In this document: positions 1 to 64,000 of the stretch, piece after piece
Numbering within the stretch: the first letter of the stretch is position 1
Layout of the letters: the number at the start of each line of letters is the position of its first letter
From: a virus
Lineage: Duplodnaviria > Caudoviricetes
IMG/VR virus record: IMGVR_UViG_3300031993_000017
Strand: one strand, 5' to 3'
DNA: 64,000 nucleotides
The notes under the pieces: generated by a model
What the model was told of the DNA's origin: nothing
Database searches by the model: none
Seen by the model: only the letters and a program-made list of their open reading frames with translations
Program-made: the position numbers and the translations under genes

Positions 1-70
1 AAAGTATTTATTACCATAATTATAAGTTGAAATTTGAAATTTGTCAATAGAAAAATAAATATTTCCAAAT

Positions 71-111
71 AAAAAATCACTACCTAGAATGAAAAATCAA
101 ACTAGGTAGTG
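71..111 (-). terminator. Intrinsic terminator after tail sheath gene
   Basis: Minus strand TCACTACCTAG-loop-CTAGGTAGTGA followed by TTTTTT. Confidence 0.75.
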
Positions 112-149
112 ACTTCAATCATTCATCTAATAAGGAATAGACGATCTAA

Positions 150-2513
150 TTAAATACTGATCGAATTGAGATCAACCGATGCAGGTAATGCAATAAGATC
201 AATAAAGATATCGTTCACGATACCGTGTACGGTGATGTAAACCTTACCTATTACAGTGTTGGCGTTCACACTATCAAGTCCGTTGATATCTGCTCTCATT
301 ACAACTCTGTAATCATCGATCGCACCTACATTCCGCATAGTATCAAGCAGAGGTGTTACACCTGCGTAGAACTTGCTGTATGCTTGTTCGTTGTTGTACT
401 GGAATGTGATAGAGATTCCTACTCTGTAGCAAACATCTTTGATTGCGTCTACAAGGAATCTTGTGGAAAGATTCTCAAGTGCATTGTAGGTTGCAGGTGG
501 AATATCCCAACCCGTGTAATTTCCCCAAAGGTTTGTTCCGAGATCCGGAATATTTGTAATAGCGTTTACATTTACACCTTCACCTGACTGCCATTCATCG
601 AGGTACTTCTTAGGAACGATGTAGTCAAGTTTTCCAATGGCAACATTGTGCTTTCTGTTAGTAGGAAGTGCCCAGGAGTACTGAATACTCTGATTTGCCA
701 TCTGTGACCGTTCGATCATCAGCTTGAGGAAAGAAGGCGGTGCGATACTAGAACGACTTGTTCCAGCATATACGAAATGTCCCCAAGGTGCGAAGTAAGC
801 ACTATGAGTAGCGAATAATGGTTCGGTATTCTTATAATCTGTGGAAAGTTTAGTAAAGTATTTTTGTGCGTCACTACGCTTTAATGTTCTAGGAACATCG
901 ATCAGACCTGCTGCACATCTACTATAATAGGAAACAAACATAATTGCTTTGTGCATAGGTGAAAGGCTGATATTCTGCCAAGTTACAGGTGCCCAAGACT
1001 CTGCATCAATTACATCACCGAACCAAGTGAAGTCTTGATCATCCCAAGGGCTGATGATTCTATCAGGATTATAGGTAAGTCTATCAGTCAGAAGATAAAG
1101 AATACCATCTTCCCAATCATTGACATTAGCAGAAGCATTGTCTGTAGGCTTACCGGTTGTATTTGTATAAAGCCATTCACGATAATAGAATCCGTCTGCA
1201 TCAACCTTATCAACACCTGCATCCTTTACAGCTTTAAGACCCTTGATGTAAATTGTTTCCTCACCGAATCTTGCTTGAGCAAGTGCAAGTGCCTTAGTCA
1301 TCGCATCATCTGCAGATTCCGTAAATCCATGATCGTCACCACCGGTAAGAGATACTTCAAATGTATCTTCTGCTTCATCGAAGTTTCCGAACAGTTCGAT
1401 ATCTACAAACTTAGATGTTACTTCATCAATGTAAAGGATTGTATCAGTAGTTGCAAGTTCATCCATGGTGAACACAAGGTTCTCTACAGCTGTCAGAGCT
1501 CCTGTGGAATCTTTGATATAAGTAATCATGTTCCAATACTTGTAATTTCCATAAGTTACTCTTGCGAGTTTGATAACTAAGGAATCACCAAAGGAGCCAG
1601 GATACTTAGCTTTAAACAGAACTCTGTTATCTACTTGCTCAGGATCTGCAACTGAAACTACTTCTGTCCAGTTACTAGGATCAAATGCATTAGTCCATTC
1701 ACCTTGCCATTCACTTGCATCCCAACGTCTACCAAGTTCCCAATCAGATTGATTAAATGCACCAGGAGTTTCAACAGCATTAACACAATTGTAAATGTTT
1801 CCATCATATCTAACAAGATCACCTACAGCATAAGTGGATTGATCACTAAATGCATCCGGTTCTGCCATATTAGAAGAACATACCTTATACTGCCCGTCAT
1901 ATACACAAGCATCGCCTTCAGAATAGATTGTTTGATTACTGAACGGATCTGCTGTAGGATTGTCAACTTTTGCTTTGTAAATCAATCCATTGTAATTTAC
2001 ATAAGCACCAGTTGTATACTGAGCATGTTCAGAAAAATCATTGATAGAAATATTTGCATCAATGTGTTCATTTGCCTGTACTAACTGTCCATTGGTAGCT
2101 GGATAGTAAAAATCATCACCAGCTTCATATGACTTTGTGTTGTCATAATTCTCTGCACAGAAAATATTACCTTCTGACTTAGTTCCGGGGCAAAGTCTGC
2201 ACACAAGAACATCATATCCTGCAGTAAGAAGTGTGATAGCAGTCTGATAGGAGTAATCTCCATACAAGCGATAGTTAGTAGCAGGTCCACGATAGGTAGA
2301 GATAAATGCTTCAAGTCCTGCCTGGTTTGCAGGAAACTTCGCCCATGTTGTTTCGTCCAAGATTTCATCTTTGGATTTCTTACCAACAGCTTCATAATCA
2401 AAATAACCAGGTCCCCAAGCTGCGGTAATCGGAAGTGCCACTGTGGCATATGAGTTAGCGCCAATGTTATAAGTATAATTCGAGCTAACTTCATTGATCA
2501 CGATTTGTGCCAT
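150..2513 (-). CDS. Contractile tail sheath protein with inserted carbohydrate-binding (CBM5/12-like) modules
   Basis: N-terminal WGP motif, AKYPGSFGD, LTGGDD, FAPW, and C-terminal sheath domain (WGNYT..LSTRFL..FQYN..GAIDDYRV); internal Y..GD.V.Y.G..Y repeats. Confidence 0.9.
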   Translation of the reverse strand: MAQIVINEVSSNYTYNIGANSYATVALPITAAWGPGYFDYEAVGKKSKDEILDETTWAKFPANQAGLEAFISTYRGPATNYRLYGDYSYQTAITLLTAGYDVLVCRLCPGTKSEGNIFCAENYDNTKSYEAGDDFYYPATNGQLVQANEHIDANISINDFSEHAQYTTGAYVNYNGLIYKAKVDNPTADPFSNQTIYSEGDACVYDGQYKVCSSNMAEPDAFSDQSTYAVGDLVRYDGNIYNCVNAVETPGAFNQSDWELGRRWDASEWQGEWTNAFDPSNWTEVVSVADPEQVDNRVLFKAKYPGSFGDSLVIKLARVTYGNYKYWNMITYIKDSTGALTAVENLVFTMDELATTDTILYIDEVTSKFVDIELFGNFDEAEDTFEVSLTGGDDHGFTESADDAMTKALALAQARFGEETIYIKGLKAVKDAGVDKVDADGFYYREWLYTNTTGKPTDNASANVNDWEDGILYLLTDRLTYNPDRIISPWDDQDFTWFGDVIDAESWAPVTWQNISLSPMHKAIMFVSYYSRCAAGLIDVPRTLKRSDAQKYFTKLSTDYKNTEPLFATHSAYFAPWGHFVYAGTSRSSIAPPSFLKLMIERSQMANQSIQYSWALPTNRKHNVAIGKLDYIVPKKYLDEWQSGEGVNVNAITNIPDLGTNLWGNYTGWDIPPATYNALENLSTRFLVDAIKDVCYRVGISITFQYNNEQAYSKFYAGVTPLLDTMRNVGAIDDYRVVMRADINGLDSVNANTVIGKVYITVHGIVNDIFIDLIALPASVDLNSISI

Positions 2514-2515
2514 GT

Positions 2516-2782
2516 TTAATCCTCCTTCAATGTTGTTGATTTCTTTGTATATTTTCTTGTAGGTTTTGACTTATCTTCCCGAACAGGTTTTGTAATATCA
2601 GTTTTTCCTTCAGTAGTTACAACAGTTTTGATTTCCTGTTGTTCAGGTACTTCCACAGGATCACTAACACGAGCAAATTTCGTGTTATTGATGTACCCGG
2701 AAACTGATTTTACTTCACCCGGAAGAAAAGTTACGCCATAGAAGGTTTTTACGGCTTTTGATAAGTTTTTGTAAGTAGGCAT
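2516..2782 (-). CDS. Hypothetical protein, probably virion-associated
   Basis: 88-aa ORF with SD (AAAGGGG), directly upstream of the sheath gene. Confidence 0.6.
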   Translation of the reverse strand: MPTYKNLSKAVKTFYGVTFLPGEVKSVSGYINNTKFARVSDPVEVPEQQEIKTVVTTEGKTDITKPVREDKSKPTRKYTKKSTTLKED

Positions 2783-2819
2783 TGTTTTCTTGCCCCTTTC
2801 TTTCTTATTCTACATCTTG

Positions 2820-3112
2820 ACGATCCTATCAACGGAAGTTAATAGGATTTCGTGAGAAGTTTGTCCGAAGACCTTATTCTCACAGGCATCGCCAAGATGC
2901 TCTTACGCAGTTGCCAATTTTGGCGGCTTCTGCTTACATTTTCCTTGTTTAATGGGCAATTGTTCCCCCAAAATCATTACGCCCTGTTCTCGTCCTGTTG
3001 CCTCAATGTTTGAGGTTCGTGTTCCTGCTACAGCCGGCGACCAGCAATCTAGATTGATGGATTTTTGTAATCATCTAAGAAGCAGAAGTTTTCTAGGTTT
3101 CTACTCCCTTTC
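2820..3112 (-). ncRNA. Candidate structured RNA or 5' leader of the sheath operon
   Basis: Series of hairpins including a cUUCGg tetraloop (2863-2872) and a U-G-containing stem (2823-2848), both favouring the minus strand; 9-bp long-range helix 2927-2935/3080-3088; GC-richer than flanks. Confidence 0.6.
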
Positions 3113-3232
3113 CATCATAAAAGGTTTACTTTATTTTAATATCTAAATCATATTAAACTCCATTTAATTAGATTAAAATATTGTCTTAGATTTTAATGCT
3201 ATCACCAAATTATAAAAATGTAAATGAGATAC

Positions 3233-3261
3233 TTGATTTTCATTTACAATTATGCTATAAT
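3233..3261 (+). promoter_or_regulatory. Sigma-A type promoter of tnpB
   Basis: TTGATT-N17-TATAAT with extended TGn; inverted repeat TGTAAATGA (3219-3227)/TCATTTACA (3240-3248) flanks the -35. Confidence 0.7.
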
Positions 3262-3284
3262 ATATTTGAAAGGAGGTGGGTCAT

Positions 3285-4553
3285 ATGAAATTATCAACAT
3301 GGAAATGTAGTTTGAAACATCTTACAGCGAAACAGTATGAATATCTTAGAGAAATGTGTCATCTTAGTAAGAATGTGTATAATGAATCTGTATATAACAT
3401 TCGGCAACAGTATTTCCAAGAAGGTTCATATCTTCGATACGAAGCGAATTTCAGTATAATGAAGTTTTCTGAAAATTACATCAATTTAGGTTCAAATGTT
3501 TCTCAGGCTACAATGAGATGTGCAGATCAATCTTTCAAATCATTCTTCGCTCTTTTGAAGAAAGTAAAAGACGGTGTCTATGAAAATTGGAAAGTAAAAC
3601 TTCCACATTACTTAGATAAGGATGGAGTCTATCCAGTTACGTTCATACATGCTGGTGAATCTAATTATTCTAGTGGAAAATTCAAAATCCCAATGTCTAA
3701 GTATCTTAGAGACAAGTACAATGGAATGAAATTTTATATCGATGTTCCAGAATATGTTCGTGACAAGAAAATACATACAATATCAATCGTACCAAAGTAC
3801 CATGGAAAATATTTTGAAGCAAGATTTGTATTTGAAGAAAATGATGTTACCGAATCACATATTGATTATAATTCTGCATTGAGTATTGATCTTGGAGTAA
3901 ATAATTTTTGTACCTGTGCAACTTCCACCGGAGAATCTTTTATCATTGACGGAAAAAGAATAAAGTCTATCAATCAATGGTACAACAAAGAAAATGCCAG
4001 ACTGTCAAGCATAAAAGATTTGCAAGGAATCAAAGGTTGCACAAAAAGACAATATTTATTAGCCAGAAAACGAGAACGTAGAATTGATGATTTGATTTAT
4101 AAGTCTGCAAAGTACATAGTTAATTATTGTATTGAACATCAGATTGGTAATATTGTTGTAGGTTACAATGATGGTTTCCAAGATCGAGTTAATCTCGGTA
4201 AAGTAAATAATCAAAAGTTTGCAATGCTACCATATGGAAAGTTGAAGTCAAGGATTCAATATCTTTGCACAAAATATGGAATAAACTATGTGGAACAGGA
4301 AGAATCTTATACATCTAAGGCGAGTTTCTTAGATCGTGATGAAATTCCGAAATGGAATCCATTGAACCCAAAGCAAGGGGAGTTCACAGGTAAAAGGATA
4401 TATCGTGGACTGTATCAAACAAAAGATGGCATTCTGATAAATGCAGATGTGAATGGAGCGTTAAACATACTAAGAAAAAGTAGCGTTGTGAGTTTAGAGA
4501 CTCTATACAGTAGCGGCGTTGTCCTTACGCCTACAAGAGTTAGAATCCTGTAA
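3285..4553 (+). mobile_element. tnpB: TnpB RNA-guided endonuclease (IS200/IS605 family, IS1341-like, no tnpA)
   Basis: SIDLGVNN (RuvC-I), IVVG at RuvC-II with alternative Glu in EESYTS, INADVNGALNI (RuvC-III); ATG 3285 after SD AAGGAGGTG. Confidence 0.9.
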
Positions 4554-4592
4554 CAAGGAGTTTAGCGACTTAAAATCCAACTCTTCATAAAA

Positions 4593-4650
4593 AGATTCAT
4601 ATAAATTTAAGAGTTTACTTTATTATTCTTAAATTAAATTATATGAATCT
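4593..4650. terminator. Long inverted repeat between convergent genes (bidirectional terminator or omegaRNA 3' region)
   Basis: AGATTCATATAA...TTATATGAATCT. Confidence 0.5.
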
Positions 4651-5249
4651 TATAGGATATCCGGATCAACAGCAATCCGTTTTAATTTTTTCTCTACGTA
4701 AGAAATTAAAACGGTACCGTCACAGACCAACGGAATGGAAGCCTGGTATAATTTACCGCCTTTATTATAGGCGTTTGTAGTAGAACTATAATCAATATCA
4801 GTTCCTGGTTTGATTTGTACTCCAAATCTTGTTTTCCTTGGTACTTCATAAGGAAGTGTAACATCAATGAAATACATAGAGCTATATTTGAAAAGTAGTT
4901 CTCTAACAATTTCATCTAGATCTGCCATTCTTGTAGCTAAAGCTGTAATAGTGTAATTCAAATCAATGGGAATTACTCTTTCATTATAGAAATTATTAGT
5001 TTCATTATCAAACCCAGCTGAAACTCCAGAATGTAATCTGGTGAAGTTCATGCGATCTTGTGCAATATGCAAATTAGTGTCTCTGAAAAGTGCTACAATT
5101 GGAAAACTAACTTCATCATTCTGAATTTGTGCAGCCAAATCAATTACACTTTCAGGATCAATTACCCGGACTACAGGGTTAGGGACTCTTTCCGGATTAA
5201 AGGAATCTAATAAATCTTCTGTTAGTGCGTTATCATAGATGTAAATCAT
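4650..5249 (-). CDS. Putative tail completion/neck protein
   Basis: Position between head-closure-like gene and sheath; FPIVAL...IPIDLNYTI pattern resembling tail terminator proteins. Confidence 0.45.
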   Translation of the reverse strand: MIYIYDNALTEDLLDSFNPERVPNPVVRVIDPESVIDLAAQIQNDEVSFPIVALFRDTNLHIAQDRMNFTRLHSGVSAGFDNETNNFYNERVIPIDLNYTITALATRMADLDEIVRELLFKYSSMYFIDVTLPYEVPRKTRFGVQIKPGTDIDYSSTTNAYNKGGKLYQASIPLVCDGTVLISYVEKKLKRIAVDPDIL

Positions 5250-5794
5250 TGATTCCCTGCACCCCCATTCTCTACTGTTTTAATAGGCTGACCACGATAA
5301 TCTGTATTTGGTTTAATAAAATAATTGGATTTGTTGTATTTCCTTGCAATTTCTTGATCAGTTTGTCCGACTGTTTGTTTCTCATAAACAGGTACAACTT
5401 GGCAGACAAGATGATCAGGCGCCTGTAAATCATAAGTAATTTCAGTTACTTTAAACACACGGTCAGGAAGTTCACTGTACTGACCGCTTATTGTAAACAC
5501 GCTATCTCTTTGCAAGTTTGGAAGATTAAAACTGCAATGGATCAAGAAAGGAAGGTTTTCATCATTTTCAACCACCCATCCATATCTCTTGAATGTCTTA
5601 ACCTTTGGAGATCCATCAAAGAATACAAATGTATCGATGTATTCGGAATAACTATCTACTACAGTTTCTCCTTGATGATTTGAAGTAGCAAGGTTTGGAA
5701 ATTGATACTTAACTGGAATACCTTGCTGTTTCAACGCCTCATCATACATAGACCTAAGTATTTTAATATCTTGACCTATGATATTTACAGTCAT
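5246..5794 (-). CDS. Putative head-closure/neck protein
   Basis: Structural module context; beta-rich; VFKVTEI motif. Confidence 0.45.
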   Translation of the reverse strand: MTVNIIGQDIKILRSMYDEALKQQGIPVKYQFPNLATSNHQGETVVDSYSEYIDTFVFFDGSPKVKTFKRYGWVVENDENLPFLIHCSFNLPNLQRDSVFTISGQYSELPDRVFKVTEITYDLQAPDHLVCQVVPVYEKQTVGQTDQEIARKYNKSNYFIKPNTDYRGQPIKTVENGGAGNQ

Positions 5795-6441
5795 TCTCCA
5801 TCACCTTCATCTTCAGCTTCTTTTGCATAAACATAATCATTGATAATATCTTTGATTGTTCCTACAAAAGTGAGCCAATCCCATACGAACTTCTTTGTTT
5901 CGCTAATTCCTTCAAGATTCAATGCCGATCCCTTTCCAAGAGCATTCAGGAATTCAGATCTACGTACGGCAATATTTTCATTTAACCACTTAGGAAGTTT
6001 ATCAGATTGAAATACTACTACATACATCTTAACATCTCTGTTACCAACAGAGTTATGTTCAATAACAGGCAACACTCGAATCTTATCAAATTTCAATCCA
6101 TCTAATGTGATAAGATATTCGATTTGTTCTTCAGTCATCCTATCATTGTAAGCATAAGTAATCAAGAATCCGAATTTAGAAAGCTGTATGAGTATATCGT
6201 CTGTTGTAAGTTCTTCATCTCCAAGAGGTGTAATAATTTCACCTTCCGCTTGGATAACTGTTGAAAATAAGATGCCATACATATCGTGTTCAACAGCAAT
6301 CCGAATACCAGAAAAATTCTGATCATTGTTGATATGACTTATCCGAATGTGTAATTTTGTACTGTTGTTAGAAATACACTGCGTAGCTTGATCCCAGTTT
6401 GATATTTCATAACGCAACGGCATTTGGCTCATTATGTTCAC
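5791..6441 (-). CDS. Hypothetical protein
   Basis: 216-aa ORF translationally coupled in the head module. Confidence 0.6.
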   Translation of the reverse strand: MNIMSQMPLRYEISNWDQATQCISNNSTKLHIRISHINNDQNFSGIRIAVEHDMYGILFSTVIQAEGEIITPLGDEELTTDDILIQLSKFGFLITYAYNDRMTEEQIEYLITLDGLKFDKIRVLPVIEHNSVGNRDVKMYVVVFQSDKLPKWLNENIAVRRSEFLNALGKGSALNLEGISETKKFVWDWLTFVGTIKDIINDYVYAKEAEDEGDGE

Positions 6442-6796
6442 TTCCCATCATTTCAAGTTGTTTTTGATCCTTGACATACTGTTGCAACTCTAACTGAAAT
6501 GCTTTCAGCAGTTCAGTATTAGTATCAGGATATTCACTGAAGTATTTAGCAACCATATCTAGCTTCAATTTGAAATACAATATTCGCTTATCTTCATCAG
6601 AGATTTCAGGATGTCTCTCAGAAAAGATGAAGTATCTAGTTACTGCACTAGAAAACGCTTTATGTACAACAGGATCATCCTCTGATAGAGATGCTCGTTC
6701 AATCGTTCTGAAATTACTTGAGTTATAGGATTTCAAATCTTTGAAAAAAGTCTTAGTTAATTCTAAACTTGTAAGCAATTTCGCGTTCCTCCTCAA
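6407..6796 (-). CDS. Hypothetical protein
   Basis: 129-aa ORF downstream of portal. Confidence 0.55.
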   Translation of the reverse strand: MRRNAKLLTSLELTKTFFKDLKSYNSSNFRTIERASLSEDDPVVHKAFSSAVTRYFIFSERHPEISDEDKRILYFKLKLDMVAKYFSEYPDTNTELLKAFQLELQQYVKDQKQLEMMGSEHNEPNAVAL

Positions 6797-6809
6797 ACTT
6801 GTTTATACC

Positions 6810-8306
6810 TTAGTATTCTTCTGTGTTATCTTGTGATACATTGATGTCCCAACTAGCAACTTCTGCACCAGTTCGTGGAAGTACTTCTGATAATATTTCA
6901 ATCAATGCTTCCTTGAAATCAGACCTATCATCTACACCCAAATTCTTGAGAAGGTCTACAACAGAACTAGCTTGATTGAGTGCTTGATCTCTCTTGTCAA
7001 ATTGAACGGTGCTCTGAATAGTGATAATCGGATTCATGTGAAGCTGGAACTTATCTACAAAGCCTTTCATTCCACGGCGTACAAAATACTTATTGAGAGC
7101 TTCCCTCCATCCTTCCATGTAAGCAGTTTCAAGACGCTGCAAACTGTTAGCATACAGAGCAGATCTCTGAGACATAACAGCTCCGGCTCCACCTAATCCT
7201 TCATTAGACGAATAGTTCATAGCCTCCTTAGGAACACCTAATACAGACAACTTTTTGTTCTGATAATAATCTAGAAGCTTGTTATCTGCTTCGGTAGCTT
7301 CTGCCATGTTTAAGTCAGTTACACTGATTGCATCGTTACCGTTTATCTTAGGAACATATATCAGGTTGTTAGGACTCTGAGGGTTCACGAAGCTTTGAAT
7401 GTCTCCTGTAGCAGTGTTTAACGAAAGCTGTTGTTCAATAGTATCCTTGACCTGTTGAAGTGTATTTCGTATCTCTTCTTCAACAGTACCACACTCTACA
7501 TTTATGAACTTGATTGTTCGATTCAATGAAGATAAAACTACTGCGTCTTCCAACAGATTCAAAGTCTGTGTAGGTGTAACTGCACTCTCCATCAGAGGAT
7601 CCGCAAACTTGATATCGTATTCGTATGTGTTGCCATCACCATCTGTAGTAGATACTTTGTAATCTCCGAGCATACCGCCTAACGCAAAATGTATAACCGA
7701 ACTTTCAGGAAACAGCGTAGTTCTATCGAATGTATCATTTTCGTCAGGATCAATCAAAAATCCTTCAGGCTCTCCCTGATACCAAAGATGCAAGATATCT
7801 TCTGGAGGTATCTTAGTAGAGGGAATGATGTCATATGTGTCATCTAAAACCGTATTACCGTCTAAAGCTACTCCGTGACGAATTACATCTCCAGACTCAC
7901 GTTTGTATATGTCCGTTGTTGGAATATACAAGTTTCCAATAGTAGCAAGCTCTAATATGTGGTCTCTAGCGTAGTTATTGATTTTCCATCTTCTGAACAA
8001 GTCATTTACTACCTGTGCGACTTCTCCGTCTTGCTCAGCATCTATAGGCGTAGCCCATATGATGTCTCCACCAGTGTTAACAGTAGTAGCGTCTGTAGCG
8101 TAATAAGAAAGTGCTGTTGCAATCTGTGAATCAGTTGCTAGAGATCTCATCGTGTTTATGCGTGTTCGAATAGTAGCGAAGCAAGAAAGCCCTCTTGCAT
8201 CAGAAATTCGATACATTGAACCACTGACAATATTTCGTATCCAAGAGATAGAAGGTCTGTTACTATTCAAAAGAAGTTTAGACACCCAATTTCTAACTGA
8301 AGCCAT
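6810..8306 (-). CDS. Portal protein (T4 gp20-like)
   Basis: Downstream of terminase; TLNLLEDAVVLSSLNR and YYQNKKLSVLGVPK motifs typical of gp20-type portals; 498 aa. Confidence 0.8.
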   Translation of the reverse strand: MASVRNWVSKLLLNSNRPSISWIRNIVSGSMYRISDARGLSCFATIRTRINTMRSLATDSQIATALSYYATDATTVNTGGDIIWATPIDAEQDGEVAQVVNDLFRRWKINNYARDHILELATIGNLYIPTTDIYKRESGDVIRHGVALDGNTVLDDTYDIIPSTKIPPEDILHLWYQGEPEGFLIDPDENDTFDRTTLFPESSVIHFALGGMLGDYKVSTTDGDGNTYEYDIKFADPLMESAVTPTQTLNLLEDAVVLSSLNRTIKFINVECGTVEEEIRNTLQQVKDTIEQQLSLNTATGDIQSFVNPQSPNNLIYVPKINGNDAISVTDLNMAEATEADNKLLDYYQNKKLSVLGVPKEAMNYSSNEGLGGAGAVMSQRSALYANSLQRLETAYMEGWREALNKYFVRRGMKGFVDKFQLHMNPIITIQSTVQFDKRDQALNQASSVVDLLKNLGVDDRSDFKEALIEILSEVLPRTGAEVASWDINVSQDNTEEY

Positions 8307-8342
8307 CTTTTCTCACTCCTTTATCCTTACTTTATGTTGTAA

Positions 8343-9908
8343 TCATTTAAGGTAAGATTCCAAATCTTCATCAATTGAATATCTAGAGAAAAATGTGTTT
8401 TCATCTAAAATAGTTAAACCTTTGTCTCTAGCGTACTTAATAGCTCTACCGTCTATATTCATCTGCGTGCCACCTACAACTACTACGTTGCAATCTTCGA
8501 CTTTATTCACATAAGATCCGGAGTAGCTAGCAATAATGCTGTAGATATCCTGAGCAGTTCCGTGCAAGAAATCCCCAGTTATAAATGCTTTCACGTTTCT
8601 AAGAACAGGAGCTCCATTAAATTGCTTGTTGGTGTTACAAATGATGATGTTCTTATTGTTGAGTAGCTTCTCAATATCTTTTAAGTTACGCTCGTCCTTT
8701 GCCCACACTACAAGATTAGATACTTCTGGAATGTCACTATTTTTAGCAAGCACCCCAGGATTAGAAATCTGATACATCAGGTTATCTGGATTGTTGTAGC
8801 ATCTATTGCATAACAATTTGATAGAGTTATAATCTGCTACAACATCTCTAGGAATAATTCCATACAGAAGTGTAGGTAAATCAATACTGGTTGTGTAATT
8901 ATATTCCGGAAGATTCAGTACATCTGGAATTGAAAAGTCACGGCCGTAATCTTTGCAAACACTCTGATATTTCTCATAACTGATTTTAGGAAGTTTGTAT
9001 GCGCAAAGCATGTTGTTAACAGGAATGAACAGACGAGAGTTGCAATGAGGGTCTGTACATATTGTATCTGTTCCAAAACGAGGAACAAACATGTTCCCAC
9101 AAACAGGGCATTTAATAGACTCTTGCTTGTTCTGTACACTAGACATTCCGTTCTTGTAAGAATGGATAACTTCACCGTAGTAATCTATCAAAAGCGCCGT
9201 ACCTTTCTCTACACAATACCGGTTTACACACTGGTTGTAATCGATGGTCATGTTGTCATTTATCTTCATCAAGATATGACCATGATAATCAGTACACTGA
9301 GAAAATGACTTAACTACTTCTATTCTCATATCTGCAGGATGGTAGGTAGGCTTTCCATTAGAATAAACACAGTAACCTGCTATGAGCGGGAAGTCAAAAT
9401 ACTTATCTTCACCAAGGAACTTCTCTAAGCGTGAGCGGAAGTTTTCTTCTTGCAACACTTCACTAGACAACGGAGTCCCTGGAAGAAGATTGAATCCAGA
9501 TGCAGCTAACCACTGTCTAGCTGCTAAAGATCCTTGGAAAACAGCTGCTAAACTCTTAACTGAGTATGCAGCAAAGACGAACTTATCAGGGGACTTAAGA
9601 AACGCTTTCTTAAGATCTGGATATATACATTCGGGGAGTATTCCGTCTTTATCCAGGAAAGAATGAACTCTTGTATAGAATACACCACTTACCCAAGTTC
9701 TTCCACCCGTTACGAGAAGGGTTCTAGGAACAAGTCCTTTCTCTAAAACTATCTTCATGTACTCTTGGCTGACATCTTCATCACCTTCAGTAGATCCATG
9801 AAGTATTTTTTCTATTCTACCTTTTGTATCATACTGCAATGTGATGAGAATACCTACAGGTACAACTGAGACATACTCACAATTTGAAAGAAAGTTTCTC
9901 ACAAACAT
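8343..9908 (-). CDS. NAD-dependent DNA ligase-like protein, apparently lacking the adenylated Lys
   Basis: Ligase-like N-terminus, CPVC...C...C zinc finger, C-terminal BRCT (AFITG..); KxDG position reads VVPVG. Confidence 0.7.
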   Translation of the reverse strand: MFVRNFLSNCEYVSVVPVGILITLQYDTKGRIEKILHGSTEGDEDVSQEYMKIVLEKGLVPRTLLVTGGRTWVSGVFYTRVHSFLDKDGILPECIYPDLKKAFLKSPDKFVFAAYSVKSLAAVFQGSLAARQWLAASGFNLLPGTPLSSEVLQEENFRSRLEKFLGEDKYFDFPLIAGYCVYSNGKPTYHPADMRIEVVKSFSQCTDYHGHILMKINDNMTIDYNQCVNRYCVEKGTALLIDYYGEVIHSYKNGMSSVQNKQESIKCPVCGNMFVPRFGTDTICTDPHCNSRLFIPVNNMLCAYKLPKISYEKYQSVCKDYGRDFSIPDVLNLPEYNYTTSIDLPTLLYGIIPRDVVADYNSIKLLCNRCYNNPDNLMYQISNPGVLAKNSDIPEVSNLVVWAKDERNLKDIEKLLNNKNIIICNTNKQFNGAPVLRNVKAFITGDFLHGTAQDIYSIIASYSGSYVNKVEDCNVVVVGGTQMNIDGRAIKYARDKGLTILDENTFFSRYSIDEDLESYLK

Positions 9909-9925
9909 ACTATAAACCTCCGAAT

Positions 9926-12238
9926 TTAATATTTTTTAATACCAGGGAACATCATACCGCCGAGTGTGACGGAGTTTCTAGAAGGCCTTGGTTGATTAAC
10001 ACTTGCAATAGCTCCTGCAACCGATTTTGCTTTGACAGGAACATCAGGATTCTTCATTATTGCGTTCCATACACTTCCTGCGAATGAGTCGGATACGTCC
10101 TTTGACCGTCCGATTGTGTGGTCAATTTTTCCGCTAGCTGCATCTCTTTGAAGATGAATCAATTCATCTTGTAAGAATTGACAATCTAGCATATCAATAC
10201 GCTTTTCTATCAGCACAGTACGAAGTGCCATGTATCCGTCAGGAGTTCTATCTAGAGATATTTTTGGAGAATCAAATCCCTGTGCTTCAAGTAACTCACC
10301 TAAATATTCACTCTGGAACTGGTCTCGGCTTATACTCTGTATATTGAACCCTTGTTTTCGCAACCATTTGATAAATACTAATATTTTATTGTAAGGAATT
10401 TTATCGCCTCTCGGTGCTTCAAGTGATACTGAAAACAGATGTGTAAATGAAATCTGCGAGATTGTATTACCATCTAAATCTTGCATATCTTTTGCACCGG
10501 TTACAGCAACAGCCGAAATACCAGTTTTGTCTGTGTTTAATGATAAGTCTAAGTGAATATATACAGGACAGCTGTAGTCTCGCTTATCTGTATACTCTAG
10601 GTGGAAAAATTCTTCAATTGAGAGCGTATCTTTTGTTCCAATCTGAAGAATATCATTGATAAATGGATTCTTCCTAGTCCCAATACAATTATCTAATATA
10701 TCTTGTGTAATGAATGATAATGATCCAGGAACTGTGATGCCTGCAATATCACGAAGTGCTATATCAAAATCTGCAATGAAATCAGATCGCATATCAATAG
10801 GCGGGTGCATGAGCGTGTAGCCTTGTGCTTCAAGCTCATGCAAACTCTCTTCATTATCTTGATTTTCAGGTACTACAAATCCTTTCTTATATCTATCACC
10901 AACAGCAATAGTGAACGTTTCTTCATGGAACATACTTTTCGGAAGCACTTCCCATTGTGGTGCATCGGAAATATACATATGATCGCCTGCACCAGCTTCC
11001 AGCTGTTGTTTCATATACAATTCCATGAAGTCTGAATCGCTTCGTTTAGAACTCACTGCAAAAATCTTACCATGAACTTCTCCCTCAACACGGAATGTAC
11101 CCTTTACACGAGTAGCAACGGTGTTGTACAGTTCTGCCATGTGCTGCTTTGCTTTCATGACATCTTTTACACCAGCTTTGCTGAAGTTCATTTCATCGCA
11201 ATTATGAGATATTACATTACAAGTATTTCCAGCAATTACAAAATTATGTGTTTCTTCAACACCTACAATATCATATACAGGTATCGGATCGTCGTAATAA
11301 ATAACTTCAGATTTACGCAATCTAACACCAGAATCTGTAAAATAATCATCATCTGTTAAATCACGTAACATCTTATAACTACCATCTGAAAGCATAATAC
11401 GATGTTCAGGTGTACCTTCAATAACAGTTCCATCATCAAGTGTGATTCTAACTGTATCCGTGACGTACTTTGTTAATTTAACATCGTCAAACTTCCGATA
11501 TCCGCCTGAAGATGCTACAAGAACATTTGAATTGTCAGACGAATACAACTCTTCTAATGTATGAACACCATCTGATGTAACTACATTTGTACTACCTACA
11601 AGACAAAATCCGACAAACACCTGTTTTCCTAACGCATTTTGTCCAGATGATCCGTAATCAACAACAATCTTATCTCCTTCAGGAATGTAAAAGAAATCAT
11701 TTTCACTTCTACTAAACTTGCCATGTTGGTTGAACCAGTCTGTAGCTTTCAATGTATCATTGAACTCACGAAAACCTACGTCTTTTGCTTGATCCTTTGT
11801 AATATTGAAGAAAAGAACGCTAAACTTCGACACATCCTTCTTTCCGTAATACTGCTGCGGATTTCTCAAACACATAAGTTTGTAGAGCATGTATGCTGTT
11901 CCAGTGATGGCTGTAGAAGATTTTCCAATTCGAGTTGCTCCTGTAAAGAAACATTCTTCGTATTTGTTACCTGCGTGGAAAATGTTGCGAAGTTCTGTCC
12001 TCCAAAATGGATACACAGCTGCTCCGTTTCTATTAGTTTTACCTAAGTACAAATCAGATTCAATAAAAGTGTCAATATCTACTGGAATTTCTTTGTAATC
12101 AGATAACCAGATTTGCTCATAGGTCTTTGAGTATCCCTCATCGACAAGTTCCTGCAAGATACATCTCAGATAATATTTTTCTTTTTCATTACAAGAATCA
12201 TAAATACCTGCGATTCTTGCAGGCAAGGATAAATCCAT
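9926..12238 (-). CDS. terL: Terminase large subunit containing a mini-intein
   Basis: Walker A GATRIGKS; Walker B interrupted by intein (VGF|intein|CDE); nuclease HLDLS and KDVSDS. Confidence 0.9.
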   Translation of the reverse strand: MDLSLPARIAGIYDSCNEKEKYYLRCILQELVDEGYSKTYEQIWLSDYKEIPVDIDTFIESDLYLGKTNRNGAAVYPFWRTELRNIFHAGNKYEECFFTGATRIGKSSTAITGTAYMLYKLMCLRNPQQYYGKKDVSKFSVLFFNITKDQAKDVGFREFNDTLKATDWFNQHGKFSRSENDFFYIPEGDKIVVDYGSSGQNALGKQVFVGFCLVGSTNVVTSDGVHTLEELYSSDNSNVLVASSGGYRKFDDVKLTKYVTDTVRITLDDGTVIEGTPEHRIMLSDGSYKMLRDLTDDDYFTDSGVRLRKSEVIYYDDPIPVYDIVGVEETHNFVIAGNTCNVISHNCDEMNFSKAGVKDVMKAKQHMAELYNTVATRVKGTFRVEGEVHGKIFAVSSKRSDSDFMELYMKQQLEAGAGDHMYISDAPQWEVLPKSMFHEETFTIAVGDRYKKGFVVPENQDNEESLHELEAQGYTLMHPPIDMRSDFIADFDIALRDIAGITVPGSLSFITQDILDNCIGTRKNPFINDILQIGTKDTLSIEEFFHLEYTDKRDYSCPVYIHLDLSLNTDKTGISAVAVTGAKDMQDLDGNTISQISFTHLFSVSLEAPRGDKIPYNKILVFIKWLRKQGFNIQSISRDQFQSEYLGELLEAQGFDSPKISLDRTPDGYMALRTVLIEKRIDMLDCQFLQDELIHLQRDAASGKIDHTIGRSKDVSDSFAGSVWNAIMKNPDVPVKAKSVAGAIASVNQPRPSRNSVTLGGMMFPGIKKY
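11201..11605 (-). mobile_element. Class 1 mini-intein (135 aa) in TerL Walker B
   Basis: Starts CLVGST, block B GTPEH, block F VYDI, ends ISHN followed by Cys; no endonuclease domain. Confidence 0.9.
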
Positions 12239-12763
12239 TTATCCCTCACTCGCTTTCTGTTCTTTTTGAATATCACTTAATACTGACTGTGCTGCAACTC
12301 GAATCTTATCACGACTGCTCTTAGGAAGAACATGAAGTTCAGTCATATTCGAACCTTCTTCTTCAACGATATCAAATTCTGGGAGCATCGAACTGATGTC
12401 CAGATAAGGCTGAAGTATCTTATGACTTTCAATCATTGTAGTTTGTAATGCGCTTTGCATACGCATCAATGACATCCAAGCGTCTTCATCTGTTACATCC
12501 ATTGTATCAAGTCGATAATCGAGGGCTTCATACAACTTTGCCTCTATTTTATCCATCATTTCTGTATATCTTATGATTTTGGAAAGCTGATGGTATATTC
12601 TTAAAGCTGTTATCTGGTCAATGGCATGTTTAGCAGTACCTGAATTATTTACATCAGAACACGCAATAAGGGAAGTTCGCATCTTAGACACGACTTCCCG
12701 TTGTTTAGCAATTAGCGGATCTGACACACTTGGTATGCCATCAACGGTTTTGATGTCATTCAT
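12239..12763 (-). CDS. Putative terminase small subunit
   Basis: Helical 174-aa ORF abutting terL; position only. Confidence 0.45.
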   Translation of the reverse strand: MNDIKTVDGIPSVSDPLIAKQREVVSKMRTSLIACSDVNNSGTAKHAIDQITALRIYHQLSKIIRYTEMMDKIEAKLYEALDYRLDTMDVTDEDAWMSLMRMQSALQTTMIESHKILQPYLDISSMLPEFDIVEEEGSNMTELHVLPKSSRDKIRVAAQSVLSDIQKEQKASEG

Positions 12764-12802
12764 ACTGATCTCTCCTGAATATTGAATTGTTTAGTTTTGT
12801 GT

Positions 12803-13069
12803 TTAGTTCTTTAAATCAAGTAAGATAACACTCAGATTTGCAATAGCATCTTTAGCTGAAGCATCGCCGTCAATAGCTGCAGGGCCTAATGCATCAATAG
12901 CTGATTTGATGTACTTGCAAGCATCAGATGTTTTAGAGGATGATTTAACTACCGATCTTAATGGAACACCGGCAGGATTCATTGCAGAAGCCTTAGTTTC
13001 TTGCGGCCTCGTTGAACTGGACTTGATTGCTACCTTCTTTGTAGATTTATCATTCTTCGTTATCTTCAT
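12803..13069 (-). CDS. Hypothetical protein
   Basis: 88 aa; contains IKSS/VKSS motifs similar to the leader motif. Confidence 0.55.
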   Translation of the reverse strand: MKITKNDKSTKKVAIKSSSTRPQETKASAMNPAGVPLRSVVKSSSKTSDACKYIKSAIDALGPAAIDGDASAKDAIANLSVILLDLKN

Positions 13070-13364
13070 TCTGTATCACCTCATTTACTTTATCAATCTT
13101 TACATAGTAAGTATTACTACTGTTAAGCAATTCATCAAATTCATCGAATGCTCCTAGCAAATCTTCATCCTCATGAATTGTATTTGTGCAAGATAATCTT
13201 AGACGAGACAGTTGAAATTTGACTTCACTCAAGTTAGGACAAGTCTGGAAACAAGCTATCTCCAAATCAGCTATTTTCACAACAGTATTATAATCCCATA
13301 TGTAGTTTCTTAGTATCTTATATAATTCTACATATGCATTTTGTAAATCAATGTTGCTTATCAA
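13050..13364 (-). CDS. Hypothetical protein
   Basis: 104-aa ORF in operon. Confidence 0.55.
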   Translation of the reverse strand: MISNIDLQNAYVELYKILRNYIWDYNTVVKIADLEIACFQTCPNLSEVKFQLSRLRLSCTNTIHEDEDLLGAFDEFDELLNSSNTYYVKIDKVNEVIQNEDNEE

Positions 13365-13614
13365 TGGATTCTAGCTCCTCTCTAGTGCTTCTTATTGCAT
13401 TACCAATACTAGTTAATGACATCAAATTGTTGTCTACAAAAAACCTCATCTCATTATCAATATTAGAATCTTGCACCGCTAGAACGTAACTTGTAAAAAA
13501 TTCTTCAAAAGATATATAAGGTAGATTCTTTATGTCATTCTTTATGGTTTGAAGCATCTTCTTTGTATACTCTCTCAACAATTTGAAAATATGGCAATAT
13601 GTCCTTAGGCACAT
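13348..13614 (-). CDS. Hypothetical protein (true start probably the internal MLQTIKN)
   Basis: Fills gap between coupled genes. Confidence 0.45.
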   Translation of the reverse strand: MCLRTYCHIFKLLREYTKKMLQTIKNDIKNLPYISFEEFFTSYVLAVQDSNIDNEMRFFVDNNLMSLTSIGNAIRSTREELESIDKQH

Positions 13615-13882
13615 CTTTTACGGATTTCTTCTTAGATATTCGAACATCATAATACCACTGAAGAGATTCAATGCTTATTCGGAGTTCGTCTAAAGTAGGA
13701 ATCTTTATTATTTCCCCGCCTGCATATCTGGAAAGCAGCAGCAGTTTTTCATGACCTAATATAGAAAATAGTTCGGGAAGGTCTGTGTAAAGCGGTTCAT
13801 TATGCAAAGGAGGCATCAATTCTAACAAGTAGTGAAAATCTAACTCCTCTGTGATAGGCAAGCTAGCGGTTTTTTCTTTCAT
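13535..13882 (-). CDS. Mor-like transcription regulator, N-terminal dimerisation-type domain
   Basis: ILG....L...AGGEIIKIP resembles the Mor family GG..IYIP motif. Confidence 0.4.
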   Translation of the reverse strand: MKEKTASLPITEELDFHYLLELMPPLHNEPLYTDLPELFSILGHEKLLLLSRYAGGEIIKIPTLDELRISIESLQWYYDVRISKKKSVKDVPKDILPYFQIVERVYKEDASNHKE

Positions 13883-13893
13883 ACATCATACCA

Positions 13894-14583
13894 TCATAGA
13901 TCGGAAGAGAACACAATTGCATTATAAGTTCTAGCGAACCTACTAAATTTCCAGTTTGAACATATTTCAGTTACTTTAGAAATAGTTGCATCCATCACGC
14001 TATTCAAGTTTATATCGTCTTTGTAGTATATCCATAACTCTGATCCTGAAAGAGTTACGCGTCTAACTCCAGCAGATTGTTCGTTTTCATTCAAGCAACG
14101 CTCTATCTCATCAGTGTCTATTCGGCAAGTAACATCAGATAAGATATCTACAGATTCGGAAATTTCGTCAGATGCATCTTCAGATGTTTGAGTCTCTGAG
14201 GTATCTGACAGTTCTTCAGATTTTTCCTCATCAAATGTTGCACCTTCATTTGCATCAGGAACACCCATATCAGAAAGTCTAGAAAAATCAGATGAAGATG
14301 AATGACGAGGACTAGGATTAGACGAATCGTGAGTACGTTCAGGGGCAGGCGTTCTGTTGTCTCGGTCAGATCTACTACTTGATTCACGGCTAAATGGCTC
14401 TTTAGGTTCAGACGGTTGAACTGCCTCTCGATGCTCTTTAGCTTCCTTCAAGAAGTCATCGTCTAAGTAAGATCTGAGCTGTTGAACTAACTCACCGTTC
14501 AATGGATCTACAAGCGCTTTAGTTATCTTATCTTGATTTTTACTAGCCGCAAACATCTTACTAGCATATATTCTTTCTAGCAC
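13894..14583 (-). CDS. Hypothetical protein with disordered acidic/Ser-rich centre
   Basis: 229 aa; starts MLERIYAS. Confidence 0.6.
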   Translation of the reverse strand: MLERIYASKMFAASKNQDKITKALVDPLNGELVQQLRSYLDDDFLKEAKEHREAVQPSEPKEPFSRESSSRSDRDNRTPAPERTHDSSNPSPRHSSSSDFSRLSDMGVPDANEGATFDEEKSEELSDTSETQTSEDASDEISESVDILSDVTCRIDTDEIERCLNENEQSAGVRRVTLSGSELWIYYKDDINLNSVMDATISKVTEICSNWKFSRFARTYNAIVFSSDL

Positions 14584-14599
14584 GTATATCTACCTCCAA

Positions 14600-15730
14600 T
14601 CAAAAACCGCCACGATAAAAATCTTCTTCGTACTTCTTTATCACATAATCTAGTTCATATTTATTAGATCCATAAAGTAACACAGGGTCAGGATCTGGAT
14701 CTCCAGGAAGCGGATCTACTGATATTCGTATGTTATCACTATAGTCCCGTCCAGCTAGATAATCCTGTATATCGACATATCTTGCATTATCTTGTACCCA
14801 CTTAGGTAAAGTTTTAAGAAATTTATATTCGTCAAAATCAATCTTTTTAGCATCCGTAGATCTAGCAACTCGCTCCTCCTCTAGCTCAATATTCTTACAC
14901 GGACCTATGATAGCATTGTATATCATATCATGTATCCTTTGTCTACTAGATTTAAAATTTTCTTCCAAGCTCTTTCGGATGTTTAATTTTATAGTAAAAT
15001 ACTTTCGTAAAGATCTTCCGTAAGGGCTCCAACTTCCCCAACATCCTAGTCTATTGTTTCTAGCGAGTCGTTGAACTACACCATCGGGATCAGCATCCTG
15101 GTCACAGAATTTAATCACTATAGTAAACTCATAAGTAGATCCGTTAGAATCTCTGTTGTATTTATCTTCTTCTAGAGGACCTACAGAAAAACTAACAAGG
15201 TCAGTTATCTGTTGAGCTCTTGCTATGAGCTTGTTAGCATACTTTTCAATATCAGGATAAAATACTTCAGATACTTCACTCAGCGAAAATTCAAGAACTG
15301 GACTAGATACATGTGGGACACTCCAACCACGTCTAATTACATACTTAGAGCAATCCCAAGAATCATATATATCACCATTCATAACTGCAACTAAGTGATT
15401 GTTTCTATTGTGGCCGTCATGTACTTCTAGCACATAAGTTCCTGAAGGATTTTGTTCACAAAACTCTTCAACACTGAAAGGTTTAGGCCAAGACGATTGA
15501 TCCATCAAAGGACAACCTTGGTCCTTTAGAAACTTTGCAAACACATTTAAAGTATTATAATTTTCAGTAGTACCGGTCCTCATTTTAGATATGTTATTCA
15601 GCGATCGTGACACATCGTTGTAATCCCAACCTAACGCAAAACTTATTGCTCGCTTAACGCAATCGGGAGCATTAGTATCTCTTACATTAGCATTGTAACG
15701 TCTAAATGCGCTAAATATATTATGTTTCAT
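14600..15730 (-). CDS. Hypothetical protein with N-terminal papain-like (Cys-His-Asp) domain
   Basis: DCVKRAIS...HLVAV.NG..YDSWD pattern. Confidence 0.45.
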   Translation of the reverse strand: MKHNIFSAFRRYNANVRDTNAPDCVKRAISFALGWDYNDVSRSLNNISKMRTGTTENYNTLNVFAKFLKDQGCPLMDQSSWPKPFSVEEFCEQNPSGTYVLEVHDGHNRNNHLVAVMNGDIYDSWDCSKYVIRRGWSVPHVSSPVLEFSLSEVSEVFYPDIEKYANKLIARAQQITDLVSFSVGPLEEDKYNRDSNGSTYEFTIVIKFCDQDADPDGVVQRLARNNRLGCWGSWSPYGRSLRKYFTIKLNIRKSLEENFKSSRQRIHDMIYNAIIGPCKNIELEEERVARSTDAKKIDFDEYKFLKTLPKWVQDNARYVDIQDYLAGRDYSDNIRISVDPLPGDPDPDPVLLYGSNKYELDYVIKKYEEDFYRGGF

Positions 15731-16139
15731 CGTCAGAGGTCTCCTTATTTCTGTTCATGTATATATAAGGTGTAGCTGGATTATCGTCTTGTATATTATA
15801 TGCGAAATAAAGTGTATTTTCAACCCCAAGTAGACTGTCTACAAATTGAATTCGATATAAGTGATATCCTGCGACTAGATTAAGTTTTTCTGTAGGAATA
15901 TCAACCCAATGTCGGCCTTTAACACATACACAGTCTTCAGCGATGTTAGTTTCAGATACTCCACTACCTACCTCTGAAACATATTCAACTGCGGTATCAA
16001 TATAATGTTTTGGCAAGAATACAATGAGCCAGTCTCGTATAGACGATTTATTGAACATAGTAGCATTGTAGCATACTTCATTCTTAGGACTTGCTACTAG
16101 AACAAAGCTTGCTAAATCATTTATGTTAGGAATTGTCAT
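15720..16139 (-). CDS. Hypothetical protein
   Basis: ATG 16139 after SD (GAAGGTG); putative late-type promoter upstream. Confidence 0.55.
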   Translation of the reverse strand: MTIPNINDLASFVLVASPKNEVCYNATMFNKSSIRDWLIVFLPKHYIDTAVEYVSEVGSGVSETNIAEDCVCVKGRHWVDIPTEKLNLVAGYHLYRIQFVDSLLGVENTLYFAYNIQDDNPATPYIYMNRNKETSDDET

Positions 16140-16224
16140 ACAACACCTTCTTTCCAAAGTACGAACCGGTACCTTCCTAACATATAAAAGGTAAGTATTC
16201 TTGTATTGAATACCTACCCTTTGA

Positions 16225-16797
16225 TTATTTGAAAAGAGATTTGTGTTTTCTTTCAACTAGCTCAAATCTATAACCATTAACTTGATTTTGCGTAGATATA
16301 GAATATTGTATGTCCTCTTGAGATAATCCATATCTTGATACAATGTCGTCTATGTCGTGAAAAACCTCTAAAGTATCTATATCTCTAATAGATTGATGTC
16401 CATGCGATCGTCTAACAAGCTCTCCACGGACTACAGCGTTTATGTTTCGTTCTTTAGCAGTTACCCATCGTAGATTTTCAAAATGGTTGTTGGAGCGATT
16501 CCCATCAATGTGATCTACAACCGGTTTGTTTTCAGGATTAGGTACAAACATCAACGCTACAAGTTTATGGACAGCTTTGTATCTAGAGCGTCCGCTCTTA
16601 TTTAAAGTGACGCATAAGTATCCATTAGATGCAGTTTGCTTCAGAATCTTTCCATTCAAATGATATACAACTTCACAACTTTTGGTCGGACAGTGCCGAA
16701 CATACATCAAGTTACGGCTCAAGCTTCTAATGCGTCCAAATGACGATACTTGGTATATGCCTTCGTAATTCGGAATATCTTTCCAGATCTCTTCCAT
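16225..16797 (-). CDS. NUMOD4-HNH homing endonuclease
   Basis: EIWKDIPNYEGIYQVSSFGRIRS (NUMOD4); VHKLVA..F...VDHIDG..SNN..ENLRW. Confidence 0.9.
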   Translation of the reverse strand: MEEIWKDIPNYEGIYQVSSFGRIRSLSRNLMYVRHCPTKSCEVVYHLNGKILKQTASNGYLCVTLNKSGRSRYKAVHKLVALMFVPNPENKPVVDHIDGNRSNNHFENLRWVTAKERNINAVVRGELVRRSHGHQSIRDIDTLEVFHDIDDIVSRYGLSQEDIQYSISTQNQVNGYRFELVERKHKSLFK

Positions 16798-16803
16798 ACT
16801 GTA

Positions 16804-17766
16804 TCACCCCAAATCAAACAACCGCTTAGCTCTCCTTACATTAGTAGGTGTATAAGCGTACTTAGTTTTGATAAGTTTCTGTATGTTGTGCATTGTCATA
16901 ACCACTCTTGCTGCAGAATCCTCTTGAATCTGCTCAAGTGTAAATCCTAAATCTTCAATTTCTTTCTTCAGAACATTAAGATTGTAATCATCTGCAAGAT
17001 CTACAAAACTCATATTTGATTTTGTCTTAGATGTTCGTGTTTTCTTAGAAACTGAAATTACTCCAAAATTAACAGATAAACATTTTGCATATCCGGCGAT
17101 AAGTCTATGAGAAATCGAGTCAGCAGAATAACAAGGATATTTTGAAAGAGCGTCTAAACTTGTCATTCCGTACAGATGTGTCTTTACATTAGGATTACTG
17201 CTCTTTGCTATGATATCTGATACATTCATCAAGTAAGTATTTTTATCTTCCTGAGAAGCATCGTTTGCAGGACTGATTCCGATGTAATCCAAATGCTCAC
17301 CGTTTTCATCTTTCCACTCTAGCATAAATCTAAGGACATCCATGCTTTCTCCGTAGTGGAATACTGGCATCAACTTCTTAGGGGATTTAACTCTAGATCG
17401 CATATACAGATAATTTTCCCAAGACTTCTTAGCAGATTCTTCATAATCCTCTTGGGACTTAGGTTTTCCAAAGTGACCAGGAATGGTATCCAACTGTGCA
17501 AACACATCAATATCATCGTCAATTCCATTGACATAATCTATGTACTCATCTACAGTTGTATGTGCTTTTCCTGTATGGATACTGAAGGCTCCGCTGTCGA
17601 TGAAAAGTGATTTGCAAAATCCTTCCCGTTTCCATTCAATTGTTTTCTTGATAGCACTTCGGTCTAACTGAGATATAAGAATGTCTAGCGGCTCAAAATC
17701 CGGCATATTTAAAAGCATATCATGCATGGATTGAGTTAAAGATCCTGAGAAATAATAAGTATGCAT
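16804..17766 (-). CDS. dpdA: DpdA-like (TGT-fold) DNA 7-deazaguanine transglycosylase
   Basis: LFIDSGAFS, AQLD.IPG, PVFHYG, HLYGMT, SADS motifs; que genes in the same genome. Confidence 0.75.
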   Translation of the reverse strand: MHTYYFSGSLTQSMHDMLLNMPDFEPLDILISQLDRSAIKKTIEWKREGFCKSLFIDSGAFSIHTGKAHTTVDEYIDYVNGIDDDIDVFAQLDTIPGHFGKPKSQEDYEESAKKSWENYLYMRSRVKSPKKLMPVFHYGESMDVLRFMLEWKDENGEHLDYIGISPANDASQEDKNTYLMNVSDIIAKSSNPNVKTHLYGMTSLDALSKYPCYSADSISHRLIAGYAKCLSVNFGVISVSKKTRTSKTKSNMSFVDLADDYNLNVLKKEIEDLGFTLEQIQEDSAARVVMTMHNIQKLIKTKYAYTPTNVRRAKRLFDLG

Positions 17767-17769
17767 TGT

Positions 17770-18549
17770 TTATCCTCCATATTTCAATTCAAACAGTAAC
17801 TTAGCAAGTAATGCGTTTTCAGATACAAAATGTGCATCTAGTTTATTCAAAAATGTAATTGATGAAGATACATCATATGGATCACTCATCTCTGTCATCA
17901 GAGACTGAATAACTAAAGCTAGATTGGTTTTACTTTCATCAGGAAAATGCGAAAGCTCCCATAACGATGTAGCTACAGGTGTATTGACTACTTTAGTTAA
18001 ATTCAATGAATCCATGTAGTGAAGTTTATCTACTCCTAATCTAGATAGATAATCCACATCTTTGTATGATCTAACAGATTTGAATGTTCTACTCTGCGAA
18101 AGCATATCTACTAGGTTAGGATATTTAAGAGAAGCATATGACAATACGTCAGCGACTGTGGGATGATTTACGTCTACGGTTTTGCTTCTGCTTACAATTG
18201 TGTCAGGAACTTTACCAATGTTAGAACAAGTTACAACTATGTAAACATTTTCAGGAGGCTCTTCTAGAAACTTAAGAAGGGCTCCTGGTGATTGATAAGA
18301 TCCAGAGTCGATGTTTTCTACAACTACTAGTACATCATTTGTTACTGATTGACAAGACTCTACACATTCGCGTAATTCGTCTACTTTCATAGAAACTACA
18401 ATCTTGTTGATACAGCCTACAAAATCGCCGTATTCTAGAGCTAGATAAGTTTTCCCACAACCAGGACATCCACATAGCAAAATACTCCTAGAATTAGAAG
18501 ATGCTAACAATTTAAGTTGTTCAGTTGCGTTTTTCTGATTATTCAGCAT
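17770..18549 (-). CDS. holB: Clamp-loader delta-prime-like subunit
   Basis: GCPGCGKT, ALLKFLEEPP, TIVSR. Confidence 0.75.
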   Translation of the reverse strand: MLNNQKNATEQLKLLASSNSRSILLCGCPGCGKTYLALEYGDFVGCINKIVVSMKVDELRECVESCQSVTNDVLVVVENIDSGSYQSPGALLKFLEEPPENVYIVVTCSNIGKVPDTIVSRSKTVDVNHPTVADVLSYASLKYPNLVDMLSQSRTFKSVRSYKDVDYLSRLGVDKLHYMDSLNLTKVVNTPVATSLWELSHFPDESKTNLALVIQSLMTEMSDPYDVSSSITFLNKLDAHFVSENALLAKLLFELKYGG

Positions 18550-19463
18550 GACAACTCCTTAAGTTCTAAAGTAGGATTGAAAGCCAAGCAGCTCACACAG
18601 TATAATAACGATTGATATACATCAGAGCTTATACTTCGAGTGTCCTCCAAACATTTATATATGATAGAAAACATGTTGTAAGTATCTCTATGATTCCATA
18701 TCTTAGCAAATGCTTTGAATCTAGAAGAACTGTAACTGGCATCTACTAGCTTGTCTAACTCTATCAATACATTTAAAAAAAGATAAAATATCTCATTGTA
18801 ATCAACACTAGTTGTATCTAACTCAAGCAAAAGCTCTGGTACATTCTTGCTAGCAAACAACACTTTTAATCTCTCAGATGAGCTGTTATCTTCTATTGGA
18901 CAAACAATCTTTCGGATAACCTCCTCTGTGTAGCTACTGTATTCTAGATTTCGAATACAGTTATAGATACTTGTAGCATTGTAGTAATCTTGACAGAGAG
19001 AAGACGCAATACTAGCAACTTTATCTGACACACCTGGATTATCGGTCTTTATATATTTTTCAATGAATTTTTTATCTATCGGATCCATAGACACACAGAA
19101 ATCATCTAAGTACTTATGAATTTTATTTATACCTTTACAAGTATCTTCGTATAAACACACAACTGTTCCCGGTATGTTTGTTTTAGATATGTAAGAAGAA
19201 CTAGACTCGTCTAAATCAGAAGAGAACTGCTCATCATATCTAACTACATACAGCTTATCAGATAGCGGTATCAATCGTTTCTTATGAAAGACAGATAGTA
19301 GTTCGGATACGCTACTATATTCCTCTTTACATCCATACAGAGTTTCTAAGTGTTTAATATACTTGTTCTTGATACCATACTCAGGTCCTAAAAACACATA
19401 GAATTTCTTCGGCCTATTATTCAATATCTCCAATCCTACTTCTTGAATAGTTAACATACGCAT
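18543..19463 (-). CDS. holA: Clamp-loader delta-like subunit
   Basis: FYVFLGPEYGI N-terminus as in delta; neighbours holB and dnaX. Confidence 0.55.
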   Translation of the reverse strand: MRMLTIQEVGLEILNNRPKKFYVFLGPEYGIKNKYIKHLETLYGCKEEYSSVSELLSVFHKKRLIPLSDKLYVVRYDEQFSSDLDESSSSYISKTNIPGTVVCLYEDTCKGINKIHKYLDDFCVSMDPIDKKFIEKYIKTDNPGVSDKVASIASSLCQDYYNATSIYNCIRNLEYSSYTEEVIRKIVCPIEDNSSSERLKVLFASKNVPELLLELDTTSVDYNEIFYLFLNVLIELDKLVDASYSSSRFKAFAKIWNHRDTYNMFSIIYKCLEDTRSISSDVYQSLLYCVSCLAFNPTLELKELSC

Positions 19464-19504
19464 TTACCAAAATGGTCTGGCGACCACTACAAGTCTTATG
19501 AAAT

Positions 19505-20698
19505 TCAATCACTTATGGTTTGACTTACTTCTTCAGAACCTTCTAACGCTACACTATTAGGATTTCCTTCAATGTCATTTATAATAAAAGTCTTCAGTTT
19601 GTTAAAGTACTCAGGATTGTTTTGAACATACTCCAACACCTTTGCAAATCCATTGATCTTCAAAGGCTTGTTTGTATTCGGATCCTCAATTATTTCTCCA
19701 GTCATCGGGTCGCATATAGTGAACCATGCACCACCTTTCTTGATGATTCCATATTTGTTTACAGCTAACTGACAGAAATCAATATCAACTCGGATACCAG
19801 ATTTCGCCATAAGATAGTAAGAACCATTTCTGCGATCCCAGGGTGCGGACTTCTGTTTTGTTATCTTAGCATTGATAATGTAACCAGAAGGATTCTCAGA
19901 TTTCTGAGGAAGTTCATTCCCTACAAAATCAACAGGGCTCCCGATTTGGAATAAGATTCTGAGAGAAGCATAGAACTTCAATGCGTTTCCGCCCGGAGTG
20001 TTTGGCACATATGGATTATCCATATTGTCACGAACTTGATTGATACACAAGAGAGTTGTTTCATATCTTGTAAGCAACGGAATTACTTCTCTCAAAAATG
20101 TAGTAAGCAATCCTGCGATTGGTGCAACGGTACGCTCACCAATCTTCTTATCTAACTCCGCTCTAGAAACAAGCGAAGGAACGCTGTCTACAACAATAAG
20201 ACCTAGCTCACCAGTCTGTATAACAACTCTGATAAACTGTAGAATATCTTCTGCAACAACATCCGGCGGTTGCATAATCTCAATGTTAGAACTATCAATT
20301 CCAAGCGTTTTAGACCAAGCAGCGTCAAAAGAGTGCTCTAGATCAATGTACAGGATCTTTTTAGGTCCTCGTTCTTCAAGTTCTTCAATATCAACTAATG
20401 CAGATTTGTTTCCATTATTCGCAAGTTCTCTTAACTCTGCAATTTGATCGTCATACTCTTTCCTGAATATTTCATGAGCATTTTTGCAGATATCAACAGA
20501 AGAGCTCGATTTTCCACCACCAGGATATCCATAAAATTCTGTGATTGCATTTCTAGGAATACCACCATAAGTAGAGTAATTTAACAGTGGGCTAGAAAAA
20601 GGAAGTTTCCTGCCTGAATTTTTGCTTGCGCCATCCATAAGTGATGGGCAGTTCCAATCCTTTTTCAGTTTCTCAATCATTTCAGAATAGCTAGCCAT
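19505..20698 (-). CDS. recA: RecA-like recombinase
   Basis: GGIPR..ITEFYG..GGGKS, IDLEH, VVDSV, INQVR, PGGNALKFYAS. Confidence 0.95.
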   Translation of the reverse strand: MASYSEMIEKLKKDWNCPSLMDGASKNSGRKLPFSSPLLNYSTYGGIPRNAITEFYGYPGGGKSSSSVDICKNAHEIFRKEYDDQIAELRELANNGNKSALVDIEELEERGPKKILYIDLEHSFDAAWSKTLGIDSSNIEIMQPPDVVAEDILQFIRVVIQTGELGLIVVDSVPSLVSRAELDKKIGERTVAPIAGLLTTFLREVIPLLTRYETTLLCINQVRDNMDNPYVPNTPGGNALKFYASLRILFQIGSPVDFVGNELPQKSENPSGYIINAKITKQKSAPWDRRNGSYYLMAKSGIRVDIDFCQLAVNKYGIIKKGGAWFTICDPMTGEIIEDPNTNKPLKINGFAKVLEYVQNNPEYFNKLKTFIINDIEGNPNSVALEGSEEVSQTISD

Positions 20699-20713
20699 TT
20701 AACAACCTCTTTC

Positions 20714-21244
20714 TTATTTGATATACACATCTTTTTGATAATCAGGTAATTTGTCTATGTCAGGTTCACTTATTGGATTTGATTTTTCTGTTGACCTTCT
20801 ACCGTCCCAAATCTTCTTGCAACCCATTATGAGTTCCTTACAGTAAGACATTTCAGATTCTGCTCTGGAAATAACCGATGTATAAACAGCTACTAGCACT
20901 TCATAATCTGCCATTTCGCTTGCTACAAAATCTGTCTTAGGGATTGATGATTTCTCTGGAATATTTTTCAGTACTTCAACTTTTTGTTTTTTGATCTGAA
21001 GTTTTAATACTTCTTGCTCTAACTTTAATTTATTCAATGCTTCCGATGCAGTAAAAAGGTTCAATGGTAATACTGTCAGAACGTCTTCCAATTCCTTATC
21101 GGTAATCGGCTGAACCTTTGACTGCATCCGCTTATGCAAATCACGAACATCTGATAAATATTCTTCAAAATGTATCCTATAGAGATTATCGGCAGTTGCG
21201 TTAACATCATCTAAGATAGGTTTATACTTATTTGAATCAATCAT
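20714..21244 (-). CDS. Hypothetical helical protein (possible recombination mediator)
   Basis: Coiled-coil ORF between dnaX and recA. Confidence 0.55.
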   Translation of the reverse strand: MIDSNKYKPILDDVNATADNLYRIHFEEYLSDVRDLHKRMQSKVQPITDKELEDVLTVLPLNLFTASEALNKLKLEQEVLKLQIKKQKVEVLKNIPEKSSIPKTDFVASEMADYEVLVAVYTSVISRAESEMSYCKELIMGCKKIWDGRRSTEKSNPISEPDIDKLPDYQKDVYIK

Positions 21245-21249
21245 TTTTA

Positions 21250-22728
21250 TCAACCTGCTTTCTGAGGAATACTGCAAAGATAAGTCAATGCAGTTTCCTG
21301 TAAATACTGAGTTGATTTTAAAGCACTATTCAACTCAACTAGCTTACCTGCTAACCTCAAACAGATAATGACATGATTTGTTCCATACTTTGAAATTTTA
21401 TCTTGGTAGTAAGAAGGAATCATGGTCTTTTGAATATCTTGTAAGAAAATATACTTCACTACATTCATTACAAATCCATGAAATCCTTCAAACCACTTAG
21501 CAAAATTCACACCGGAATTATATACTCGATCAATGATTTCAGTAATCTTTGCATTATCCTTCTTTGCATAGGCACCAAGTAATGCAAAATAATCATCGTA
21601 GTTAGGAAGATTCAAAGCCTTAACAACATTTTCAGTTGTAATATCATGACTGAATGCAAGTGCTTTATCAAGACTCGTGAGACTGTCTCTCATACCACCG
21701 TTGGATAACTTTGCGATGTAGAGAATAGCATCGTCAGTATAAGTGTAATCCATACCTTCTGCAATCTCAGAATCCATTACATATTTCAATCTGTTATAGA
21801 TACCTTCCAGGCTTATCTTAGATAATTGAAATGTTTGAACTCTGGATATGATAGTAGCAGGAATCTTTTCTGGATTAGTAGTACAGAAGATAAATACGCT
21901 TCTTGCAGGTTGCTCTTCTAGTACCTTCAGGAGAACTTGCCAAGCCTGAGGAGTTAAAACATGACACTCATCGATGATGAAGCACTTATACTTAGATCCA
22001 ATCGGATATGTAGAAGCTTGTTGAACTAACTCACGCATACTGTCAACACCGTTGTGAGATGCTGCGTCAATTTCTATAGACTCTCCGATGTTATCATTTA
22101 AAACATTTGCTATGATTCTTGCAGAAGTTGTATTATGAGTCAGAATATAATCATCAGATACATAAGTATGATCTTCATGATCTATCATAATACACTGGCA
22201 GTCTTCTTCACCAATGTACTTTATATCTTCAATTCTACGATATTCATCAATATCTGGAATATCATCAGTAGCACATGAATAATTTGATAAATCTGAACGT
22301 GGTATAGATAGATTAAGCCCATCTCCAAAAAGACGAACTAAATAGTCTGTAGTGACTACCTTAATTGAACCTTCAACATAAACTACATTTAAGTGTAGAT
22401 CTGCAACTCGAATTGAACCACCATCTGCTAGAACTAATTCATAAATAGGCCTAACACCTTGCGGATATACTCCAGAAACTTTCCCAGTATGCCCCTGCCC
22501 AGTGATTACCTCAGTTCCAATCTTAACATCACGCATTTCAATGAACCCATTAGGTGTTAACACATGACTATCAAGTGGCTGTGCTTTCCCAGTGCCTGCA
22601 GGACCTGTAAGCAGAAAGTTCCGGTTAGATAATGTAGATTCGCACAGAGACTTCAACATCTTCACTACAAGTGTTTGTTCAGTCATATCTTCCCAGGTTT
22701 TTGGTCTATACTTTGTAGCTAAACTCAT
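21250..22728 (-). CDS. dnaX: Clamp-loader ATPase (DnaX gamma/tau-like) with intein
   Basis: LATKYRP, GPAGTGK|TT, EIDAAS, IIDECH, LLKVLEE, TIISR, GGMRD. Confidence 0.92.
   Translation of the reverse strand: MSLATKYRPKTWEDMTEQTLVVKMLKSLCESTLSNRNFLLTGPAGTGKAQPLDSHVLTPNGFIEMRDVKIGTEVITGQGHTGKVSGVYPQGVRPIYELVLADGGSIRVADLHLNVVYVEGSIKVVTTDYLVRLFGDGLNLSIPRSDLSNYSCATDDIPDIDEYRRIEDIKYIGEEDCQCIMIDHEDHTYVSDDYILTHNTTSARIIANVLNDNIGESIEIDAASHNGVDSMRELVQQASTYPIGSKYKCFIIDECHVLTPQAWQVLLKVLEEQPARSVFIFCTTNPEKIPATIISRVQTFQLSKISLEGIYNRLKYVMDSEIAEGMDYTYTDDAILYIAKLSNGGMRDSLTSLDKALAFSHDITTENVVKALNLPNYDDYFALLGAYAKKDNAKITEIIDRVYNSGVNFAKWFEGFHGFVMNVVKYIFLQDIQKTMIPSYYQDKISKYGTNHVIICLRLAGKLVELNSALKSTQYLQETALTYLCSIPQKAG
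22132..22584 (-). mobile_element. Ala-initiated (class 3-type) mini-intein, 151 aa, in the DnaX P-loop
   Basis: Starts AQPLD, block F CQCI, ends LTHN followed by Thr; splicing restores GTGKTT. Confidence 0.88.
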
Positions 22729-23522
22729 CAGCGAAATCCCTTTCCATATTCTTGACATTTTTTATAGTACGGACACATAGACGGTGTACACCATTTATCA
22801 CCCACTGGAAGACCTTCTGGAGCAAGATTAGACTTCACTGCATCTAAAACTGCATTGAATCTTTCAAAAGTTTTGTTCCACGATTGCTCACTTACTTTTA
22901 ACTCAAAGCATTTTAGCCCTCCATACTGACGATCTTGGTACACTACTAACACATTTGGAAGTTTTAGAAGTGCCGAATACGTCTGTATCTGGTCTACATG
23001 TTCTGGTTTAACTGTAGTTAGTGCTTGCCAAGACGATGCTTCGGAAGTCTTTATCTCCAGTAAGTAAGGCTTTCCATATACTTTAACGATTCCATCACAT
23101 GCAAATCTAACGGGCGGGTCATAGAAAGTTACTAAAGTTTCAGGGCTATCTTCAGACTTCTCTACATCAAACGGACGTCCTATGTTTGAATTGGACAAAT
23201 GCTCTGCTACATCAATCCAATCATCACCTAAAAGCTCTATCAGGTTAGATTGTAAATTCCTATGGCACGCTGTTCCAATGTCTGCAATGAATGAAAGAGT
23301 TGTGTCTGGATTACTTACTACATCTGGAACGACACCTCTTAATTTGAACCACTGAAGCCTATCACATCTCAGGCTAGAGGGTGAAAAAGTCTTCCCTCTA
23401 ACCTGAGATTTTTCTTCAGATATTTTTGCTGTCAGATGCTTCTCGTAGTTATCTAAAAATTCACAACTGATTGCTGAATTGAATCGGCTACCAGAAATAG
23501 AAGAGATTTTCTTAAATGCCAT
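22728..23522 (-). CDS. Cas4-like PD-(D/E)xK exonuclease
   Basis: SPSSLRC, GTACH, CDG...LEIKT, QIQTY, C-terminal C..C.Y...C Fe-S ligands. Confidence 0.8.
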   Translation of the reverse strand: MAFKKISSISGSRFNSAISCEFLDNYEKHLTAKISEEKSQVRGKTFSPSSLRCDRLQWFKLRGVVPDVVSNPDTTLSFIADIGTACHRNLQSNLIELLGDDWIDVAEHLSNSNIGRPFDVEKSEDSPETLVTFYDPPVRFACDGIVKVYGKPYLLEIKTSEASSWQALTTVKPEHVDQIQTYSALLKLPNVLVVYQDRQYGGLKCFELKVSEQSWNKTFERFNAVLDAVKSNLAPEGLPVGDKWCTPSMCPYYKKCQEYGKGFR

Positions 23523-23534
23523 GATTGTTCCTCA

Positions 23535-24668
23535 TTATTCTAATCCGGCCATCATAGTAACAAGCTTATCATTCCAGAAAAGTAATCCTGATACTGCTTC
23601 AGGATCATCCGGAGAAGCAAGAGGATACATGTTAACAGATTCTGACTCGTCATAAGTGCTGATAACCTTACGAAGACGATCTACTTCAAATATAACCTCA
23701 AAGGATTTATAGTTAGTTGTCTTGATAGGGATTACGCAATCAATGTTCTTGTTCACTATACGAACTACATCATCAGCCTTAGTAAAACGAACAACACTAT
23801 CACCGTCTGCAAAGATAAGTGCCTGGCCAAGATACTTGAGAATTTCAGAAGTAGATGCACTGAAAGATTCGGATAACTTCTGGTCGTCAATATTCATCAT
23901 TCCTAAGAAGATATCTGAGTTATAGGTTCCCATATCAGGATCATCTTCGTAGCTAGGAGTGAATTCAGACACATACTTGAAACTATCAGTAGCAAATGAA
24001 ATTACATAAGATCTACCAAATCGTACAACCGAACATTTCTCAGGTAACGAAATAAGCAGGTTGATAATAGTGTCTTTAAGTAAACACGACTCACCTAACT
24101 TAGATACATTCGACTTAGTAAAGAGACCGTTATCATAATCACCTACGATAACATCGCCACTGTTGCCTACCCAAACTTGTGTGTATACTTTGTGCACAAA
24201 TGACATCGAGATAGCGTACATCTGATGGTCTTTTACATACTTCCATTCTGCCTCGGAAATCTTTACATCTTCTCCAGAGTTTTCAGAAGTAGGCTTATTG
24301 AATTCCAGACCTTCAATATCAAGAGATCTAGGAACTGTAAACTTAGACTTTCCAGACCTTACAATCAATCCGTCATTTCCGTTAGGATCATATTCGAACG
24401 AAATTGTGGAAGTATCAATACTAGATACAAGCTGCTTGAACAAAGAACTTGATACAAACAATGTGCTTCTTCCTTCCGGACCTTCATATGAACCTAACAA
24501 ATCTACCTGAGTTTTGATTCCAGATGCTTCTACATTAACAGACATTCCGGAACTAGAGAACGAAAGTTCTACTACCGTACTACGCTTGTCGTAATTTGAA
24601 ATGTTTCCATTGATGATACTTAAAGAAAGAGCATCATCAAGTGGTTTAGTATTTGTTGTAAAAATCAT
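23535..24668 (-). CDS. dnaN: Sliding clamp (DnaN/beta-like)
   Basis: 377 aa, three-domain size, SGKSKFTV motif, adjacent to clamp loader and polymerase. Confidence 0.65.
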   Translation of the reverse strand: MIFTTNTKPLDDALSLSIINGNISNYDKRSTVVELSFSSSGMSVNVEASGIKTQVDLLGSYEGPEGRSTLFVSSSLFKQLVSSIDTSTISFEYDPNGNDGLIVRSGKSKFTVPRSLDIEGLEFNKPTSENSGEDVKISEAEWKYVKDHQMYAISMSFVHKVYTQVWVGNSGDVIVGDYDNGLFTKSNVSKLGESCLLKDTIINLLISLPEKCSVVRFGRSYVISFATDSFKYVSEFTPSYEDDPDMGTYNSDIFLGMMNIDDQKLSESFSASTSEILKYLGQALIFADGDSVVRFTKADDVVRIVNKNIDCVIPIKTTNYKSFEVIFEVDRLRKVISTYDESESVNMYPLASPDDPEAVSGLLFWNDKLVTMMAGLE

Positions 24669-24671
24669 GTC

Positions 24672-26939
24672 TTACATTTCCTTTCTAGAATTTTTAATTG
24701 AATAAGCCATCATCCTCCCGTAGAGAGTTTCGTTCTCTATCATATCTAGAAACTCTTCCCGAAGTATACGTCTTTTAACGATGTAGTCTTCGATGTTTTG
24801 TGTATACATCTCTGACACAACACCGTTTATTCCATGTGCAGGATCTCCCTTAGGTTTGCTACCATCAGGTTCATTGTAAACAGGTAACAAGTACTCCATT
24901 TCTCTAAGATGGTACTGAATCCATTTTATTTCTTCTGGATCAGTTGTATCAACCGACTTAGGTTTTGGATACTTACAAGGAAACTCTTCTCCATACCAAC
25001 GAAGTGTAGTAGTTACATCACACTTAGATGGGAACGGCAAGAAGTTAGCAGCTTCGCACATTATACTAGAAAGAAGTCTTCCACCTTCTTCCCAAGCCTC
25101 CATTGGAACTTCGGCTAATAACTCATCGTGGACGGGAATGAGTAATCTTCCGCATATCTTCTTCCAATCGGGGCTATTTTCTAGCATTATCATAGCAAGT
25201 TTTGTTTGGTCGGCCGCACTCTATATTACTATATCTTTCAAAATAGTACAGACTATATCTTCTGAATATGTTAAAACATTCAGTTCACCATTTCAACTGG
25301 TAACTCATCTTCCAGCTTACTCCTCAACAACGAGGATAGTCGTTACACTTTAATTTCTACTTTAGTCCAAGCATGTAATGTAGAAATTCTTAGCACGGTA
25401 TCACCTGCTATCCATTTCTGGACCGTAGGCTCTCTTAGTCAGCTGCTTCGTCATTTGAAATATGTATATCGCTTTAGCTTAGATACATTGTCTTATTCTG
25501 CTGATACCGTTAGCACTGCAATTATGCAGCACACCTATGAGTAATGTAGTTAGATGAATAAGGGCAGTGCAGCGGTCTACCCTGTATCATAGAATTCAGT
25601 GTCTGACGAGATCCGTCTTGAATCTTACTACGATTGTTAGTAACTCGTATGTGCTCATTCTCGTACAATTCTTTTATTCTAGGAGCCATCTGCCCCATGT
25701 ACTTGTACTGTTTGAATTCTTTGCACAATTCATCTTTTATTCTCTGCGGAATATCCGAAGATTCTTTTAAAGTAGAAGGATCTAAAGGATCTACATCCGG
25801 ATTAACGTATCCTTTCATTGCAGAAAATTCAAACTCGGGTAACTGCATCTCAGGAATATGTCTACGCCTCCCAAGTATTGTTTCAACATATCCATACTTT
25901 CGTGCAAACGCCTGTGCAGATTTCATAAGTGCTAAGATTCCAGGAAATGCTTTCAGAACAGAATCATATACTTTCTGAGCAGATTTCAATTTCTCCTCTT
26001 TTGTCATATCGTCGCGTTTGCCATACAACTGATCTGCAATAGACGGAATAGCACGACCATAGGTTATCAAATATGGTAAAATTTAGACTATATCATTACC
26101 GTGTTGTTCAACGGTACTTTGCGCTTCCGATGGTAACTCATCTTCCACCGTACAATTAGTCGTTAGACCTTATCAAGAATATTCTCGATCTTGGCACAGG
26201 ATTTGCATCAGCATTCCCTGTTAGCAGATTGATAAAGTGATCATTTCCTATCACACCAATTAAGTTCAATCCACACCCATGAGTAATATGGTTCACAAAG
26301 TTTTCATTCTACACTACAAGAGAACAACTTGTGTAGACGGGGCATAACCTTTTTAGTTTACCCAATAGTATTGTTTTTGCTTCTCCTCGACGCTTCTTAC
26401 CGTCAGGTTGGTACTCACCTGTTTCTGGATGAAACTCCAAACATTTTTCATATGGAACATTGAATGATAAACTTGCAATTCCTGCGTAAATGTCCCTTCC
26501 GTCTTGGAAGGTCTTTATCATTCCTTTATCACCGCTTATAAAAGCAGTTAATCTTGGTTCTTGTGCCTTGAACCTGTATTATGAATGTTCGCTACACATT
26601 CTCTCCGATCACTCGGAGTATCGGACTATATCTTAACACTGAAATTCTGTTACCAAATTTGCAGTGTTCCCTACGTTTCCACTTCGCTTGAAGCGTACTC
26701 TACTCGCTTGGTTATCTCAATTGACCTAGCACTACAGCTATTTATACATTTCTGTAAATGTCAATTTCTAGCATTCGATAGTCTCTACGGTTGTAAATTA
26801 TACAACCTCGGTATCGCCTTATTGTCGGTAAGGTTTCACCGATTTATAGGGTTTTACTACAGCACACAATTCTACTGTAGTCAGAAGACAACATTACATA
26901 GGCCGGGGTCTGTATCTGTATCTTCCAATCGCTTGACAA
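24672..26939 (-). CDS. polA: Family A DNA polymerase, C-terminal (palm/fingers) subunit; exons 26939-26874, 26566-26360, 26067-25579, 25220-24672 (~436 aa)
   Basis: Splicing restores motif A SSDYS|AQEPR, motif B RRGEAKTILLG|ITYG and IQG|SAAD; motif C VHDE; TTG start 7 nt after SD GGAGGTG. Confidence 0.85.
25221..25578 (-). ncRNA. Group I intron 4 in polA (358 nt, no ORF)
   Basis: Exon ends CAGGGU pairing with IGS GCCCU; P10 GCUGCACU/AGUGCGGC; GUAACGACUA and AAGAUAUAGUCU core; terminal G. Confidence 0.9.
26068..26359 (-). ncRNA. Group I intron 3 in polA (292 nt, no ORF)
   Basis: Exon GGGU/IGS GCCC; P10 GGUUAU/AUAACC; AACGACUA and GAUAUAGUCU core; terminal G. Confidence 0.9.
26567..26873 (-). 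ncRNA. Group I intron 2 in polA (307 nt, no ORF)
   Basis: Exon ACUACAGU/IGS GCUGUAGU; P10 UUGUGU/GCACAA; AGAGACUA and AAGAUAUAGUCC core; terminal G. Confidence 0.9.
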
Positions 26940-29330
26940 CCTTAACCACCTCCACTTCATTATTTTTCAATATAACTTCATCTCCGACGGATAAAGTGTT
27001 TACCGTTTTCATGCCATTTGGTGTATAAACTTTGTCATATCTTCCAAGTGCTACTGTAATTTCAGATTCATCTTCAACACACGCTAGTACTTTATCCATA
27101 GGAGGTGTTGCTCTGAACATATGTCGAATATCTGTTGCATGTGATGGAATATTTTGCATATTCAAAAATATTTGTGGACTATATCTTCGATACCCTCAAT
27201 CATAATTGACGAGTATTGTTCGGCATTTCGAAAAGTAAATAGTTACTTTCCTACTCCTTTATTGGATAGTCTCTGCACCTTACACAATTTTCGATACAAT
27301 GCATGAATTTTACCATGTCCACTGATTGTTGCTAAAGCAAGATTATGTATATCATTGTTCATTTTATCTCCATCAATGTGATGAACAATGAAACCTTTTG
27401 GAATCTCTGTAATACCAAGTGCTTGACACATTACAACACTGTGATAAAACACGTACCCAGATCCTGCCCTTCCTGTATACCAATCAGGCTTCAGAACCAT
27501 AAGATATCCATGTCCGTCTTCAACAAATTCCCTGTAGTTTGGATGTTGTTCTCTAGTCTTACCCGTCATTGGATTCTTATCACCAAGTTTTGATAGCGTA
27601 TACAGTCTCGCTTTTCGTTTATCTTGATACTCTTTTGTAAAATTATCATCGAGTATCATTTTGTAGACATAGTATTCAATTTTCGCTTCTTTAACAATAT
27701 CTTCCTGTCTCATGTTGGTGTTTGCATACAATCCACACACCAATTGAATAAGTTCCTCATCAACAACCTTTTTAGTAGTTGATTTGTTTTTATGGTAAGC
27801 ATGTATACCGTTTTCAAACATTACACGTCTTAGTGTATCCTCTTTAAGAGTAAACTTATTGCAGGTTTCTTCAACCGTGTGACCATTTTCAATGAATGAT
27901 CTGATTGCGGATATTGTTTCTTCATTAAATTGTATCTTACGCATATCATGTACCTCCAAAGGTAGATATATGTGTGTCTTGGCTCATGGTTATGCAACTG
28001 CCCTTCCATGAGTTAACCGAATTTTATGACCCCAATATGCTTTCTTAGGGTCAGCAGATGAAAGCCTGCCCGTATTGGCCCCAATTTGTTTGAACTGTGC
28101 ATGAATTCTACTATCGGATGTAGTAGCATTTGGCATCTTGTCAACAAATGTGCTGAGAAGTACTCCAATACTACGAACTTTCAGTATTTGATTTACTACA
28201 GGAATGTTCAACTCTGCAAGTACGTCCTTGTCTGTACTCATCTTGCCGTCTCTATCTGGCGGAGTGTTCAACACAGTATAAATCAAATACTTGGTATGAA
28301 CAGGGGATTTAGGATTAAAATCTTTTCCGCTAAAAAATGGTTGCTTCACTTTAGAGGATTGAATATTTACGACATGTTCTTTTAAAACACCATCAACCAT
28401 TTCTGCCAGTCGAGCTTTTTCTGTGAGCTCTAATTCATGATATCTTGCCTGAACTACACTAGCAACATCCTTGTCAATGAATGCACCGATTCTGTGCATA
28501 TTTTGACAAATTGGAATGAGTGGAATTTCTACATTCCACACAAGATCTGCAATTCTCTCCAGATGTGCTTTCTGGCACTTAGGAGACATCTTATCAAGAT
28601 ACTTGATTTCAAAGAGATACAATTCATAGGTAATCTTAGCATCGTTTGCTGCATACAGACCTGCAACTTCAGGTTTGCAGTAAGGGAACAGTTCTGGCGA
28701 GAAGAAATCACTAAACTTCTTAGGATCACCTTTTCCCTTCAGTACATATTTGTTATAAAGTTCCTTCAATCCATTCTTCAGTTCATTTTCTTTCAAGCAT
28801 CTCCAGGCAAGAATTACATCAAAATAACACACCTTGTTCAAATCTACATGAAGGTCTTTGTAGATCATAGCTAAGTCGAAATCCGCATTAGCAAAAACTA
28901 ACTTAACATTGTTGTCTGCTAGTCGTTGAAATTCAGAAGAAACATCTTGATAACTTAACTGGTTCTTGTAAGGAACATCAAATATAGGAACAAGATGCTT
29001 CATAGGAATGTATATCTCAGATTCACCTGGATAATACAATGAAGCTCCTACGATTGTATCTTTGATCCTATCCAGTCCTGTTGTCTCGGTATCTATTCCA
29101 GCAATACCAAAATCAATCAATCGAGAAACATATTCATGAAGTTCTTCTTTAGTAGTGACTAGCCTAGCAGTAGAATCTTTGAAATATTCAACAACTTCTT
29201 TTGATATTTCGTTCAATTTATCTATTACACTGCTAGATTTCATAGATGATTTAGGCGGTTGCAGAGCAGAATTACTCTGCTCTGCAGCCTTGTTTATCTT
29301 ATCCATTTGGTCTATGCTGAATAAACCCAT
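26881..29330 (-). CDS. polA: Family A DNA polymerase, N-terminal subunit (3'-5' exonuclease plus thumb); exons 29330-28047 and 27162-26881 (~521 aa)
   Basis: ExoI DTETTG, ExoII NADFD, ExoIII YAAND; TGRLSSADP|NMQNIP joined by splicing; ends in a Hint-like tail and TGA. Confidence 0.85.
27163..28046 (-). ncRNA. Group I intron 1 in polA (884 nt) carrying an HNH endonuclease gene
   Basis: Exon UGACCCU/IGS GGGGUCA; P10 GCAUAUU/AAUAUGC; CAGAGACUA and AAGAUAUAGUCC core; terminal G. Confidence 0.92.
27243..27959 (-). CDS. Intron-encoded HNH homing endonuclease
   Basis: VHHIDGDKMNNDIHNL...H...H; lies inside intron 1. Confidence 0.88.
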   Translation of the reverse strand: MEVHDMRKIQFNEETISAIRSFIENGHTVEETCNKFTLKEDTLRRVMFENGIHAYHKNKSTTKKVVDEELIQLVCGLYANTNMRQEDIVKEAKIEYYVYKMILDDNFTKEYQDKRKARLYTLSKLGDKNPMTGKTREQHPNYREFVEDGHGYLMVLKPDWYTGRAGSGYVFYHSVVMCQALGITEIPKGFIVHHIDGDKMNNDIHNLALATISGHGKIHALYRKLCKVQRLSNKGVGK

Positions 29331-29358
29331 CTAGATCACCTCCTCAAATTTGAAAGAC

Positions 29359-30084
29359 TCAGAAACTAACATCGGAATCATCGAGCTCTTCGTAATCTCC
29401 AGGCTGATCCGCGTCATTACTGATTTCTACTGGAGTGGTTACGGGAGTAGAGGTAATCTGAGACGTAGGTGCAGGTGCAGAAGCTACTCCACGAGGTGTG
29501 ATGTGGTACTGCGGCATCTCATAAGTTTCTGCTACAGCTTCTGAAGACGAAGCAGAAAGCAGGCGAGCTAAATCGGCAGATGTCATATCTTTGCAAACAT
29601 TGCTGTAATAGTCAGGCATCTTTGCATTGAACTTTGCAAGAATCTGATCATAACTACCTACAGTGTTTCTAGCAACTGCGGTAATTTCGTAAGTGGTGTT
29701 TACATCACCAGACACACCATGGCGAGTAATCCGGAATACATACTCAGAAGGATTCGGATAGCGGTCGAAAACCATCTGACGAAGGACATTGTTGAAACGA
29801 ACTGTTCTATCCCAGAACTGAATCTCGTCCGATCCGATAACATACATCGGAACAAATAACTTCTCCTGAATACGGAGTCCCTTCGCACAAGCAGGGCATC
29901 CAGGCTTCGTACAATGTACATATCCGGAATACTCATCAGATTTGATGTAGTGAGTGTCAGCAACTAGAACATCTTCCTCACTTTGATACAGAAAGATAAC
30001 ATCTGCACTGTCTCCGTCATCGCTGAGGATGAACTTTCCACCATAACGCTCTTCGTTGTAGGTTTTGATTGATTTAAAAGCCAT
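29359..30084 (-). CDS. Single-stranded DNA-binding protein (gp32-like)
   Basis: H...C....CPAC zinc site, ITRHG..GD..TTY, acidic tail ending DDSDVSF. Confidence 0.7.
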   Translation of the reverse strand: MAFKSIKTYNEERYGGKFILSDDGDSADVIFLYQSEEDVLVADTHYIKSDEYSGYVHCTKPGCPACAKGLRIQEKLFVPMYVIGSDEIQFWDRTVRFNNVLRQMVFDRYPNPSEYVFRITRHGVSGDVNTTYEITAVARNTVGSYDQILAKFNAKMPDYYSNVCKDMTSADLARLLSASSSEAVAETYEMPQYHITPRGVASAPAPTSQITSTPVTTPVEISNDADQPGDYEELDDSDVSF

Positions 30085-30148
30085 AATCTTTGTTTCCTTT
30101 CTTGATAATGATATATGTGAATTGGCATTCCACACTATATTTAACGAT

Positions 30149-30559
30149 TCATCGTTTCCAAACAGCATATGATCCTGCACGTTCTTTTAAACGTAATTCA
30201 ACTAATACCAGATCAGGTCTGCATGTTTTCAATGTTTCTTGAATCTTGTTTGCACAATACTCACAGAGAGTTTCTGCACAAACATCTTTATCCAGATAAA
30301 CTACACAAACTGAATTTTCTGAAAGTACTCTAGCCATGTTCAGATGTAGATAATCTGAGTTCTGAAGGACAAATGCTTCATTCGGAACAGAACACTCTAG
30401 TATCTTTGTAAGATAGGAAAAATCTATCATCATGGGGTTAGTATTATCAGAAGAAATCGATGATATAGTAGCTTCTAGCATGTAGCGATAAACTTGAAAC
30501 TTATTGGATGTATAGTAGCAACAACCAAAGTCATATCTTTGAACAATTGAGTCAATCAA
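30149..30559 (-). CDS. Degenerate QueD/6-PTPS-fold protein lacking His ligands
   Basis: Aligns by eye to QueD (MMIDF..L..I, AETL..Y, V.LRLKE) without the AAH/HGH motifs. Confidence 0.55.
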   Translation of the reverse strand: MIDSIVQRYDFGCCYYTSNKFQVYRYMLEATISSISSDNTNPMMIDFSYLTKILECSVPNEAFVLQNSDYLHLNMARVLSENSVCVVYLDKDVCAETLCEYCANKIQETLKTCRPDLVLVELRLKERAGSYAVWKR

Positions 30560-30575
30560 CAGTAACCACCTCCTA

Positions 30576-31208
30576 TCAATCTAAATCATCTAAGAATACA
30601 GAGAATGTATCAACAAGTAACTTCATCTTTTTCTTGCTTAAAGACTTCGGAAGTTTCTTGCCTTCTAATACAGAGTAGACAATTGACTTTACGTCGTCAT
30701 CTAATCCTTCAATAGCTTCCCAAAACTCGTTGTCCATGAATGCCTGTTCCGGATCAGATATGCCATTGTCAGTAGATACAATAGTATCGAATAAATCGAG
30801 TTCATCAGAATCTACTTTAACAATATTAGGAACGGTATTATTATAGTAAGCATTGACTCCAGTCTTTGCTTTTGCAATATCTACAGATTTGCAATAGATG
30901 CAGTTGTAACAAACACGATACACATATCCAGGAGTGTATCTTCTGCTATCGGATTTGATCTTATCTACATTTTTCTGCAGATATAAAAGAACCTCCGATA
31001 CGCAATCTTCTTCAACAGCGCACGGAGTCTTAAGTCGATACCAAGCCAGCTGAACCTGATCAAAGAATACCACATATAAAGCAGCAGCTTTAAGATCATC
31101 GTCAATGCCGACCCAATCGATGTATTCAATTTTCTGAAAATCGTAGATACTAGTTAACTGAGAATGGAACATGTCGTAAGTAAGCTGAAATTGATTTCTT
31201 TGATACAT
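30576..31208 (-). CDS. Phage sigma-factor-like protein
   Basis: EDCVSEVLLYL...YVYRVCYN (region 2-like) and AIEGLDDDVKSIV (region 4-like). Confidence 0.55.
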   Translation of the reverse strand: MYQRNQFQLTYDMFHSQLTSIYDFQKIEYIDWVGIDDDLKAAALYVVFFDQVQLAWYRLKTPCAVEEDCVSEVLLYLQKNVDKIKSDSRRYTPGYVYRVCYNCIYCKSVDIAKAKTGVNAYYNNTVPNIVKVDSDELDLFDTIVSTDNGISDPEQAFMDNEFWEAIEGLDDDVKSIVYSVLEGKKLPKSLSKKKMKLLVDTFSVFLDDLD

Positions 31209-31297
31209 ATTGATACCTCCGTTGATGTGCTTTGTTGAGTTAAGTGTATTCGAGTTACGTCGATGTCATATTGTATGTTGTACGAATTTACATTTTA

Positions 31298-31326
31298 ATT
31301 ATATTATAAAAATACTAAAAAGTCAA
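31298..31326 (-). promoter_or_regulatory. Sigma-A consensus promoter upstream of sigma-like gene
   Basis: TTGACT-N17-TATAAT. Confidence 0.8.
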
Positions 31327-31351
31327 TACCAATTTTCCTAATTTCAAAAAT

Positions 31352-32347
31352 TTATGACCGATTTTTGTATAATTCGTCAAATTCTTCCTTAGTTAAATCG
31401 TTTAGGTCTTTTCCATCAGGCATTTCGACAGTCCACACAATCGAACAGCTGCTCAATGCTTTCTGGAGTTTACGTGCAGCTCTTCTTCCTGCATCATCAC
31501 CGTCTGTACAGATAACAAATTCTTCTACGCCTAATTCTTTCAACTGTTGGATCTGATAAGAATTTCCCGTTCCAAGTAATGCAACGGCCTGGTATCCATA
31601 TACTCGTGCAGTTAGTGCATTGATACAACTTTCGCATATCACAACAGGTTTTCCAGGCTGAACTCTGTCTATACCATAAACGGGTTTTGTTACACCTTCT
31701 GGATAGTTGTATAATTTCCCTTCGACAGACCTTCTACAGAAAAAGAGAGTTCTACCATATTTATCTCTTACAGGAAATGTGATACAAGGAACAGGTTTCT
31801 TTCGTCCAGGTGGAATCCAGTTGACATCAAATCCGATGTCATATTCTTCAATTATTTCATCAGTTAACTTTCTTTCATACATGTAAGGGACTGTGAATCT
31901 GTATGAAGCAAGTTCTTCTTCAGATACATACTTTACAGGATTCTCCATCTGTTGAAGTCTAGAAACTGCAAAATTACCAATGGCTTGATCTAGCAGGTCT
32001 TTGGGGAGCAAATACTCGAATTCTATGTCCTCCACACTAAATCCAGGGACATTTTCTACTAACCAATCTCGCCCAGATCTGTCAATGTGATGGCGTTTTA
32101 AAAGTTCGGTTACAAACTCTTCCATAGTGTAAGCCGCACCGCATGTGAAACAATGACAGAATCCTTGTGGATAGTGTTGACCATTTCGGTATTCGTCATG
32201 AAGCGATATTCCACACGACGCTCTTCGTTCATTACCATCATTGTGAAAGGGACAATAAATAGAATACCAACCATTGATTGGTCTATTTAATCGCACAAAT
32301 TGATATTCACTTAGCTTTTCGAGGATAGCAGGAACATCCATTAGCAA
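31352..32347 (-). CDS. dnaG: DNA primase (CHC2 zinc finger plus TOPRIM)
   Basis: CPFH...CFTC; VICES..NA; DGDDAG; KDLND. Confidence 0.9.
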   Translation of the reverse strand: MLMDVPAILEKLSEYQFVRLNRPINGWYSIYCPFHNDGNERRASCGISLHDEYRNGQHYPQGFCHCFTCGAAYTMEEFVTELLKRHHIDRSGRDWLVENVPGFSVEDIEFEYLLPKDLLDQAIGNFAVSRLQQMENPVKYVSEEELASYRFTVPYMYERKLTDEIIEEYDIGFDVNWIPPGRKKPVPCITFPVRDKYGRTLFFCRRSVEGKLYNYPEGVTKPVYGIDRVQPGKPVVICESCINALTARVYGYQAVALLGTGNSYQIQQLKELGVEEFVICTDGDDAGRRAARKLQKALSSCSIVWTVEMPDGKDLNDLTKEEFDELYKNRS

Positions 32348-32357
32348 CTCACACCTT

Positions 32358-32684
32358 TCAATCTAATTTTCCTTGTTGTTGAAGAATAAGCATAACTGCA
32401 CCTGACAAACCATTCACAGTGTCTATGGCCTGTTTATCATTAGTGTAATCTTCAGAATGATCAATGATGCTTTGTTGTTTCTCTTGAATTTTACTGATTA
32501 GATCATCACCGTCAATGTATCTGGATTCTAACTCCATTAGTTTTTCAATCATGTAAACAACATATTCGGGAGGATTGTGAGCACCTTGTTCCCAGTTACT
32601 AATGTTATCAACTGGAATATGAAATTTCTGTCCGAACTTGGCCTGAGAAAGACCTGTTCTGCCTCTAAGTTCCTTAATTGTCAT
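32358..32684 (-). CDS. XRE/Cro-type HTH regulator
   Basis: IKELR...GLSQAKF....IP...I.NWEQG..PP. Confidence 0.8.
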   Translation of the reverse strand: MTIKELRGRTGLSQAKFGQKFHIPVDNISNWEQGAHNPPEYVVYMIEKLMELESRYIDGDDLISKIQEKQQSIIDHSEDYTNDKQAIDTVNGLSGAVMLILQQQGKLD

Positions 32685-33336
32685 TTTGATCTCCTCCATA
32701 TTCAAACAAAAGCCCTTTAGCATGTTGCATGTTTTCAGATTGTGTGACCCACTCCAAATTTTCTACTAAGTTGTTAAGTTTGTTACCATCAATGTGATTC
32801 ACTTGTGGTTTATCAGATGGATTTGGAATGAATGCCAAAGCCACAAGTCGATGTACTAGATAAGTTTTAACTTGATTTTCTTTTGACAAGTTTACATGAT
32901 AGTATCCATCTCTTTGCAGTTCAGGTTCTAGTACACAAGACTTTCGAAATTTTTTGATACCACATTCATGAGAAATTCTATCTACACTTCGTATCTGACC
33001 TTGCACTGATGCTTGATATATTCCTTCATATCCAGGAATATATTTCCATTCGTCAGTATTCTCAACCGTATGAAATTCCGAAACAATTCCGATGTTGTTT
33101 AACTGACCATTTTCCTTGTTACCATCAATCGGATAGATGTTTGACAAATCAAATCCGAAAGCTTTTGCTACAATATCAAACACGTAAACGGTTTCAGTAG
33201 TTCCGTCTTTTCTGAGATACACCTGCCCTTGATAAGGCTTTAGAAATTTACCGGTTTTCTTGCTATGAACTAAACCTTGGTCGTTTACTTCATAAAATTT
33301 TTCATATCCTATAACCGATCTCCATTCTTCTATCAT
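32674..33336 (-). CDS. NUMOD4-HNH endonuclease with duplicated, degenerate N-terminal NUMOD4-HNH unit
   Basis: Two EW..I.GYE motifs; intact VHRLVA...VNHIDGNKLNN..ENLEW only in the second unit. Confidence 0.85.
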   Translation of the reverse strand: MIEEWRSVIGYEKFYEVNDQGLVHSKKTGKFLKPYQGQVYLRKDGTTETVYVFDIVAKAFGFDLSNIYPIDGNKENGQLNNIGIVSEFHTVENTDEWKYIPGYEGIYQASVQGQIRSVDRISHECGIKKFRKSCVLEPELQRDGYYHVNLSKENQVKTYLVHRLVALAFIPNPSDKPQVNHIDGNKLNNLVENLEWVTQSENMQHAKGLLFEYGGDQNDN

Positions 33337-33348
33337 CTCAGCACCTCA

Positions 33349-34695
33349 TTAGAACTCGACATCATCATCTAAATCAAATTCATCTGTGCTTGCATGAGCA
33401 GGTGATGGATTGTTAGCTACGGTAGAAATAGACACATTAGGAGCGATGCTAGTAGGAGTTACATCATCACTGCCACCTGGAAGATACTGCATGTTTCCAG
33501 TATTTACATCCCAGGAGTAACTAAGGACGGGTTTTTGGTTGTTAGCACTTCTTGATTTCTCCAACCGAATGTCCAGGACATGTTTGTCAAAAATCTGACG
33601 AATTGCGAAAACCTGCGTTGCAATTCTTGCAGGGTGGTCGCTTCCTTCGACTTGATAAATGCCAGGAAACGGCTCACCTTTGTCATCTTTGCATTCGCGA
33701 GTTTCTCTGTTTGCTTGCATCGCAACAACTACTGCACACCCCATCTGCTTACTCAATCTAAACAGGTCAGTACACATGTTTTTGTACCGCTCATAGTCGG
33801 TGGTTGACTTCTTAGTATCAACCATGTAAGAAAGTCCATCAATGACAAGAAGTTTGATTCCGTGTCGCTTTACTAACTGACGCAAGTTGTTTACCGAAAC
33901 AGATCCTTCCGATACATCTTTGTCCTCTAATACGAATGCACTTGTTGTTTCTTTGCTAAGTGCTTTGACATACTTCATGTAGTCATCTGTGTAGTTACCT
34001 AAATGAAGCTGACTGTTCTGGAAATGGGATCTCCAAGTATCGAATCTTGTTCCTAAGAAACAAGCTTGCATTTCAGGTGAGTAATACAATACTGGAAATC
34101 CATGTGACTGAGCAGACTCCATCATCTTTGTACACACCCAGGACTTACCTGTGTTAGTTCTTGCAACGATTATAAGGAGTTCTTCAACTGTTGACAATCC
34201 GCCGTACATGAGTTTATCAATTTCAGCGAACCCTGTAGGAATTCTTGATTGCATGTTGAATTGCTTGACCTGTTCGGCACGTTTATCAGCATCTGCTATC
34301 AAATCAAGCGGTTGGCTTGTATCTAATGACGAAGCTCTTTCACATTGATTCTCTAAATACGCCCAACAGGCATCAATATCATCAGAGCCTAAATTTTTAA
34401 TGCGATTGAAAGTTTCCAAAAGAAGTATCTGACGCTTGTGTTTGCACATCTCCCTATGTATGTACTCCATAGGTTCAGATACTTTAACCAATATTGTATC
34501 AGGAAATCTTGCTTGGAATGTGAATACATCAGGTACCTTGTTGTAGGTGGCCTTATGATTAAGTATATATTCTATCTGCTCAGTGAATACATTGTAGTAA
34601 CTTACATCATATTCGCACAGCTTCTCAACTTCATCTTCTGAGGCAGATGTTAATATCTTAGAAATAACCTGTAATTCGATAGAGGTAACGCTCAT
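33349..34695 (-). CDS. dnaB: DnaB-like replicative helicase
   Basis: IPTGF..ID, ARTNTGKS, SPEM, LVIDGL, QANR, KSR. Confidence 0.9.
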   Translation of the reverse strand: MSVTSIELQVISKILTSASEDEVEKLCEYDVSYYNVFTEQIEYILNHKATYNKVPDVFTFQARFPDTILVKVSEPMEYIHREMCKHKRQILLLETFNRIKNLGSDDIDACWAYLENQCERASSLDTSQPLDLIADADKRAEQVKQFNMQSRIPTGFAEIDKLMYGGLSTVEELLIIVARTNTGKSWVCTKMMESAQSHGFPVLYYSPEMQACFLGTRFDTWRSHFQNSQLHLGNYTDDYMKYVKALSKETTSAFVLEDKDVSEGSVSVNNLRQLVKRHGIKLLVIDGLSYMVDTKKSTTDYERYKNMCTDLFRLSKQMGCAVVVAMQANRETRECKDDKGEPFPGIYQVEGSDHPARIATQVFAIRQIFDKHVLDIRLEKSRSANNQKPVLSYSWDVNTGNMQYLPGGSDDVTPTSIAPNVSISTVANNPSPAHASTDEFDLDDDVEF

Positions 34696-35300
34696 TTGAT
34701 GCCACCTCCTCTATACATACATTCCGAAAGCTTCTGTTTAAGAATTATAGGAAATGAATTACTAGCAGAAGATTTCGTCACGATTCCTGAAGTTGGAATA
34801 ACTACAATAGTTGTTAGGTGTGCTTGTGCCCTCAACTGCATCATGTTCAGAAGAAGTTGACTTTCAAAGTCACCAAAGTTCACATAATCTAAGTTTGAAA
34901 CAATGAGTACTTTTGCAGATTCTGACCATATCTTAGTGTACTCTAAATTATCAGAACTGCCGCTACTCCAACTGTTTCTCAGGTCATCTATGTACTTAGA
35001 ATACTTCAGATTATAAACTGTACAATGCAGTCTGCTACCTTTCCAGTTTTGACAAATGGCTACATACGTCAAAAGTTGTGCATACTTAACTGTATCAGAT
35101 GCAGAAAATACCCCTATCCGATCCTGAAAAGTCTGAAGGACATTTTGAGCAGTTTCAAACTCTTTCTTGCTAGAACTGAATAAGGTGGTCTCGGTATTCA
35201 ACCCATTTCTTTCTAGCAAGTAAGAAGTTTCTGCATATATGGGGCAAGATTTGTCACAAAGATGCTCGGTGCAGTAAGCACTAAATATGCATCCATTCAT
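34692..35300 (-). CDS. DnaC/DnaI-like helicase-loader homologue with degenerate Walker A
   Basis: Cys-rich N-terminus; VLIVSNLD...LL..R....TTIV pattern; adjacent to helicase. Confidence 0.5.
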   Translation of the reverse strand: MNGCIFSAYCTEHLCDKSCPIYAETSYLLERNGLNTETTLFSSSKKEFETAQNVLQTFQDRIGVFSASDTVKYAQLLTYVAICQNWKGSRLHCTVYNLKYSKYIDDLRNSWSSGSSDNLEYTKIWSESAKVLIVSNLDYVNFGDFESQLLLNMMQLRAQAHLTTIVVIPTSGIVTKSSASNSFPIILKQKLSECMYRGGGIK

Positions 35301-36466
35301 TGATTCATTTGCCTCCTTAGTATAGGATTTCGGCTTCTTAAGTAAGATACACGAGATCTAACACATTTCTTTGCAAGGCCTACTGGGTCATCATAACCAA
35401 ATTCTTCATAATCTCTAAATGGCATGAAGAGTGTTAAGAACGGATCCAGCGTACCAAACAGAGGATACTTATGTTTAATCTTTTCAACATCTCTCTCAAG
35501 TAAATAACGACGAATTACATACTCTTTTACGAATTCTTTCTCATAAGGAATTTCTTTAGACTCAGGAAGGTCTTTCCATATGTCGTAAATGTTGAACAAT
35601 GTTCCATCAATTTCTAGATTGATGTAGAAACTTACAAACTCACCATCGACTAGTCGATAAGGTTTGTAGATATGTGGATACTCAATTATGTTTTGCAGAA
35701 TTTGTTCTTCTGTGAATCCCTTTATAGGAAACACAACACCTGCTTTGGAATTGAATGACAATCCACTTGCGTGCATGTACATCTTTTCAGACCGTGTTCG
35801 TATGAGAGTATCAGGAAAAAGCCGAAGAAGGTCAATATCAGACATAGCTGAAACATCGGTAGTACATGATATCTCATTTTGAGTTTCAGGAACTACTGGA
35901 AGTGTTTTATAGATTGTGTTGACCATTCCATACTCATTCACACGGTCGTTGGCAGGATCTACTATGAATCTAGGAATCATAGGAGGTTGAATAGACAAAT
36001 CTGCTTTACTAGATTTAGATGTTGTAGGTGAAGTATAAGACGGGCTAGGAATATTAACAATAGACTTCACTGACCGAGTAGTTGCTACCGTTTCTATAGG
36101 TGCTTCCTTAGGAGTTGTATCTGCTGAAACATTTGCTACAATCGTGATGCTATCAAGACTCCAATCAATATCACGATAAACAATATACAGTTCACCTAAT
36201 TTTGCTTGCATTGTATCATCAGAAACATCTAACATGCTGAAATTAAACATGTTATTTCGATCCCATGAGAAAGAGTCCCCTGAGACAACACGATAGGACA
36301 ATGTATTCATCAACTTGATGATACTACAGCTCTCACTCCTGGTTAGTTGTTGCTTCTCTACAACACTTGTTATGATATCGGAATGTATAGTTTGCAAATA
36401 TCCTTTAACAGAAGGAGGATATTTAAGCAATTCAGTAATCTGCGAAAATTTAGATATCTTTCTCAA
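35297..36466 (-). CDS. Hypothetical protein (possible replication initiation factor)
   Basis: 389 aa; first genes of the replication operon. Confidence 0.55.
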   Translation of the reverse strand: MRKISKFSQITELLKYPPSVKGYLQTIHSDIITSVVEKQQLTRSESCSIIKLMNTLSYRVVSGDSFSWDRNNMFNFSMLDVSDDTMQAKLGELYIVYRDIDWSLDSITIVANVSADTTPKEAPIETVATTRSVKSIVNIPSPSYTSPTTSKSSKADLSIQPPMIPRFIVDPANDRVNEYGMVNTIYKTLPVVPETQNEISCTTDVSAMSDIDLLRLFPDTLIRTRSEKMYMHASGLSFNSKAGVVFPIKGFTEEQILQNIIEYPHIYKPYRLVDGEFVSFYINLEIDGTLFNIYDIWKDLPESKEIPYEKEFVKEYVIRRYLLERDVEKIKHKYPLFGTLDPFLTLFMPFRDYEEFGYDDPVGLAKKCVRSRVSYLRSRNPILRRQMNQ

Positions 36467-36470
36467 ATCA

Positions 36471-37298
36471 TCACCTCAGTACATCTTTCTCTATGTCATA
36501 CCTATCTACAAACCCTGAATCAATAGACATGAAAAAATTATACACACTTTCTGAATTCACAGAACATTCTCCTATGCTGCTAAGATAACTTAAAACAGGA
36601 TCATACATCTTATCCCATATCTGAATAGCTTCCACACTGATATCTTCGACAAGTGGATCTTCACCAATACGATAAATTTCATAAGGTACAGCATATCCGG
36701 ATTGAGATCCGTCCTTGCAGATAAGCTGATCAAGCCAAATATTGAAATCTGAAACAAACTGATCAATTGTTCCATCTCGAAGATGGATTCCATATGCTAT
36801 CACGATACTCCTAACATACTTAGGAATATTTTGAATCCTATAGTGAAATCCTGAATCATGTGAACGAATGAAGCGAAGATTGAACCATCTCCAGATTAAC
36901 TTCCCACAATTATCTACATGAATGTATCCACTAGATAAGGTGTTTAACTTAAGGAATGTAGTACGATATGCTTTGAATACAAGTTTAGTGCTACCTACAC
37001 CTGAATTACAATCTACTAAATTGCTCAAGTTTTCAATCTTACTCGATGTTTCCATACCTTTTTCAATAGTATCATTCACGACATCTCTAAGTGCTTCTGA
37101 ACTTGACGGGTCATCCTCCGCACTTATCGAATAAATCTCAAGTATATCAGAAAGTAAGTCAATCGCATGATACAATTCGTTGCTCATTTTGAACAGACGA
37201 ATCTGGGTTTTCTTATACATCTCAGGATTACTAGACCTAACAGATTCTAAGTAGCTTATAAGTTTAGCAAGATGAATCTCTGCTCCAGTTACATCCAA
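36471..37298 (-). CDS. Hypothetical protein
   Basis: 275 aa; SD GAGGGGTG before TTG. Confidence 0.55.
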   Translation of the reverse strand: MDVTGAEIHLAKLISYLESVRSSNPEMYKKTQIRLFKMSNELYHAIDLLSDILEIYSISAEDDPSSSEALRDVVNDTIEKGMETSSKIENLSNLVDCNSGVGSTKLVFKAYRTTFLKLNTLSSGYIHVDNCGKLIWRWFNLRFIRSHDSGFHYRIQNIPKYVRSIVIAYGIHLRDGTIDQFVSDFNIWLDQLICKDGSQSGYAVPYEIYRIGEDPLVEDISVEAIQIWDKMYDPVLSYLSSIGECSVNSESVYNFFMSIDSGFVDRYDIEKDVLR

Positions 37299-37434
37299 GG
37301 AATGTCACCCCCTCTTCTCTACACTAGCGATTCTAGGCAGTACAATCTACAATGACGATTCAAAAACTTCAAAAACTAGATGTTAACAAAAAATTTTTCA
37401 AAAAACCTGACGATCAATGAGGTGTGTACATGTT

Positions 37435-37463
37435 ATGATAATATTAAATGCAAAAGAAGTCAA
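37435..37463 (-). promoter_or_regulatory. Sigma-A type promoter for the replication operon
   Basis: TTGACT-N17-TATCAT. Confidence 0.7.
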
Positions 37464-38070
37464 GTAGATTTTACTAAAGATATGTATATGATTTATCTAT
37501 TTGTACCTGGGTGGTATTTGTTTTAGTTATACCTACCTGCCACCTCATTCTTCACCTGTTTTCAAACCTCAAAAATTTTTCAAACTGCAGGTTGTTTTTT
37601 GCAGTTTTCGCAAATGTGGTCAACGTGTATCTGGTAAAAAATGTCAATGCGTGTCCTGAGGGGTGAGGGGCGAAATCGCAGATTGCAAAAATTGCAAATG
37701 TCAGTTGACCTTGAGCGACCCAATTAACAAATATCAAACTTTTTATTTTTTATGTAAAAATTGTTTAAAGGTTATATGTTCACTGTTCATTATTATTTAT
37801 GTGGCGGTTCTGTTTAAATTTGGACACTTTGTATCACGAAACTGTTCAAATTTAAACATATTTGTCAGTTATTACTACTGTCCAAATTGTAACTGTTTTA
37901 CTGATACTGAGTCATAAGAAATCTACATTTTTGGACATTAGTACTATTATAAAATTCATAGTTTATTTAACTTGAAAAATTTAAAAAATTCAGTCATCGC
38001 ATTAAAACTTGAATCGTTTTTAACTGTACGAGACACACCAAAATTTTTGTCAAGAACTTTAAGAAACTTA

Positions 38071-38099
38071 TTGACTTTTTTCTATTTTCATATTACAAT
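38071..38099 (+). promoter_or_regulatory. Sigma-A type promoter, divergent
   Basis: TTGACT-N17-TACAAT. Confidence 0.7.
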
Positions 38100-38209
38100 A
38101 CAAGTATACGTCTACGGACGGGTAGATGTGTGATGATTAAGGTGTGTGATAGATCTGTAGTAGGGCTTTTTAGCTTTACTGCAGGTCTGGAAAGCAAAGA
38201 GGAGACATT

Positions 38210-38746
38210 ATGGATACTAACACTGAAGAGCTGTGGAAATTTATTGATAAGTTTGATGGATTTGAAGTATCTAACAAGGGAAGAATTCGTAGATCTAGAT
38301 ACACAATTACTTATCCGAATGGTAAAATTGTAGAAGTTCCTGAGCAAGAGATACATACTACTGAATGTTATGACGGTCTATATGCGAATTTCAATCGGAA
38401 TCATATACATATGAAGAAACTCGTAGCAGACGCGTTTTTACCGAGGCCAGATGATTGGTCTACTAAGAACTACATCCTTGAGTTTATAGATGGTAACATG
38501 TACAATTGTAGTGTTGATAACTTGCGTTATGTTACATTGTCTGATCACATTAAGCAGCAGATAGATGAAGGACGGCGTAATTCTCCTAACAATTACAGAG
38601 GGGTTCAGATTGTTTGTCAGGAAACTGGGAGGGAATATGCTTCCATCAAAGAGCTGTGTGATGCTATCGGAGTATCTAGATATTTTGTTACTAGAAATTT
38701 GTATTCGGGAACACCTATTTTAGGAAATCACTATAGTGTTTTGTAA
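38210..38746 (+). CDS. NUMOD4-HNH-like protein, HNH motif degenerate
   Basis: ELWKFI...EVSNKGRIR; LVADAFL; EFIDGN..N..VDNL (first His replaced); C-terminal NUMOD1-like Y.SIKE. Confidence 0.75.
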   Translation: MDTNTEELWKFIDKFDGFEVSNKGRIRRSRYTITYPNGKIVEVPEQEIHTTECYDGLYANFNRNHIHMKKLVADAFLPRPDDWSTKNYILEFIDGNMYNCSVDNLRYVTLSDHIKQQIDEGRRNSPNNYRGVQIVCQETGREYASIKELCDAIGVSRYFVTRNLYSGTPILGNHYSVL

Positions 38747-38770
38747 ACTTCATCTGGGGGTCAATTTGTT

Positions 38771-39538
38771 GTGGGTGACAAATATGATGAAATAAAGAGA
38801 AGGACTATCGAAATATATGATTCACTACCACAAGAGAAGTCTGAAAGAATTCGATGTTTAGCTGAGCGAGATCAAATACTGGAATTGAATATAAATTTTT
38901 TCAGCTACATAGCTGCTAACAAATTTCTCAACAATTCATTCATATCATATGAAGATAAGTTTCAGTCTGCATGTTGTCATTTTTTAGACTGTTGGTGGTG
39001 GTACAAATGGAAAGGTGATGCAACGCATAAGGCTTACAGAGATGATTTGTCATTTACTGTTTTCTTTAAGCCTAGAATCACTGAAATGATGGAAAGAGAA
39101 TTCAACGAAGTTAAGTATTCTATCCGACGTTCTTTGTGTATGATTGTAGGGGAACAGATTGGAAAACACTGGGCACAAGTCAGATATGAAGATCTTTCCG
39201 ACCCTAGGGTTCATCTTCCTGCTGATAAAATGATTTCGTTGAAAGCGTGTTTTGGAAGTTTATATCAGATGAGCATATCTGATGTTGAACCTTTTTTATC
39301 CGGTGAGTCTTACGAAATAGATGGTGATGATGAATTTGAAATGTCCTGCATGTACAACACTGTTGAAGAACTGTTAGCACATGAGATGATGGAAGCTGAA
39401 TCAAAATTAACAGATAAACAACTGATTAAGATGGCAGATATGTATCAATTAGATATAAATGTTCTTAGAGATGCTCTACCTAGAGCAGAACTTCTTTTAT
39501 ATAATCGGTTGAAAAAGAGTTTAGAAAGCAAGTTGTAA
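38771..39538 (+). CDS. Phage sigma-70-like factor
   Basis: ERDQILELN..F..YIA...SYEDKFQSA (region 2.1-2.2-like), FTVFFKPRI. Confidence 0.55.
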   Translation: MGDKYDEIKRRTIEIYDSLPQEKSERIRCLAERDQILELNINFFSYIAANKFLNNSFISYEDKFQSACCHFLDCWWWYKWKGDATHKAYRDDLSFTVFFKPRITEMMEREFNEVKYSIRRSLCMIVGEQIGKHWAQVRYEDLSDPRVHLPADKMISLKACFGSLYQMSISDVEPFLSGESYEIDGDDEFEMSCMYNTVEELLAHEMMEAESKLTDKQLIKMADMYQLDINVLRDALPRAELLLYNRLKKSLESKL

Positions 39539-39548
39539 TCAAAAAATT

Positions 39549-39577
39549 AGGCGAAGCTTATGACAGCTCCGCCTTTT
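39549..39577. terminator. Bidirectional terminator between convergent genes
   Basis: AGGCGAAGC-loop-GCTCCGCCT with T-run on + and A-run upstream. Confidence 0.65.
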
Positions 39578-39607
39578 ACTATGTTCTTAAATCCTCATTT
39601 GCAAGAA

Positions 39608-41062
39608 TTACAGATCTAATTCTGAGTACCACTTGATCCAAGGATTCATCTGTTCGAGCATATAAGATACTTTGAATACATCTTCGTCAAAGTATCTTTT
39701 TCCGATTACTTGTACGCCTATCGGTAGATTAGTTTCTTCATCCCTCATTACAGGAACCGAAGCTGCAGGTGTACCAATCATATTCTCTAAGAAGGTGTAA
39801 CCAAAACCTATCAGTGGATTGATAGGCTGACCAGATATTTCAGAGGGTCCTTCGGTGAGATTTTCTGAATAATCATTTAAGCAGTTCAAACAACCTGTTA
39901 CAGGAGCAAGGATGATATCATAATCTTTGAATATCTCATTATGTGCATCAAGAATCTCAGTTCTAAGTTCATGGAACTTTCGATAGTCTAACATGTTTGA
40001 AGAAAAAGCTTTCTTGTTCCATTCTACTAACTGTTCTGGAACATCTTTATGATCGAATGTACACAGACCTAACTCTTCGTCTATTGCTCCATCGACGCTG
40101 ATACTTCTGAGCCAAGCATCTTCGTACTCTTGTCTGCTAGAAGGAAAATTCATTTTTACAACACTTACTTCTACTCCAGCATCTTTCAGAATCGACATTG
40201 CGAGTTCAATGCTTTTTACAACTGCCGGTTCTGGATCCGGAAAAAGATCAAAATTGAATGTAACTGCGATTTTCATACCACGAATCGGTTGATCTAATGT
40301 TTTTAAGAAATGTTTCTTAGGAAGCGGTACACTGATTGGATCTGCAGGATCATATCGCATCATTTCATCCATCATAACTGCAGCGTCATATACACTCCTT
40401 GTGATAGGCCCTCCACAGCAATATGGATGCGTAGCTGTCCAAGCATCAGGTCTGCAAACACTAGGAACAAGTCCTGCAGAAGGTTTGAATCCAAAACATC
40501 CACACCAGGCAGCAGGAATTCGGATTGATCCACCTGCATCCCCGCCTTCTGCCATTGCTAACATACCTGCAGATACTGCTGATGCGCTTCCTCCAGACGA
40601 GCCACCTGAATTGTATTTAGGATTAAACGGAGAAGATGTTGGACCATACATAGAATTATCACAAGTTCCTCTAAAACCGAAAGACGGAGAATTGGTTTTG
40701 CCGATGACAATTGCTCCTAAATTTTCAGCAGCTTTGCAAAATTCAGAATCATATTCATCTACTGTAACAAGTGATCTTACTCCACCATGAGAGGCAGTCC
40801 AACCTCGTTTAGAAGGAAGAAAGTCTTTCAGTCCTACAGGAACACCAGCAAACGGTCCACAATATTCACCTTTAGAGAGAGAAGCTTCAATGCTTTTTGC
40901 ACGCTTCCTTGCTTCATCAAATTTGGTGTAGACAACAGCATTTACCTTCGAGTTCACTGCATTGATTCGTTTTTCATACTGATCTAGGATTTCACTAGGC
41001 GATATTTTTCGCTCATTAACTAGATTCCCGAGTTCAAATGCTCGACAATAAAATATGTTCAT
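39608..41062 (-). CDS. Amidase-signature (GatA-like) amidase
   Basis: GVPVGLKD, GKTN.P, GGSSGGSA, DAGGSIRIPA: intact Lys-cisSer-Ser triad. Confidence 0.92.
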   Translation of the reverse strand: MNIFYCRAFELGNLVNERKISPSEILDQYEKRINAVNSKVNAVVYTKFDEARKRAKSIEASLSKGEYCGPFAGVPVGLKDFLPSKRGWTASHGGVRSLVTVDEYDSEFCKAAENLGAIVIGKTNSPSFGFRGTCDNSMYGPTSSPFNPKYNSGGSSGGSASAVSAGMLAMAEGGDAGGSIRIPAAWCGCFGFKPSAGLVPSVCRPDAWTATHPYCCGGPITRSVYDAAVMMDEMMRYDPADPISVPLPKKHFLKTLDQPIRGMKIAVTFNFDLFPDPEPAVVKSIELAMSILKDAGVEVSVVKMNFPSSRQEYEDAWLRSISVDGAIDEELGLCTFDHKDVPEQLVEWNKKAFSSNMLDYRKFHELRTEILDAHNEIFKDYDIILAPVTGCLNCLNDYSENLTEGPSEISGQPINPLIGFGYTFLENMIGTPAASVPVMRDEETNLPIGVQVIGKRYFDEDVFKVSYMLEQMNPWIKWYSELDL

Positions 41063-41256
41063 ACTTGTCTCCTTTTCTAAAGGTCATGTATTTAACTACA
41101 TAAACGATTCAAGTCATGAAATTCTTTTAAGTTGTTTGATTCTTTATATCATTTCATTTACTTTCATAAACCAAGTTAATTTCAGGATATGTAGAATTCT
41201 ACCAGGAAAGCTGTAAAACCTCCGTCTCACCTAAAATTGAAAGAGTTCTACTACTA

Positions 41257-41853
41257 TCAGACTCTTATCAACGAATAGAATTCAGATCTCAAATCAGAAT
41301 CAGTTTCAAATCTTCCTCTTAAAGTAGCAGTTTTTGTAATAGCTTCTCTCGATTTGATTCCACGAGCTGTCATACATCCATGCTTTCCTTGAATGACTAC
41401 AATGATATCAGTTGTACCTAAAACCATTTCAAGCACATCTGCAATATCTGATCCGATACGTTCCTGCAGTTGCAATCGTTTACCAACCATATCTGCGATC
41501 CTAGCGAGCTTGCTTAAACCTATAACTTTACCTCTAGGAATGTATCCGATTGCGACTGACATATCATACATCAACATGATATGGTGTTCACAAAATGAAT
41601 GAATAGGAATGTTGCTTTCAACTACTAAATCTCCAGTCTCTACATCTTCAAAACATGTATTGAACATTTCTGCGATATCTTCATTAGAATAGTTCATACC
41701 TTCAAAGATTTCTTCACACATCCTAGCCACTCGATCAGGAGTCTTTTTCAATCCCTCTCTATCAGGATCATCTCCTAATGCTATTAAGAATTCTCGTGTA
41801 AGCTCTTCTATCTTAGCCGTATCAATTGTTTTATTCAAGTTCTTGTATCCCAT
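41257..41853 (-). CDS. folE: GTP cyclohydrolase I
   Basis: REGL..TP.RV, CEHH, GLSKLAR, QER, HGCM..RG. Confidence 0.95.
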
Positions 41854-41854
41854 A

Positions 41855-42616
41855 TTATACTCCTTGTTTGTTGCCCCAAACTAATGTATGAATCTGCGGC
41901 AAAATGTAAATATTTTGAAATTGTTCTGGATTTTTGTTGATAACATCTAGCAAATGTTCATAATCTGTTAGTACTCTATCTCGAATACTGTCGCTAGTAT
42001 CAACATCGGAATTTCCAACACTTAGATACATTCTTAAGTTGATGTTGTTATCATGTCTGATGTTGTTATCATTTTTTCTGATGAATTCATTCACGAACTT
42101 TGCGTAGTTTCTAGCAAATTCTATATCTTCATCATTGAATACCGGGATTTTAATTGATACATCTGCGCTTTGAATGTGATTGTTTTCCAATATGTAAGTG
42201 GTTATTTCTTTGTATGTATCTGGCATTCCACTTGAAGGTGGTTTAGGGCTGAAAACTATCTGATCTACATGTGATAACCAATCTGGAATTTTACTACCTT
42301 GAGTTTCAATATCTACTTTGATATTGTTACATCTTAACTCTGAAATGATACGCTCAAAATCATACAGGCAAGGATTTCCGCCGGTTAGCACAATTCTGTT
42401 ACAACTGTTTTCCTTACACATAGTTATCAAGTGTTTAGTCAGCTCATCATCAGTGTATTGTGTGAAGTTCGGCTCGTTGTTCCATGTGAATTTTGAATCG
42501 CAGAAACTGCAAGCAAAGTCACAACCTTTAACTCTGACAAAGATACACCGTGCTCCTACATTAGGTCCTTCACCTTGGATAGAACTGAATATTTCTACTA
42601 CATTTATTTTACTCAT
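41855..42616 (-). CDS. queE: 7-carboxy-7-deazaguanine synthase (radical SAM)
   Basis: [11 protein letters not shown]...C..CD, LTGGNP, SPK, PQIH. Confidence 0.95.
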
Positions 42617-42617
42617 G

Positions 42618-43055
42618 TTATTCCCTCCGGCATATTGCGATGTTGTTATCAGTCTCTCGAACATCTACCTCAGTCACATACAGTTCTTGATCAATTTTCT
42701 TGATAGCTTCGTCAATCATCTTGAAAAATATTTCTGCCATCCACTCGGCTGTAGGATTGTCCTCAACAATGTGAACTTTCTTGCAGTTCTGCTTGATGAC
42801 TTCAGCGAGAGGATCACAGGAACGAAGAATACATGAATGATCATAAGGAATCTCAATTGTTTCCTGAACTATATTCTTCAACTGTTTAAAATCTATGACC
42901 ATTCCTGCATCGTTGTACTTATCTCTAGACACTACAACTGTTACACCATATGAATGTCCGTGAATGTTAGACCTACACTCTTCTGAATACGTTGCAACAT
43001 CATATAGTCTATGTGCTGCTTCAAATGTAAGATATGTTTTTACTTCTTGGATCAT
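42618..43055 (-). CDS. queD: 6-carboxytetrahydropterin synthase
   Basis: FEAAH, C..IHGHSY, GMVIDF, DH, PTAE, ET. Confidence 0.95.
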   Translation of the reverse strand: MIQEVKTYLTFEAAHRLYDVATYSEECRSNIHGHSYGVTVVVSRDKYNDAGMVIDFKQLKNIVQETIEIPYDHSCILRSCDPLAEVIKQNCKKVHIVEDNPTAEWMAEIFFKMIDEAIKKIDQELYVTEVDVRETDNNIAICRRE

Positions 43056-43810
43056 TTTTGTTCTCTCCCTTCACAGTTGTAAATCGACACACATCCGCTC
43101 CAGTCGATTTCACACTCATAAGGTACTGGATCAATTACTCTGTTAGATCTAAATGCTTCTATTCTATCAATACAAGTACCACATTTTCCACACGCACATT
43201 TTCTACCATTGTAGCAAGAAGTAGTTAGTTCAAATGGAACTTTTAGACGAAGTCCTTCGGCAACTACTTGACTTTTATTCATATGAATGAGCGGACGCTC
43301 TACATGAATTTTATCATAAGTTCCAATCTGGATAGCCTTGTCCATAGCGTCTGCAAATTCAGGAGAGCAGTCAGCATACGCATTTCCGGCAGCGTCGTCT
43401 GCATGAGCTCCATAGAAAATTGCTACTTCTTCTCCAGGGAATAAACTATCCGCATAAGCCGCTGCAAGTGAGAGGAACAATCCGTTTCGAAATGGTACAT
43501 ATGACGATACTCGTCCCTCACCGTTTTCCTTGATTTGCTCTGCATAACTTTTATCAGGAATTTCTTTTTCAGATCCTTGTAAGAGTGAACACACATTTTT
43601 AGCATATTTCATTACGCCTGAAATATCGTCCTCGATGTGCTTTACACCATAATGCTCTGCGACTTTTCTTGCACACTCCAATTCCATGGAGTGCTTCTGG
43701 TTGTAAAACAGGCTAGCAGTGATTACATTTTCTTTTCCATATCTGTCTACAGCAATACCAACGCATACTGTGGAGTCACATCCGCCTGATGACAACACTA
43801 ATGCTTTCAT
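43052..43810 (-). CDS. queC: 7-cyano-7-deazaguanine synthase
   Basis: SSGGCDS, YVPFRN, YADC, SCY...CG.C.TC..R. Confidence 0.95.
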   Translation of the reverse strand: MKALVLSSGGCDSTVCVGIAVDRYGKENVITASLFYNQKHSMELECARKVAEHYGVKHIEDDISGVMKYAKNVCSLLQGSEKEIPDKSYAEQIKENGEGRVSSYVPFRNGLFLSLAAAYADSLFPGEEVAIFYGAHADDAAGNAYADCSPEFADAMDKAIQIGTYDKIHVERPLIHMNKSQVVAEGLRLKVPFELTTSCYNGRKCACGKCGTCIDRIEAFRSNRVIDPVPYECEIDWSGCVSIYNCEGREQK

Positions 43811-43821
43811 AATTATCCTCC

Positions 43822-43867
43822 AAAAATATAGGACCAATTCAGTCGGTAAACAACTAAACTGATCCTA
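43822..43867 (-). terminator. Intrinsic terminator/attenuator immediately upstream of the queC SD
   Basis: TAGGATCAGTTTAGTTG-loop-CGACTGAATTGGTCCTA followed by TATTTTT then GGAGG. Confidence 0.75.
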
Positions 43868-43886
43868 ACTCTATCATTTATTGTTC

Positions 43887-43947
43887 CAACTGTTATTTTT
43901 GATTATTTTAATTTGCAGGGTTTCAAGTTGTGTACAAAACTGCAAAT
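43887..43947 (-). promoter_or_regulatory. Candidate preQ1-I-like riboswitch variant, copy B (queC leader)
   Basis: Stem AUUUGCAG/CUGCAAAU, loop UUUUGUACACAACUUGAAACC, tail UAAAAUAAUCAAAAAUAACAGUUG. Confidence 0.7.
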
Positions 43948-43956
43948 ATTAGAACA

Positions 43957-44463
43957 TCAAGATGTTCTAGGTCTATGACTCATGTTGTGCTGCATAACAT
44001 CAAGCATTCTAGCTTTTTTAATATCAACATGATCTTCATCTGCATAACAACTCCACGGAATTATGCTACAGCCGCCACGTGAGTTGAAGTCTCCATACAC
44101 CTCTAGATACTTCGGATCAAGAAGGTCTACCAGATCTTGCATGATAGCATGAACACATGACTCATGAAAATCACCGTGTTGCTGAAATGAAAATAAATAA
44201 AGTTTAAGTGACTTTGATTCAACCATATACTTATTAGGAATATAAGAGATATGGATTGTTGCAAAATCTGGTTGACCAGTACGGGGGCATTTCGAGCAAA
44301 ACTCGAAACAATCTAAGCTGACGATCTGCTCATCTTCTGTAGATTCTTCAAATTTTCGCTCGAACTTCTCGAGAATACTTGGATCATAATCAAATACATA
44401 CTTTGTATTTTGATTTCCAAGTAGTGTTACACCTGACAGGTCTTGTGTGTTACTGTTTGACAT
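43957..44463 (-). CDS. queF: NADPH-dependent preQ0 reductase (type I)
   Basis: CPRTGQPDFA, VESKSLKLYL QueF motif, FHE, RGG. Confidence 0.95.
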   Translation of the reverse strand: MSNSNTQDLSGVTLLGNQNTKYVFDYDPSILEKFERKFEESTEDEQIVSLDCFEFCSKCPRTGQPDFATIHISYIPNKYMVESKSLKLYLFSFQQHGDFHESCVHAIMQDLVDLLDPKYLEVYGDFNSRGGCSIIPWSCYADEDHVDIKKARMLDVMQHNMSHRPRTS

Positions 44464-44472
44464 TTTGAATGT

Positions 44473-44531
44473 CCTCCTTTTATTTTTGTTTTTAACGGTG
44501 AGGGTGTCAAGGAAATCTACAAAACTCACCG
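44473..44531 (-). promoter_or_regulatory. Candidate preQ1-I-like riboswitch variant, copy A (queF leader)
   Basis: Stem CGGUGAG/CUCACCG, loop UUUUGUAGAUUUCCUUGACACC, tail UUAAAAACAAAAAUAAAAGGAGG. Confidence 0.72.
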
Positions 44532-44546
44532 GTACTTACATAAATT

Positions 44547-45638
44547 TTATCTTGCTGCTTCTCTTAATTCGTTTACTTTCTTCTGGATTGTTCGTGCAAA
44601 TGACTTTTCAGAAGGTAGTGTCCGCAAATTCAATTGATAAGTATTTTCGTAGTTACCTAATCCTATAACTAGCTCTATTGACGTGTAACGCCTATCGTAA
44701 CGACTATTCCTTTGTGCCAATGGTGTGTAGCAATAGAGACTCAACATATCTTCAAGCGAAGTTTTCCCTTCTTCTTTTGGTTGTCCGTTGTCATCTAAGT
44801 ACGGGGAGTACCGAGGCGCATAATGTACATCAAATGAAATGTCGGGGTACTCAAAACGGGCAGTATCAACCATCGCCTCAAACCGATCTCGATAGCTTAT
44901 TACTTCTGATAAATCGTCGCAGCGCAGTTCAAAATTGTCATGTATTTTCTGAAAATATTCGAGCTTACTCTCTAGATAAGATTTAAAATCATTACAACAG
45001 GTTTCGGTAGCTTTATCTACAAATCCTATCTTCAGAATGTTGTCCTTACCGAACGTACTATAGAAATCAGATTGTTCTGAAATAATCGGATCTTCAGTTA
45101 ACGACATATCAACAGTTGTGTACACGGCAATACCTGAATAGGTAGTAGGGTTGATATCGACATCAATATTAGATACATCTAATCCAGGATAAGGAAGTAA
45201 AGATTCTAATGAATCTTTGATATGATCGGCAAAATCTGAGCTCACAAGATACGATATAGTTTCTTCTTGATCTAATGTGTAAGGAATCATACCTGAGTTA
45301 TCGGTAGGATGAAAACCTCTAACCTGCACCCCATCAAATGATATGTCGCAAAATCCGCTAAAGTTTACAGAATCATATCCGGTTTCAAATGATTTAAGAT
45401 AAAATACTGGCACATCATGAATAACGCATGTTACAGTAACACTATACTCACCATGATAATGGTAGGGCTCACCGATATGGAGTATTTCTGCACTAGATCT
45501 TGTACCATAAAATTTGTTCAGGTATTCTTCTAGATAATCGTTCACTCTTTGAACAACAAGCTCCTCCCAATTCTCAGGAAGTGTTGCAACATCCTTCTTC
45601 TTAGGTCTTAAGGTAGATGAATAAATTCTCTTTCTCAT
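44547..45638 (-). CDS. Hypothetical protein with MRKRIYSS leader
   Basis: ATG 45638 after SD GGAGGA. Confidence 0.65.
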   Translation of the reverse strand: MRKRIYSSTLRPKKKDVATLPENWEELVVQRVNDYLEEYLNKFYGTRSSAEILHIGEPYHYHGEYSVTVTCVIHDVPVFYLKSFETGYDSVNFSGFCDISFDGVQVRGFHPTDNSGMIPYTLDQEETISYLVSSDFADHIKDSLESLLPYPGLDVSNIDVDINPTTYSGIAVYTTVDMSLTEDPIISEQSDFYSTFGKDNILKIGFVDKATETCCNDFKSYLESKLEYFQKIHDNFELRCDDLSEVISYRDRFEAMVDTARFEYPDISFDVHYAPRYSPYLDDNGQPKEEGKTSLEDMLSLYCYTPLAQRNSRYDRRYTSIELVIGLGNYENTYQLNLRTLPSEKSFARTIQKKVNELREAAR

Positions 45639-45673
45639 GTATTGTGTCCTCCAACTTATCTTTTGTTCTGTAA

Positions 45674-46036
45674 TCAAGAGTTCTCCGAAATTTCGTTTAA
45701 GATGTAACTTCGGTATAATCGTTTGAAGTCACTCGGAGAATTTGACTTATGACAAATTTCTAATATATCATAATTGTATTGATAAACAGAAATTCCAAAT
45801 TCCTCAAACCGATCGTCTCCGGTATCATCACTGAATATGAAGACTGCTTCTGACCCGTAACCTTCAGCTTCCATAAATACATGTAAATCATCTAGCACTT
45901 CCCACTCGTATTTAACAACATGTGCTGCGAGATCTTGCATGGCCTCATCGTACTCATATTGAGTCATTTCGGTATCAAATATACCTAAATCAAAATCATT
46001 TAACCAATCGGTTGATGAATAAATTTTCTTTCTCAT
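45674..46036 (-). CDS. Acidic hypothetical protein with MRKKIYSS leader; paralogue of 46979-47317
   Basis: Shared WEVLDDL..FME..GYG...F.FSDD.G.DRFEEF. Confidence 0.7.
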   Translation of the reverse strand: MRKKIYSSTDWLNDFDLGIFDTEMTQYEYDEAMQDLAAHVVKYEWEVLDDLHVFMEAEGYGSEAVFIFSDDTGDDRFEEFGISVYQYNYDILEICHKSNSPSDFKRLYRSYILNEISENS

Positions 46037-46053
46037 GTGCTATCCCTCTCAAG

Positions 46054-46485
46054 TTAAATTCGCCCGTAGTTGTCATTCTTAGCTTCTTCTCTTGATGAAT
46101 ACACCCAAGAATCAATTTCACCAAACGGAATACCTCCTTCAGGATCTCTTGGCAGTGAAGATAAGAATATTTGATTGTATATGATATCGTTAAATGCTTC
46201 TTCTACGTCAAAGCCGTCTTCATAATAGTCCATCAAATAGTCGTCTATAGCAGAGTTTATTCCACCAGGGCAAACTACCCTCCAGTATTCATTGTAACCG
46301 TCCCACGTAGTTTTAACTACGCTACCAATTTTAGGAACAGTTCCTTGTGCCACAGCGTCTCTATACATTTTCCTAAGAATAGCTTTAGAGCTAGGTTCAG
46401 AGCTGGAAGCCTCAATTTTTAATTTACCTGATAATGTTCCGAGTGTTTTGGATCTTAAAGTTGATGAATAAATCTTTCTTCTCAT
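46054..46485 (-). CDS. Acidic hypothetical protein with MRRKIYSS leader; paralogue of 46506-46946
   Basis: Shared LSGKLKIEASS, WDG..EYW, SLP.DP.GG.P. Confidence 0.7.
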   Translation of the reverse strand: MRRKIYSSTLRSKTLGTLSGKLKIEASSSEPSSKAILRKMYRDAVAQGTVPKIGSVVKTTWDGYNEYWRVVCPGGINSAIDDYLMDYYEDGFDVEEAFNDIIYNQIFLSSLPRDPEGGIPFGEIDSWVYSSREEAKNDNYGRI

Positions 46486-46505
46486 GATGTTACTCTCCTT
46501 CATAT

Positions 46506-46946
46506 TCAACGCTGAATTCCGAAGCTATCTTCATTAGCTTCTTCAAAGGATGAGGGTTCCCAAGAATCAAAATCACACAACGGAGTACCCCCATAAGGAT
46601 CTGCAGGCAAACTTTTTACCCACAGTTTATTGTAAATGAATTCAGCGAATTCGTCTTCTAGACTACTGCTGAGTATGTCTACATCCTCATCGTACAGAAA
46701 TTCATCTATAGCGCCGTCTAAGCCATCTATGCAAAATACTTCCCAGTATTCGTAAATACCGTCCCATTCAGTTTTGATTATACTTCCAACTTCCGGAATG
46801 TTTCCTTTATCTACTTCAGATTGATACACACGCATCAATTTAGCTCTAACATCAGAATCTATGCTGGAAGCTTCAATTTTTAATTTACCGGACAATGTTC
46901 TAGGTGTCATTGATCTTGAAGTTGATGAATAAATCTTTCTTCGCAT
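46506..46946 (-). CDS. Acidic hypothetical protein with MRRKIYSS leader
   Basis: Tandem paralogue of the preceding gene. Confidence 0.7.
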   Translation of the reverse strand: MRRKIYSSTSRSMTPRTLSGKLKIEASSIDSDVRAKLMRVYQSEVDKGNIPEVGSIIKTEWDGIYEYWEVFCIDGLDGAIDEFLYDEDVDILSSSLEDEFAEFIYNKLWVKSLPADPYGGTPLCDFDSWEPSSFEEANEDSFGIQR

Positions 46947-46978
46947 ATCCCGATCCCCTTCAATTTTTAATAATCATT

Positions 46979-47317
46979 TTACAGTAATCCTGCTTTTTTA
47001 GAAATGTAACTTTTGTAAAGACGCTTGTAAGCATTTTCAGAATTAGATCTACGAGCCATATCTAGTGTATCCTGTTCGTATTCTCTAGAAGGAATGTAAA
47101 ATTCTTCAAATCTATCCTCTCCGCTATCATCTGAGAAAAAGAACTCAGCTGCTGCCCCATAACCAGCAGTCTCCATGAATATCTGTAAATCATCTAATAC
47201 TTCCCATTCGGGACCGGATAAGCATTCTCCAAGCTCCAAAATAGCATCATCATATTCAGCTTCAGTCATCTCATCTGCATCATCAAATACAGATAAATCA
47301 AAATCTAACCAACTCAT
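46979..47317 (-). CDS. Acidic hypothetical protein, paralogue of 45674-46036 without leader
   Basis: Sequence similarity by eye. Confidence 0.65.
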   Translation of the reverse strand: MSWLDFDLSVFDDADEMTEAEYDDAILELGECLSGPEWEVLDDLQIFMETAGYGAAAEFFFSDDSGEDRFEEFYIPSREYEQDTLDMARRSNSENAYKRLYKSYISKKAGLL

Positions 47318-47335
47318 TTTTAGATCTCCTTTTGA

Positions 47336-47716
47336 TCAATCTTCGTACTCATCATCGTATTCGTCGTCATCGTACTCATCATCGTCGTCATCATACTCGT
47401 CCAATCCAAGAAGTTCTTCAATTGAGATATCCAGATCATACAAGGTCCGCTTTCCTTGACGAATGTAAATTGGAAATGGCGACCCGTCACCGATATCTTG
47501 TTCTTCGAAAAATTCTACGAAATCTTGTGCAGCGTCAAACTCATCAGAATCATCCTTGTAAGGGAATAACTCTTCATATATCGCTTGAAGTGCTTCATAA
47601 TCATTGTCACATTCGATTTCGTCGTCGTAGTAATCTTCCAGATCGTCTTCGGTGCTAGGCCGTCGCTCAGCACATGCTGTATTGTTGAAAATACGATAAG
47701 TGTATAATTTACTCAT
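47336..47716 (-). CDS. Highly acidic hypothetical protein
   Basis: D/E-rich with EYDDD repeats; SD AGGAGG. Confidence 0.65.
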   Translation of the reverse strand: MSKLYTYRIFNNTACAERRPSTEDDLEDYYDDEIECDNDYEALQAIYEELFPYKDDSDEFDAAQDFVEFFEEQDIGDGSPFPIYIRQGKRTLYDLDISIEELLGLDEYDDDDDEYDDDEYDDEYED

Positions 47717-47737
47717 CAGTCTATCCTCCTGATTTCT

Positions 47738-48109
47738 TTAACGATTCACAGCATTAGGTAATCTACCTCTTCTGTCGCCTGTTAACTTAGAATATTTATA
47801 ATTGTTACGGATATACAGCCAGAAGAAGTGACCTTTACTGGTAGCGGACAACCACTTTCGATACATTACAACCGGAAAGTCGTAATAACAATAAATATCT
47901 CCCGGCCCACCTCGTTTGTTCTTAAACTGAACATATAATGTGCCTGTTTTATCTTTCCTGCTTGCTATATCTATCATGAAAGCCCAGATGTTAGAAGACG
48001 CAGTTCGTATCAGACCTTTTGCAACATCTCTTGCAGAAGCTGCCATGATAGGTCGCTTAGTTATACGCAATGTAGGTTGATATGAAGATGTTATCTTATA
48101 TACTTTCAT
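47738..48109 (-). CDS. KTSC-domain protein
   Basis: SSNI......TLYVQFK....Y.Y..FP...Y......SKG.FF...IR..Y. Confidence 0.7.
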   Translation of the reverse strand: MKVYKITSSYQPTLRITKRPIMAASARDVAKGLIRTASSNIWAFMIDIASRKDKTGTLYVQFKNKRGGPGDIYCYYDFPVVMYRKWLSATSKGHFFWLYIRNNYKYSKLTGDRRGRLPNAVNR

Positions 48110-48137
48110 ACTAGCTGCTCCTACCATGTTAGGTTAT

Positions 48138-49109
48138 TCACCAACCTTCGTACTCATCTTCTTCTTCGTCATCATCCCACTCAGCTTCTTCATTCTCATC
48201 TTTTTCACCGAAGTTGGGATATTCTCTCTCTAGATCGTCTAACCATCTCTCAAGGTCGTTGAAATATTCACTGTCCCAAGACTGATACTCTTCCTTATCA
48301 AGATCGTCAATCTCAAACCAATCTCTAGCACGCTGATGCACAGTTCCGCCGTACTGGCGTGCAAGATCCTCTAAGAAATAATATACGTCGTCCCAACTTA
48401 CACAGCCGTTCTCTATGTATCTCTCTAAGTCTCCTGAAGTATCAACATCATAAGAATATTCAGGAGCCATTTCAGCTACAGAATATTCACCAGAATAATC
48501 TCTACTTCCGTCGGATTCTGTCACCGGTTCTCCAAATACTTCCATGTGGTCTTGTAAGAAATCTAACAGATATTTTGCAATATCATACAATGCTGCGTCA
48601 TATTCTTCATCCTCGAGTTCCTTCTGAGCAATAACTGTAAATTTATCGAGGATCTTATCAGAACCGGAATATTCTATAACTTTGTCGATTATGTATTCGG
48701 CACTAGATGCACAAGTTTCTTTGCCATATCCGGAATAGAATACATCTCCGTCATTCCAAGATCGATACAAGAGACGGTTGATTGCTCTTACAAGCTCTCC
48801 GCCGACGTTCTCACATTTACCAGATGATGGTACTAGTGCGTTAAACAGATACTCAAGGCAAGCTTGTACATCTCCAGATTCTGGATAATCTCTGTACACC
48901 TCGTCATAAGTTGCTTTTGCGGCCTGACGCTTCTCTTCGAGTATTCTTGCTTCTTCTTCCTGACGCTTCTCCTCGGCATATTGAGCATTCGCCTTTCGGC
49001 TAACTTCCTGTGCGCTTTCGTAGCCGTAATCTCTCATATCGGTAGGAAATCGCATGTTTCCAATCTTGACATAATCTGCATCTGAAGAAAATATGTATTT
49101 TTTGGACAT
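48138..49109 (-). CDS. Acidic hypothetical protein with MSKKYIFSS leader
   Basis: LVP.SG......GELVRA..R..YR.WNDGD domain. Confidence 0.65.
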   Translation of the reverse strand: MSKKYIFSSDADYVKIGNMRFPTDMRDYGYESAQEVSRKANAQYAEEKRQEEEARILEEKRQAAKATYDEVYRDYPESGDVQACLEYLFNALVPSSGKCENVGGELVRAINRLLYRSWNDGDVFYSGYGKETCASSAEYIIDKVIEYSGSDKILDKFTVIAQKELEDEEYDAALYDIAKYLLDFLQDHMEVFGEPVTESDGSRDYSGEYSVAEMAPEYSYDVDTSGDLERYIENGCVSWDDVYYFLEDLARQYGGTVHQRARDWFEIDDLDKEEYQSWDSEYFNDLERWLDDLEREYPNFGEKDENEEAEWDDDEEEDEYEGW

Positions 49110-49163
49110 ATTGTACCTCCATATTTTTTAGTTTGATATATTAAGATAAGGTTTTGAACATAT

Positions 49164-49703
49164 TTACTCTAACCCGTATTTACTAAGTTGTGCTTTCCAG
49201 CGGCCAATACCATTTCCGCCGGAAGTTTCTTGTAAAGTATTCAACCAAGTTCTTGACCACTCCCAAGAATCTGGTACGTCAAATCCTTCGTAGTCGTTCT
49301 TGACCCAGAGCCATTTGTGATGGAATATGTATTCAGAGTGTCCTTTCTTTATAGTACCGTCTGAAAATACTGTGATATAATCTCCGACTTTCGGCTCTCT
49401 TGCAGAATCAAAGTCTGGAACTTCTTGAAAAGAAACTGACTGAGTTTTAGGAGAATATCGAATACAATTATATTCATAATCTGGATATTCGGATTCAAGA
49501 GTATCAACTGTAAACTCCCACAAGTCTGCAGGTACAATCTCAGCGGCGTAGTTCTTGTGAACATAAATATCACCGCCGATTTCCTTTCCTACACCATATT
49601 TAGATCGCTTGATAGGACTTCCTTTGTAGGTCTTAAGTGTCTGTCCGACTTCTGTCCTACTGTTGTTGTATTCTTCAAAACTTGCGAAAACATATCGTTT
49701 CAT
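49164..49703 (-). CDS. Hypothetical protein with MKRYVFAS leader
   Basis: GKEIGG.IYVHK, PDFD...EP, HHKW.WV..DY.GFDV. Confidence 0.65.
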   Translation of the reverse strand: MKRYVFASFEEYNNSRTEVGQTLKTYKGSPIKRSKYGVGKEIGGDIYVHKNYAAEIVPADLWEFTVDTLESEYPDYEYNCIRYSPKTQSVSFQEVPDFDSAREPKVGDYITVFSDGTIKKGHSEYIFHHKWLWVKNDYEGFDVPDSWEWSRTWLNTLQETSGGNGIGRWKAQLSKYGLE

Positions 49704-49707
49704 TTTA

Positions 49708-50031
49708 TCACCTAAAAATTTCAGCGTCATTTATGCTGGAGATATCACCGTAATCTTCATAAGACTGACTCATCTGATCAGGAGAAAAATACCGCTTCTT
49801 GCCTGATACTAAATCTTCCCATATAACATAAGCACCGATGCTAACTTGATCAAAAGCGTAGTCTAAAGATTCTTCGTAGTCTGCAAAGTCTTTTGAATCA
49901 GAAAGCCCTCTAAAGTTGCTGCCTGTGTAGCCACTTACTCTGTAAACTTTTTCATCAGAGATGCTATCACCAAATACAGGTTTTCCAGAAATGTTACAAG
50001 TGTTGGTTGCGGTTTTGATATATCTTTTCAT
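49708..50031 (-). CDS. Hypothetical protein with MKRYIKTA leader
   Basis: 107-aa ORF with SD. Confidence 0.6.
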   Translation of the reverse strand: MKRYIKTATNTCNISGKPVFGDSISDEKVYRVSGYTGSNFRGLSDSKDFADYEESLDYAFDQVSIGAYVIWEDLVSGKKRYFSPDQMSQSYEDYGDISSINDAEIFR

Positions 50032-50034
50032 AAT

Positions 50035-50184
50035 CTACTTCTTTCCTTTCTTTTGTTGTTCTTGTTGTGAAATCTTTATAGCGATACCTTGCTTAGTTGC
50101 TTTTTCTTTCGCTCCAGGTCCTTTATATACCTTACCTGTTTTACCCCATTGGTATCCACCGTCTTTGGTTTTGTGTACAGGCAT
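50035..50184 (-). CDS. Small basic protein (49 aa), absent from the ORF track
   Basis: MPVHKTKDGGYQWGKTGKVYKGPGAKEKA..QG.AI; SD AAGGAG. Confidence 0.7.
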   Translation of the reverse strand: MPVHKTKDGGYQWGKTGKVYKGPGAKEKATKQGIAIKISQQEQQKKGKK

Positions 50185-50188
50185 AAGA

Positions 50189-50812
50189 TCACTCCTTACC
50201 GATACCGATAACAGCTAACTTGTTATTTGAATCGTTTACAATTCTATACCCGAATCGCTCAATGTTACGTTTGTTTTTATTCAAGTAGTCTATAAGAAGT
50301 GTGATCGGAACGGTGTTGTTTATATCAGAATCCCTATCATAAGTCAACGTATAGTATTCGCCACGACCATTATATTGAACACCATCATTATAATCTATAT
50401 CATAGCCATCCTTGGTAAGAAGATCATAAGTATGCTCAATAGAATCAGTAATATCATAAATAGTACGAAGTGGTTCCGTCGGAGTATTATAGCTCTCTAC
50501 TACATCCATAACATCTTGATACGACAATTTCTTGGTAGTGCCAAAGAATTTACTAATGTATTTATTAAAATCAGCTATAGCCCATTCAATATCTTTGGAA
50601 GAATAGAAATCATCAAAGTAAGTATCTGGATCGTTATAATCTGTAACATGAACACTATACTGATTTTTATTCTGCTTTACAAAGCTAGCCCTACCATGAT
50701 CACAGAAGTATTGCGCAATCGTAGCAGATTCATCTACATCTGGATAAGCATCATGATTGTAATGGTAAACAATATCGTCGGTTGTAAAACTTGCCTTAAT
50801 GTATCTTTTCAT
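50189..50812 (-). CDS. Hypothetical protein with MKRYIKAS leader
   Basis: ORF with SD AAGGAG. Confidence 0.6.
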   Translation of the reverse strand: MKRYIKASFTTDDIVYHYNHDAYPDVDESATIAQYFCDHGRASFVKQNKNQYSVHVTDYNDPDTYFDDFYSSKDIEWAIADFNKYISKFFGTTKKLSYQDVMDVVESYNTPTEPLRTIYDITDSIEHTYDLLTKDGYDIDYNDGVQYNGRGEYYTLTYDRDSDINNTVPITLLIDYLNKNKRNIERFGYRIVNDSNNKLAVIGIGKE

Positions 50813-50828
50813 ATGCATCACTCCTTAT

Positions 50829-51170
50829 TTATTCAACAAAATAATGATAAAAATCATAAGTTCTACTAGATGAATTTTCAGTACATTTATAATCTATTTC
50901 AAATAAATCATGCAGTGATTCAAGTTCATCTTCCAAAGAATCAATAATTTGAATGTCATTGATTATTGCAATAACAAACATATCTATATATTTATCTCCA
51001 TAAGAATCAATTTCAGTCTGTATGTAAGCATCCTGAATTTCTATATCAAAATAATTGAATATGTTTAAAATATAGTCTTCTTCATCAGGTGATATTGGAT
51101 ATGTCTCTTTATGGTTGAACATAATTGAACTGAATATACCTTTGTTTTTCTTGCTTTCAACATAGTACAT
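50829..51170 (-). CDS. Acidic hypothetical protein
   Basis: 113-aa ORF. Confidence 0.5.
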   Translation of the reverse strand: MYYVESKKNKGIFSSIMFNHKETYPISPDEEDYILNIFNYFDIEIQDAYIQTEIDSYGDKYIDMFVIAIINDIQIIDSLEDELESLHDLFEIDYKCTENSSSRTYDFYHYFVE

Positions 51171-51334
51171 AAGTTGCTTGAATTGATTTATATCTAATGG
51201 ATCTTCACAATCTTATATTGTATACCTTCTGTACCATCAATTTGCTGTCTTCGTCTCGGCGAGATTTTAGCTCAGCCCACGCTTTGTCAAAATCTGTCGT
51301 GGAAGAAATTGTAAATTTACTGTAATCAATAGAA

Positions 51335-51532
51335 TCATTCAAAATCAACCATCTCCTGTAACCTTTTCATAAACTCATCTCCACGCATTGTATGTGGTTT
51401 AGGTTTTCCAAATTTAGCATTCCATCTGTCAAAAAACTCAGAATCACTTTTATTGTGCATTGATTCAGAGTCAACATCATTGTACCTTGTTGTCATTTCT
51501 GGAACATTTTCAGATTTAATATATCTTTTCAT
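51335..51532 (-). CDS. Small protein with MKRYIKS leader
   Basis: 65 aa, coupled to upstream ORF. Confidence 0.55.
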   Translation of the reverse strand: MKRYIKSENVPEMTTRYNDVDSESMHNKSDSEFFDRWNAKFGKPKPHTMRGDEFMKRLQEMVDFE

Positions 51533-51744
51533 ACCAGTATCCTTTCTGCATCACACTGAGCAGTTTCTATATCCTTATACAAAATATCATGTCCTAAACT
51601 ATCCTGAACATAGGTCCAATCTGCTTCAAGATCGGAAATGCTTTTGTATTTCAATTTGTATGACGATTTGTCATTCCCGCAGATGATAATCTCTACGATG
51701 TAGTTATCATCTACAAAGATGTTGTAATTCAATATTCCGGTCAT
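51529..51744 (-). CDS. Hypothetical protein
   Basis: 71 aa; SD GAGGAG. Confidence 0.5.
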   Translation of the reverse strand: MTGILNYNIFVDDNYIVEIIICGNDKSSYKLKYKSISDLEADWTYVQDSLGHDILYKDIETAQCDAERILV

Positions 51745-51755
51745 AATAACTCCTC

Positions 51756-53219
51756 TCAGAAATCATGAACAATTTCTTTGACACCGCATTTTTCAATGAT
51801 ATCGTCAAACTCATCTGTATGTATAAAGACTGTGAGATTTTCGCAACCCCAGAAAGCCTCAGCACTTATTGTTAATACAGAGTCTGGAATGACAAGTTTT
51901 GTTAAGTTTTCACATCCTCGGAAACAAGAAAATCCTATCAATTCCAGGCTAGAAGGTAGATTTATATTCTTCAAAGACTCACACCAGAGAAATGCCGAAC
52001 CTCTTAATCTAGTCACACCCTCAGGTAGACGAACAGTCTCTAGTTGTCCGCATTCTTTGAAACATCGTGCAGGAATTTCATCTACTCCATTTGGTATCAC
52101 AACTTCAGTCAATTTTGCTCTCCAGAATGCTCCGGTACCTAAACGTACATTATTGGGTAGATCTACGTCGCGTAATCCAGACTCTGCAAATGCACCTTGT
52201 CCAATTGAGCGAACAGACTTAGGAATCTTTACTGATACTAGGTTAGGACATTCGTCAAATGCCCAATCAGGAATCTCTTCAAGACCTTCTGGCAAAACTA
52301 CATGTTGGATGCTTTCATTTTCTGAAAATGCGCCGCTATCTAATGTAGTACCTTTTAGTAATGTAAAATCAGACGAATCTTCATATGATTTTACAAATTG
52401 TGGTTTATCGTGACTTAGTTCAACATCACCAAGTTTTGTTGCTTCTCCATACTTGTACAATTCAGAATCACGTACAACATACTTCGGCGACTTGTCTATA
52501 TGATAATCAAGTGCTTTTGCAAATGGTGGATGGTCTTCTAAGAATTCTATCAATCGTTCCAGACCTAACTCATCGTCGTTGAAATTGAAGAACCAAGATT
52601 TCGTAGAAGGGCTGCTTTGGTACTTGCGTTTTGGATTCCGAGTATTGATAAAAATATAGAGCGGACCATAATAAGAATACCGTTTCCAATATGCATCATC
52701 ACCGGAATAGGCTGTACACCATTTTGCTTTCTCACCGCCCCACTGGGCGAGTGAAATTGAGCCTTCGTAGGTCAATGGTTGCCAAAGCTCCCACTCTTTA
52801 TCTTTTGCAAGCAATTTCTTATCCTTATCGCCTGCGTTATGCACATTTCGTTGAAGCTCTTTTTGACGTTCGGTGTCTGAAAGTGGAAGTTCACCAACTC
52901 TTGCAGAATCCTCCAAGAACTCATCTACAGTCTTGTATCTTCCTAAGTCAGAGTATGTGAAGGACTTGGATCTCTTGACAAACATATCTAACGCATCTTT
53001 AATATTGTTGTAATCATAATTGCTGAAATTTTGTTTAGAATATTGATTCAGAAGCCAGACTGCATATTTTCCACCTGAAGTTGAACCTTCCTTGAATGTT
53101 GGATCTAGCCTTATGATTTCATCAAAATCATCTTTGCTGATGGAAGGAAACTGGGTGATAAGTCGGTCAATGCTGACTGCAGAGCTAACATAAGTAAATG
53201 ATTTTATATAACGTTTCAT
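51756..53219 (-). CDS. BspA-type leucine-rich repeat protein with MKRYIKS leader
   Basis: About 8 repeats of L..V.IP..V..IG..AF..C; N-terminal domain with KWCTA motif. Confidence 0.85.
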   Translation of the reverse strand: MKRYIKSFTYVSSAVSIDRLITQFPSISKDDFDEIIRLDPTFKEGSTSGGKYAVWLLNQYSKQNFSNYDYNNIKDALDMFVKRSKSFTYSDLGRYKTVDEFLEDSARVGELPLSDTERQKELQRNVHNAGDKDKKLLAKDKEWELWQPLTYEGSISLAQWGGEKAKWCTAYSGDDAYWKRYSYYGPLYIFINTRNPKRKYQSSPSTKSWFFNFNDDELGLERLIEFLEDHPPFAKALDYHIDKSPKYVVRDSELYKYGEATKLGDVELSHDKPQFVKSYEDSSDFTLLKGTTLDSGAFSENESIQHVVLPEGLEEIPDWAFDECPNLVSVKIPKSVRSIGQGAFAESGLRDVDLPNNVRLGTGAFWRAKLTEVVIPNGVDEIPARCFKECGQLETVRLPEGVTRLRGSAFLWCESLKNINLPSSLELIGFSCFRGCENLTKLVIPDSVLTISAEAFWGCENLTVFIHTDEFDDIIEKCGVKEIVHDF

Positions 53220-53233
53220 AGACGTACCTCAAA

Positions 53234-53671
53234 TCAATAGAGTGTTTCATAATCTTCGAAGTATTTATCAATTCGTTTCCGTACTTTTTGTTCAATCTTC
53301 TTACAACCTTCTTGTAAATCTTCAAATTGATTAGGCCTGAAAAGATCGAATCCAACAGTTACTTCATCAGGATTCTTCAAAATAGTATTCACACGGATTT
53401 TATTCTGATATGTTGTAATATCTAAGATTACATCAATCTCCTGCATACCTTCTTCAGAATATTTTCGTACTTGATTCTTGCCGACATACACAGGAAGTTC
53501 ATATAGAACAGTCAGATAAACATAGAAATGGTTCGGACCTTTTGAAAATTTATATGCTCCGTCAATATGTTCATATAAGTGTTTACCTACTCGGTTTACT
53601 AATTCACTTGCTTGTGGTTCTTTCCATTTTGTAGGTTGTCTATCAGCTACAATTCTAATCAATCTCTTCAT
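53234..53671 (-). CDS. Hypothetical protein
   Basis: 145 aa, starts MKRLIRI. Confidence 0.6.
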   Translation of the reverse strand: MKRLIRIVADRQPTKWKEPQASELVNRVGKHLYEHIDGAYKFSKGPNHFYVYLTVLYELPVYVGKNQVRKYSEEGMQEIDVILDITTYQNKIRVNTILKNPDEVTVGFDLFRPNQFEDLQEGCKKIEQKVRKRIDKYFEDYETLY

Positions 53672-54171
53672 TCTGGAACCTCTTCAAAACATTTACTAAG
53701 TGCTTGATACAAGCCGGGATCGCGTCTTTCAAAGTTTTTCTGTTTGGTGAAAATAGATCCAGTCGGTAATTTGTATTCATAGTAATATTCAGCAAAAGAA
53801 TACTTACCATACGGATTTGAATATGCTTCATCAATCTTATCATTTGTAAGAAACACATAATTCATTGTACGATAGGCGTCTACATAATCAACATCTTCAT
53901 GGAATTTTTTCATATCCTGTGAAAGATATGGAAACCAACCTTCCAAAACTGCAATCGCTAAAAGATCGTCATGTAGGAACTCAATTGCATCACCGATCAG
54001 ATAAATGTCACCATCATTTTTAGTAGAACCGTAGATATCTGAAGGTACATAAACAATTCTGTAACATTTAGGTTTATTCAACAATAAATTTACAATATCA
54101 CCAGCATAATCAGTTAAGATAATATCGTCTGATTCTAATTTATGTAATGATGCCCTTATGTATCTTTTCAT
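53668..54171 (-). CDS. Hypothetical protein with MKRYIRAS leader
   Basis: ATG 54171 after SD GAGGAG. Confidence 0.6.
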   Translation of the reverse strand: MKRYIRASLHKLESDDIILTDYAGDIVNLLLNKPKCYRIVYVPSDIYGSTKNDGDIYLIGDAIEFLHDDLLAIAVLEGWFPYLSQDMKKFHEDVDYVDAYRTMNYVFLTNDKIDEAYSNPYGKYSFAEYYYEYKLPTGSIFTKQKNFERRDPGLYQALSKCFEEVPE

Positions 54172-54195
54172 ATCAATATACTCCTCACATACCTC

Positions 54196-54230
54196 CAACT
54201 ACATCAAATCAATATGAAATGATGTAGTTG
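54196..54230 (-). terminator. Hairpin after the tail fibre-like gene
   Basis: CAACTACATCA...TGATGTAGTTG inverted repeat. Confidence 0.5.
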
Positions 54231-54241
54231 GGTTAAAAAAA

Positions 54242-57232
54242 TTAAATAGACACTTTGTTCATTCGTAAATTGATCTGAACTGACATATGTGCATTATCAG
54301 AAGCAATCAAATATGGTGCGGTAGGATGTCCATCATAAGTTATTGGGTCTCTCAACTGATTGTTTAATCCATCTGAAATCGTTTCTGCAACTAAATCAAA
54401 TACCATAGCAAAATTTCTATACGGATCATTCGTGGTAGAAATTACTCCACCCTGTGTATCGCGGGTAAGATCATACGCCACGGCAGAACCAAAATGCTCT
54501 CTAAGCCACCCATCATTTATCTCACTTATATTATCAAAAGTTGCCATTTTAATGTTTCCATTGTCTACAATGAATGGATATCTACAGATTAATCTGTATC
54601 CTGTAGCATAACTTAACCTAATTTTATCTGAGTTTGATGCACTTGAGGATGGAGTACCGACGTATGCCCTCCAGTTAATAATATTGTCATTAGTTCCGGA
54701 TGTAGGTGCATCAATTAAAACACGTGATACATTTCGAAATGCATAATCTTCATCTCCGAAAAACATCTTTTTACACATGGCAGGAGTAATACCAAATCTA
54801 GCGATTATTCCATGATCCCACTTGTAGTATTTATACGTTACACCATCAATGGTATCAGTACCTTTTTCATTATACGATCTTCCGTGTGTATAGAATAGTG
54901 AGCTTCCAGTTGGAATTTCACTACTTCCTAACCCAGACGATATAGCATCTGCAATACATAAACCATATTTGATTGCTGGAAGAACAGTAGCATTGTCCAA
55001 CTCCCAATCAGAACCTTGCCATGCACCTGTAACTGGTGTATTTGAAATGCATACATACTGTCCGCTATTTACGATAACATAGTCACCTCTGTAGTATGTT
55101 TTTGATGAATCATAGGCCGTAACTACCGCAGTAACTTCTCTCCAATATCCAGCATTTACATTACCATTGGTCAACAATGGTGCCTGATCTAAAGTATCAT
55201 CTCGTATACATCTGAATTTTCTCACATTTGATTTAGCATCTGTATAAGAACAATAATCCAGTGTATTGTATGTGAGTGTGCTTGAATATGTACTAGGAAC
55301 AACTGTCATATCACCGGCATCTACAGATACAGATTCAGAAACTTGTAATACCCCGGAGATTGGAATGTCATTTGACATACTGACAGTATAAGCCATACCA
55401 AGTTTTTCTCTATGTGCAGTATCACCATATGAGGTAGGTGGATTATTACTGTCTGGACCAGATAAAATATAATCTTTCCAACTGTATCCAGAATAATCTA
55501 TACGACGGACTACACCAGTATAGTACCCATTGATGGGCTGATATGTATTATTCGGATCTAATAATTGTTTTGCTCTAAGTGGATACCAAACACGATAGCC
55601 AGTGTATGGGGTGTTCGTATAATCAGAACTGCTCAAAACAGGTCTGGAGTTTGTAATGGTATATTCATCCCCATTTTTAGCAATATCAATTCCTACACCG
55701 GGCTTTAATTTCATGGTATTCTCAAGATTTACAACACCATTACTGGAAGTTACATCGATTCCGGTGGTTTGAGGTTTCTTCTGAATTGTCTGACTAACTG
55801 TAAATGTCTTTACACCACCACTCGTGGAAGGTGTAATCTTTATAGAAGATGTATTTGCATCGGTTACAACATTGATCTGCCCTGTCATATCTGCGGAAAT
55901 TTCCCAAGCACCTGTTGTAGCGTTCCGTGTTACCGTAACTGCTGCATTACCGGCTACGATGCTATTCAATGCATATAATCCTTCAGATCCTTGCATTGAC
56001 AAGATACCGTTTGTAAGATTTAATGCAGTAGTACCGACAAATGTTGACTCATAATCAGATAATGTGGAGTTATCATTGTTTCTGAAAATCTTTACAGTTC
56101 CGGGAGCTACAACATCAACAGGATATTGATGCCTTACCGCTACTGTTCCATCTGCAACTGGTTCTTGAAAGTTTGCATACAATGCAGGTGGATAATTACC
56201 ATATTGAGAATATACATTCAAAACATTTGTATAAAGTGTAGGCGATGATAAATATTTATAACGCATATCAACGCCCGCGATATCACTCGGAGTTGATTCG
56301 CAATAAAGCGTATAGATAGTATTTTCTTCATCTCCATAAATCTCATCAAGGTCTGTATTTATATCAAAGATTGTATATTCTGATGAAATATCCGAAGTCT
56401 GATCCGTTGTTTGAATGCCATGCATGTACTTTTCATATCCTGCAGGTGTTGTAAACACAATAGGTGTACACCACGGGAATATTTCAGGTCCTAGAAACCC
56501 ACCATTTACATGATCATTGTCAATCGGATCGGCAGAACCGCCGGAAAGCACAGAAGTGCCTCTCAAAATATTTCTATCTGTAAATCCTATCAAAAGAATC
56601 ATAGGATTATGCGTGATATATTCACCACCACGATTTGCAAATAATCTAAGCACAGGAACAGGTGAGGGTTCTCCGGCTTTCTTATCTACTTGAACCTTTG
56701 TAAGATCATAGTGTGGTTCAACCTCTTGAAGTCCATAATCAGCAGATTCTGTCCAAGTGCCACCTTGAAGAATCACACCTTTATCGATCTTCAAATAGTC
56801 CTGAAATTTTTTCAGATAAGTACGAGTATACTCACCAGATTGACCTACCATATGTGGGATATCCGTAGCTTCAGTTGGACCACTCGGATATGTCGTCGCT
56901 CCATTTGCTACCAAAGGATGATATCGCATTACCTTAGTTGCCCAATGGTCTGACAAAAATACAGCTTCACCATCAAAGAATGATGCGATGATAGTATTAG
57001 CTGCACATAATCTTGTCTGGCTTGGAAATGGGATATCAATGAATTTTCCATTGAATGAAGGAACTTCTACAATCATAGCTGCACCCATAGCAAGCATTGA
57101 TCCTAACCATTCACGTTCTGTAGCGATATCCCCGGATTCAGGATCTAGCCCGGAAGCAATCGCATTTTTCACATAAAGTTCATAGGCACTGAATCCTACC
57201 ACACGACCTTCATTATAAATTTCTTTTGACAC
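54242..57232 (-). CDS. Tail fibre / receptor-binding-like structural protein with CBM-like repeats
   Basis: G.SAYE...EWL.SM N-terminus typical of fibre/baseplate proteins; Y...DY repeats ending GAW..SDW; GTG start after GAAAGGA. Confidence 0.6.
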   Translation of the reverse strand: MSKEIYNEGRVVGFSAYELYVKNAIASGLDPESGDIATEREWLGSMLAMGAAMIVEVPSFNGKFIDIPFPSQTRLCAANTIIASFFDGEAVFLSDHWATKVMRYHPLVANGATTYPSGPTEATDIPHMVGQSGEYTRTYLKKFQDYLKIDKGVILQGGTWTESADYGLQEVEPHYDLTKVQVDKKAGEPSPVPVLRLFANRGGEYITHNPMILLIGFTDRNILRGTSVLSGGSADPIDNDHVNGGFLGPEIFPWCTPIVFTTPAGYEKYMHGIQTTDQTSDISSEYTIFDINTDLDEIYGDEENTIYTLYCESTPSDIAGVDMRYKYLSSPTLYTNVLNVYSQYGNYPPALYANFQEPVADGTVAVRHQYPVDVVAPGTVKIFRNNDNSTLSDYESTFVGTTALNLTNGILSMQGSEGLYALNSIVAGNAAVTVTRNATTGAWEISADMTGQINVVTDANTSSIKITPSTSGGVKTFTVSQTIQKKPQTTGIDVTSSNGVVNLENTMKLKPGVGIDIAKNGDEYTITNSRPVLSSSDYTNTPYTGYRVWYPLRAKQLLDPNNTYQPINGYYTGVVRRIDYSGYSWKDYILSGPDSNNPPTSYGDTAHREKLGMAYTVSMSNDIPISGVLQVSESVSVDAGDMTVVPSTYSSTLTYNTLDYCSYTDAKSNVRKFRCIRDDTLDQAPLLTNGNVNAGYWREVTAVVTAYDSSKTYYRGDYVIVNSGQYVCISNTPVTGAWQGSDWELDNATVLPAIKYGLCIADAISSGLGSSEIPTGSSLFYTHGRSYNEKGTDTIDGVTYKYYKWDHGIIARFGITPAMCKKMFFGDEDYAFRNVSRVLIDAPTSGTNDNIINWRAYVGTPSSSASNSDKIRLSYATGYRLICRYPFIVDNGNIKMATFDNISEINDGWLREHFGSAVAYDLTRDTQGGVISTTNDPYRNFAMVFDLVAETISDGLNNQLRDPITYDGHPTAPYLIASDNAHMSVQINLRMNKVSI

Positions 57233-57292
57233 GTTATTATTTCCTTTCAAATTATTTAACGTTAAAATTTTGAAATATTTATTGTTCAACGC

Positions 57293-58546
57293 CTAAATAT
57301 TACATGCGTTTACCACAATTGGATGTAACGCTACACCCTCTACTCCGTTTGCATAGGCATTCGGAAATACTTTTTTAAGAATCTGTAAACTCCCATTCAC
57401 ATCGGCGTTGATAAGTTTCTCCGTATTACTCTGAAATAATCCTCTGTGGACTCGTCTCTCTTTTCTGTAGTTCTCTTTAATCGGTGATTCATTATCTAAG
57501 AAACTTGTTCCACTTGTATAACTTTCTTCTGTGAGCACTACAGATATACCATATTCTTCAGCTTTATATTGGATCATCTCTATCAATCTGTTATATGGTA
57601 TCTGTATAAAAGATTGGTTAATTCTTTTGCTCATTTCTGATTTCTGTTTCCAACCTTTATTTTTGCCTATAACTATTACAGAAACATCGTCTTTACGAGC
57701 TTTGTCAACTATGTATCTACTTGCCTGATGTAAATAGTTGTCAACAATCTGATTTCTTTTTTCTGTTATACTCCGTATCCTCTTTGTCGAATGTCTATTA
57801 TTCATTCTCATAGCAATTGACTTATAATGAGCTAACAATTTATTGTAGTATTTGTTCTCAGACTTCAGACCCTTACCGTTTATTATAAATGGTTGTTCAC
57901 CAAAATTATTTGTTACGGTTGCTAAGTTATCTAAGCCTATGTCAATACTATAATATCTGTTATTATCACCTATTGTTTCCGAAATTTCTACATTATAAAC
58001 CACCTCCAATTCAATATGATTTGCTTTAGGTATGAACCTTACTTGCTGAAATGACACATAGTTTTCTTTGCTTATAAATAATGGCTCAACTGTAAAACCA
58101 TTAAATACTTTTGGAAACTGTAAGATACCATTTTTCAATTTTACTTCTTGATTTGTAAGGATCAAAATTGATCTTCCGTTTTTATCTTTGTACTTTGGCA
58201 GTTTCGGTTTTCCTAAGTATTTATCTTTATGGTTCTTCCAATCTTTAATTGATGCAAAGAATGATTTCCAATTCTTATCAAGTAATCTAAGTACCTGCTG
58301 TGCAGACTGTGCGGTTGGCATATTTTTATAGTCAGGATACCTTGCATCAGCTTTCAATGTTTTATCCAAGTCTTCATATCTTAACCAGTTGTCATTGTTT
58401 ACAAATTCTTGTCTAATTAAATAGTTGGCGTGGTTATACAAATTTTTTGCGTTAAAGCAAAAACCATCTATAAGATAATAATAAGTATTTGTTTGTCTGA
58501 TTTTGTGTTTTTCTACTCTTTGAATTACCATATTTATTATTACCAT
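57293..58546 (-). mobile_element. tnpB: Second TnpB (IS200/IS605 family, no tnpA)
   Basis: SIDIGLDNL, IVIGKNKGWKQ, EESYTS, INADVNGSLQI. Confidence 0.9.
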
Positions 58547-58589
58547 TTGATGATAGTGAATATTATTTAATGTTATCCGTTACAATATG

Positions 58590-59147
58590 TTATTCACCGT
58601 CACTTTCCGTTGATTCTGATAATGTAACTGTCCATTTAGGTAAATCTGATTTGAATGCAAATTCAACTTCATGCCATATCTCATTAGTTGAATCCCACAT
58701 GAAATATTTATCCAGTTCATTCACCCTTACAATTTTACCATTAGGTACTGGATTCTCTAATAGTTCATCCCTGTCCGCTAGCGTTTCCAATGAAATGAAG
58801 GCGGCATCATACCGTTCCTTATCTTTCACTGTGATGTATGCGGGCTGTGGATAATACTCGCCATCTTCTGGAATATCTCCGGAAATCCGCTTCGGTGGAA
58901 TATCCTGTCTGTGAATAAGATCATCACTATTCACAATAACAACATCGATCAGATCACTTATGATAACTGGCAATATGGTCTGATCAGTAATTGACAAAAA
59001 ATTCCAACCTACATTCAATCGATTGTCCCACTTGTACCAACCGTATCTTAAGATCCATGTGATATCTGGAAATCTCTTCAATCTTACAAGTGAACCTTGG
59101 TATATAACATTATCTGAATTAGGTATTTTTATAAATTGTCTATCCAT
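58590..59147 (-). CDS. Hypothetical protein; N-terminal domain paralogous to 59151-59396
   Basis: G.LVRL.RF...W....GWY......GW shared. Confidence 0.6.
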   Translation of the reverse strand: MDRQFIKIPNSDNVIYQGSLVRLKRFPDITWILRYGWYKWDNRLNVGWNFLSITDQTILPVIISDLIDVVIVNSDDLIHRQDIPPKRISGDIPEDGEYYPQPAYITVKDKERYDAAFISLETLADRDELLENPVPNGKIVRVNELDKYFMWDSTNEIWHEVEFAFKSDLPKWTVTLSESTESDGE

Positions 59148-59150
59148 ATA

Positions 59151-59396
59151 TTATAACTCCACCATATATATGTCGTCAAGGTCAGGAAGTTGCAATGGTT
59201 TGACGGTCTTAGGATTAGATTTCAACGTCAAATACCATCCACAAACGGGACGATTTCCTCCAAATGAGTACCACCCAAATCCTACAATCCATACATTGTG
59301 GTCAAATCTTCCAAGCCGTATTAAGTTTCCTGGACGAATAATCATATTTAATTTTGGAACTTCTAGAAACATGTTGTTATCAGACATTGGCTTCAC
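59151..59396 (-). CDS. Hypothetical protein (probable start MSDNN)
   Basis: Paralogous Trp/Gly-rich domain. Confidence 0.6.
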   Translation of the reverse strand: MKPMSDNNMFLEVPKLNMIIRPGNLIRLGRFDHNVWIVGFGWYSFGGNRPVCGWYLTLKSNPKTVKPLQLPDLDDIYMVEL

Positions 59397-59424
59397 CTCT
59401 GAAAGTATACAAGGTTAAAGAACA

Positions 59425-59457
59425 AGGCCAGAAATCTAAGATTTAGACATCTGGCCT
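59425..59457 (-). terminator. Hairpin terminator
   Basis: AGGCCAGA...TCTGGCCT followed by a T-rich tract on the minus strand. Confidence 0.55.
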
Positions 59458-59488
59458 GTTACATCATCTATATATTTTAGGGTATAAA

Positions 59489-60583
59489 TTAGATTTCTTC
59501 TAAGTCCATCATTTCAAACTCTACTGGTTTTGGACTTGTACAAGAGTACTTCTGGACAGTGGATCTGAGATCTAATGCATACTTATCTAGTACCGAATAC
59601 AGATGGTTCTTTGTGACAAACTTTTCTGAATCTGTCATCTCCCACGGCATCTTAGTAGGGTACAAGATTAGGTTCCCATAGCAATAAACTTGAATATCGG
59701 TTTCCAGGCTGATTATACGCGAAATCCAATATCCATATCTAGCAATACTACAATTTGTTAATTCATTCTGGATCTTTGACAGAACTGGGGAACTGTATGA
59801 AGCCTTCAGAGTATTGAAGTGATTCAAGCAAAACGACCGCATAACCAATTTATCAGGTAACTTGAATCCGTATCCTTCGATAGTTCGTGTTTTAGGAGCA
59901 GATCCAAATATGCTAGAAAGAAGTTGCTCTTCAGCTGAAATCGGTTGCATGATAGCAGGTTCACTGTGCTTTAGATAACTTGTAACTACTACTAAATACG
60001 GTTCAAAACCCTCAACAGCTTTAGCATCTACCCCATACTTGAATAATTCGTCACTGTCAAAAATGAACTGTGCAATAGATTTATCAGCTTCATAAAGTAT
60101 TCCGAAATAAAAAGATACTGTAAGTTTTGAGTCAACAATCCATGACAGATTAACAATAGTACTATTGTCAAACACGTGAGATAACTGAATGCCGAAATCT
60201 GGAGTTCTATTTGACGGATAATAATGTTTAGTTGCTTCTAGGAAATCTCGTAAGAATTTGTACTCTGCTACAGAACTATGCAGCCTCATGTTGATTTCTA
60301 AGTTTTCTAGCTCAAATTTGACTGCTTCAATCCACATCTTCAATTCTAACAAATTGAATGAACTTTCGTCATCAGAAAAATCAAAGTAGGTAGCTAAATC
60401 TTTGTAAGTTACTCCCCTATCTGCGTTTCCGGCAATCTTCAATAGGTCAGATCGTGTAAGCTCACACTCTTTGTCTACTAAACAATCGCTTATCTTTTTA
60501 GGATCTACATCACAAATTCTGGAGAATTCTGCTACTGAGCGATCTCCCAATGCTAGTTTCATTTTCTCTGACAGTTTCATCAA
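59489..60583 (-). CDS. Hypothetical protein with N-terminal HTH
   Basis: GDRSVAEFSRICDVD..KIS. Confidence 0.55.
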   Translation of the reverse strand: MMKLSEKMKLALGDRSVAEFSRICDVDPKKISDCLVDKECELTRSDLLKIAGNADRGVTYKDLATYFDFSDDESSFNLLELKMWIEAVKFELENLEINMRLHSSVAEYKFLRDFLEATKHYYPSNRTPDFGIQLSHVFDNSTIVNLSWIVDSKLTVSFYFGILYEADKSIAQFIFDSDELFKYGVDAKAVEGFEPYLVVVTSYLKHSEPAIMQPISAEEQLLSSIFGSAPKTRTIEGYGFKLPDKLVMRSFCLNHFNTLKASYSSPVLSKIQNELTNCSIARYGYWISRIISLETDIQVYCYGNLILYPTKMPWEMTDSEKFVTKNHLYSVLDKYALDLRSTVQKYSCTSPKPVEFEMMDLEEI

Positions 60584-61287
60584 TTATCACCTTCTACTTC
60601 AAATTCATCTTCGTCGTCAAATTTATCTACAATCTCTGAATCTACTACCCACTTATAGATGAGCGAATATCCGACATCATTTAAAGAACGAATCTTTGTT
60701 CCATCTTTTCGAAACAGGACCTTGTTGTTTTCTAGATCCGATACCATTTCTTGAAGAATACGCTCTTCATTGATTAAAATGATATCAGGAGCTTCGCCTT
60801 CCTGTAGAATGGCGAGCCGATTGTTTCTTCTGATAACTCTAACTACAAGTTCTGAAATATCTACCCACTGTCTAGGATTACATACAGCGTATACATCAAT
60901 AGGAATCTTTACAGATGTAAGCACATCTAGATTTGATCTTACTAGAATGGCTAAACACTTCAATGCGTTCGATCCTTGCAAGAAAAGTCCCGCAGTGTTA
61001 CCACCCTGCTTCTGAGCGTAAGCTTCTCTCGTTGTAAGAATTTCATAATCATTGAACGATTCCGATACTTTTTTACCGCATACATTGAACTGAATAAGCT
61101 TCTTTTTAGACTTTTCAGATACAAAAAATCTGATTATCCTAGATCCGTGAAGGACAGCCTCTAGATCTTTCTTATCGCATTTACATTTTTCTGCTAGAGA
61201 TTCAAGCTGTTCATCAACCTTGTTACAAGTTACTACAATAGGCGTAGTTAACTTAAAATCGAAAATGTATTGTTCTTTCATCATCAT
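60580..61287 (-). CDS. Hypothetical protein
   Basis: 235-aa coupled ORF. Confidence 0.55.
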   Translation of the reverse strand: MMMKEQYIFDFKLTTPIVVTCNKVDEQLESLAEKCKCDKKDLEAVLHGSRIIRFFVSEKSKKKLIQFNVCGKKVSESFNDYEILTTREAYAQKQGGNTAGLFLQGSNALKCLAILVRSNLDVLTSVKIPIDVYAVCNPRQWVDISELVVRVIRRNNRLAILQEGEAPDIILINEERILQEMVSDLENNKVLFRKDGTKIRSLNDVGYSLIYKWVVDSEIVDKFDDEDEFEVEGDN

Positions 61288-61640
61288 TCACCATCCTTAA
61301 CTTCATTTCTATAAAATTCTGCGATCTCATCAAAAGACTTCTTAACATCTTTCCAGATTGATTCGTATTTACAACTTGAAGTTGCGTCGTATGGATCTGG
61401 ATCCGTAAATTCAAGAGGTTTGCTGATCTTATCTACAGTGATCGGAATACGTATGTCAGGCTTCCGGTTCTCAGGTTTACCTTCATAGTCATACATAAGA
61501 GCACATTCTTCTATATCCTCATGAACGATCCAAAGAACCTCTTCCATTGAGTAAGTCTTCCTACCAGCTTTCGCACGAAACATGAAATCAGATTTTATTG
61601 ATTGCATGAGGTATTTTGAAAAATTGTCTACATCGTTCAT
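61284..61640 (-). CDS. Hypothetical protein
   Basis: 118-aa coupled ORF. Confidence 0.55.
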   Translation of the reverse strand: MNDVDNFSKYLMQSIKSDFMFRAKAGRKTYSMEEVLWIVHEDIEECALMYDYEGKPENRKPDIRIPITVDKISKPLEFTDPDPYDATSSCKYESIWKDVKKSFDEIAEFYRNEVKDGE

Positions 61641-61645
61641 GATAG

Positions 61646-62062
61646 TTATAGCTCCTCTAAAATAGTAAGATCATTGCGACTGCAATAATCATTCATAGCA
61701 AGTCTTACACAATCTTCCTGAGTCGGTTCAGTTCCTGTGTATTTTGTAATTGGATTGCTACGATCACCAAAGATGTGTCTTGACATGATGTATTTTCTAC
61801 CATGTTCTTCTCTTTCCAACACATATGCATCAAGAATAGTTGAATTCCATCTGTTGATCATTCTGTGTGCAAGATCTTTGTCTGTAATAGGTTTTGCGCC
61901 TTCAATTGGAAGCGTACCTTGACCGCTAGGTACATTAGGAAGATGACGATCAAATACATAGACCCAATATACTCCAGTATTCTTGTCTTGACTTACTCGT
62001 GACGATAAAATAGCTTCATTTCCTGTGTTTGCGTTTTCTACCTTCACTCTAACAGGTTTCAT
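61646..62062 (-). CDS. Hypothetical protein
   Basis: 138 aa; SD AAGGGAG. Confidence 0.55.
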   Translation of the reverse strand: MKPVRVKVENANTGNEAILSSRVSQDKNTGVYWVYVFDRHLPNVPSGQGTLPIEGAKPITDKDLAHRMINRWNSTILDAYVLEREEHGRKYIMSRHIFGDRSNPITKYTGTEPTQEDCVRLAMNDYCSRNDLTILEEL

Positions 62063-62077
62063 ATTAGTTCTCCCTTC

Positions 62078-63907
62078 TTATTTGATTTCGGTAATAAAAT
62101 CATCAAACTGACTAGAAACTTCTTTTACTCCTGCACAGATCACCTGAATATCTTTCTGTGTTGTTAAAACTTCAAATAGATTATTGATTCTATCAGAATC
62201 AAGATGATCAAGTAAATCATCTACTACAAGCAGCTTTAACGGTGCGTCAGATACAGAAACAATACACATCAACATAGAAAGTGTAAATAAGCATTTCTCG
62301 CCGGATGATAAATCATCATACTTAATATAACGATTGTCTCTGACGATTCCGAAACTAAAACTATTTGCTTTTCCATCAGAATAGAAACTTGCCTTTGTAT
62401 TACTGTCCATAAATAGGTTAGGAATATACTTATCCATAATGGTTGCAAATTTCTCAAATGGATTTCCAAGTCTAGGATCACACTGTAAACCATTGACACC
62501 TGTGTGTTTGTCCCAAGTCTTGTACATTTCAAGTTTTAGCTCAGCATCATATTTCTGCTCTGTAAATTGATCAATCAGTTTCTTCGCCTTCAGATTTGCA
62601 GTAAGTGCTGTGTATTCATCAAATGCCTTGTTATATTCGTCCTGGGCAAGTGCTAAGTAATCATCAGAAACAGGTGGAACATTTTTAATCTGTGTTAGAA
62701 TCATGTTTTTACGCTCACACTGACGTTTCATGCTGTCCATATACAGTTGTAATCCACCAATTTCCTTTTCACGCTCTGTTTTGATTGCTTCCTGTTGTGC
62801 TAAAGATTCTTTTGCAACTACGATGGCTTTCTCAGTTTCTTTTTGCCTACTTTCAATTTCTACAATCTTTGCTTTAATGGAAGGACAATCTGCATTGGTA
62901 AATGGACAAACGCCACAACTGTTAATAATAGTCTGATAAGAATTATATGAAGCCTGCAAAGTTTGAATTGTACTGCGGAATGATTCAATGGTAATTTTAT
63001 CCGATGCAATTCGATCTTCAAGTTCTTTCACTTTAATCTTAGTCTGTGCAAATTCCGGATAGGTTGCTAAATCAGTAGGTGCATCGGAAAGTTTCTCCAA
63101 CTCTTCACGAAGTTTTTCCTGCGATTCATAAGTAGCCTTATCCGACCTCAACTGAATGATACTTTCGCCCATCTTATCTAACTTGGACTTCAATTCAACT
63201 GGATCAACTGACATATCAACATCTTCTGAAATAACAAGTTGCTGAATTGCACCATTCAACCGTTCAACTTCTTTCTTTTCAAAAGATACACAAGTTTTGA
63301 TATACTCATTTGCAGCTCGAACTGCATCCAACCCGGAGAGCCCTATAATCTTTGCATTGATTTCTTCAACAGTTTCAGAAATAAACTTATTGTATTTAGT
63401 TTCTGCAAGCATTTTCAGCTGATATGATAAACTATTCGCAAGTTCTTTATTCCAATCGATCTCAGCATTTGACTTAGGTAAGAAATCTAAGAACCAATCC
63501 TTCAGTTTGTTAGCTGTCATACCTGCAAACTCAGTGAAATTAAACACCGGTAATTCTAGATTCCCAATAATGTCATCTAAACTGTAGTTTGTCGGAGTAA
63601 GTCTGAATGTAGGTTTGATCGTTGTCTTTGCTAAATCCCATGAACGATAGACAACAATTCGTTCACCATTGTCATTTAGAACAAGATTCACACCGATATG
63701 TTTTCCATCCTTACTATGGTTGAAAATAACATCTTTCGCCGTCTTATTGAGGCCTGGAATGTAGCCAAGTAATGCAAGCTGTATTGCTTGTAATACTGTC
63801 GTCTTTCCGGCACCGTTAGGTCCCTTCAAGTATCCGAAGTTATCAAATTCATAAATCTGCTTGGATACTTTGTTAAATTCTTCAATTGTAATGGATTCTA
63901 CTTTCAT
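62078..63907 (-). CDS. SbcC/Rad50-like SMC-family ATPase
   Basis: GPNGAGKT, coiled coils with central CPF....C hook, LSSGE signature, LLVVDD. Confidence 0.85.
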   Translation of the reverse strand: MKVESITIEEFNKVSKQIYEFDNFGYLKGPNGAGKTTVLQAIQLALLGYIPGLNKTAKDVIFNHSKDGKHIGVNLVLNDNGERIVVYRSWDLAKTTIKPTFRLTPTNYSLDDIIGNLELPVFNFTEFAGMTANKLKDWFLDFLPKSNAEIDWNKELANSLSYQLKMLAETKYNKFISETVEEINAKIIGLSGLDAVRAANEYIKTCVSFEKKEVERLNGAIQQLVISEDVDMSVDPVELKSKLDKMGESIIQLRSDKATYESQEKLREELEKLSDAPTDLATYPEFAQTKIKVKELEDRIASDKITIESFRSTIQTLQASYNSYQTIINSCGVCPFTNADCPSIKAKIVEIESRQKETEKAIVVAKESLAQQEAIKTEREKEIGGLQLYMDSMKRQCERKNMILTQIKNVPPVSDDYLALAQDEYNKAFDEYTALTANLKAKKLIDQFTEQKYDAELKLEMYKTWDKHTGVNGLQCDPRLGNPFEKFATIMDKYIPNLFMDSNTKASFYSDGKANSFSFGIVRDNRYIKYDDLSSGEKCLFTLSMLMCIVSVSDAPLKLLVVDDLLDHLDSDRINNLFEVLTTQKDIQVICAGVKEVSSQFDDFITEIK

Positions 63908-64000
63908 TAAATTTCCCCTTTCAGTAGGTGTTCTATCTTTTATAACGATTCAAGTTAGCTGAAATACGTCATTCTGAATCCTCCTCGTTGATGTAGATTA

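Follow-up and report, generated by a model that had tools for sequence, protein, structure and literature searches.

An apparently gene-less 300-nucleotide element of the IS200/IS605 family with a predicted TnpB omega-RNA scaffold precedes a phage tail sheath operon

Introduction

A 64,000-nucleotide (nt) stretch of a Caudoviricetes virus (IMG/VR record IMGVR_UViG_3300031993_000017), hereafter the window, contains a structured region at 2820-3112 on the minus strand, between a TnpB gene on the plus strand and an 88-amino-acid (aa) open reading frame (ORF; 2782-2516). A preliminary description, made from the letters alone, had proposed a novel phage noncoding RNA or leader at this place, possibly linked to the divergent TnpB. 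The locus raises the question of what kind of RNA would be made here and what it could do in front of a tail sheath operon.

The minus-strand sequence is as first described, and its reading as a highly structured RNA-coding stretch is borne out by folding: the minimum free energy is -93.2 kcal/mol (z -3.80), with 0 of 100 dinucleotide shuffles as good, and z for the plus strand is -2.25. The element strand has no ORF of 40 aa or more and the opposite strand has two, of 53 and 64 aa. Translation of the longest stop-free sense-strand frame gave no NCBIfam match, and a DNA similarity search against GenBank phages gave no match. The stretch had been said to bear no known RNA signature, and this holds because Rfam 15 returned no family over the element, either at the gathering score or at E ≤10. 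A group I intron lies elsewhere in the window (26602-26894, minus strand; Rfam RF00028, 50.2 bits, barely above the gathering score).

Results and Discussion

A 300-nt insert with an empty site in related phages

Sheath proteins 74% identical to that of the window occur in two IMG/VR relatives, L001 and L002. Their collinearity with the window extends as far as 2807/2816 and begins again at ~4686, and both show an empty site at exactly the position of the element. In L002 the empty site reads AAACCTTTTAT/GATATAGAA (the slash marks the junction) and the window reads AAACCTTTTAT, 300 nt and GATGTAGAA, with no target duplication. In a fine alignment of the right junction, window ...GGATCGTCAA/GATGTAGAA stands against L002 ...CCTTTTAT/GATATAGAA. 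Homology to the relatives restarts exactly after the minus-strand TCAA (2820-2817) and the same AAACCTTTTAT is present in the window at 3127-3117, on the far side of the insert; the sequence between 3116 and 2817, 300 nt long, has therefore been inserted at a place left empty in L002. GAT is common to both sides, making the exact junction ambiguous by 3 nt. From these boundaries and the homologies given below, we identify 3116..2817 (minus strand) by sequence as an apparently gene-less mini-element of the IS200/IS605 family, PATE-like and with a predicted standalone omega RNA. Its parts and neighbors are listed in Table 1.

Table 1. Coordinates of the mini-element, its parts and the neighboring features in the window
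Feature	Position	Strand	Basis
PATE-like mini-element without gene, 300 nt	2817..3116	-	homology to L001/L002 ends exactly at both termini
Target/transposon-adjacent motif (TAM) TTTAT, directly 5' of left end	3117..3121	-	TTAT before 5/5 copies and related tnpB elements
Left-end-derived part	3041..3116	-	alignment to left ends of tnpB-bearing L028, L033, L008
Decayed left-end hairpin	3076-3095	-	within left-end-derived part
GAUGAU, 5' strand of long-range helix	3070-3075	-	within left-end-derived part
Hairpin of left-end-derived part	3041-3060	-	predicted in 4/4 close copies; one compensatory change
Central domain: long irregular hairpin and small hairpin	2942..3039	-	conservation in four close copies
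TnpB omega-RNA scaffold (predicted), right end	2817..2941	-	model R1, 132 bits
Helix Ha	2907-2933	-	covariation, 30-sequence alignment
Helix Hb	2884-2902	-	covariation, 30-sequence alignment
Helix Hc, cUUCGg cap	2852-2883	-	covariation, 30-sequence alignment
Right-end hairpin (Hd)	2825-2846	-	covariation, 30-sequence alignment
Terminal TCAA	2817-2820	-	scaffold end is transposon boundary
Flank readable as putative guide, GAUGUAGAAUAAGAAAGAAA	2797..2816	-	inferred from position; enters ribosome-binding region of 88-aa ORF
88-aa ORF, first gene of sheath operon, 3' of element	2516..2782	-	homologues before sheath gene in L002, G004, G007
Tail sheath gene, after 88-aa ORF	150-2513	-	PHROG tail sheath
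Separate, divergent TnpB-only IS605-family element	3214..4669	+	boundaries from L003, L004
Neighboring tnpB	3285-4553 (ORF 3276/3285-4553)	+	Pfam PF01385, PF07282; NCBIfam NF040570
TAM of neighboring element, TTAT	3210-3213	+	directly 5' of left end 3214
Left-end hairpin of neighboring element	~3220-3246	+	boundaries from L003, L004
Neighboring element's own omega RNA (predicted)	~4476-4669	+	R1 alignment, weak
Second TnpB, 417 aa	57293-58546	-	NF040570; 33% identical to first

Several further differences and peculiarities were observed around the locus. Window positions 2808-4685 correspond to 976-5723 of L002, the window being without ~4.7 kb present in L001 and L002; this segment encodes ORFs of 410 and 982 aa as well as the last 155 aa of a 346-aa protein, none with Pfam hits. 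The window ORF at 4650-5249 is the truncated N-terminal 191 aa and stops inside the right end of the TnpB element. An AT-rich stretch of 82 nt occupies 3128-3209. The sheath protein is unusually long (787 aa) and includes a CBM_5_12-like segment that scores slightly below the Pfam cutoff. Finally, the identical sheath protein is encoded on a 13-kb Logan contig (SRR9008933) that breaks at ~2897, 115 nt before the 88-aa ORF; this break inside the scaffold hints at repeats in that sample, or at alleles with and without the insert.

Copies of the element lie in late-operon leaders

Exact-pattern scans derived from the window copy alone found nothing. A copy 87% identical to it, L094, lies in the 200-kb phage G004, both flanks being unrelated in a whole-record search, and pattern scans on the blocks conserved between these two copies found L116 (identical to L112), L119 and L120, a divergent copy in phage G007. 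The four further copies, from related phages and short metagenome contigs, have unrelated flanks and each sits at a different place. All five start directly after TTAT and finish in TTCGTCAA, and the four close copies are 87-90% identical to one another. L120 (8462-8840, minus strand) keeps the family left end, has a near-consensus promoter (TTGATT-17-TATAAT) and a different interior, and is located upstream of the genes for the head protease and major head protein. Only five copies turned up in very large collections, so the family is rare.

Each of the five copies is oriented like a start codon 26 to 70 nt downstream. The genes that follow are the 88-aa ORF and sheath in the window, a holin and an endolysin in G004, a head protease and the major head protein in G007 and, for the remaining copies, two genes without known function. 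Portal proteins of G004 and G007 share 61-62% aa identity with that of the window phage. As the element is ~87% identical in nucleotides at different loci and the portals are only ~62% identical, the element must have moved recently. The recurrence of gene-less guide-RNA elements in late-operon leaders of related phages is a point of possible interest.

The leader of the sheath operon also receives other elements. In G004, a different TnpB element (L136, G004:109448-112876; right end ...GGAGTAGTTCAC) lies directly upstream of the homologous operon of small ORF and sheath, which makes this leader a recurrent landing site for IS605-family elements; in G007 the site is empty. TAACCTT with an A/T run occurs at or beside the insertion sites in seven late-operon leaders (window 3117-3127, L002, L094, L116, L120, L135 and L136) and may be a promoter element or a target context. 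Within the window it has 3 matches, with 2.7 expected, and is not enriched. We accordingly rejected AACCTTTTATGAT or TAACCTTWWWW as a repeated promoter motif of the window, and no common motif is visible upstream of its other operons.

The right end is homologous to TnpB omega RNAs

Alignment A8, which covers the final 120-145 nt of all five copies, has compensatory changes in 9 of 35 pairs, and from it we built a covariance model, R1. At more than 25 loci, all from the TnpB clade retrieved with the window's own neighboring TnpB, R1 has full-length, sense-strand matches that span the final ~75 nt of tnpB and ~50-100 nt beyond it. Scores at tnpB loci include 63.9 bits (L024), 62.4 (L010), 59.7 (L026), 56.8 (L031) and 56.6 (L009), and the best of these matches, that of L024, has an E value of ~1e-13 to 4e-13. 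The blocks common to copies and tnpB loci are, in order, AAAAGUAA, stem Ha, UAGGGGC with stem Hb, GAAUAAGG-hairpin-CAAACUUC (Hc) and GAAAUCCC-hairpin-GGG..UCAA, and the right hairpin of the L008 tnpB element is identical to that of L116 and L094.

The proposed structure agrees with the pattern of substitutions. In an alignment of 30 sequences, which was fitted to R1 and is to that extent biased toward the structure, 89% of cells pair, compared with ~42% in slid controls, and the covariation score is 0.513, compared with 0.06-0.09. Both partners vary in 31 of the 35 pairs, and none of 500 shuffles attains the observed values. Compensatory changes also occur among the gene-less copies themselves, in the inner stem of Ha (GCC/GGC to AUC/GGU) and at the tip of Hc. 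Sequence and covariation together identify the last 125 nt as an omega-RNA scaffold of the neighboring gene's own TnpB clade. This family of omega RNAs is absent from Rfam.

Part of the fold first described for this stretch survives the comparison. Its hairpins near 2913-2924 (inside 2907-2933), 2886-2900 (2884-2902), 2852-2883 and 2823-2848 (2825-2846) all keep pairing through double changes across the 30 sequences. Two other proposed pairings are not conserved in homologues. The 9-bp helix 3080-3088/2927-2935, said to close a multi-branch domain, is perfect in the window, has a mismatch in L094, and in L116 and L119 has its 5' strand replaced by a different hairpin (alignment A7); ~0.17 perfect 9-mer complements are expected by chance in 300 nt, and the domain itself finds no support in the homologues. 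The loop-loop complementarity between UUGGC and GCCAA occurs in the window copy only.

The left end carries the target motif and a decayed hairpin

Over its first 75 nt the element can be aligned to the left termini of four tnpB-only elements, L028, L027, L033 and L008, in the pattern TTTAT/AAGAAGGGAGCGTAAAACC(hairpin)GGGAT. With L028, L033 and L008 the common pattern is TTTAT/AAGAAGGGAG.GTAAAACC(hairpin)GGGAT. This left-end match and the R1 matches at tnpB 3' ends argue for a PATE-like element and not for a new class of RNA. Directly before the copies stand TTTAT (window and L120), CTTAT (L094) and ATTAT (L116 and L119), and TTAT also precedes the left ends of the tnpB elements L028, L027, L033 and L008. 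TTTAT is the published TAM of ISGst2 TnpB2 (10.1101/2023.03.14.532601). The supposed late promoter motif at 3117-3126 is flank that includes the transposon target TTTAT, and no repeated motif of this kind was found in the window.

Subterminal hairpins lie on the same strand, ~18 nt from the left boundary and 8 nt from the right one, where the element terminates in TCAA; the ends have no terminal inverted repeats. The two hairpins of L116 and L119 are almost the same, with CCAATTACC-TTTA-GGTGATTGG on the left and CCCATTACC-TTTA-GGTGATGGG on the right. Hairpins are found at both ends of L094 and L120 as well, the left stem of L094 being perfect and of different sequence. The left hairpin of the window copy is degenerate, with two mismatches and one extra base, and given this decay the window copy may no longer be mobile. 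All four close copies are predicted to form a long-range helix of 6 bp (3070-3075/2819-2824), in which one compensatory change is seen.

A conserved central domain has no counterpart in the tnpB loci searched

Between the two ends lies a domain of ~95 nt, composed of a long hairpin with purine-rich internal loops (2980-3039) followed by a small hairpin (2954-2968). The long hairpin is predicted in all four close copies, with three compensatory changes. This is the most conserved segment of the element: pairwise identity among the four close copies is 93%, compared with 68% at the left end and 80-84% in parts of the omega RNA. The interior of L120 differs from that of the close copies, and L120 has its own sigma-70-like promoter.

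A second model, R2, made for the central domain, found only the four close copies; the tnpB loci searched, ten related virus records and genomes scanned in full, and 151 sampled genomes gave none. Looser patterns gave chance matches only, in high-GC or unrelated viral contigs (L113, L114, L115, L118 and L130-L132). We also considered the 5' and central parts as decayed tnpB coding sequence, which tblastn, tblastx, NCBIfam and nhmmer in both directions do not support; shuffled global alignments against tnpB coding sequence gave a single positive, a weak one (z 3.2) between the final 45 nt and L008. The transposon reading leaves the central domain, about a third of the element, unexplained. A strongly conserved extra RNA domain in gene-less guide-RNA elements is a further point of possible interest.

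The neighboring TnpB belongs to a separate element

The suggested link to the divergent TnpB was worth considering: the scaffold is homologous to the omega RNAs of that TnpB's clade, but it does not belong to the neighbor's element. Homology of L003 (94% aa identity) and L004 (76%) to the window covers only ~3210-3216 to ~4605-4658, and since it stops at ~3210-3216, we rejected the structured RNA as a part of the neighboring element. The neighbor is of the same clade as the R1-matched loci and has the TTAT motif in common with the mini-element; its own scaffold is divergent, with the same first helices as R1 and a score of only 4.2 bits. The 3' region of the second TnpB shows no similarity to either omega RNA and no R1 match, and a resemblance of the structured RNA to the 3' end of either window TnpB at the sequence level was likewise rejected. 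The second TnpB (57293-58546) is directly followed by a 1015-aa ORF.

The TnpB clade, found in Clostridia, Synergistales, cyanobacteria and phages, has an invariant D (IDLG), EE (EESYTS) and D (NAD) in alignment A12. It has a G at the canonical RuvC-II position (VVGYN), with the invariant EESYTS farther on. A "rearranged" catalytic site of this type is regarded as active (PMC10691335). PDB sequence searches with TnpB gave no useful alignment for the catalytic residues, and no tnpA was seen beside the related tnpB genes inspected.

A model for retention of the element in trans

Taken as a whole, the observations are very probably best explained by a PATE-like element with a TnpB omega-RNA scaffold. 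Its RNA would be made as part of an operon leader, would be loaded as a scaffold by a TnpB acting in trans, and would allow retention of the element guided by its own flank. Both the expression of the RNA and the use of the scaffold by TnpB are putative and inferred from the analysis. The element appears to lack a promoter of its own, and a sigma-70-like site at 3224-3196 (minus strand) is a consensus match only. Given its sense orientation between the upstream region and the ribosome-binding site, transcripts of the sheath operon would carry it as their leader. The scaffold could then be bound by TnpB made elsewhere in the phage or in the host, the candidates being a more closely matched TnpB encoded beyond the window or the divergent neighbor, with the same TTAT motif. 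Function in trans is documented for standalone omega RNAs (PMC10691335), and PATEs encode omega RNAs for such use (10.1101/2023.03.14.532601).

Because omega-RNA guides are the DNA directly 3' of the right end, the putative guide falls at 2797..2816, and the adjacent 16-20 nt of flank, GAUGUAGAAUAAGAAA..., would be used in this way. The complex would cut sites that consist of TTTAT plus guide (TTTAT with GATGTAGAATAAGAAA; TTTAT with GATGTAGAATAAGAAAGAAA), that is, the same locus without the insert, in co-infecting relatives or excision products. Recombinational repair would then restore or spread the element, and movement to a new site would require a Y1 transposase (TnpA) in trans, for which the near-identical copies at separate loci of diverged phages are indirect evidence. 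The empty allele of L002 differs from the guide flank at base 4 and by a 5-nt indel, and the window holds no second close match to the putative guide. A role of TnpB in homing and retention has been shown in Geobacillus (Meers et al. 2023, 10.1101/2023.03.14.532601).

The novelty claimed for this RNA is removed and replaced with a precise identity. A TnpB clade that is large and apparently uncharacterised gains exact transposon boundaries, a target motif (TTAT) and an omega-RNA structure that has been tested. Elements of this kind are already known, fairly common and selfish, and as the evidence stands this is an ordinary one. Should experiments show that the RNA is used, the repeated placement in late-operon leaders and the extra domain could bear on the part played by RNA-guided nucleases in competition between phages.

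Alternative explanations

The alternative that survives best, which we consider unlikely but take seriously, is an inert scar: a dead transposon remnant whose RNA, if made at all, would be a passive leader, and whose structure is kept through recent common descent. The decay of the left hairpin in the window copy fits this reading, as does the lack, within the window, of a closely cognate TnpB omega RNA, and the identity of 87-90% among the four close copies means that much of the apparent conservation is recency. Against it stand the compensatory double changes that the gene-less copies have accumulated, both in the central hairpin and in helices specific to the omega RNA. The central domain and Hc are moreover more conserved than the left end, which argues for selection, and the copies occupy separate loci, with a divergence between their phages that far exceeds that of the element.

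The element might instead be a domesticated regulatory or processing module of late operons. Through TnpB binding or its stable 5' structure it could control how the sheath operon mRNA is translated or how stable it is, or it could guide TnpB to the control region of its own operon in a TldR-like manner; we hold this to be improbable. All five copies lie 26-70 nt before a co-oriented start codon, the genes that can be named all belong to late operons (sheath, holin-endolysin, and head protease with major head protein), the would-be guide overlaps the ribosome-binding region, and the most conserved part, the central domain, is without a transposon counterpart. However, sense and intergenic placement is also expected if insertion into single strands is strand-biased, if disruption of genes is selected against and if the element depends on a promoter outside it. 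At the same site close relatives lack the element, and the neighboring TnpB keeps the invariant D, E and D of its clade and so is no obvious dead repressor.

A related possibility, quite unlikely in our estimate, keeps the mobile origin of the element and adds a later use: a promoter-less subfamily, marked by the central domain, would have been co-opted by rumen-type myophages as a late-operon leader module, with the central domain as a new functional RNA. If so, the module could supply guide RNA in high dose late in infection, delivered behind late-gene control regions, and TnpB could cut the insert-free alleles (sheath, lysis and head leaders) of co-infecting relatives, so that RNA guidance would bring about marker exclusion. 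Another possible use would be to adjust translation of the downstream operon. In either case the central domain might serve stability, processing or protein binding.

Two further readings are extremely unlikely. A phage-specific structural or regulatory RNA unrelated to transposons, the main proposal of the preliminary description, would be in keeping with the empty Rfam scan, the good folding z-score and conservation in a few related phages, but it does not explain the precise boundaries against an empty site, the TTAT target, the match of both ends to tnpB elements or the full-length covariance-model matches at tnpB 3' ends; what is found instead is a bounded mobile element with ends of IS200/IS605 type, whose 3' 125 nt are homologous to TnpB omega RNA. 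A miniature IStron, in which a self-splicing group I intron between IS605 ends would remove itself from the operon mRNA, would suit the sense orientation of all five copies in transcripts, but there is no Rfam Intron_gpI (RF00028) match at E ≤10 in a scan that does detect the group I intron elsewhere, only ~175 nt are left for a ribozyme core, and the last base is A in all copies and not the G expected of a group I intron.

Comparison with known systems

PATE-like, protein-less IS200/IS605 elements were reportedly described by Dyall-Smith in 2011. The preferred reading, a PATE-like element used by TnpB in trans, can be set against several known systems. In IStrons a group I intron is combined with a TnpB omega RNA, and splicing takes place at the ends of the transposon (10.1101/2023.11.20.567912). 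The element resembles them in combining transposon and omega RNA and in its sense orientation inside transcription units, but it has no detectable group I core and its terminal base is not G.

IS608 of Helicobacter pylori (PMC3201880) likewise has strand-specific ends, a target tetranucleotide 5' of the left end and a right terminus TCAA. Its target is TTAC, compared with TTAT here, and the distances from hairpin to cleavage site are 19 nt from TTAC to the left hairpin and 10 nt from the right hairpin to TCAA, compared with ~18 and 8 nt here. The likeness described here is one of geometry. A difference is that IS608 encodes both tnpA and tnpB.

The right end is closest to the TnpB omega RNA, or reRNA (Karvelis et al. 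2021, PMC8612924), in which the scaffold ends at the right boundary and the flank is read as guide. The RNAs overlapping the tnpB 3' end at more than 25 loci are homologues of the right end in both sequence and structure. The right end differs in having no tnpB upstream in cis, the coding part being replaced by noncoding structured RNA. Standalone omega RNAs are a further close parallel (Altae-Tran 2021, as cited in PMC10691335).

PATEs and standalone omega RNAs as described by Meers et al. 2023 (10.1101/2023.03.14.532601) offer the nearest parallel: they are gene-less, have subterminal hairpins at both ends, insert 3' of a short target motif and encode in their right end an omega scaffold for use in trans. 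The present element differs from them in its setting, phage genomes and the leaders of late operons, and in its extra structured domain of 95 nt, which is strongly conserved among the four close copies and absent from the tnpB-bearing relatives examined.

Follow-up and report, generated by a model that had tools for sequence, protein, structure and literature searches.

How does a phage make an active DNA polymerase when the reading frame of its polA gene is broken next to the catalytic Asp? In the window (the whole 64,000-nt stretch of phage DNA analysed here, IMG/VR record IMGVR_UViG_3300031993_000017), the upstream reading frame of polA ends within the second exon, and motif A lies in the +1 frame behind a Shine-Dalgarno (SD) sequence and a start codon of its own. 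Such a gene could be an assembly artefact or a pseudogene, could be mended by RNA splicing, frameshifting or protein splicing, or could encode a polymerase made of two polypeptides.

Organization of the split polA gene

Family A DNA polymerase identity was judged by Pfam domains PF00476 and PF01612 (exonuclease) and by motifs A (DYSQxEPR), B (RRxxAKxxxxGxxYG) and C (VHDE). Tblastn with the PolA sequences of FA88 and Flasso spanned all five exons of the gene, whose product reads DYS/AQEPRL, RRGEAKTILLG/ITYGR and PVHDELLAEVP, and both Pfam domains were present in ORFs of relatives. The closest PolAs from isolated phages were only ~33% identical, and a search of 50,697 phage records gave no match, either by megablast of the region or by tblastn with the 94-aa ORF. 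The features of the locus, with exon coordinates set in this analysis, are as follows.

29330-28047, 27162-26874, 26566-26360, 26067-25579 and 25220-24672, minus strand: polA, five exons
26884..27162, minus strand: exon-2 portion of the N subunit, 93 codons, NMQNIPS...CNVVF, joined to exon 1 (29330-28047) to give 521 aa
26881..26883, minus strand: TGA stop of the N-ORF, 56 nt downstream of the C-ORF start
26947..26953, minus strand: SD sequence GGAGGTG of the C subunit, within N-ORF codons (E-V-E-V), 7 nt before TTG 26939
26874..26939, minus strand: exon-2 portion of the C subunit (TTG start, leader, palm strand, motif A), spliced to exons 3-5 to give 436 aa
26881..26939, minus strand: overlap of both ORFs, 59 nt; frame 0 is KRLEDTDTDPGLCNVVF followed by the stop, frame +1 is MSSDWKIQIQTPAYVMLSS
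26904..27102, minus strand: extra segment of 199 nt relative to alleles without it (RATP/GYVMLSSDYS), placed by colinearity with Flasso and FA88 PolA and with such empty alleles as L030
26567..26873, minus strand: group I intron 2, directly after DYS; Rfam RF00028, 50.2 bits, match at 26894-26602

Frame 0 of the minus strand reads NMQNIPSHATDIRHMFRATPPMDKVLACVEDESEI...VGDEVILKNNEVEVVKVVKRLEDTDTDPGLCNVVF and then meets TGA at 26883-26881; the tail PGLCNVVF of this ORF is motif A DNA read out of frame. From TTG 26939 the +1 frame reads SSDWKIQIQTPAYVMLSSDYS and ends at 26874. It opens with a 10-residue amphipathic leader, SSDWKIQIQT, followed by P-AYVML (palm strand) and SSDYS (motif A with the catalytic Asp). 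The exon coordinates give an N subunit of 521 aa, containing the exonuclease, the thumb, the first palm strand and most of the inserted domain, and a C subunit of 436 aa. The original prediction had placed the break before motif A, motif A in the +1 frame and GGAGGTG 7 nt before TTG 26939, and all of these sequence statements were confirmed.

The 199-nt segment codes in frame 0 for a Hint-like beta domain, and its last third carries, in the +1 frame, the SD sequence, start and leader of the C subunit. Since TP recurs at both ends, the limits of the segment can be placed only to within 6 nt. A search of the insert ends for target-site duplications or inverted repeats gave only short, chance-level repeats, the repeated TP amounting to 5-6 nt.

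The position of intron 2 fixes the reading frame used at the end of exon 2. The exon ends after AGT (DYS), exon ACUACAGU pairs with intron GCUGUAGU as a P1 helix with U-G at the splice site, and the DYS/AQEPRL junction agrees with the intron-less allele L030. For the insert, an Rfam search of 27162-26895 returned no match even at E <= 1, and its RNA fold was no better than that of shuffled sequence (z = 0.56), in line with the initial observation that this stretch has no group I intron features. Removal of the insert at the RNA level was rejected on these two results. We likewise rejected the identification of the 199-nt insert as a group I intron, since it is an open frame with protein homologues and has no RF00028 core.

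Conservation of the break and of the second start

An exhaustive HMMER search found 77 database relatives of the 94-aa ORF, most of which share its end point. A word-indexed search for longer proteins containing the insert and a single-sequence scan of IMG/VR with exon 1 gave no match; an alignment-based scan of IMG/VR with exon 1 recovered related loci. The relatives are located on phage contigs of 80-250 kb. In 32 distinct loci, window included, from independent assemblies, an SD sequence, a start codon and a leader precede YVMLSSDYS. This count comprises the distinct split loci in which the start was sought and found, and all have an SD sequence of 4-7 matching bases located 3-12 nt before the start. 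The start codon is ATG in 21, TTG in six and GTG in five; the leader has 9-14 residues, with one locus at 32. The two ORFs overlap in 13 of the 32 loci (the window and 12 relatives, the latter by 17-65 nt). The halves are separated in the remaining 19, where the C start lies 2-2123 nt after the N-ORF stop, as in L003, in which AAAGGAG is followed by 9 nt and ATG. One gene is thus replaced by two cistrons, each with its own translation signals, and since the break recurs in many independent assemblies it is not due to chance or error. The comparison of homologous polA genes proposed with the original prediction therefore found the same break site and a conserved SD sequence, and the conserved ATG, GTG or TTG starts and the non-overlapping cistrons support its two-subunit PolA with a separate SD sequence and TTG.

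These loci also bear on two other accounts of the frame switch. An indel introduced into the CCCC run by sequencing or assembly, or decay of the gene to a pseudogene in a defective phage, would fit the position of the switch at a 4-nt homopolymer. However, the same frame relation exists in 12 other overlap-type loci (from ENA, Logan and IMG/VR), many of them without a homopolymer, both ORFs are otherwise intact, and the splice junctions of all four introns are kept. Comparison with the relatives appears to exclude an indel in the window assembly, and we regard this account as a whole as extremely unlikely.

CCC-N is a known shift-prone site for tRNA-Pro, and a programmed +1 frameshift at GAC-CCC-G (26910-26904) would yield a single polymerase, ...TDTDP-AYVMLSSDYS, making the internal start incidental. 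The site reads CCC GGC in both the window and L004. CCC-G was seen in these two loci only; L005 has TCC ACC, L003 has CCT GCC, L006 has no C run, and the other loci likewise differ or have separated ORFs, the distance between halves reaching 2.1 kb among the 19 separated loci. In L003, reading the first copy in the +1 frame leads to a stop, and the true motif A is reached from its own ATG beyond a spacer. Further, no stimulatory SD sequence or stop adjoins the site, and the shifted product would be without the two conserved last strands of the domain. Frameshifting, one of the alternatives offered at the outset, is thus unsupported across the family and very unlikely. It had also been suggested that CACCTCC (27107-27101) regulates the second start. 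The motif is indeed complementary to the SD sequence, but a 7-nt match occurs in the window only (5 nt or none in 10 relatives), which leaves the regulatory role unsupported.

Allele classes and putative mobility of the cassette

Four allele classes occur at this site: empty, insert fused in frame, split, and split with a GIY-YIG endonuclease encoded as a separate gene between the two parts. In empty alleles the sequence runs RATP-GYVMLSSDYS-(A/Q)QEPR uninterrupted; among them are L030 and L036, the closest relatives of the window (support 97, exon-1 tree). In the fused alleles (L013, L015, L019, P0031, P0042, P0057 and P0061) the insert is kept in frame, and the last strand of its domain aligns with the leader of the split forms. 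A GIY-YIG-like ORF of ~230-245 aa lies between the halves in nine distinct loci; all three of the nine that were scanned with Pfam exceeded the PF01541 cut-off (E 2e-7 to 1e-10). Cassettes bearing this gene were found only in a more distant clade (30-37% exon-1 identity), and in the window's own clade the gap between halves is filled by other genes or empty.

In fractured genes, from which gp41-1 comes, the gene halves carry split inteins and a free-standing homing endonuclease lies between them; endonuclease loss was proposed there as a later step (Dassa et al. 2009, PMC2677866). In the window the halves overlap, with no endonuclease gene separating them, which departs from that layout.

On the exon-1 tree the empty state requires at least 11 changes on well-supported branches, and these patchy allele states suggest a mobile cassette. 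Together with the GIY-YIG-bearing alleles they point to a relic of a selfish cassette and make it doubtful that the module is "domesticated", as first proposed.

Recombination between polA alleles, not homing, could also give a patchy distribution.

A Hint-like domain without splicing residues

The window insert matched Pfam Hint_2 at E 9.5e-4 (best relative 1.2e-5; only 3 of 52 family members reach E <= 0.01), and a PT-HINT match was obtained at E 3.5e-3. The best PDB sequence match of the window insert was the gp41-1 intein (E 0.08), and the family profile matched the same intein at E 0.01 and a bacterial intein-like domain at E 0.05. For the AF2 model of a fused relative, the top six fold matches were all inteins, matched end to end. 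The best structural matches (MchDnaB-1 6riy, gp41-1 6riz, PI-SceI domain I 1gpp, Hedgehog 1at0, and 2lwy) had an rmsd of ~1.9 A over ~60 residues, and identity in the structural alignments was 24-26% to inteins vs ~10% for most other matches. In the fold search proposed with the original prediction, these comparisons pointed towards Hint domains; Foldseek gave no significant match against the PDB.

The gene may also be split as described and its insert be an ordinary lineage-specific beta-barrel of non-Hint descent, with endonucleases and other genes having landed in one of its loops and the palm sheet mainly holding the halves together. We consider this unlikely, given the end-to-end intein matches, the higher identity to inteins and the independent sequence matches to Hint_2, PT-HINT, gp41-1 and the bacterial intein-like domain. 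Moreover, the domain travels with a presence/absence polymorphism, and its two parts flank an endonuclease like the split-intein halves of fractured genes (PMC2677866). Hint ancestry of the insert has moderate support.

The conserved intein catalytic residues are absent from the insert family. Structural and sequence alignment place the Ala of VALGRYD at Hint position 1 of the window, so that the nucleophile is missing; relatives have A, S, T, Q, E or K there. The tail had initially been read as an intein N-terminal block beginning with a Cys. This Cys is not Hint position 1: it lies 10 residues upstream of it in the modelled relative L019 and ~11 in the window, and L005, L010, P0034 and further members lack it. 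No block B TxxH motif was found in the window insert or the fused relatives, which lack the region separating the N-terminal strands from the block-F-like strand. At the C-terminal end, where His-Asn followed by Cys, Ser or Thr (+1) was looked for, the window leader ends in ..IQT-P/AYVML. Across the family the junction is preceded by Q, K, R, N, S or T, with T, V, A, P, G, E or Y at +1; leaders of relatives end in one of these same six residues, before P, Y, A, G or E. These results support the initial placement of the break inside a non-splicing Hint-like module.

An alternative delimitation, with KVLA as the native palm strand and C..AYVML as a whole intein, was rejected; in relatives the N-side residues do not form a conserved hydrophobic strand, and RATP-GYVML is the sequence of empty alleles.

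An atypical split intein, for instance with a Gln/Thr junction, would ligate the halves by protein trans-splicing and remove the insert. Gene halves, Hint-like pieces and a free-standing endonuclease make up the layout of fractured genes with active split inteins (PMC2677866), and gp41-1, the best PDB sequence match of the window insert, is a split intein. Yet Hint position 1 is variable, the upstream Cys is missing in several members, TxxH and His-Asn are lacking, the junction residues vary on both sides, and the fused alleles retain the same motif-less insert in a continuous protein. We judge trans-splicing, which the original prediction had listed as an alternative, to be highly improbable and without support across the family.

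Predicted docking of the leader

For L009, the N-domain (96 aa) was modelled in complex with residues 1-40 of the C-ORF product, and ipSAE reached 0.71 vs 0.01 for the best control. The mark used was reached by 58 of 80 solved complexes and by 2 of 110 mismatched pairs. Between runs, at least 86% of the contacts were the same, partner pLDDT was ~51, and leader residues 2-14 contacted domain residues 17-26, 35-46 and 64-70. The model was built on L009 fragments outside the polymerase context, not on the window sequence, and because split-intein complexes have been solved its pass may partly reflect likeness to split inteins. In contiguous relatives the counterpart of the leader is the last strand of the insert domain. 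The model predicts that the leader completes the domain by strand complementation and that the Hint-like module holds the halves together; the pieces would then assemble into an active two-piece enzyme.

Discussion

We think it probable that the window carries the relic of a mobile cassette, now without its endonuclease, and that its PolA is a non-covalent two-subunit enzyme whose Hint-like insert is not spliced. The cassette would occupy the beta-hairpin loop just before motif A of phage family A DNA polymerases. Its putative full form has three parts. The first is ~65 codons for a reduced, catalytically dead Hint-like domain, which continue the upstream half in frame and end at a stop; the second is a free-standing gene for a GIY-YIG homing endonuclease; and the third is an SD sequence, a start codon and a ~10-codon leader joined to the downstream half. 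The endonuclease is absent from this phage, and the two halves overlap. The polymerase would consist of the N polypeptide (exons 1-2) and the C polypeptide (from TTG 26939, exons 2-5), the insert being removed neither by RNA splicing nor by protein splicing. The C leader may add the last beta strand to the N-borne domain in the manner of a short C-terminal split-intein fragment, which would join the palm strands ..HMFRATP and AYVMLSSDYS and rebuild the active site non-covalently. Mobility of the cassette is likewise what we infer from the allele distribution.

The topoisomerase of phage T4 is split between genes 60 and 39, with a mobA endonuclease and a 50-nt translational bypass. In both systems an endonuclease-associated cassette interrupts an essential phage gene and seems to bring its own way of preserving the function of that gene. 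In T4, ribosomes bypass an untranslated gap, whereas the polA insert is translated and two proteins would result. Compared with mini-inteins and other Hint domains, matches to the insert run from the first to the last Hint strand at weak sequence similarity, and its N and C termini are adjacent, as insertion in a hairpin loop requires. Unlike mini-inteins, it has neither the block B region nor any of the catalytic residues, is about half their size, and has an extra N-terminal strand pair bearing the frequent Cys.

As in fractured genes, the break falls at a conserved catalytic site of an essential replication gene, the N Hint piece ends the upstream half and a complementary C piece begins the downstream half, with a same-strand endonuclease between them, here in relatives (PMC2677866). 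The polA halves differ in having no splicing residues, and because of this they would not be ligated. Further, the C-terminal piece is one strand of ~10 residues vs ~35-40 in gp41-1, and the domain has shrunk to ~75-90 residues. The endonuclease is of the GIY-YIG type, a family A polymerase serves as host gene, and fused alleles keep the insert permanently. Genes in pieces that have no intein, as cited in PMC2677866, include Aeh1 nrdA, split by mobE (Friedrich et al. 2007 PNAS), and the split gp43 of Aeromonas phages 25 and 44RR (Petrov and Karam). There, too, a homing endonuclease splits an essential phage gene into two cistrons with their own translation signals. According to the same citation, non-covalent reassembly into an active enzyme was shown experimentally for the NrdA pieces; for phage polA it is predicted. 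Unlike these cases as described there, the polA cassette adds protein, a folded beta domain on one half and the missing strand on the other, which together appear to act as an assembly clasp, and the cut falls within the active-site beta hairpin and not between domains.

A full-text search of a limited literature collection turned up no account of a split family A polymerase that carries a non-splicing Hint-like module. Splicing, or insertion between domains, is the usual explanation for the survival of endonuclease cassettes in essential genes. Here the cut passes through the hairpin of the motif A catalytic Asp, and the cassette seems to make up for this with an assembly module of its own that derives from an intein-like fold. 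Perhaps, and we advance this tentatively, a dead minimal split Hint (~65 + 10 residues) serving as a non-covalent clasp represents a third lifestyle, beside introns and inteins, for a homing-endonuclease element in an essential gene. If binding is confirmed, the 10-residue strand and the ~65-residue domain could be used as a compact heterodimerisation pair.

In metagenome and virome assemblies, polA of this widespread group of large phages is likely to be called broken or frameshifted, and its two ORFs should be annotated as subunits. The split phage polA would be an endonuclease-fractured gene of a kind already known, with a new, non-covalent Hint-like form. Its stages are found in nature as empty, endonuclease-bearing, endonuclease-less split and re-fused alleles, which makes the life cycle and the fate of non-splicing inteins testable. 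If the tentative reading of a third lifestyle is true, these phages would provide a natural intermediate for the persistence of inteins after the loss of splicing, as well as a source of very small self-assembling protein tags.

Layout of polA and the break before motif A

The family A DNA polymerase gene (polA) of the window runs from 29330 to 24672 on the minus strand and comprises five exons. Exon limits were derived from tblastn with the PolA proteins of Clostridium phage FA88 and Bacillus phage Flasso, from Rfam group I matches, and from intron-less relatives.

Features of polA in the window (all minus strand)
29330-28047: exon 1
28046-27163: intron 1, with a 238-aa HNH ORF at 27243-27959
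27162-26874: exon 2
26566-26360: exon 3
26067-25579: exon 4
25220-24672: exon 5

These coordinates agree with the two polymerase halves of 521 and 436 aa estimated in the original prediction. Intron 2 alone passed the gathering score of Rfam, the matches of introns 3 and 4 being 37 and 30 bits, and introns 2-4 held no ORF; the homologue of the intron-1 ORF in the related locus L003 matched Pfam HNH_3. Canonical inteins (C...HN followed by S/T) were present at other polA sites in the related proteins P0003, P0007, P0012, P0020, P0034, P0042, P0045, P0057, and P0061, commonly between G-R-M and S-S just 5' of NxQNIPS, with a further site near motif C in P0057. The polA genes of these relatives are hot spots of intron, intein, and endonuclease insertion.

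After NMQNIPS, frame 0 continues for 93 codons in exon 2 and ends at TGA (26883-26881), closing the upstream half (N-ORF). Motif A (AYVMLSSDYS) lies in the +1 frame. This is the frame in use at the end of exon 2: the final exon-2 bases ACUACAGU form a P1-type pairing with intron-2 GCUGUAGU in which the splice site has its customary U-G pair, and intron-less alleles such as L030 read the same DYS-AQEPRL that results across the exon 2/3 junction. In the conserved N-ORF tail, D-P-x-L-C-N/D-V-V-F, the DNA of P-A-Y-V-M-L-S-S is read one base earlier. The downstream half (C-ORF) has its own SD, GGAGGTG (26953-26947), spaced 7 nt from a TTG at 26939 that opens MSSDWKIQIQTPAYVMLSSDYS. An in-frame ATG at 26960-26958 (minus strand), 21 nt 5' of this TTG, would give MKWRWLRL-SSDW... 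and has no SD; such SD-less upstream starts occurred in few relatives, and inconsistently. The conserved C-ORF start is the SD-linked one at the M-S-x-x position.

Conservation of the break and second start

An exhaustive HMMER search found 77 relatives of the 94-aa ORF. The majority shared the exact ORF end of the window, independent of whether the called ORF was 93 or 660 residues long. Homologous polA genes also break at the same site with a conserved SD, a point raised by the original prediction: an SD-like sequence preceded the C-ORF start in every one of 32 distinct loci, the window among them, the start being ATG in 21, TTG in 6, and GTG in 5. It lay inside the N-ORF in 13 of the 32 (overlap 17-65 nt) and 2 to 2123 nt past it in the other 19. 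Examples are L004 (AGGAGGT, then TTG-TCA-AAT), L005 (AAGGAGGT, then GTG), and L006 (GAGGAGGTG, then ATG). In one locus beyond the 32, L051, our search found no SD-preceded C-ORF start. Judged by the DNA of these relatives, the break is not an error.

The halves of L003 do not overlap: its N-ORF ends ...DPALCDVVF-stop and is followed by a spacer, AAAGGAG, and an ATG opening MSNNWKIKVKTPAYVMLSSDYS. The stretch coding for motif A is duplicated there (L003:4250-4400). Copy 1 forms the out-of-frame N-ORF tail, and its +1 frame has ACG at the start position of the relatives and meets a stop; copy 2, lying about 85 nt further on, is equipped with a separate SD and ATG and precedes a group I intron. 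The duplication looks like an "un-overlapped" form of the window arrangement.

A +1 frameshift at CCC-G had been offered as an alternative to two separate products. The site is present in the window and L004 alone, and the +1 frame of L003 copy 1 dead-ends; frameshifting therefore does not explain the family.

Allele states and the putatively mobile segment

An alignment-based scan of IMG/VR (contigs up to 250 kb) yielded 80 loci, which sorted into four allele classes at the site just before motif A.

Allele classes
Empty: ...MFRATP-GYVMLSSDYS-(A/Q)QEPR..., colinear without gaps with Flasso (MFQAGPGRVLVGSDFSQQEPR); sequence of one such allele ...RATPGYVMLSSDYS...
Fused: insert of ~80-95 residues in frame (L013, L015, L019; also P0031, P0042, P0057, P0061)
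Split: two ORFs, arranged as in the window
Split, gap occupied by a gene: ORF of ~230-245 aa in nine distinct loci

The gap ORFs of these nine loci begin M-I-I-Y-K-x-T-N-K-x-N-G-K-x-Y-I-G-Q-T, and the three that were scanned all cleared the Pfam threshold for GIY-YIG, at E 2e-7 to 1e-10. In L057 the GIY-YIG ORF lies at 3322-4026. GIY-YIG-bearing alleles were seen in a more distant clade only.

Other genes in the gap between the polymerase halves
L014:3282-3761: dATP/dGTP diphosphohydrolase-like gene (N-terminal domain, E 2e-16)
L017:3270-5105 and L022:3567-5351: 600-aa zinc-finger DUF7487/Mom-like proteins
L069:2121-3104: PAPS-reductase-like gene adjoining a GIY-YIG-like ORF

The gap is a landing place for other genes.

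A quick maximum-likelihood tree built from 69 exon-1 rows showed the allele states interleaved. The window clustered with two empty alleles (support 97), the split L009 clustered with the empty L055 and L056, and the empty state requires 11 or more changes on well-supported branches. Such a distribution is what a mobile cassette would produce, though recombination between alleles could contribute.

Two GIY-YIG-bearing relatives have N-ORFs ending ...IEIICDDYS-stop (L057:3007-3261) and ...IEIFWSDYS-stop (L058:3007-3264), in-frame motif-A-like relics with a second, presumably functional motif A 3' of the endonuclease gene. In four diverged, endonuclease-bearing loci (L028:3971-4060, L029, L037, L061) the C-ORF reads ...SSDYS-TAG-TCA-CAGCAAGAACC (DYS, stop, S, QQEPK), with the in-frame TAG and one Ser codon (UCU UAG UCA) conserved within motif A. 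The ORF beyond is clean for 306-349 codons in L028, L029, and L061; the L037 sequence stops after 74 residues. Because normal long ORFs of L029 and L037 also end in TAG, global recoding is unlikely. With 6 nt skipped, the C-ORF would read DYSQQEPK, the canonical form. It is possible that ribosomes hop by +6, that a suppressor tRNA acts, or that the sequence confers target-site immunity.

A Hint-like domain lacking splicing residues

The insert (199 nt, 26904-27102, minus strand) had been described as free of group I intron features, and Rfam and RNA-fold tests bore this out: it is translated sequence, not structured RNA. Its tail had been likened to an N-terminal intein block. Sequence signals for Hint domains were repeated though weak. 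Pfam Hint_2 matched the window at E 9.5e-4 and the best relative at E 1.2e-5, and there was a PT-HINT match at E 3.5e-3; the gp41-1 split intein gave E 0.08 with phmmer and E 0.01 with the family profile, which also matched a bacterial intein-like domain (E 0.05). AlphaFold2 predicted all-beta structures for the fused relative L019 (pLDDT 87, ~95 across the insert) and the window N-ORF (pLDDT 79.5). Evidence for a Hint fold is moderate. The Cys of the proposed block does not fit, lying about 11 residues upstream of Hint position 1 (10 in a modelled relative); this frequent Cys is absent from several family members.

Position 1 itself is Ala in the window and variable in relatives. Neither TxxH nor His-Asn was found in the inserts compared (window and relatives), and the +1 residue after the insert is not a conserved nucleophile, as had been noted for the second ORF. 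Since the catalytic residues are absent, the sequence excludes canonical protein splicing both in cis and in trans, and the suggested atypical trans-splicing is unlikely.

Position of the cut and predicted reassembly

In fused alleles the domain ends in three strands: the first with the pattern V-x-S-I-E, the second hydrophobic (TISFD, LITFKIV), and, after a loop of 6-10 residues, an amphipathic last strand (SIRHT, YQIKHE, WQITVK), beyond which lie (T)P and the palm strand. Split alleles have the stop, SD, and start in place of this loop, and the last strand, which fold alignments match to the strand that closes inteins, now heads the C subunit as its N-terminal leader.

We modelled the exon-2 product of the L009 N-ORF (96 aa) with the first 40 C-ORF residues. 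The pair reached an ipSAE of 0.71, a score that may owe something to split-intein complexes already solved; the best of three controls reached 0.01. Among solved complexes 58 of 80 attained that mark, as did 2 of 110 mismatched pairs. Runs shared at least 86% of contacts, with a partner pLDDT of ~51, and confident contacts linked residues 2-14 of the leader with domain residues 17-26, 35-46, and 64-70. As a prediction on fragments of a relative of the window, this model supports strand complementation between C-ORF leader and N-ORF domain.

Proposed origin and relation to known systems

Full-text literature searches found no account of a split family A polymerase with a non-splicing Hint-like module. 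We propose that a cassette (Hint-like N-piece, GIY-YIG endonuclease, SD, and leader) was inserted into the hairpin loop preceding motif A, and that the polymerase would tolerate it because its two protein pieces come together again and re-form the hairpin. Endonuclease loss would then give compact forms like that of the window, with the C-ORF start now inside the N-ORF and the N-ORF stop within out-of-frame motif A codons; loss of stop and start would give fused forms. The reverse order, in which an endonuclease invades a fused form, is equally possible and agrees with what Dassa et al. (PMC2677866) propose for split inteins. The arrangement is that of the "fractured genes" described there, but the system of the window and its relatives is without splicing chemistry. 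It also resembles the endonuclease-made genes-in-pieces Aeh1 nrdA and split gp43, as far as these are cited in that paper, with the difference that here the assembly domain would be borne by the cassette.

Follow-up and report, generated by a model that had tools for sequence, protein, structure and literature searches.

Four group I introns and a gene-splitting insert in a phage family A DNA polymerase gene

The family A polymerase gene that spans positions 29330-24672 on the minus strand of the 64-kb window, i.e., the whole stretch of viral DNA analyzed here, carries four group I introns and a fifth, non-intron insert that divides it into genes for two proteins. We put at roughly 90% the probability that the four are self-splicing introns of the IA2 type accompanied by a gene-splitting insert, with splicing, endonuclease activity and assembly of the subunits predicted from what is observed directly, namely the anatomy of the elements, their site-exact presence/absence polymorphism among relatives, covariation and endonuclease family membership. 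The features are given below in the order of transcription; a slash marks a splice junction in protein motifs and separates the two strands in helices.

28047..29330, minus strand: PolA exon 1, 428 codons (Pfam DNA_pol_A_exo1 and DNA_pol_A)
27163..28046, minus strand: intron 1 (I1), group I (IA2-like), 884 nt, between Pro and Asn of DP/NMQNIP
27243..27944, minus strand: HNH homing-endonuclease ORF, 233 aa, ATG at 27944, Shine-Dalgarno (SD) sequence GGAGG at 27957-27953
26881..27162, minus strand: exon 2, end of cistron A, NMQNIPSHATDIRHMFRATP, then the 73-aa beta-domain tail and the stop TGA at 26883-26881 (from translation)
26904..27102, minus strand: gene-splitting insert, not an intron, 199 nt (from the DIRHMF-SSDYS spacing relative to uninterrupted relatives)
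26874..26939, minus strand: exon 2b, from the start of cistron B (TTG at 26939) to ...TPAYVMLSSDYS (motif A)
26567..26873, minus strand: intron 2 (I2), group I, 307 nt, no ORF, at motif A (DYS/AQE)
26360..26566, minus strand: exon 3, 69 codons, AQEPRLTAF...KTILLG (Pfam DNA_pol_A, alignment)
26068..26359, minus strand: intron 3 (I3), group I (IA2-like), 292 nt, no ORF, at motif B (LLG/ITYG)
25579..26067, minus strand: exon 4, 163 codons, ITYGR...NSMIQG (Pfam DNA_pol_A, alignment)
25221..25578, minus strand: intron 4 (I4), group I (IA2-like), 358 nt, no ORF, at IQG/SAAD
24672..25220, minus strand: exon 5, 182 codons and the stop (Pfam DNA_pol_A, alignment)

Exon 1, which ends in ...GRLSSADP, covers the 3'-5' exonuclease domain together with the N-terminal portion of the polymerase domain; many PolA proteins of metagenomic phages share 52-94% identity with it. 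Exon 5 runs from SAADQTK to VHDELLAEVP (motif C) and on into a C-terminal extension. All exons are intact and conserved, free of frameshifts and stops. Joined in frame at SSADP/NMQN, DYS/AQE, LLG/ITYG and QG/SAAD, as the original prediction had proposed, they give a product that aligns without gaps at all four junctions with two polymerases that have no interruption, those of Clostridium phage FA88 and Bacillus phage Flasso, and, likewise, with natural intron-less relatives. The nearest cultured polymerases are those of Clostridium and Bacillus phages, identity to any cultured phage's being ~33% at most, and megablast of the polymerase region against cultured phages returned no match. A scan of viral contigs with a single protein gave none either; an alignment had to serve as the query. 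The comparison covers 79 related phage loci, the relatives being contigs of 120-250 kb. The polymerase gene is uninterrupted in 15 of these loci, and homologous introns occupy the same four codon junctions in others; a comparison with intron-less relatives had been suggested. The closest relatives (P0001-P0006, 66-94% identical) were compared as protein sequences. Sites were also surveyed across the loci by a regular-expression census, whose per-site intron counts are approximate because many cells read 'NA'; a false match at the I3 site of one locus (L005) was discarded.

The four group I introns are confirmed at the coordinates and with the splice-site anatomy originally claimed for them. 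Every intron follows an exon-terminal U, in a U-G pair, and ends in G; in all four the P10 guide immediately precedes the P1 guide on its 5' side, P10 being 6-8 bp long; and the P7 strands GACUA/GAUAUAGUC (GACUA/UAGUC) are found in each. The pairings are as follows.

I1: P1 GACCCU/GGGGUC, P10 AAUAUGC/GCAUAUU
I2: P1 CUACAGU/GCUGUAG, P10 GCACAA/UUGUGU
I3: P1 GGGU/GCCC, P10 AUAACCU/AGGUUAU
I4: P1 AGGGU/GCCCU, P10 AGUGCGGC/GCUGCACU

The 64 kb contain four copies of the sequence GATATAGTC, all of them minus-strand and each preceding one of the four 3' splice sites by 23-66 nt (0.52 copies expected by chance; four reached in 0 of 100 shuffles). In-frame stops are met soon past the 5' splice site in all introns. 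In all four introns, according to the Rfam insert regions and the alignments, P7.1/P7.2 hairpins follow the 5' strand of P7 and precede the 3' strand of P3, and it is by this extension that the introns are called IA2-like (phage type). Among relatives, P10 and the 3' exon change in step, and the exon and its guide covary (GAGCCU/GGGCUC in I1 homologues, ACUUCAGU/GCUGAAG in I2 homologues). The introns would likely excise themselves from the pre-mRNA by two-step, guanosine-initiated transesterification, in which P1 would present the exon-terminal U in a U-G wobble, P10 would align the 3' exon, and the terminal G would dock in P7. Alternatively, the gene could be in pieces throughout: the intervening sequences would be only spacers, and every exon would give its own polypeptide fragment, to be assembled with the others. 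Phage polymerases that are split do exist, and the 199-nt insert appears to work in this manner. Yet exons 2, 3, 4 and 5 begin mid-motif with neither a start codon nor an SD sequence at their 5' end, and the supposed spacers have full group I anatomy and covariation, which leaves this alternative a negligible probability.

Self-splicing introns are also indicated by the Rfam group I model (RF00028), a check proposed at the outset, which matches in all four regions and reaches the gathering threshold of 50 bits only in I2 (I2 50.2 bits, I3 37.2, I4 30.4, I1 16.5). E-values for I2-I4 range from 7e-11 to 6e-5 (I2 9e-10, I3 5.5e-7, I4 5.8e-5, the latter two from a 5-kb search), and a scan of the whole 64-kb window by E-value detected no additional introns. 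The match in I1 covers the 3' core, the true 5' core lying ~700 nt upstream of it; the score is poor because the HNH gene sits in the P6 loop and the model cannot join both cores. The P1 placements offered by Rfam for I2, I3 and I1 were rejected, since they are without the U-G/P10 geometry and do not lead to an in-frame product; the true P1 is upstream of the Rfam match by 64 nt in I3 and by ~590 nt in I1. Comparative support comes from alignments of homologues. For I2 (fifteen homologues, aligned after removal of ORFs, with the structure derived by RNAalifold from that same alignment), 96.5% of 77 pairs are canonical and 55 have compensatory changes, against 31-38% canonical when partners are shifted. 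The alignments of I4 and I3 are small (4-5 sequences each): five homologues of I4 give 80 pairs, 94.5% canonical and with compensatory changes in 38 (a level attained by none of 500 shuffles; slid controls 32-41%), and four homologues of I3 give 60 predicted pairs, 27 with compensatory changes. In I1, P1, P3, P6 and P7.2 covary among four homologues. The scores of I3, I4 and I1 under the gathering threshold, the short P1 of I3 (only 4 bp) and the abundance of selfish elements in the window would suit a different reading, in which the ribozyme of at least one ORF-less intron is dead and the genome defective or mis-assembled, its polymerase gene being a pseudogene in decay. We judge it very improbable in view of the intact, conserved exons without frameshifts or stops, the retention of all core helices with compensatory changes across relatives, and the recurrence of the same architecture in independent contigs (L071, P0001 and P0002).

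Among the functional introns that we favor, intron 1 would be a complete mobile unit at the classical polA homing site, with its HNH gene in the P6 loop. Its insertion site corresponds to E. coli Pol I position 674, which is also occupied in SPO1, Bastille and Pf-WMP3 (PMC3428280). The site matches that in the N4-like phage PhAPEC7 as well. The last ~12 codons of the HNH ORF overlap P6'-P7-P7.1, and its conserved ...CKVQRLS end overlies the ribozyme core. The encoded protein matches the profiles of Pfam HNH_3 (E 6e-11) and phrog_7545 (E 1e-28), and its residues 72-227 are 46-50% identical to polA-intron HNH genes of Leptolyngbya, N4-like E. coli, Acinetobacter and Xanthomonas phages, with Phormidium phage records also among the matches; sequence comparison with solved structures returned no match. 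The polA IA2 introns of SPO1, SP82, Bastille, Pf-WMP3 and phiL7 lie at the same junction, between Pro and Asn of DP/NLQNIP, and those of the first four encode the HNH nicking endonucleases I-HmuI, I-HmuII, I-BasI and I-PfoP3I, respectively. As in the Pf-WMP3 intron, the ORF of intron 1 is located in P6, and its product differs from the known polA-intron HNHs by an extra N-terminal region of ~70 aa. By its HNH motif, its sequence and its place in a polA intron, the intron 1 HNH belongs to the I-PfoP3I/phiL7 lineage of polA-intron HNH proteins, a group of introns at site 674/676, and it is predicted to be a nickase.

Intron 1 alone encodes an HNH nuclease, as had been noted: I2-I4 have no ORF, and a search for GIY-YIG or HNH remnants in them found none. 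In relatives, homologous introns at the I2, I3 and I4 sites carry GIY-YIG endonuclease genes in the same loop, and the gene is decayed in one of them (L056). Because of these same-site genes and of the decayed one, introns 2-4 are best read as compact derivatives from which the endonuclease gene was lost; their ribozymes would have been retained because the polymerase depends on them. The special routes of spread first envisaged for the ORF-less introns, by co-conversion or through free-standing HNH genes, are thus not needed, and mobilization in trans by a free-standing HNH is possible. The ORF-bearing homologues, with GIY-YIG (and NUMOD3) in the P6 loop of an IA2-like ribozyme and with P7.1/P7.2, resemble the IA2 introns of T4 td, nrdB and sunY with their GIY-YIG endonucleases (I-TevI type), from which the copies in the window differ in their lack of an ORF, their host gene and their sites. 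The three sites (Pol I 707, 763 and 850 in our own numbering) are not among positions 674, 676 and 881 of PMC3428280. The 17-nt block common to I3 and I4 proved exactly identical, as claimed. The boundaries of I4 may move by 1-2 nt (AG repeat) with the mRNA unchanged; Firmicute phages contain unannotated DNA similar to the 5' half of this intron. One close relative (P0006) is contiguous across the I3 site.

The fifth interruption precedes motif A, where the DIRHMF-to-SSDYS distance is 244 nt here vs. 45 nt in uninterrupted relatives. The resulting 199-nt insert, whose boundaries are ambiguous by 6 nt owing to a repeated Thr-Pro, shifts the frame by 1 and carries the tail domain, an SD sequence and the start of cistron B; inserts in relatives measure 199, 202 and 208 nt, all 3n+1. 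It divides the gene into cistron A (521 aa; exons 1 and 2) and cistron B (436 aa; exons 2b to 5), so that the spliced message would yield a two-piece polymerase. Cistron B starts at TTG 26939, 66 nt before intron 2 as originally reported, behind an SD GGAGG at 26953-26949, and exon 2b overlaps the end of cistron A in a different frame. An SD sequence and a start codon 45-51 nt before SSDYS are present in most split relatives examined (L017 and L041 differ), and it is on these conserved translation signals that the proposal of a two-subunit polymerase rests, the halves of which would assemble and are probably joined non-covalently. We rejected a reassigned stop codon at the end of cistron A, given that a TAG comes two codons after the TGA.

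A programmed -1 ribosomal frameshift, or removal at the RNA level, could instead bridge the insert and produce one polypeptide: the two ORFs differ in frame by -1 and share ~57 nt, the inserts of relatives are uniformly 3n+1, and the tail domain is in frame in some relatives (L058, L061, L048, L059, L060 and P0003). However, reading the ORF overlap revealed no X XXY YYZ slippery site, the strong SD and start are kept in most split relatives examined, and an Rfam search of the insert gave no match. Moreover, the halves lie hundreds of bases apart in eight relatives (L054, L041, L030, L072, L081, L043, L046 and L065), some of these wide gaps containing whole genes, including free-standing HNH or GIY-YIG genes. 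We consider such bridging unlikely and retain two separate proteins. Their arrangement recalls Aeromonas phage Aeh1 nrdA/mobE and the 'fractured genes' with split inteins on record (PMC2677866), cases in which the insertion of a free-standing endonuclease gene left a gene in pieces, in that an essential replication gene is split into two cistrons. A split-intein reading of the 199-nt insert fails, however, on the junction residues: unlike fractured genes with split inteins, the insert lacks conserved intein splicing residues, having no conserved terminal Asn or His-Asn and a Cys/Ser that is 8 residues inside the junction and not invariant, and it is removal at Thr-Pro, not at intein-type residues, that restores the uninterrupted sequence. 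The 73-aa tail itself matches Pfam Hint_2 below threshold (E 0.001). The structure model of an in-frame relative of the tail domain is all-beta (pLDDT 87) and superposes on inteins with Z 5.2-6.6 (rmsd ~2.2 A over ~61 residues), which unrelated beta-barrels equal (Z 6.8); the best structural matches, Z 6.8 at most, are beta-barrels mixed with inteins, and Foldseek against the PDB found no match at E 0.001 or better.

The original prediction described four introns as an unusually heavy load. This holds against cultured phages, where the first polA introns described were single ones and up to three are present in pol genes of Bastillevirinae (PMC11878797), but not within the clade: the load is not unique because L071 adds an intein to the same four introns and the gene-splitting insert, and L064 combines three introns, two inteins and the insert. 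Such a load is what the most heavily invaded genes of the clade typically bear. Selfish elements are abundant in the window. The gene resembles Bastillevirinae pol (PMC11878797) and Twort orf142 in having multiple IA-type introns in one essential gene with optional endonuclease ORFs. Common to all of them are covariance-model matches that are partial where an ORF splits the core; four introns here, vs. up to three in Bastillevirinae, are joined by a gene-splitting insert. Twort orf142 has three introns. Heavy intron loads in uncultured phages are already published, comparable cases, from gut phages dense in introns and inteins, being the crAss-like Zeta group, with its MCP gene in five fragments and up to 14 introns per genome (PMC7886860), and the Jug phages, with about 18.5 introns per genome (PMC12880540). 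Like these, the phages considered here are metagenomic, of 120-250 kb, with core genes broken by group I introns, inteins and endonuclease genes; unlike them, they apparently represent a different lineage, with GGAGG Shine-Dalgarno sites, PolA as the target and insertion sites mapped to the codon. The interrupted polymerase gene is thus a rich yet familiar kind of selfish-element hotspot.

Taken jointly, recurrent sites, a late-stage window, a beta-complementing split module and a landing pad compose a broader reading, which we advance tentatively and at slightly less than even odds. The PolA gene of the clade would be a multi-site homing arena with at least seven recurrent insertion points in ~270 codons (four for introns, two to three for inteins and one for the gene-splitting module), bearing up to six elements simultaneously, with an intein and intron 4 a 15-nt micro-exon apart. 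With the endonuclease genes gone from three GIY-YIG introns, the window would stand at a late stage. The two polymerase halves appear to be joined by the splitting module via beta-strand complementation of a small, possibly Hint-derived domain, and in its 199-nt form the codons of the last strand of the tail domain would overlap those of the motif A strand in the other frame. Free-standing endonuclease genes and cargo genes would, in addition, use the split junction as a landing pad.

Knowledge of the workings of group I introns is unchanged by this finding. It provides an annotation, exact to the codon and backed by comparison, of an essential gene with five interruptions from which gene callers give six fragments. 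To the classical polA site 674 it adds three further intron sites with good support, in motif A, in motif B and at QG/SAAD. The 79 loci form a natural series, from empty sites through endonuclease-bearing introns and a decayed endonuclease gene to ORF-less introns, that can be used to study the homing cycle, the competition between neighboring introns and inteins, and the tolerance of an essential polymerase to being split.

The family A DNA polymerase gene of the window (PolA) lies in a phage replication and structural region that also encodes a clamp loader, beta clamp, DnaB, UvsX, SbcC, portal and TerL. It is interrupted by four group I introns, which together make up 1841 of its 4659 nt, and by a fifth, non-intron insert that divides it into cistrons A and B.

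29330-24672, minus strand, family A DNA polymerase gene
28046-27163, minus strand, intron 1
27102-26904, minus strand, splitting insert (199 nt)
26953-26949, minus strand, GGAGG of cistron B
26939, minus strand, TTG start of cistron B
26883-26881, minus strand, TGA stop of cistron A
26873-26567, minus strand, intron 2
26359-26068, minus strand, intron 3
25578-25221, minus strand, intron 4

Six-frame translation of the region yields five polymerase pieces and one HNH ORF, and each intron carries an in-frame stop 12-20 codons or fewer past its 5' splice site. Minus-strand translation across the boundaries put forward in the original prediction reads through all four junctions as continuous polymerase (SSADP|NMQNIP, SSDYS|AQEPR, KTILLG|ITYGR and NSMIQG|SAADQ), and the protein so assembled shows no gap at any junction when aligned with the intact polymerases of Clostridium phage vB_CtyS-FA88 and Bacillus phage Flasso.

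The assignment of all four to group I is borne out by their anatomy. An exon-terminal U precedes each intron and a G ends it. In every case the 5' exon and an internal guide form P1, closing in a terminal U-G wobble, and P10 forms between the opening 6-8 bases of the 3' exon and the stretch immediately 5' of this guide. The GACUA 5' strand of P7 is found in each intron, and the 3' strand motif GATATAGTC occurs four times in 64 kb (0.52 copies expected by chance), always on the minus strand, with a proposed 3' splice site 23-66 nt further downstream. The Rfam group I model RF00028 matches all four, with 50.2 bits for intron 2 (gathering score 50; E 7e-11), 37.2 bits for intron 3 (E 5.5e-7) and 30.4 bits for intron 4 (E 5.8e-5) in a 5-kb search, and no further match was found by Rfam across the whole window. 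Intron 1 scores only 16.5 bits (E 0.84 in the 5-kb search, 0.17 in a 1-kb search) because its HNH ORF occupies the P6 loop, and the 5' half of the Rfam alignment falls on ORF sequence. The 17-nt identity noticed earlier between introns 3 and 4 is exact; it lies in P7.2 and is one of three short blocks that the two have in common, which fits with shared IA2 ancestry.

Comparison with related phages places the interruptions at recurring points. A protein search returned hundreds of related metagenomic polymerases, whose called lengths cluster at about 446 aa (intron 1), 520 aa (splitting insert), 533-634 aa (intron 3) and 704 aa (intron 4), i.e., where an ORF would read into the intron or insert. 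Among the closest relatives, represented by proteins only, P0003 is contiguous across introns 1 and 2, P0005 across intron 1, the splitting insert and intron 2, and P0006 across these three and intron 3. Scanning IMG/VR with an alignment query gave 79 loci on contigs mostly of 120-250 kb; in their tblastn map, 15 genes are uninterrupted, providing the intron-less relatives that had been called for, and the others carry inserts at recurring points. Homologues at the identical codon junction were seen for intron 1 in L017, L058, L071, L054 and L055, and for introns 2, 3 and 4 in approximately 17, 13 and 10 loci, respectively. The guide follows the exon in homologues of intron 1 (GAGCCU/GGGCUC and AAUGUUC/GAACAUU) and of intron 2 (ACUUCAGU with GCUGAAG). 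For the intron 2 family (15 sequences, ORFs excised first), the structure, predicted from the very alignment scored, has 77 pairs that are 96.5% canonical, 55 of them doubly compensatory, versus 31-38% canonical once partners are shifted. In the intron 4 family (five sequences), 80 pairs including P7 are 94.5% canonical, with 38 compensatory; none of 500 shuffles was as good, and slid partners were 32-41% canonical. The four sequences of the intron 3 family give 60 pairs, 27 of them compensatory.

The layout of intron 1 was read from an alignment with three homologues. Its first 87 nt hold P1, the P3 5' strand, the P4/P5 hairpin and the P6 5' strand, while the P3 partner lies about 780 nt downstream (UUCGG with CCGAA); L017 and L058 have UCAAG/CUUGA instead, i.e., three compensatory changes. 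The last codons of the ORF (...CKVQRLS), kept in all homologues, overlap the P6 3' strand, P7 and P7.1. Its product is an HNH_3 protein (phrog_7545), in line with the HNH nuclease of the original prediction, and residues 72-227 share 46-50% identity with HNH genes in polymerase genes of Leptolyngbya, N4-like Escherichia, Acinetobacter and Xanthomonas phages; Phormidium phage records also match, and one Escherichia match is annotated as "located in intron of DNA polymerase". In PhAPEC7, the polymerase intron comes after ...GRLSASEP and its P1 is AGCCU/GGGCU. The site of intron 1 is that of the SPO1, SP82, Bastille and Pf-WMP3 introns, between Pro and Asn at E. coli Pol I position 674 (PMC3428280).

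The fifth interruption is of another kind. Between FRATP and AYVMLSSDYS the window gene shifts frame, and the DIRHMF-to-SSDYS spacing is 244 nt versus 45 nt in uninterrupted genes. Reading on from upstream through the 199-nt insert gives cistron A a 73-aa tail and ends at a TGA that abuts P1 of intron 2. After removal of the introns, cistron A would encode 521 aa (about 60 kDa) and cistron B 436 aa (about 50 kDa). Among relatives, the insert is 199, 202 or 208 nt long (3n+1 each time), extends further in other split genes, or stays in frame at 84-105 aa. Inserts of 199-208 nt occupy the same codon in L007, L009, L014, L032, L066, L071 and L073, although polymerase identity falls to 35% (L073). 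Most split relatives examined have a strong Shine-Dalgarno and a start codon 45-51 nt before SSDYS (L017 and L041 differ); this conservation supports two cistrons and, together with the TTG and Shine-Dalgarno of the window, the earlier placement of intron 2 at 66 nt after the start of the second subunit.

A split-intein reading of the tail was rejected, since its junctions show no conserved residues and the terminal His-Asn is absent. An in-frame relative of the tail is confidently modelled as all-beta (pLDDT 87), and the counterpart of its last strand is the first ~10 residues of cistron B; this model suggests that the two subunits may dock by strand complementation. Fold matches do not exceed Z 6.8, with inteins and generic barrels tied, and Hint_2 gives a sub-threshold match (E 0.001). 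With short inserts, the tail ends in a strand (GLCNVVF, TRVRFDVI and others) read out of frame from the motif A codons (AYVMLSS), the regions concerned in the window being 26881-27102 (-) and 26874-26939 (-); longer inserts have a separately encoded strand of like pattern instead (TIQLEV, TLVLV, FVYVTL).

In several relatives, genes are lodged between the polymerase cistrons, and the split site appears to act as an insertion slot.

L072:8550-9398, free-standing HNH gene
L081:8462-9220, GIY-YIG gene
L043:8695-10500, L046:8548-10368 and L065:9805-11589, ~600-aa DUF7487 proteins (sub-threshold Mom-family match in L043 and L046)
L030:5085-5567, protein with a dATP/dGTP diphosphohydrolase N-terminal domain

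The original description of four introns as an unusually heavy load holds against cultured phages, with up to three per polymerase gene in Bastillevirinae (PMC11878797), but not within the clade. In L071 all four introns recur (906, 1147, 1022 and 358 nt), accompanied by the 199-nt insert and by an intein at LN|S. L064, L017 and L054 have three introns apiece, to which L064 adds two inteins and the splitting insert. The window therefore stands at the top of a continuum and is not an outlier. Heavy loads in uncultured phages have already been described: in Jug phages a genome has 18.5 introns on average, and endonuclease genes divide the polymerase genes (PMC12880540). Two to three more sites of the polymerase gene were seen to take inserts that stay in frame, lack stops and have intein termini (GAR|C...HN|TGR and LN|C...GN|S).

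Query residue ~418: L013, L057, L066, L041
Query residue ~424-426: L039, L064, L044, L065
Query residue ~687: L023, L024, L029, L035, L036, L043, L048, L058, L061, L072, L017, L054, L064, L066, L071

In L017, L066 and L071, only 15 nt (S-x-I-Q-G) separate the intein end from intron 4.

Other candidate mobile or intein-related features were observed elsewhere in the window.

3276-4553, plus strand, TnpB/IS605 OrfB-type gene, opposite to neighbouring phage genes
38210-38746, plus strand, free-standing NUMOD4+HNH endonuclease gene, opposite to neighbouring phage genes
9926-12238, minus strand, 770-aa TerL ORF (phrog_17415), with a sub-threshold Intein_splicing match at residues 223-300 (26.3 bits vs 35.8)
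21250-22758, minus strand, clamp-loader (DnaX-like) ORF, with ~150 extra residues between Walker A GPAGTGK and the remaining AAA+ domain

The extra clamp-loader stretch reads AQPLDSHVLTPNGF...ILTHN|TTS; it was matched by nothing in Pfam and resembles, from its residues, a mini-intein with Ala at position 1.

Introns 2, 3 and 4 follow, in our numbering, E. coli Pol I residues 707 (motif A), 763 (motif B) and 850 (QG|TAAD), sites absent from the set of 674, 676 and 881 (PMC3428280). The 5' half of intron 4 (positions 32-191; window 25388-25547, minus strand) shares 70-75% identity with unannotated DNA of Bacillus phage G, Enterococcus EF1/EF5, Lactobacillus SA-C12, Clostridium, Staphylococcus, Mammaliicoccus and Enterocloster phages, which probably represents group I introns. 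ORF-bearing relatives of the three introns encode GIY-YIG endonucleases in the P6 loop, some with NUMOD3, and these lineages share 25-40% identity between sites. An intron 3 homologue (L056:9824-10332) has a GIY-YIG ORF with a premature stop after ~20 codons and appears to be partway through losing its endonuclease. A search for endonuclease remnants in introns 2-4 of the window found none, and these introns are best read as late stages of the homing cycle that have shed their endonuclease.

Follow-up and report, generated by a model that had tools for sequence, protein, structure and literature searches.

A probable phage-borne riboswitch family resembling class I preQ1 aptamers, present twice in one que operon

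The leaders of queF (copy A) and queC (copy B) in a phage que operon are probably members of a phage-borne family of riboswitches that switch 7-deazaguanine genes off, most likely in response to preQ1 and perhaps to preQ0 as well. Both lie in the window, the whole 64,000-nucleotide stretch of phage DNA that was analysed. As is generally expected of a riboswitch, a conserved and covarying aptamer stands in cis before genes of one pathway, and its expression platforms overlap it. Judged by the searches described below, the family appears to be a conserved RNA switch that is listed in no RNA catalogue.

Two leaders in one que operon

The genes around both copies are all on the minus strand, in the order 376-aa ORF, queF, queC, queD, queE, folE and amidase. 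One element lies in the 83 nt that precede queF and one in the 146 nt that separate queF from queC, copy B beginning 10 nt past the queF stop codon. The features are listed in the direction of transcription, with coordinates taken from the sequence unless another basis is given.

44547-45677, minus strand: 376-aa ORF that ends 16 nt before copy A; no Pfam, PHROGs or PADLOC match, best PDB match unconvincing (E 0.023)
44473-44531, minus strand: copy A aptamer and expression platform (queF leader), made up of P1, a 22-nt loop, an A-rich L3 and the P2 3' strand (sequence and covariance model R1)
44525-44531, minus strand: copy A P1 5' strand, which pairs with 44496-44502 through seven Watson-Crick pairs
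44524-44503, minus strand: copy A loop, 22 nt
44509-44515, minus strand: copy A P2 5' strand (anti-SD) within the loop, which pairs with 44473-44479 through five Watson-Crick and two G-U pairs (family P2 register and covariation)
44495-44480, minus strand: copy A A-rich tail (L3)
44479-44473, minus strand: copy A P2 3' strand, which contains the queF Shine-Dalgarno sequence (SD)
44473-44478, minus strand: queF SD, AGGAGG, within the P2 3' strand
43957-44463, minus strand: queF (7-cyano-7-deazaguanine reductase), the gene that copy A would control; Pfam QueF PF14489 (3.3e-32), ATG at 44463-44461
43886-43947, minus strand: copy B aptamer (queC leader) (sequence and R1)
43947-43940 with 43918-43911, minus strand: copy B P1, 8 bp
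43939-43919, minus strand: copy B loop, 21 nt
43926-43930, minus strand: copy B P2 5' strand, CAACU, which pairs with AGUUG at 43887-43891 (a compensatory variant of the family P2)
43910-43893, minus strand: copy B tail (L3)
43810-43052, minus strand: queC (Pfam QueC)
41257-43810, minus strand: queC, queD, queE and folE, downstream of copy B and its terminator (Pfam QueC, PTPS, Radical_SAM and GTP_cyclohydroI)
39608-41062, minus strand: full-length amidase-signature protein just downstream of folE in the same orientation; Pfam Amidase (6.6e-86), PHROG 29364 (function unknown)

A first-pass annotation of this DNA had described two leaders that share an architecture and differ in their stems, and this description was confirmed on the minus strand at 44531-44473 (before queF) and 43947-43886 (before queC). 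In each copy a stem of 7-8 bp carries a loop of 21-22 nt whose ends are conserved; an A-rich tail follows, and loop and tail pair with each other. Both copies share the loop start (UUUUGUA), the loop end (UGAMACC) and the tail block (AAAAAUAA); the last eight nucleotides of the tail are identical, and it is the stems and the loop-tail pairings that differ. A pattern made of the shared blocks matched twice in the window, against 0.00 matches expected from 100 shuffles. The model R1, which was built from other members of the family, scored copy A at 60.4 bits (E 5e-9) and copy B at 40.3 bits (E 4e-5).

The amidase beside folE could modify a deazaguanine intermediate, and a DNA-modification purpose for the pathway is plausible. 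No DpdA or TGT protein was recognised among the tested ORFs of the 64-kb window using Pfam, PHROGs, PADLOC and PDB sequences, and no close relatives of the window phage were found among GenBank phages. Elsewhere on the minus strand of the window, the replication module contains a group I intron match (26602-26894; RF00028, 50.2 bits, right at the gathering score), 57293-58546 encodes an IS605 OrfB/TnpB-like protein (OrfB_IS605 and a Cas12f1-like TNB domain), and 51756-53219 encodes a BspA-type leucine-rich repeat protein (LRR_5, 1.3e-47).

The family, its structure and its covariation

Relatives were gathered by sequence-pattern scans of IMG/VR viral contigs, of one genome per prokaryote species and of metagenomes, and candidates were kept only if the closing stem was present. 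R1 was trained on 12 members found in this way and then run over the collected loci, where it returned 91 matches, 74 of them distinct, from phage contigs, metagenomes and three bacterial MAGs or isolates. The first-pass annotation had proposed that a covariance model be built and that conservation be sought in homologous leaders; the model now describes 74 distinct relatives in which both P1 and P2 covary. The model-made alignment contains 46 different P1 5' strands. Across 185,579 species-representative genomes the strict pattern found only three true bacterial members, one copy each, carried by a Lachnospiraceae MAG, a Ruminococcaceae MAG and a Bacteroidaceae isolate. The family was thus found almost only in phages.

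The patterns that yielded most members prescribed UUUUGUA, UGAMA and AAAAAUAA. These blocks are thus invariant in part by construction, and a protein-based sampling was therefore added as a check on bias. Eighty phage queF loci were retrieved through an alignment of QueF proteins, with no RNA pattern involved, and in 25 of them the motif lay directly upstream of queF on the coding strand. The members sampled through QueF vary somewhat in the otherwise fixed blocks (UUAUGUA, altered tails). In most of the other 55 loci queF is coupled to the gene before it, which leaves no leader. An Rfam search of 40 phage queF loci, 37 of them without an R1 match, returned zero families of any kind, and a literature search for an earlier description of this leader family produced nothing relevant.

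Gene context was examined in 88 distinct members from a motif scan of the same loci, the first downstream gene being classed by local HMMs and 17 of the assignments checked against Pfam. That gene encodes QueF in 32 members and a Vut_1/YhhQ transporter in 46; four were lost at contig ends and the rest are special cases. Only copy B of the window is followed by queC, and in related phages queC comes straight after queF without a second element. The earlier proposal of a conserved cis-regulatory RNA tied to 7-deazaguanine genes is supported by this QueF/Vut_1 context together with the covariation of P1 and P2.

Some members have unusual neighbours. A complete 200-kb phage (L220; G005:C1:30434-31288) carries two tandem copies, a translational one before a Vut_1 transporter gene and a terminator-type one before queF. 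The putatively riboswitch-controlled phage QueF at L156 (574-2082, plus strand) is 503 aa long and has an intein-like insert with Intein_splicing, HNH_3 and HTH domains. At L441 (883-937, minus strand) the member is followed by an ORF of about 29 aa and then by a short-chain dehydrogenase, in place of QueF or the transporter.

In the 74-sequence alignment P1 is 98.3% paired, with double changes in six of its seven pairs. P2, the helix between loop and tail, is 84.1% paired in one fixed register and has double changes in four of its five pairs; much of this P2 signal is a concerted register shift of the SD/anti-SD pair, and SD-independent variants are few (about eight sequences). The covariation score was 0.519, compared with a shuffle mean of 0.178 (0 of 500 shuffles reached 0.519) and at most 0.154 for slid partners. 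In most members P2 is an anti-SD:SD helix, and the variants that do not involve the SD still pair (AACCUU:AAGGUU, CUCAU:AUGAG and GCCU:AGGC, besides copy B). The covariation first noticed between the two copies, UUCCU:AGGAG in copy A and CAACU:AGUUG in copy B, is confirmed, and P2 covaries in the family as well.

P2 keeps a constant position relative to its neighbours. Its 5' strand always ends immediately before the conserved GA of the loop end and its 3' strand always starts immediately after the conserved tail block, and the U residues between the loop CC and GA match in number the nucleotides that separate the tail block from GGAG. This is the geometry of the junction-proximal P2 pair in an H-type pseudoknot. 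The first-pass annotation had counted the pairing as a third, extra helix, and this part of its description was abandoned: because the pairing occupies the H-type P2 position, in fixed register beside the conserved loop end and tail block, and is the anti-SD:SD helix in most members, it is best regarded as the counterpart of the class I P2 and not as an addition to it.

The loop is 18-23 nt long (mode 21). It comprises an L1 of 8-13 nt, in which the conserved UUUUGUA is followed by 1-6 nt, the 5' strand of P2, and a GAMAYC-like L2 of 6-7 nt. P2 has 4-7 canonical base pairs and spans the whole SD, P1 has 5-9 bp, and L3 is 12-31 nt long (mode 13) and ends in the conserved A-rich block. The P1-closing pair (columns 7:33) is G-C and the base directly 5' of the P1 3' strand (column 31) is C in 74/74 sequences each, the search patterns having fixed some of these columns. 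The base before this C is C in 42, U in 16 (22%) and G in 16 of the 74 sequences and is never A. The position equivalent to the beta-site C of type I is A in all 74.

Other pairings were considered and not adopted. Loop UUUUG can be paired with tail YAAAA in 98% of cells, invariant except for G:C versus G:U. The first-pass annotation had listed this possibility as UUUG:CAAA, which can indeed be drawn in both copies; as a classical pseudoknot it is without independent support, because the columns hardly vary and were mostly fixed by the search patterns, and with linkers of only about 4 nt it would be sterically hard to place atop P1. An internal loop helix suggested by RNAfold (UGU/ACA) has an invariant G12 whose partner is C or A, with no covariation. 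One member (L154, 8859-8934, minus strand; L360, 4735-4810, minus strand) has an extra small GAAA-loop hairpin inserted in L3, which recalls the class II P4.

Predicted control of queF and queC

The aptamer is predicted to be an H-type pseudoknot like that of class I preQ1 riboswitches, with a P1 closed by G-C, a loop that starts with UU, a C at the specificity position and a P2 between loop and tail; its A-rich L3 would lie in the minor groove of P1. In copy A, P2 buries the AGGAGG at 44478-44473, 9 nt upstream of the queF ATG, and nearly all relatives are arranged in the same way. Stabilisation of P2 by the ligand would block the queF SD and so prevent translation initiation within a polycistronic mRNA. 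As only 16 nt separate the upstream 376-aa ORF from P1, queF is probably co-transcribed with that ORF.

Copy B leads into two alternative hairpins, the second of which directly precedes the queC SD (43821-43817) and ATG (43810).

43840-43892, minus strand: copy B antiterminator hairpin, with a 5' half at 43892-43873 that includes the P2 3' strand and a 3' half at 43863-43840 that overlaps the terminator (stepwise transcript folding)
43822-43867, minus strand: intrinsic terminator, with a 17-bp stem at 43867-43829 and a U-tract at 43828-43822 (terminator scan)

The terminator has a folding energy of -21.9 kcal/mol (z -7.7), and 0 of 200 shuffles were as good. The antiterminator, at about -13 kcal/mol, is the minimum-energy fold until the transcript reaches approximately 43836; its base is the P2 3' strand, and its 3' half consists of the 5' strand and apex of the terminator. 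Ligand binding would lock the P2 3' strand in the pseudoknot, the antiterminator would lose its strongest seven pairs, the terminator would form, and transcription would halt before queC, queD, queE and folE. Seven other terminator-type members with a non-SD P2 have the same layout, and in these the sequences of P2, antiterminator and terminator change together. Both platforms predict an off switch.

The arrangement in copy B and these seven relatives, with the P2 3' strand in an antiterminator that competes with an intrinsic terminator, is like that of the preQ1-I (type II) switch of Bacillus subtilis queC. Copy B differs from it in lying inside an operon, between queF and queC, instead of at the 5' end, and its aptamer departs from that switch in the same ways as from type I, which are set out below.

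Relation to known preQ1 riboswitches and identity of the ligand

The comparison with the Rfam preQ1 models proposed in the first-pass annotation was carried out with Rfam 15. The preQ1-I, -II and -III models (RF00522, RF01054 and RF02680) had no match anywhere in the window at the gathering threshold, which is 39 bits for RF00522, and none at E<=10 in 1 kb, in 91 nt around copy A or in two further copies in L154. As a positive control, the RF00522 model found classical aptamers in 17 of 101 Lachnospiraceae genomes. R1 in turn detected 11 of 14 classical Lachnospiraceae preQ1-I aptamers, with 17-29 bits and only at the RF00522 positions; no other R1 match below E=1 occurred in 42 kb. The fetched classical aptamers have a 12-nt loop, and their tails differ from the family tail by essentially one C-to-A change and one inserted A. 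The weak cross-detection by R1 and the near-identical tails led us to read the family as a derived, enlarged, class I-like H-type pseudoknot, and it is filed here, from its sequence features, as a variant derived from class I and not as a member of RF00522.

That the leaders are simply an overlooked riboswitch of catalogued class I, II or III is the least probable of the readings considered. The general H-type layout, the A-rich tail, the pairing with the SD and the weak R1 cross-matches to classical aptamers are what such a reading would explain. It is opposed by the absence of RF00522, RF01054 and RF02680 matches in the window, at E<=10 and in the 40 related queF loci, by the loop of 18-23 nt in place of 12 nt in the fetched classical aptamers, and by a 2024 review that names only five preQ1 motifs in all (PMC11625349). 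The earlier description of a class I-like aptamer with a much larger loop is supported by the same loop lengths.

In class I the pocket is built from the G-C pair that closes P1, the one or two U residues that follow its 5' strand, a specificity C that precedes its 3' strand and adenines of L3 (PMC11625349, PMC8752633), and all of these elements are present and invariant in the family. The base before the specificity C is U in type I and A in types II and III (PMC11625349), and in the type I structure from Carnobacterium antarcticum a CUA in the 3' platform carries the beta-site C31 (PMC8752633). Because the beta-site C is replaced by A and a U precedes the specificity C in only 22% of sequences, the pocket cannot match that of any solved class I type.

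Type I (RF00522) is nevertheless the closest known relative. The order of elements is the same (P1, L1, P2, L2, P1', L3, P2'), as are the closing G-C, the UU after the P1 5' strand and the C before the P1 3' strand; L3 and the tail are near-identical to those of type I-like Lachnospiraceae aptamers, the SD is paired in P2, genes of the queF and yhhQ type are controlled, and R1 weakly detects such aptamers. In contrast, the longer loop of the family holds an L1 with the conserved UUUUGUA and a variable spacer and a GAMAYC-like L2, its P2 pairs the whole SD through 4-7 canonical pairs, its P1 is longer (5-9 bp), and the CUA of the tail reads AUA, with loss of the beta-site C. Members are almost all on phage contigs and have no RF00522 score at E<=10.

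Type III, as known from Escherichia coli, shares with the family the UU atop P1 and an SD that is fully buried by a Watson-Crick P2. According to the description in PMC11625349 of the work in PMC10622847, no class I model is smaller or more stringent than type III, which has AC ahead of P1' and is nearly confined to Pseudomonadota. The family has a loop about twice as long and a C, U or G before the specificity C, and its bacterial carriers are Lachnospiraceae, Ruminococcaceae and Bacteroidaceae. Class II (RF01054) resembles it in another respect: in preQ1-II riboswitches a longer canonical helix joins the hairpin loop to the SD and switches translation off. There, however, the anti-SD directly abuts the 3' strand of the stem and a P4 hairpin is embedded in the linker, whereas in the family a conserved L2 of 6-7 nt intervenes and a linker hairpin occurs in one member only.

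The closest QueF relatives of the window (82% identity; L020, 2426-2490, plus strand, and L021, 2424-2492, plus strand) have a more divergent leader, to which R1 gives only 7-8 bits. Its loop starts with UUCG as in classical type I, and matched insertions in loop and tail form a 5-7 bp anti-SD:SD helix, so that it resembles a classical loop and tail with insertions that make a long P2. This type of leader was seen in three contigs only, and a pattern written for it returned only chance matches and two contigs that were already known.

The identity of the ligand is suggested by the genes and by the pocket. Feedback by the product on both queF and an importer, and a pocket like that of class I, point to preQ1, which is the most likely ligand. 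It is unlikely, though the second most probable reading of the element, that the RNA folds and switches as described but responds to something other than preQ1, such as preQ0 alone, another 7-deazaguanine of phage DNA (of the CDG or ADG type, or a modified preQ1 derivative) or a purine. Phages make several deazaguanines other than queuosine, the family is almost restricted to them, and an amidase adjoins folE; the pocket is unlike that of every solved class I type, having A in place of the beta-site C and C, U or G before the specificity C, and the conserved L1 block is absent from class I. Against this, the aptamer retains the floor pair, the UU and the specificity C, and the transporter family that it would control is reported to import both preQ0 and preQ1. 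QueF consumes preQ0 and makes preQ1, and its repression would fit feedback by the product, not preQ0 as the sole ligand.

It is very improbable that the leader senses no metabolite and instead acts as an operator, bound by a phage or host protein or by a small RNA, with the pseudoknot setting a basal level of translation or termination. The conserved single-stranded UUUUGUA and the A-rich tail could be protein-binding sites. The element, however, is spread over numerous unrelated phage contigs and three bacterial assemblies of three families, precedes three gene families of one pathway with two expression platforms, and has the pocket features and tail of class I. No conserved co-occurring regulator gene was noticed on informal inspection.

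Within the preferred reading of a preQ1-type switch, a bolder proposal can be made, which we hold only tentatively and regard as doubtful. The aptamer may be structurally distinct, as a fourth type of class I or a new class, with the UUUUGUA of its long L1 acting as a novel tertiary element, such as a triplex in the major groove of P2 or an additional site for ligand. Phages would have tuned such an aptamer to the pool of deazaguanine that serves DNA hypermodification, and its ligand preference may differ from that of bacterial preQ1 switches.

Work on the smallest RNA folds that sense a ligand uses the preQ1 riboswitches as a model system. A widespread variant whose loop is doubled, whose pocket is altered and whose P2 buries the SD in a fully canonical helix would show how much remodelling such a fold tolerates. 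The occurrence of one aptamer with two expression platforms in a single operon offers a compact natural pair for the comparison of translational and transcriptional control. The family would add a phage-specific branch to the preQ1 riboswitches. Phages would then use metabolite feedback on the supply of precursor, both by synthesis through QueF and QueC and by import through YhhQ-type transporters, and this supply probably feeds 7-deazaguanine modification of DNA.
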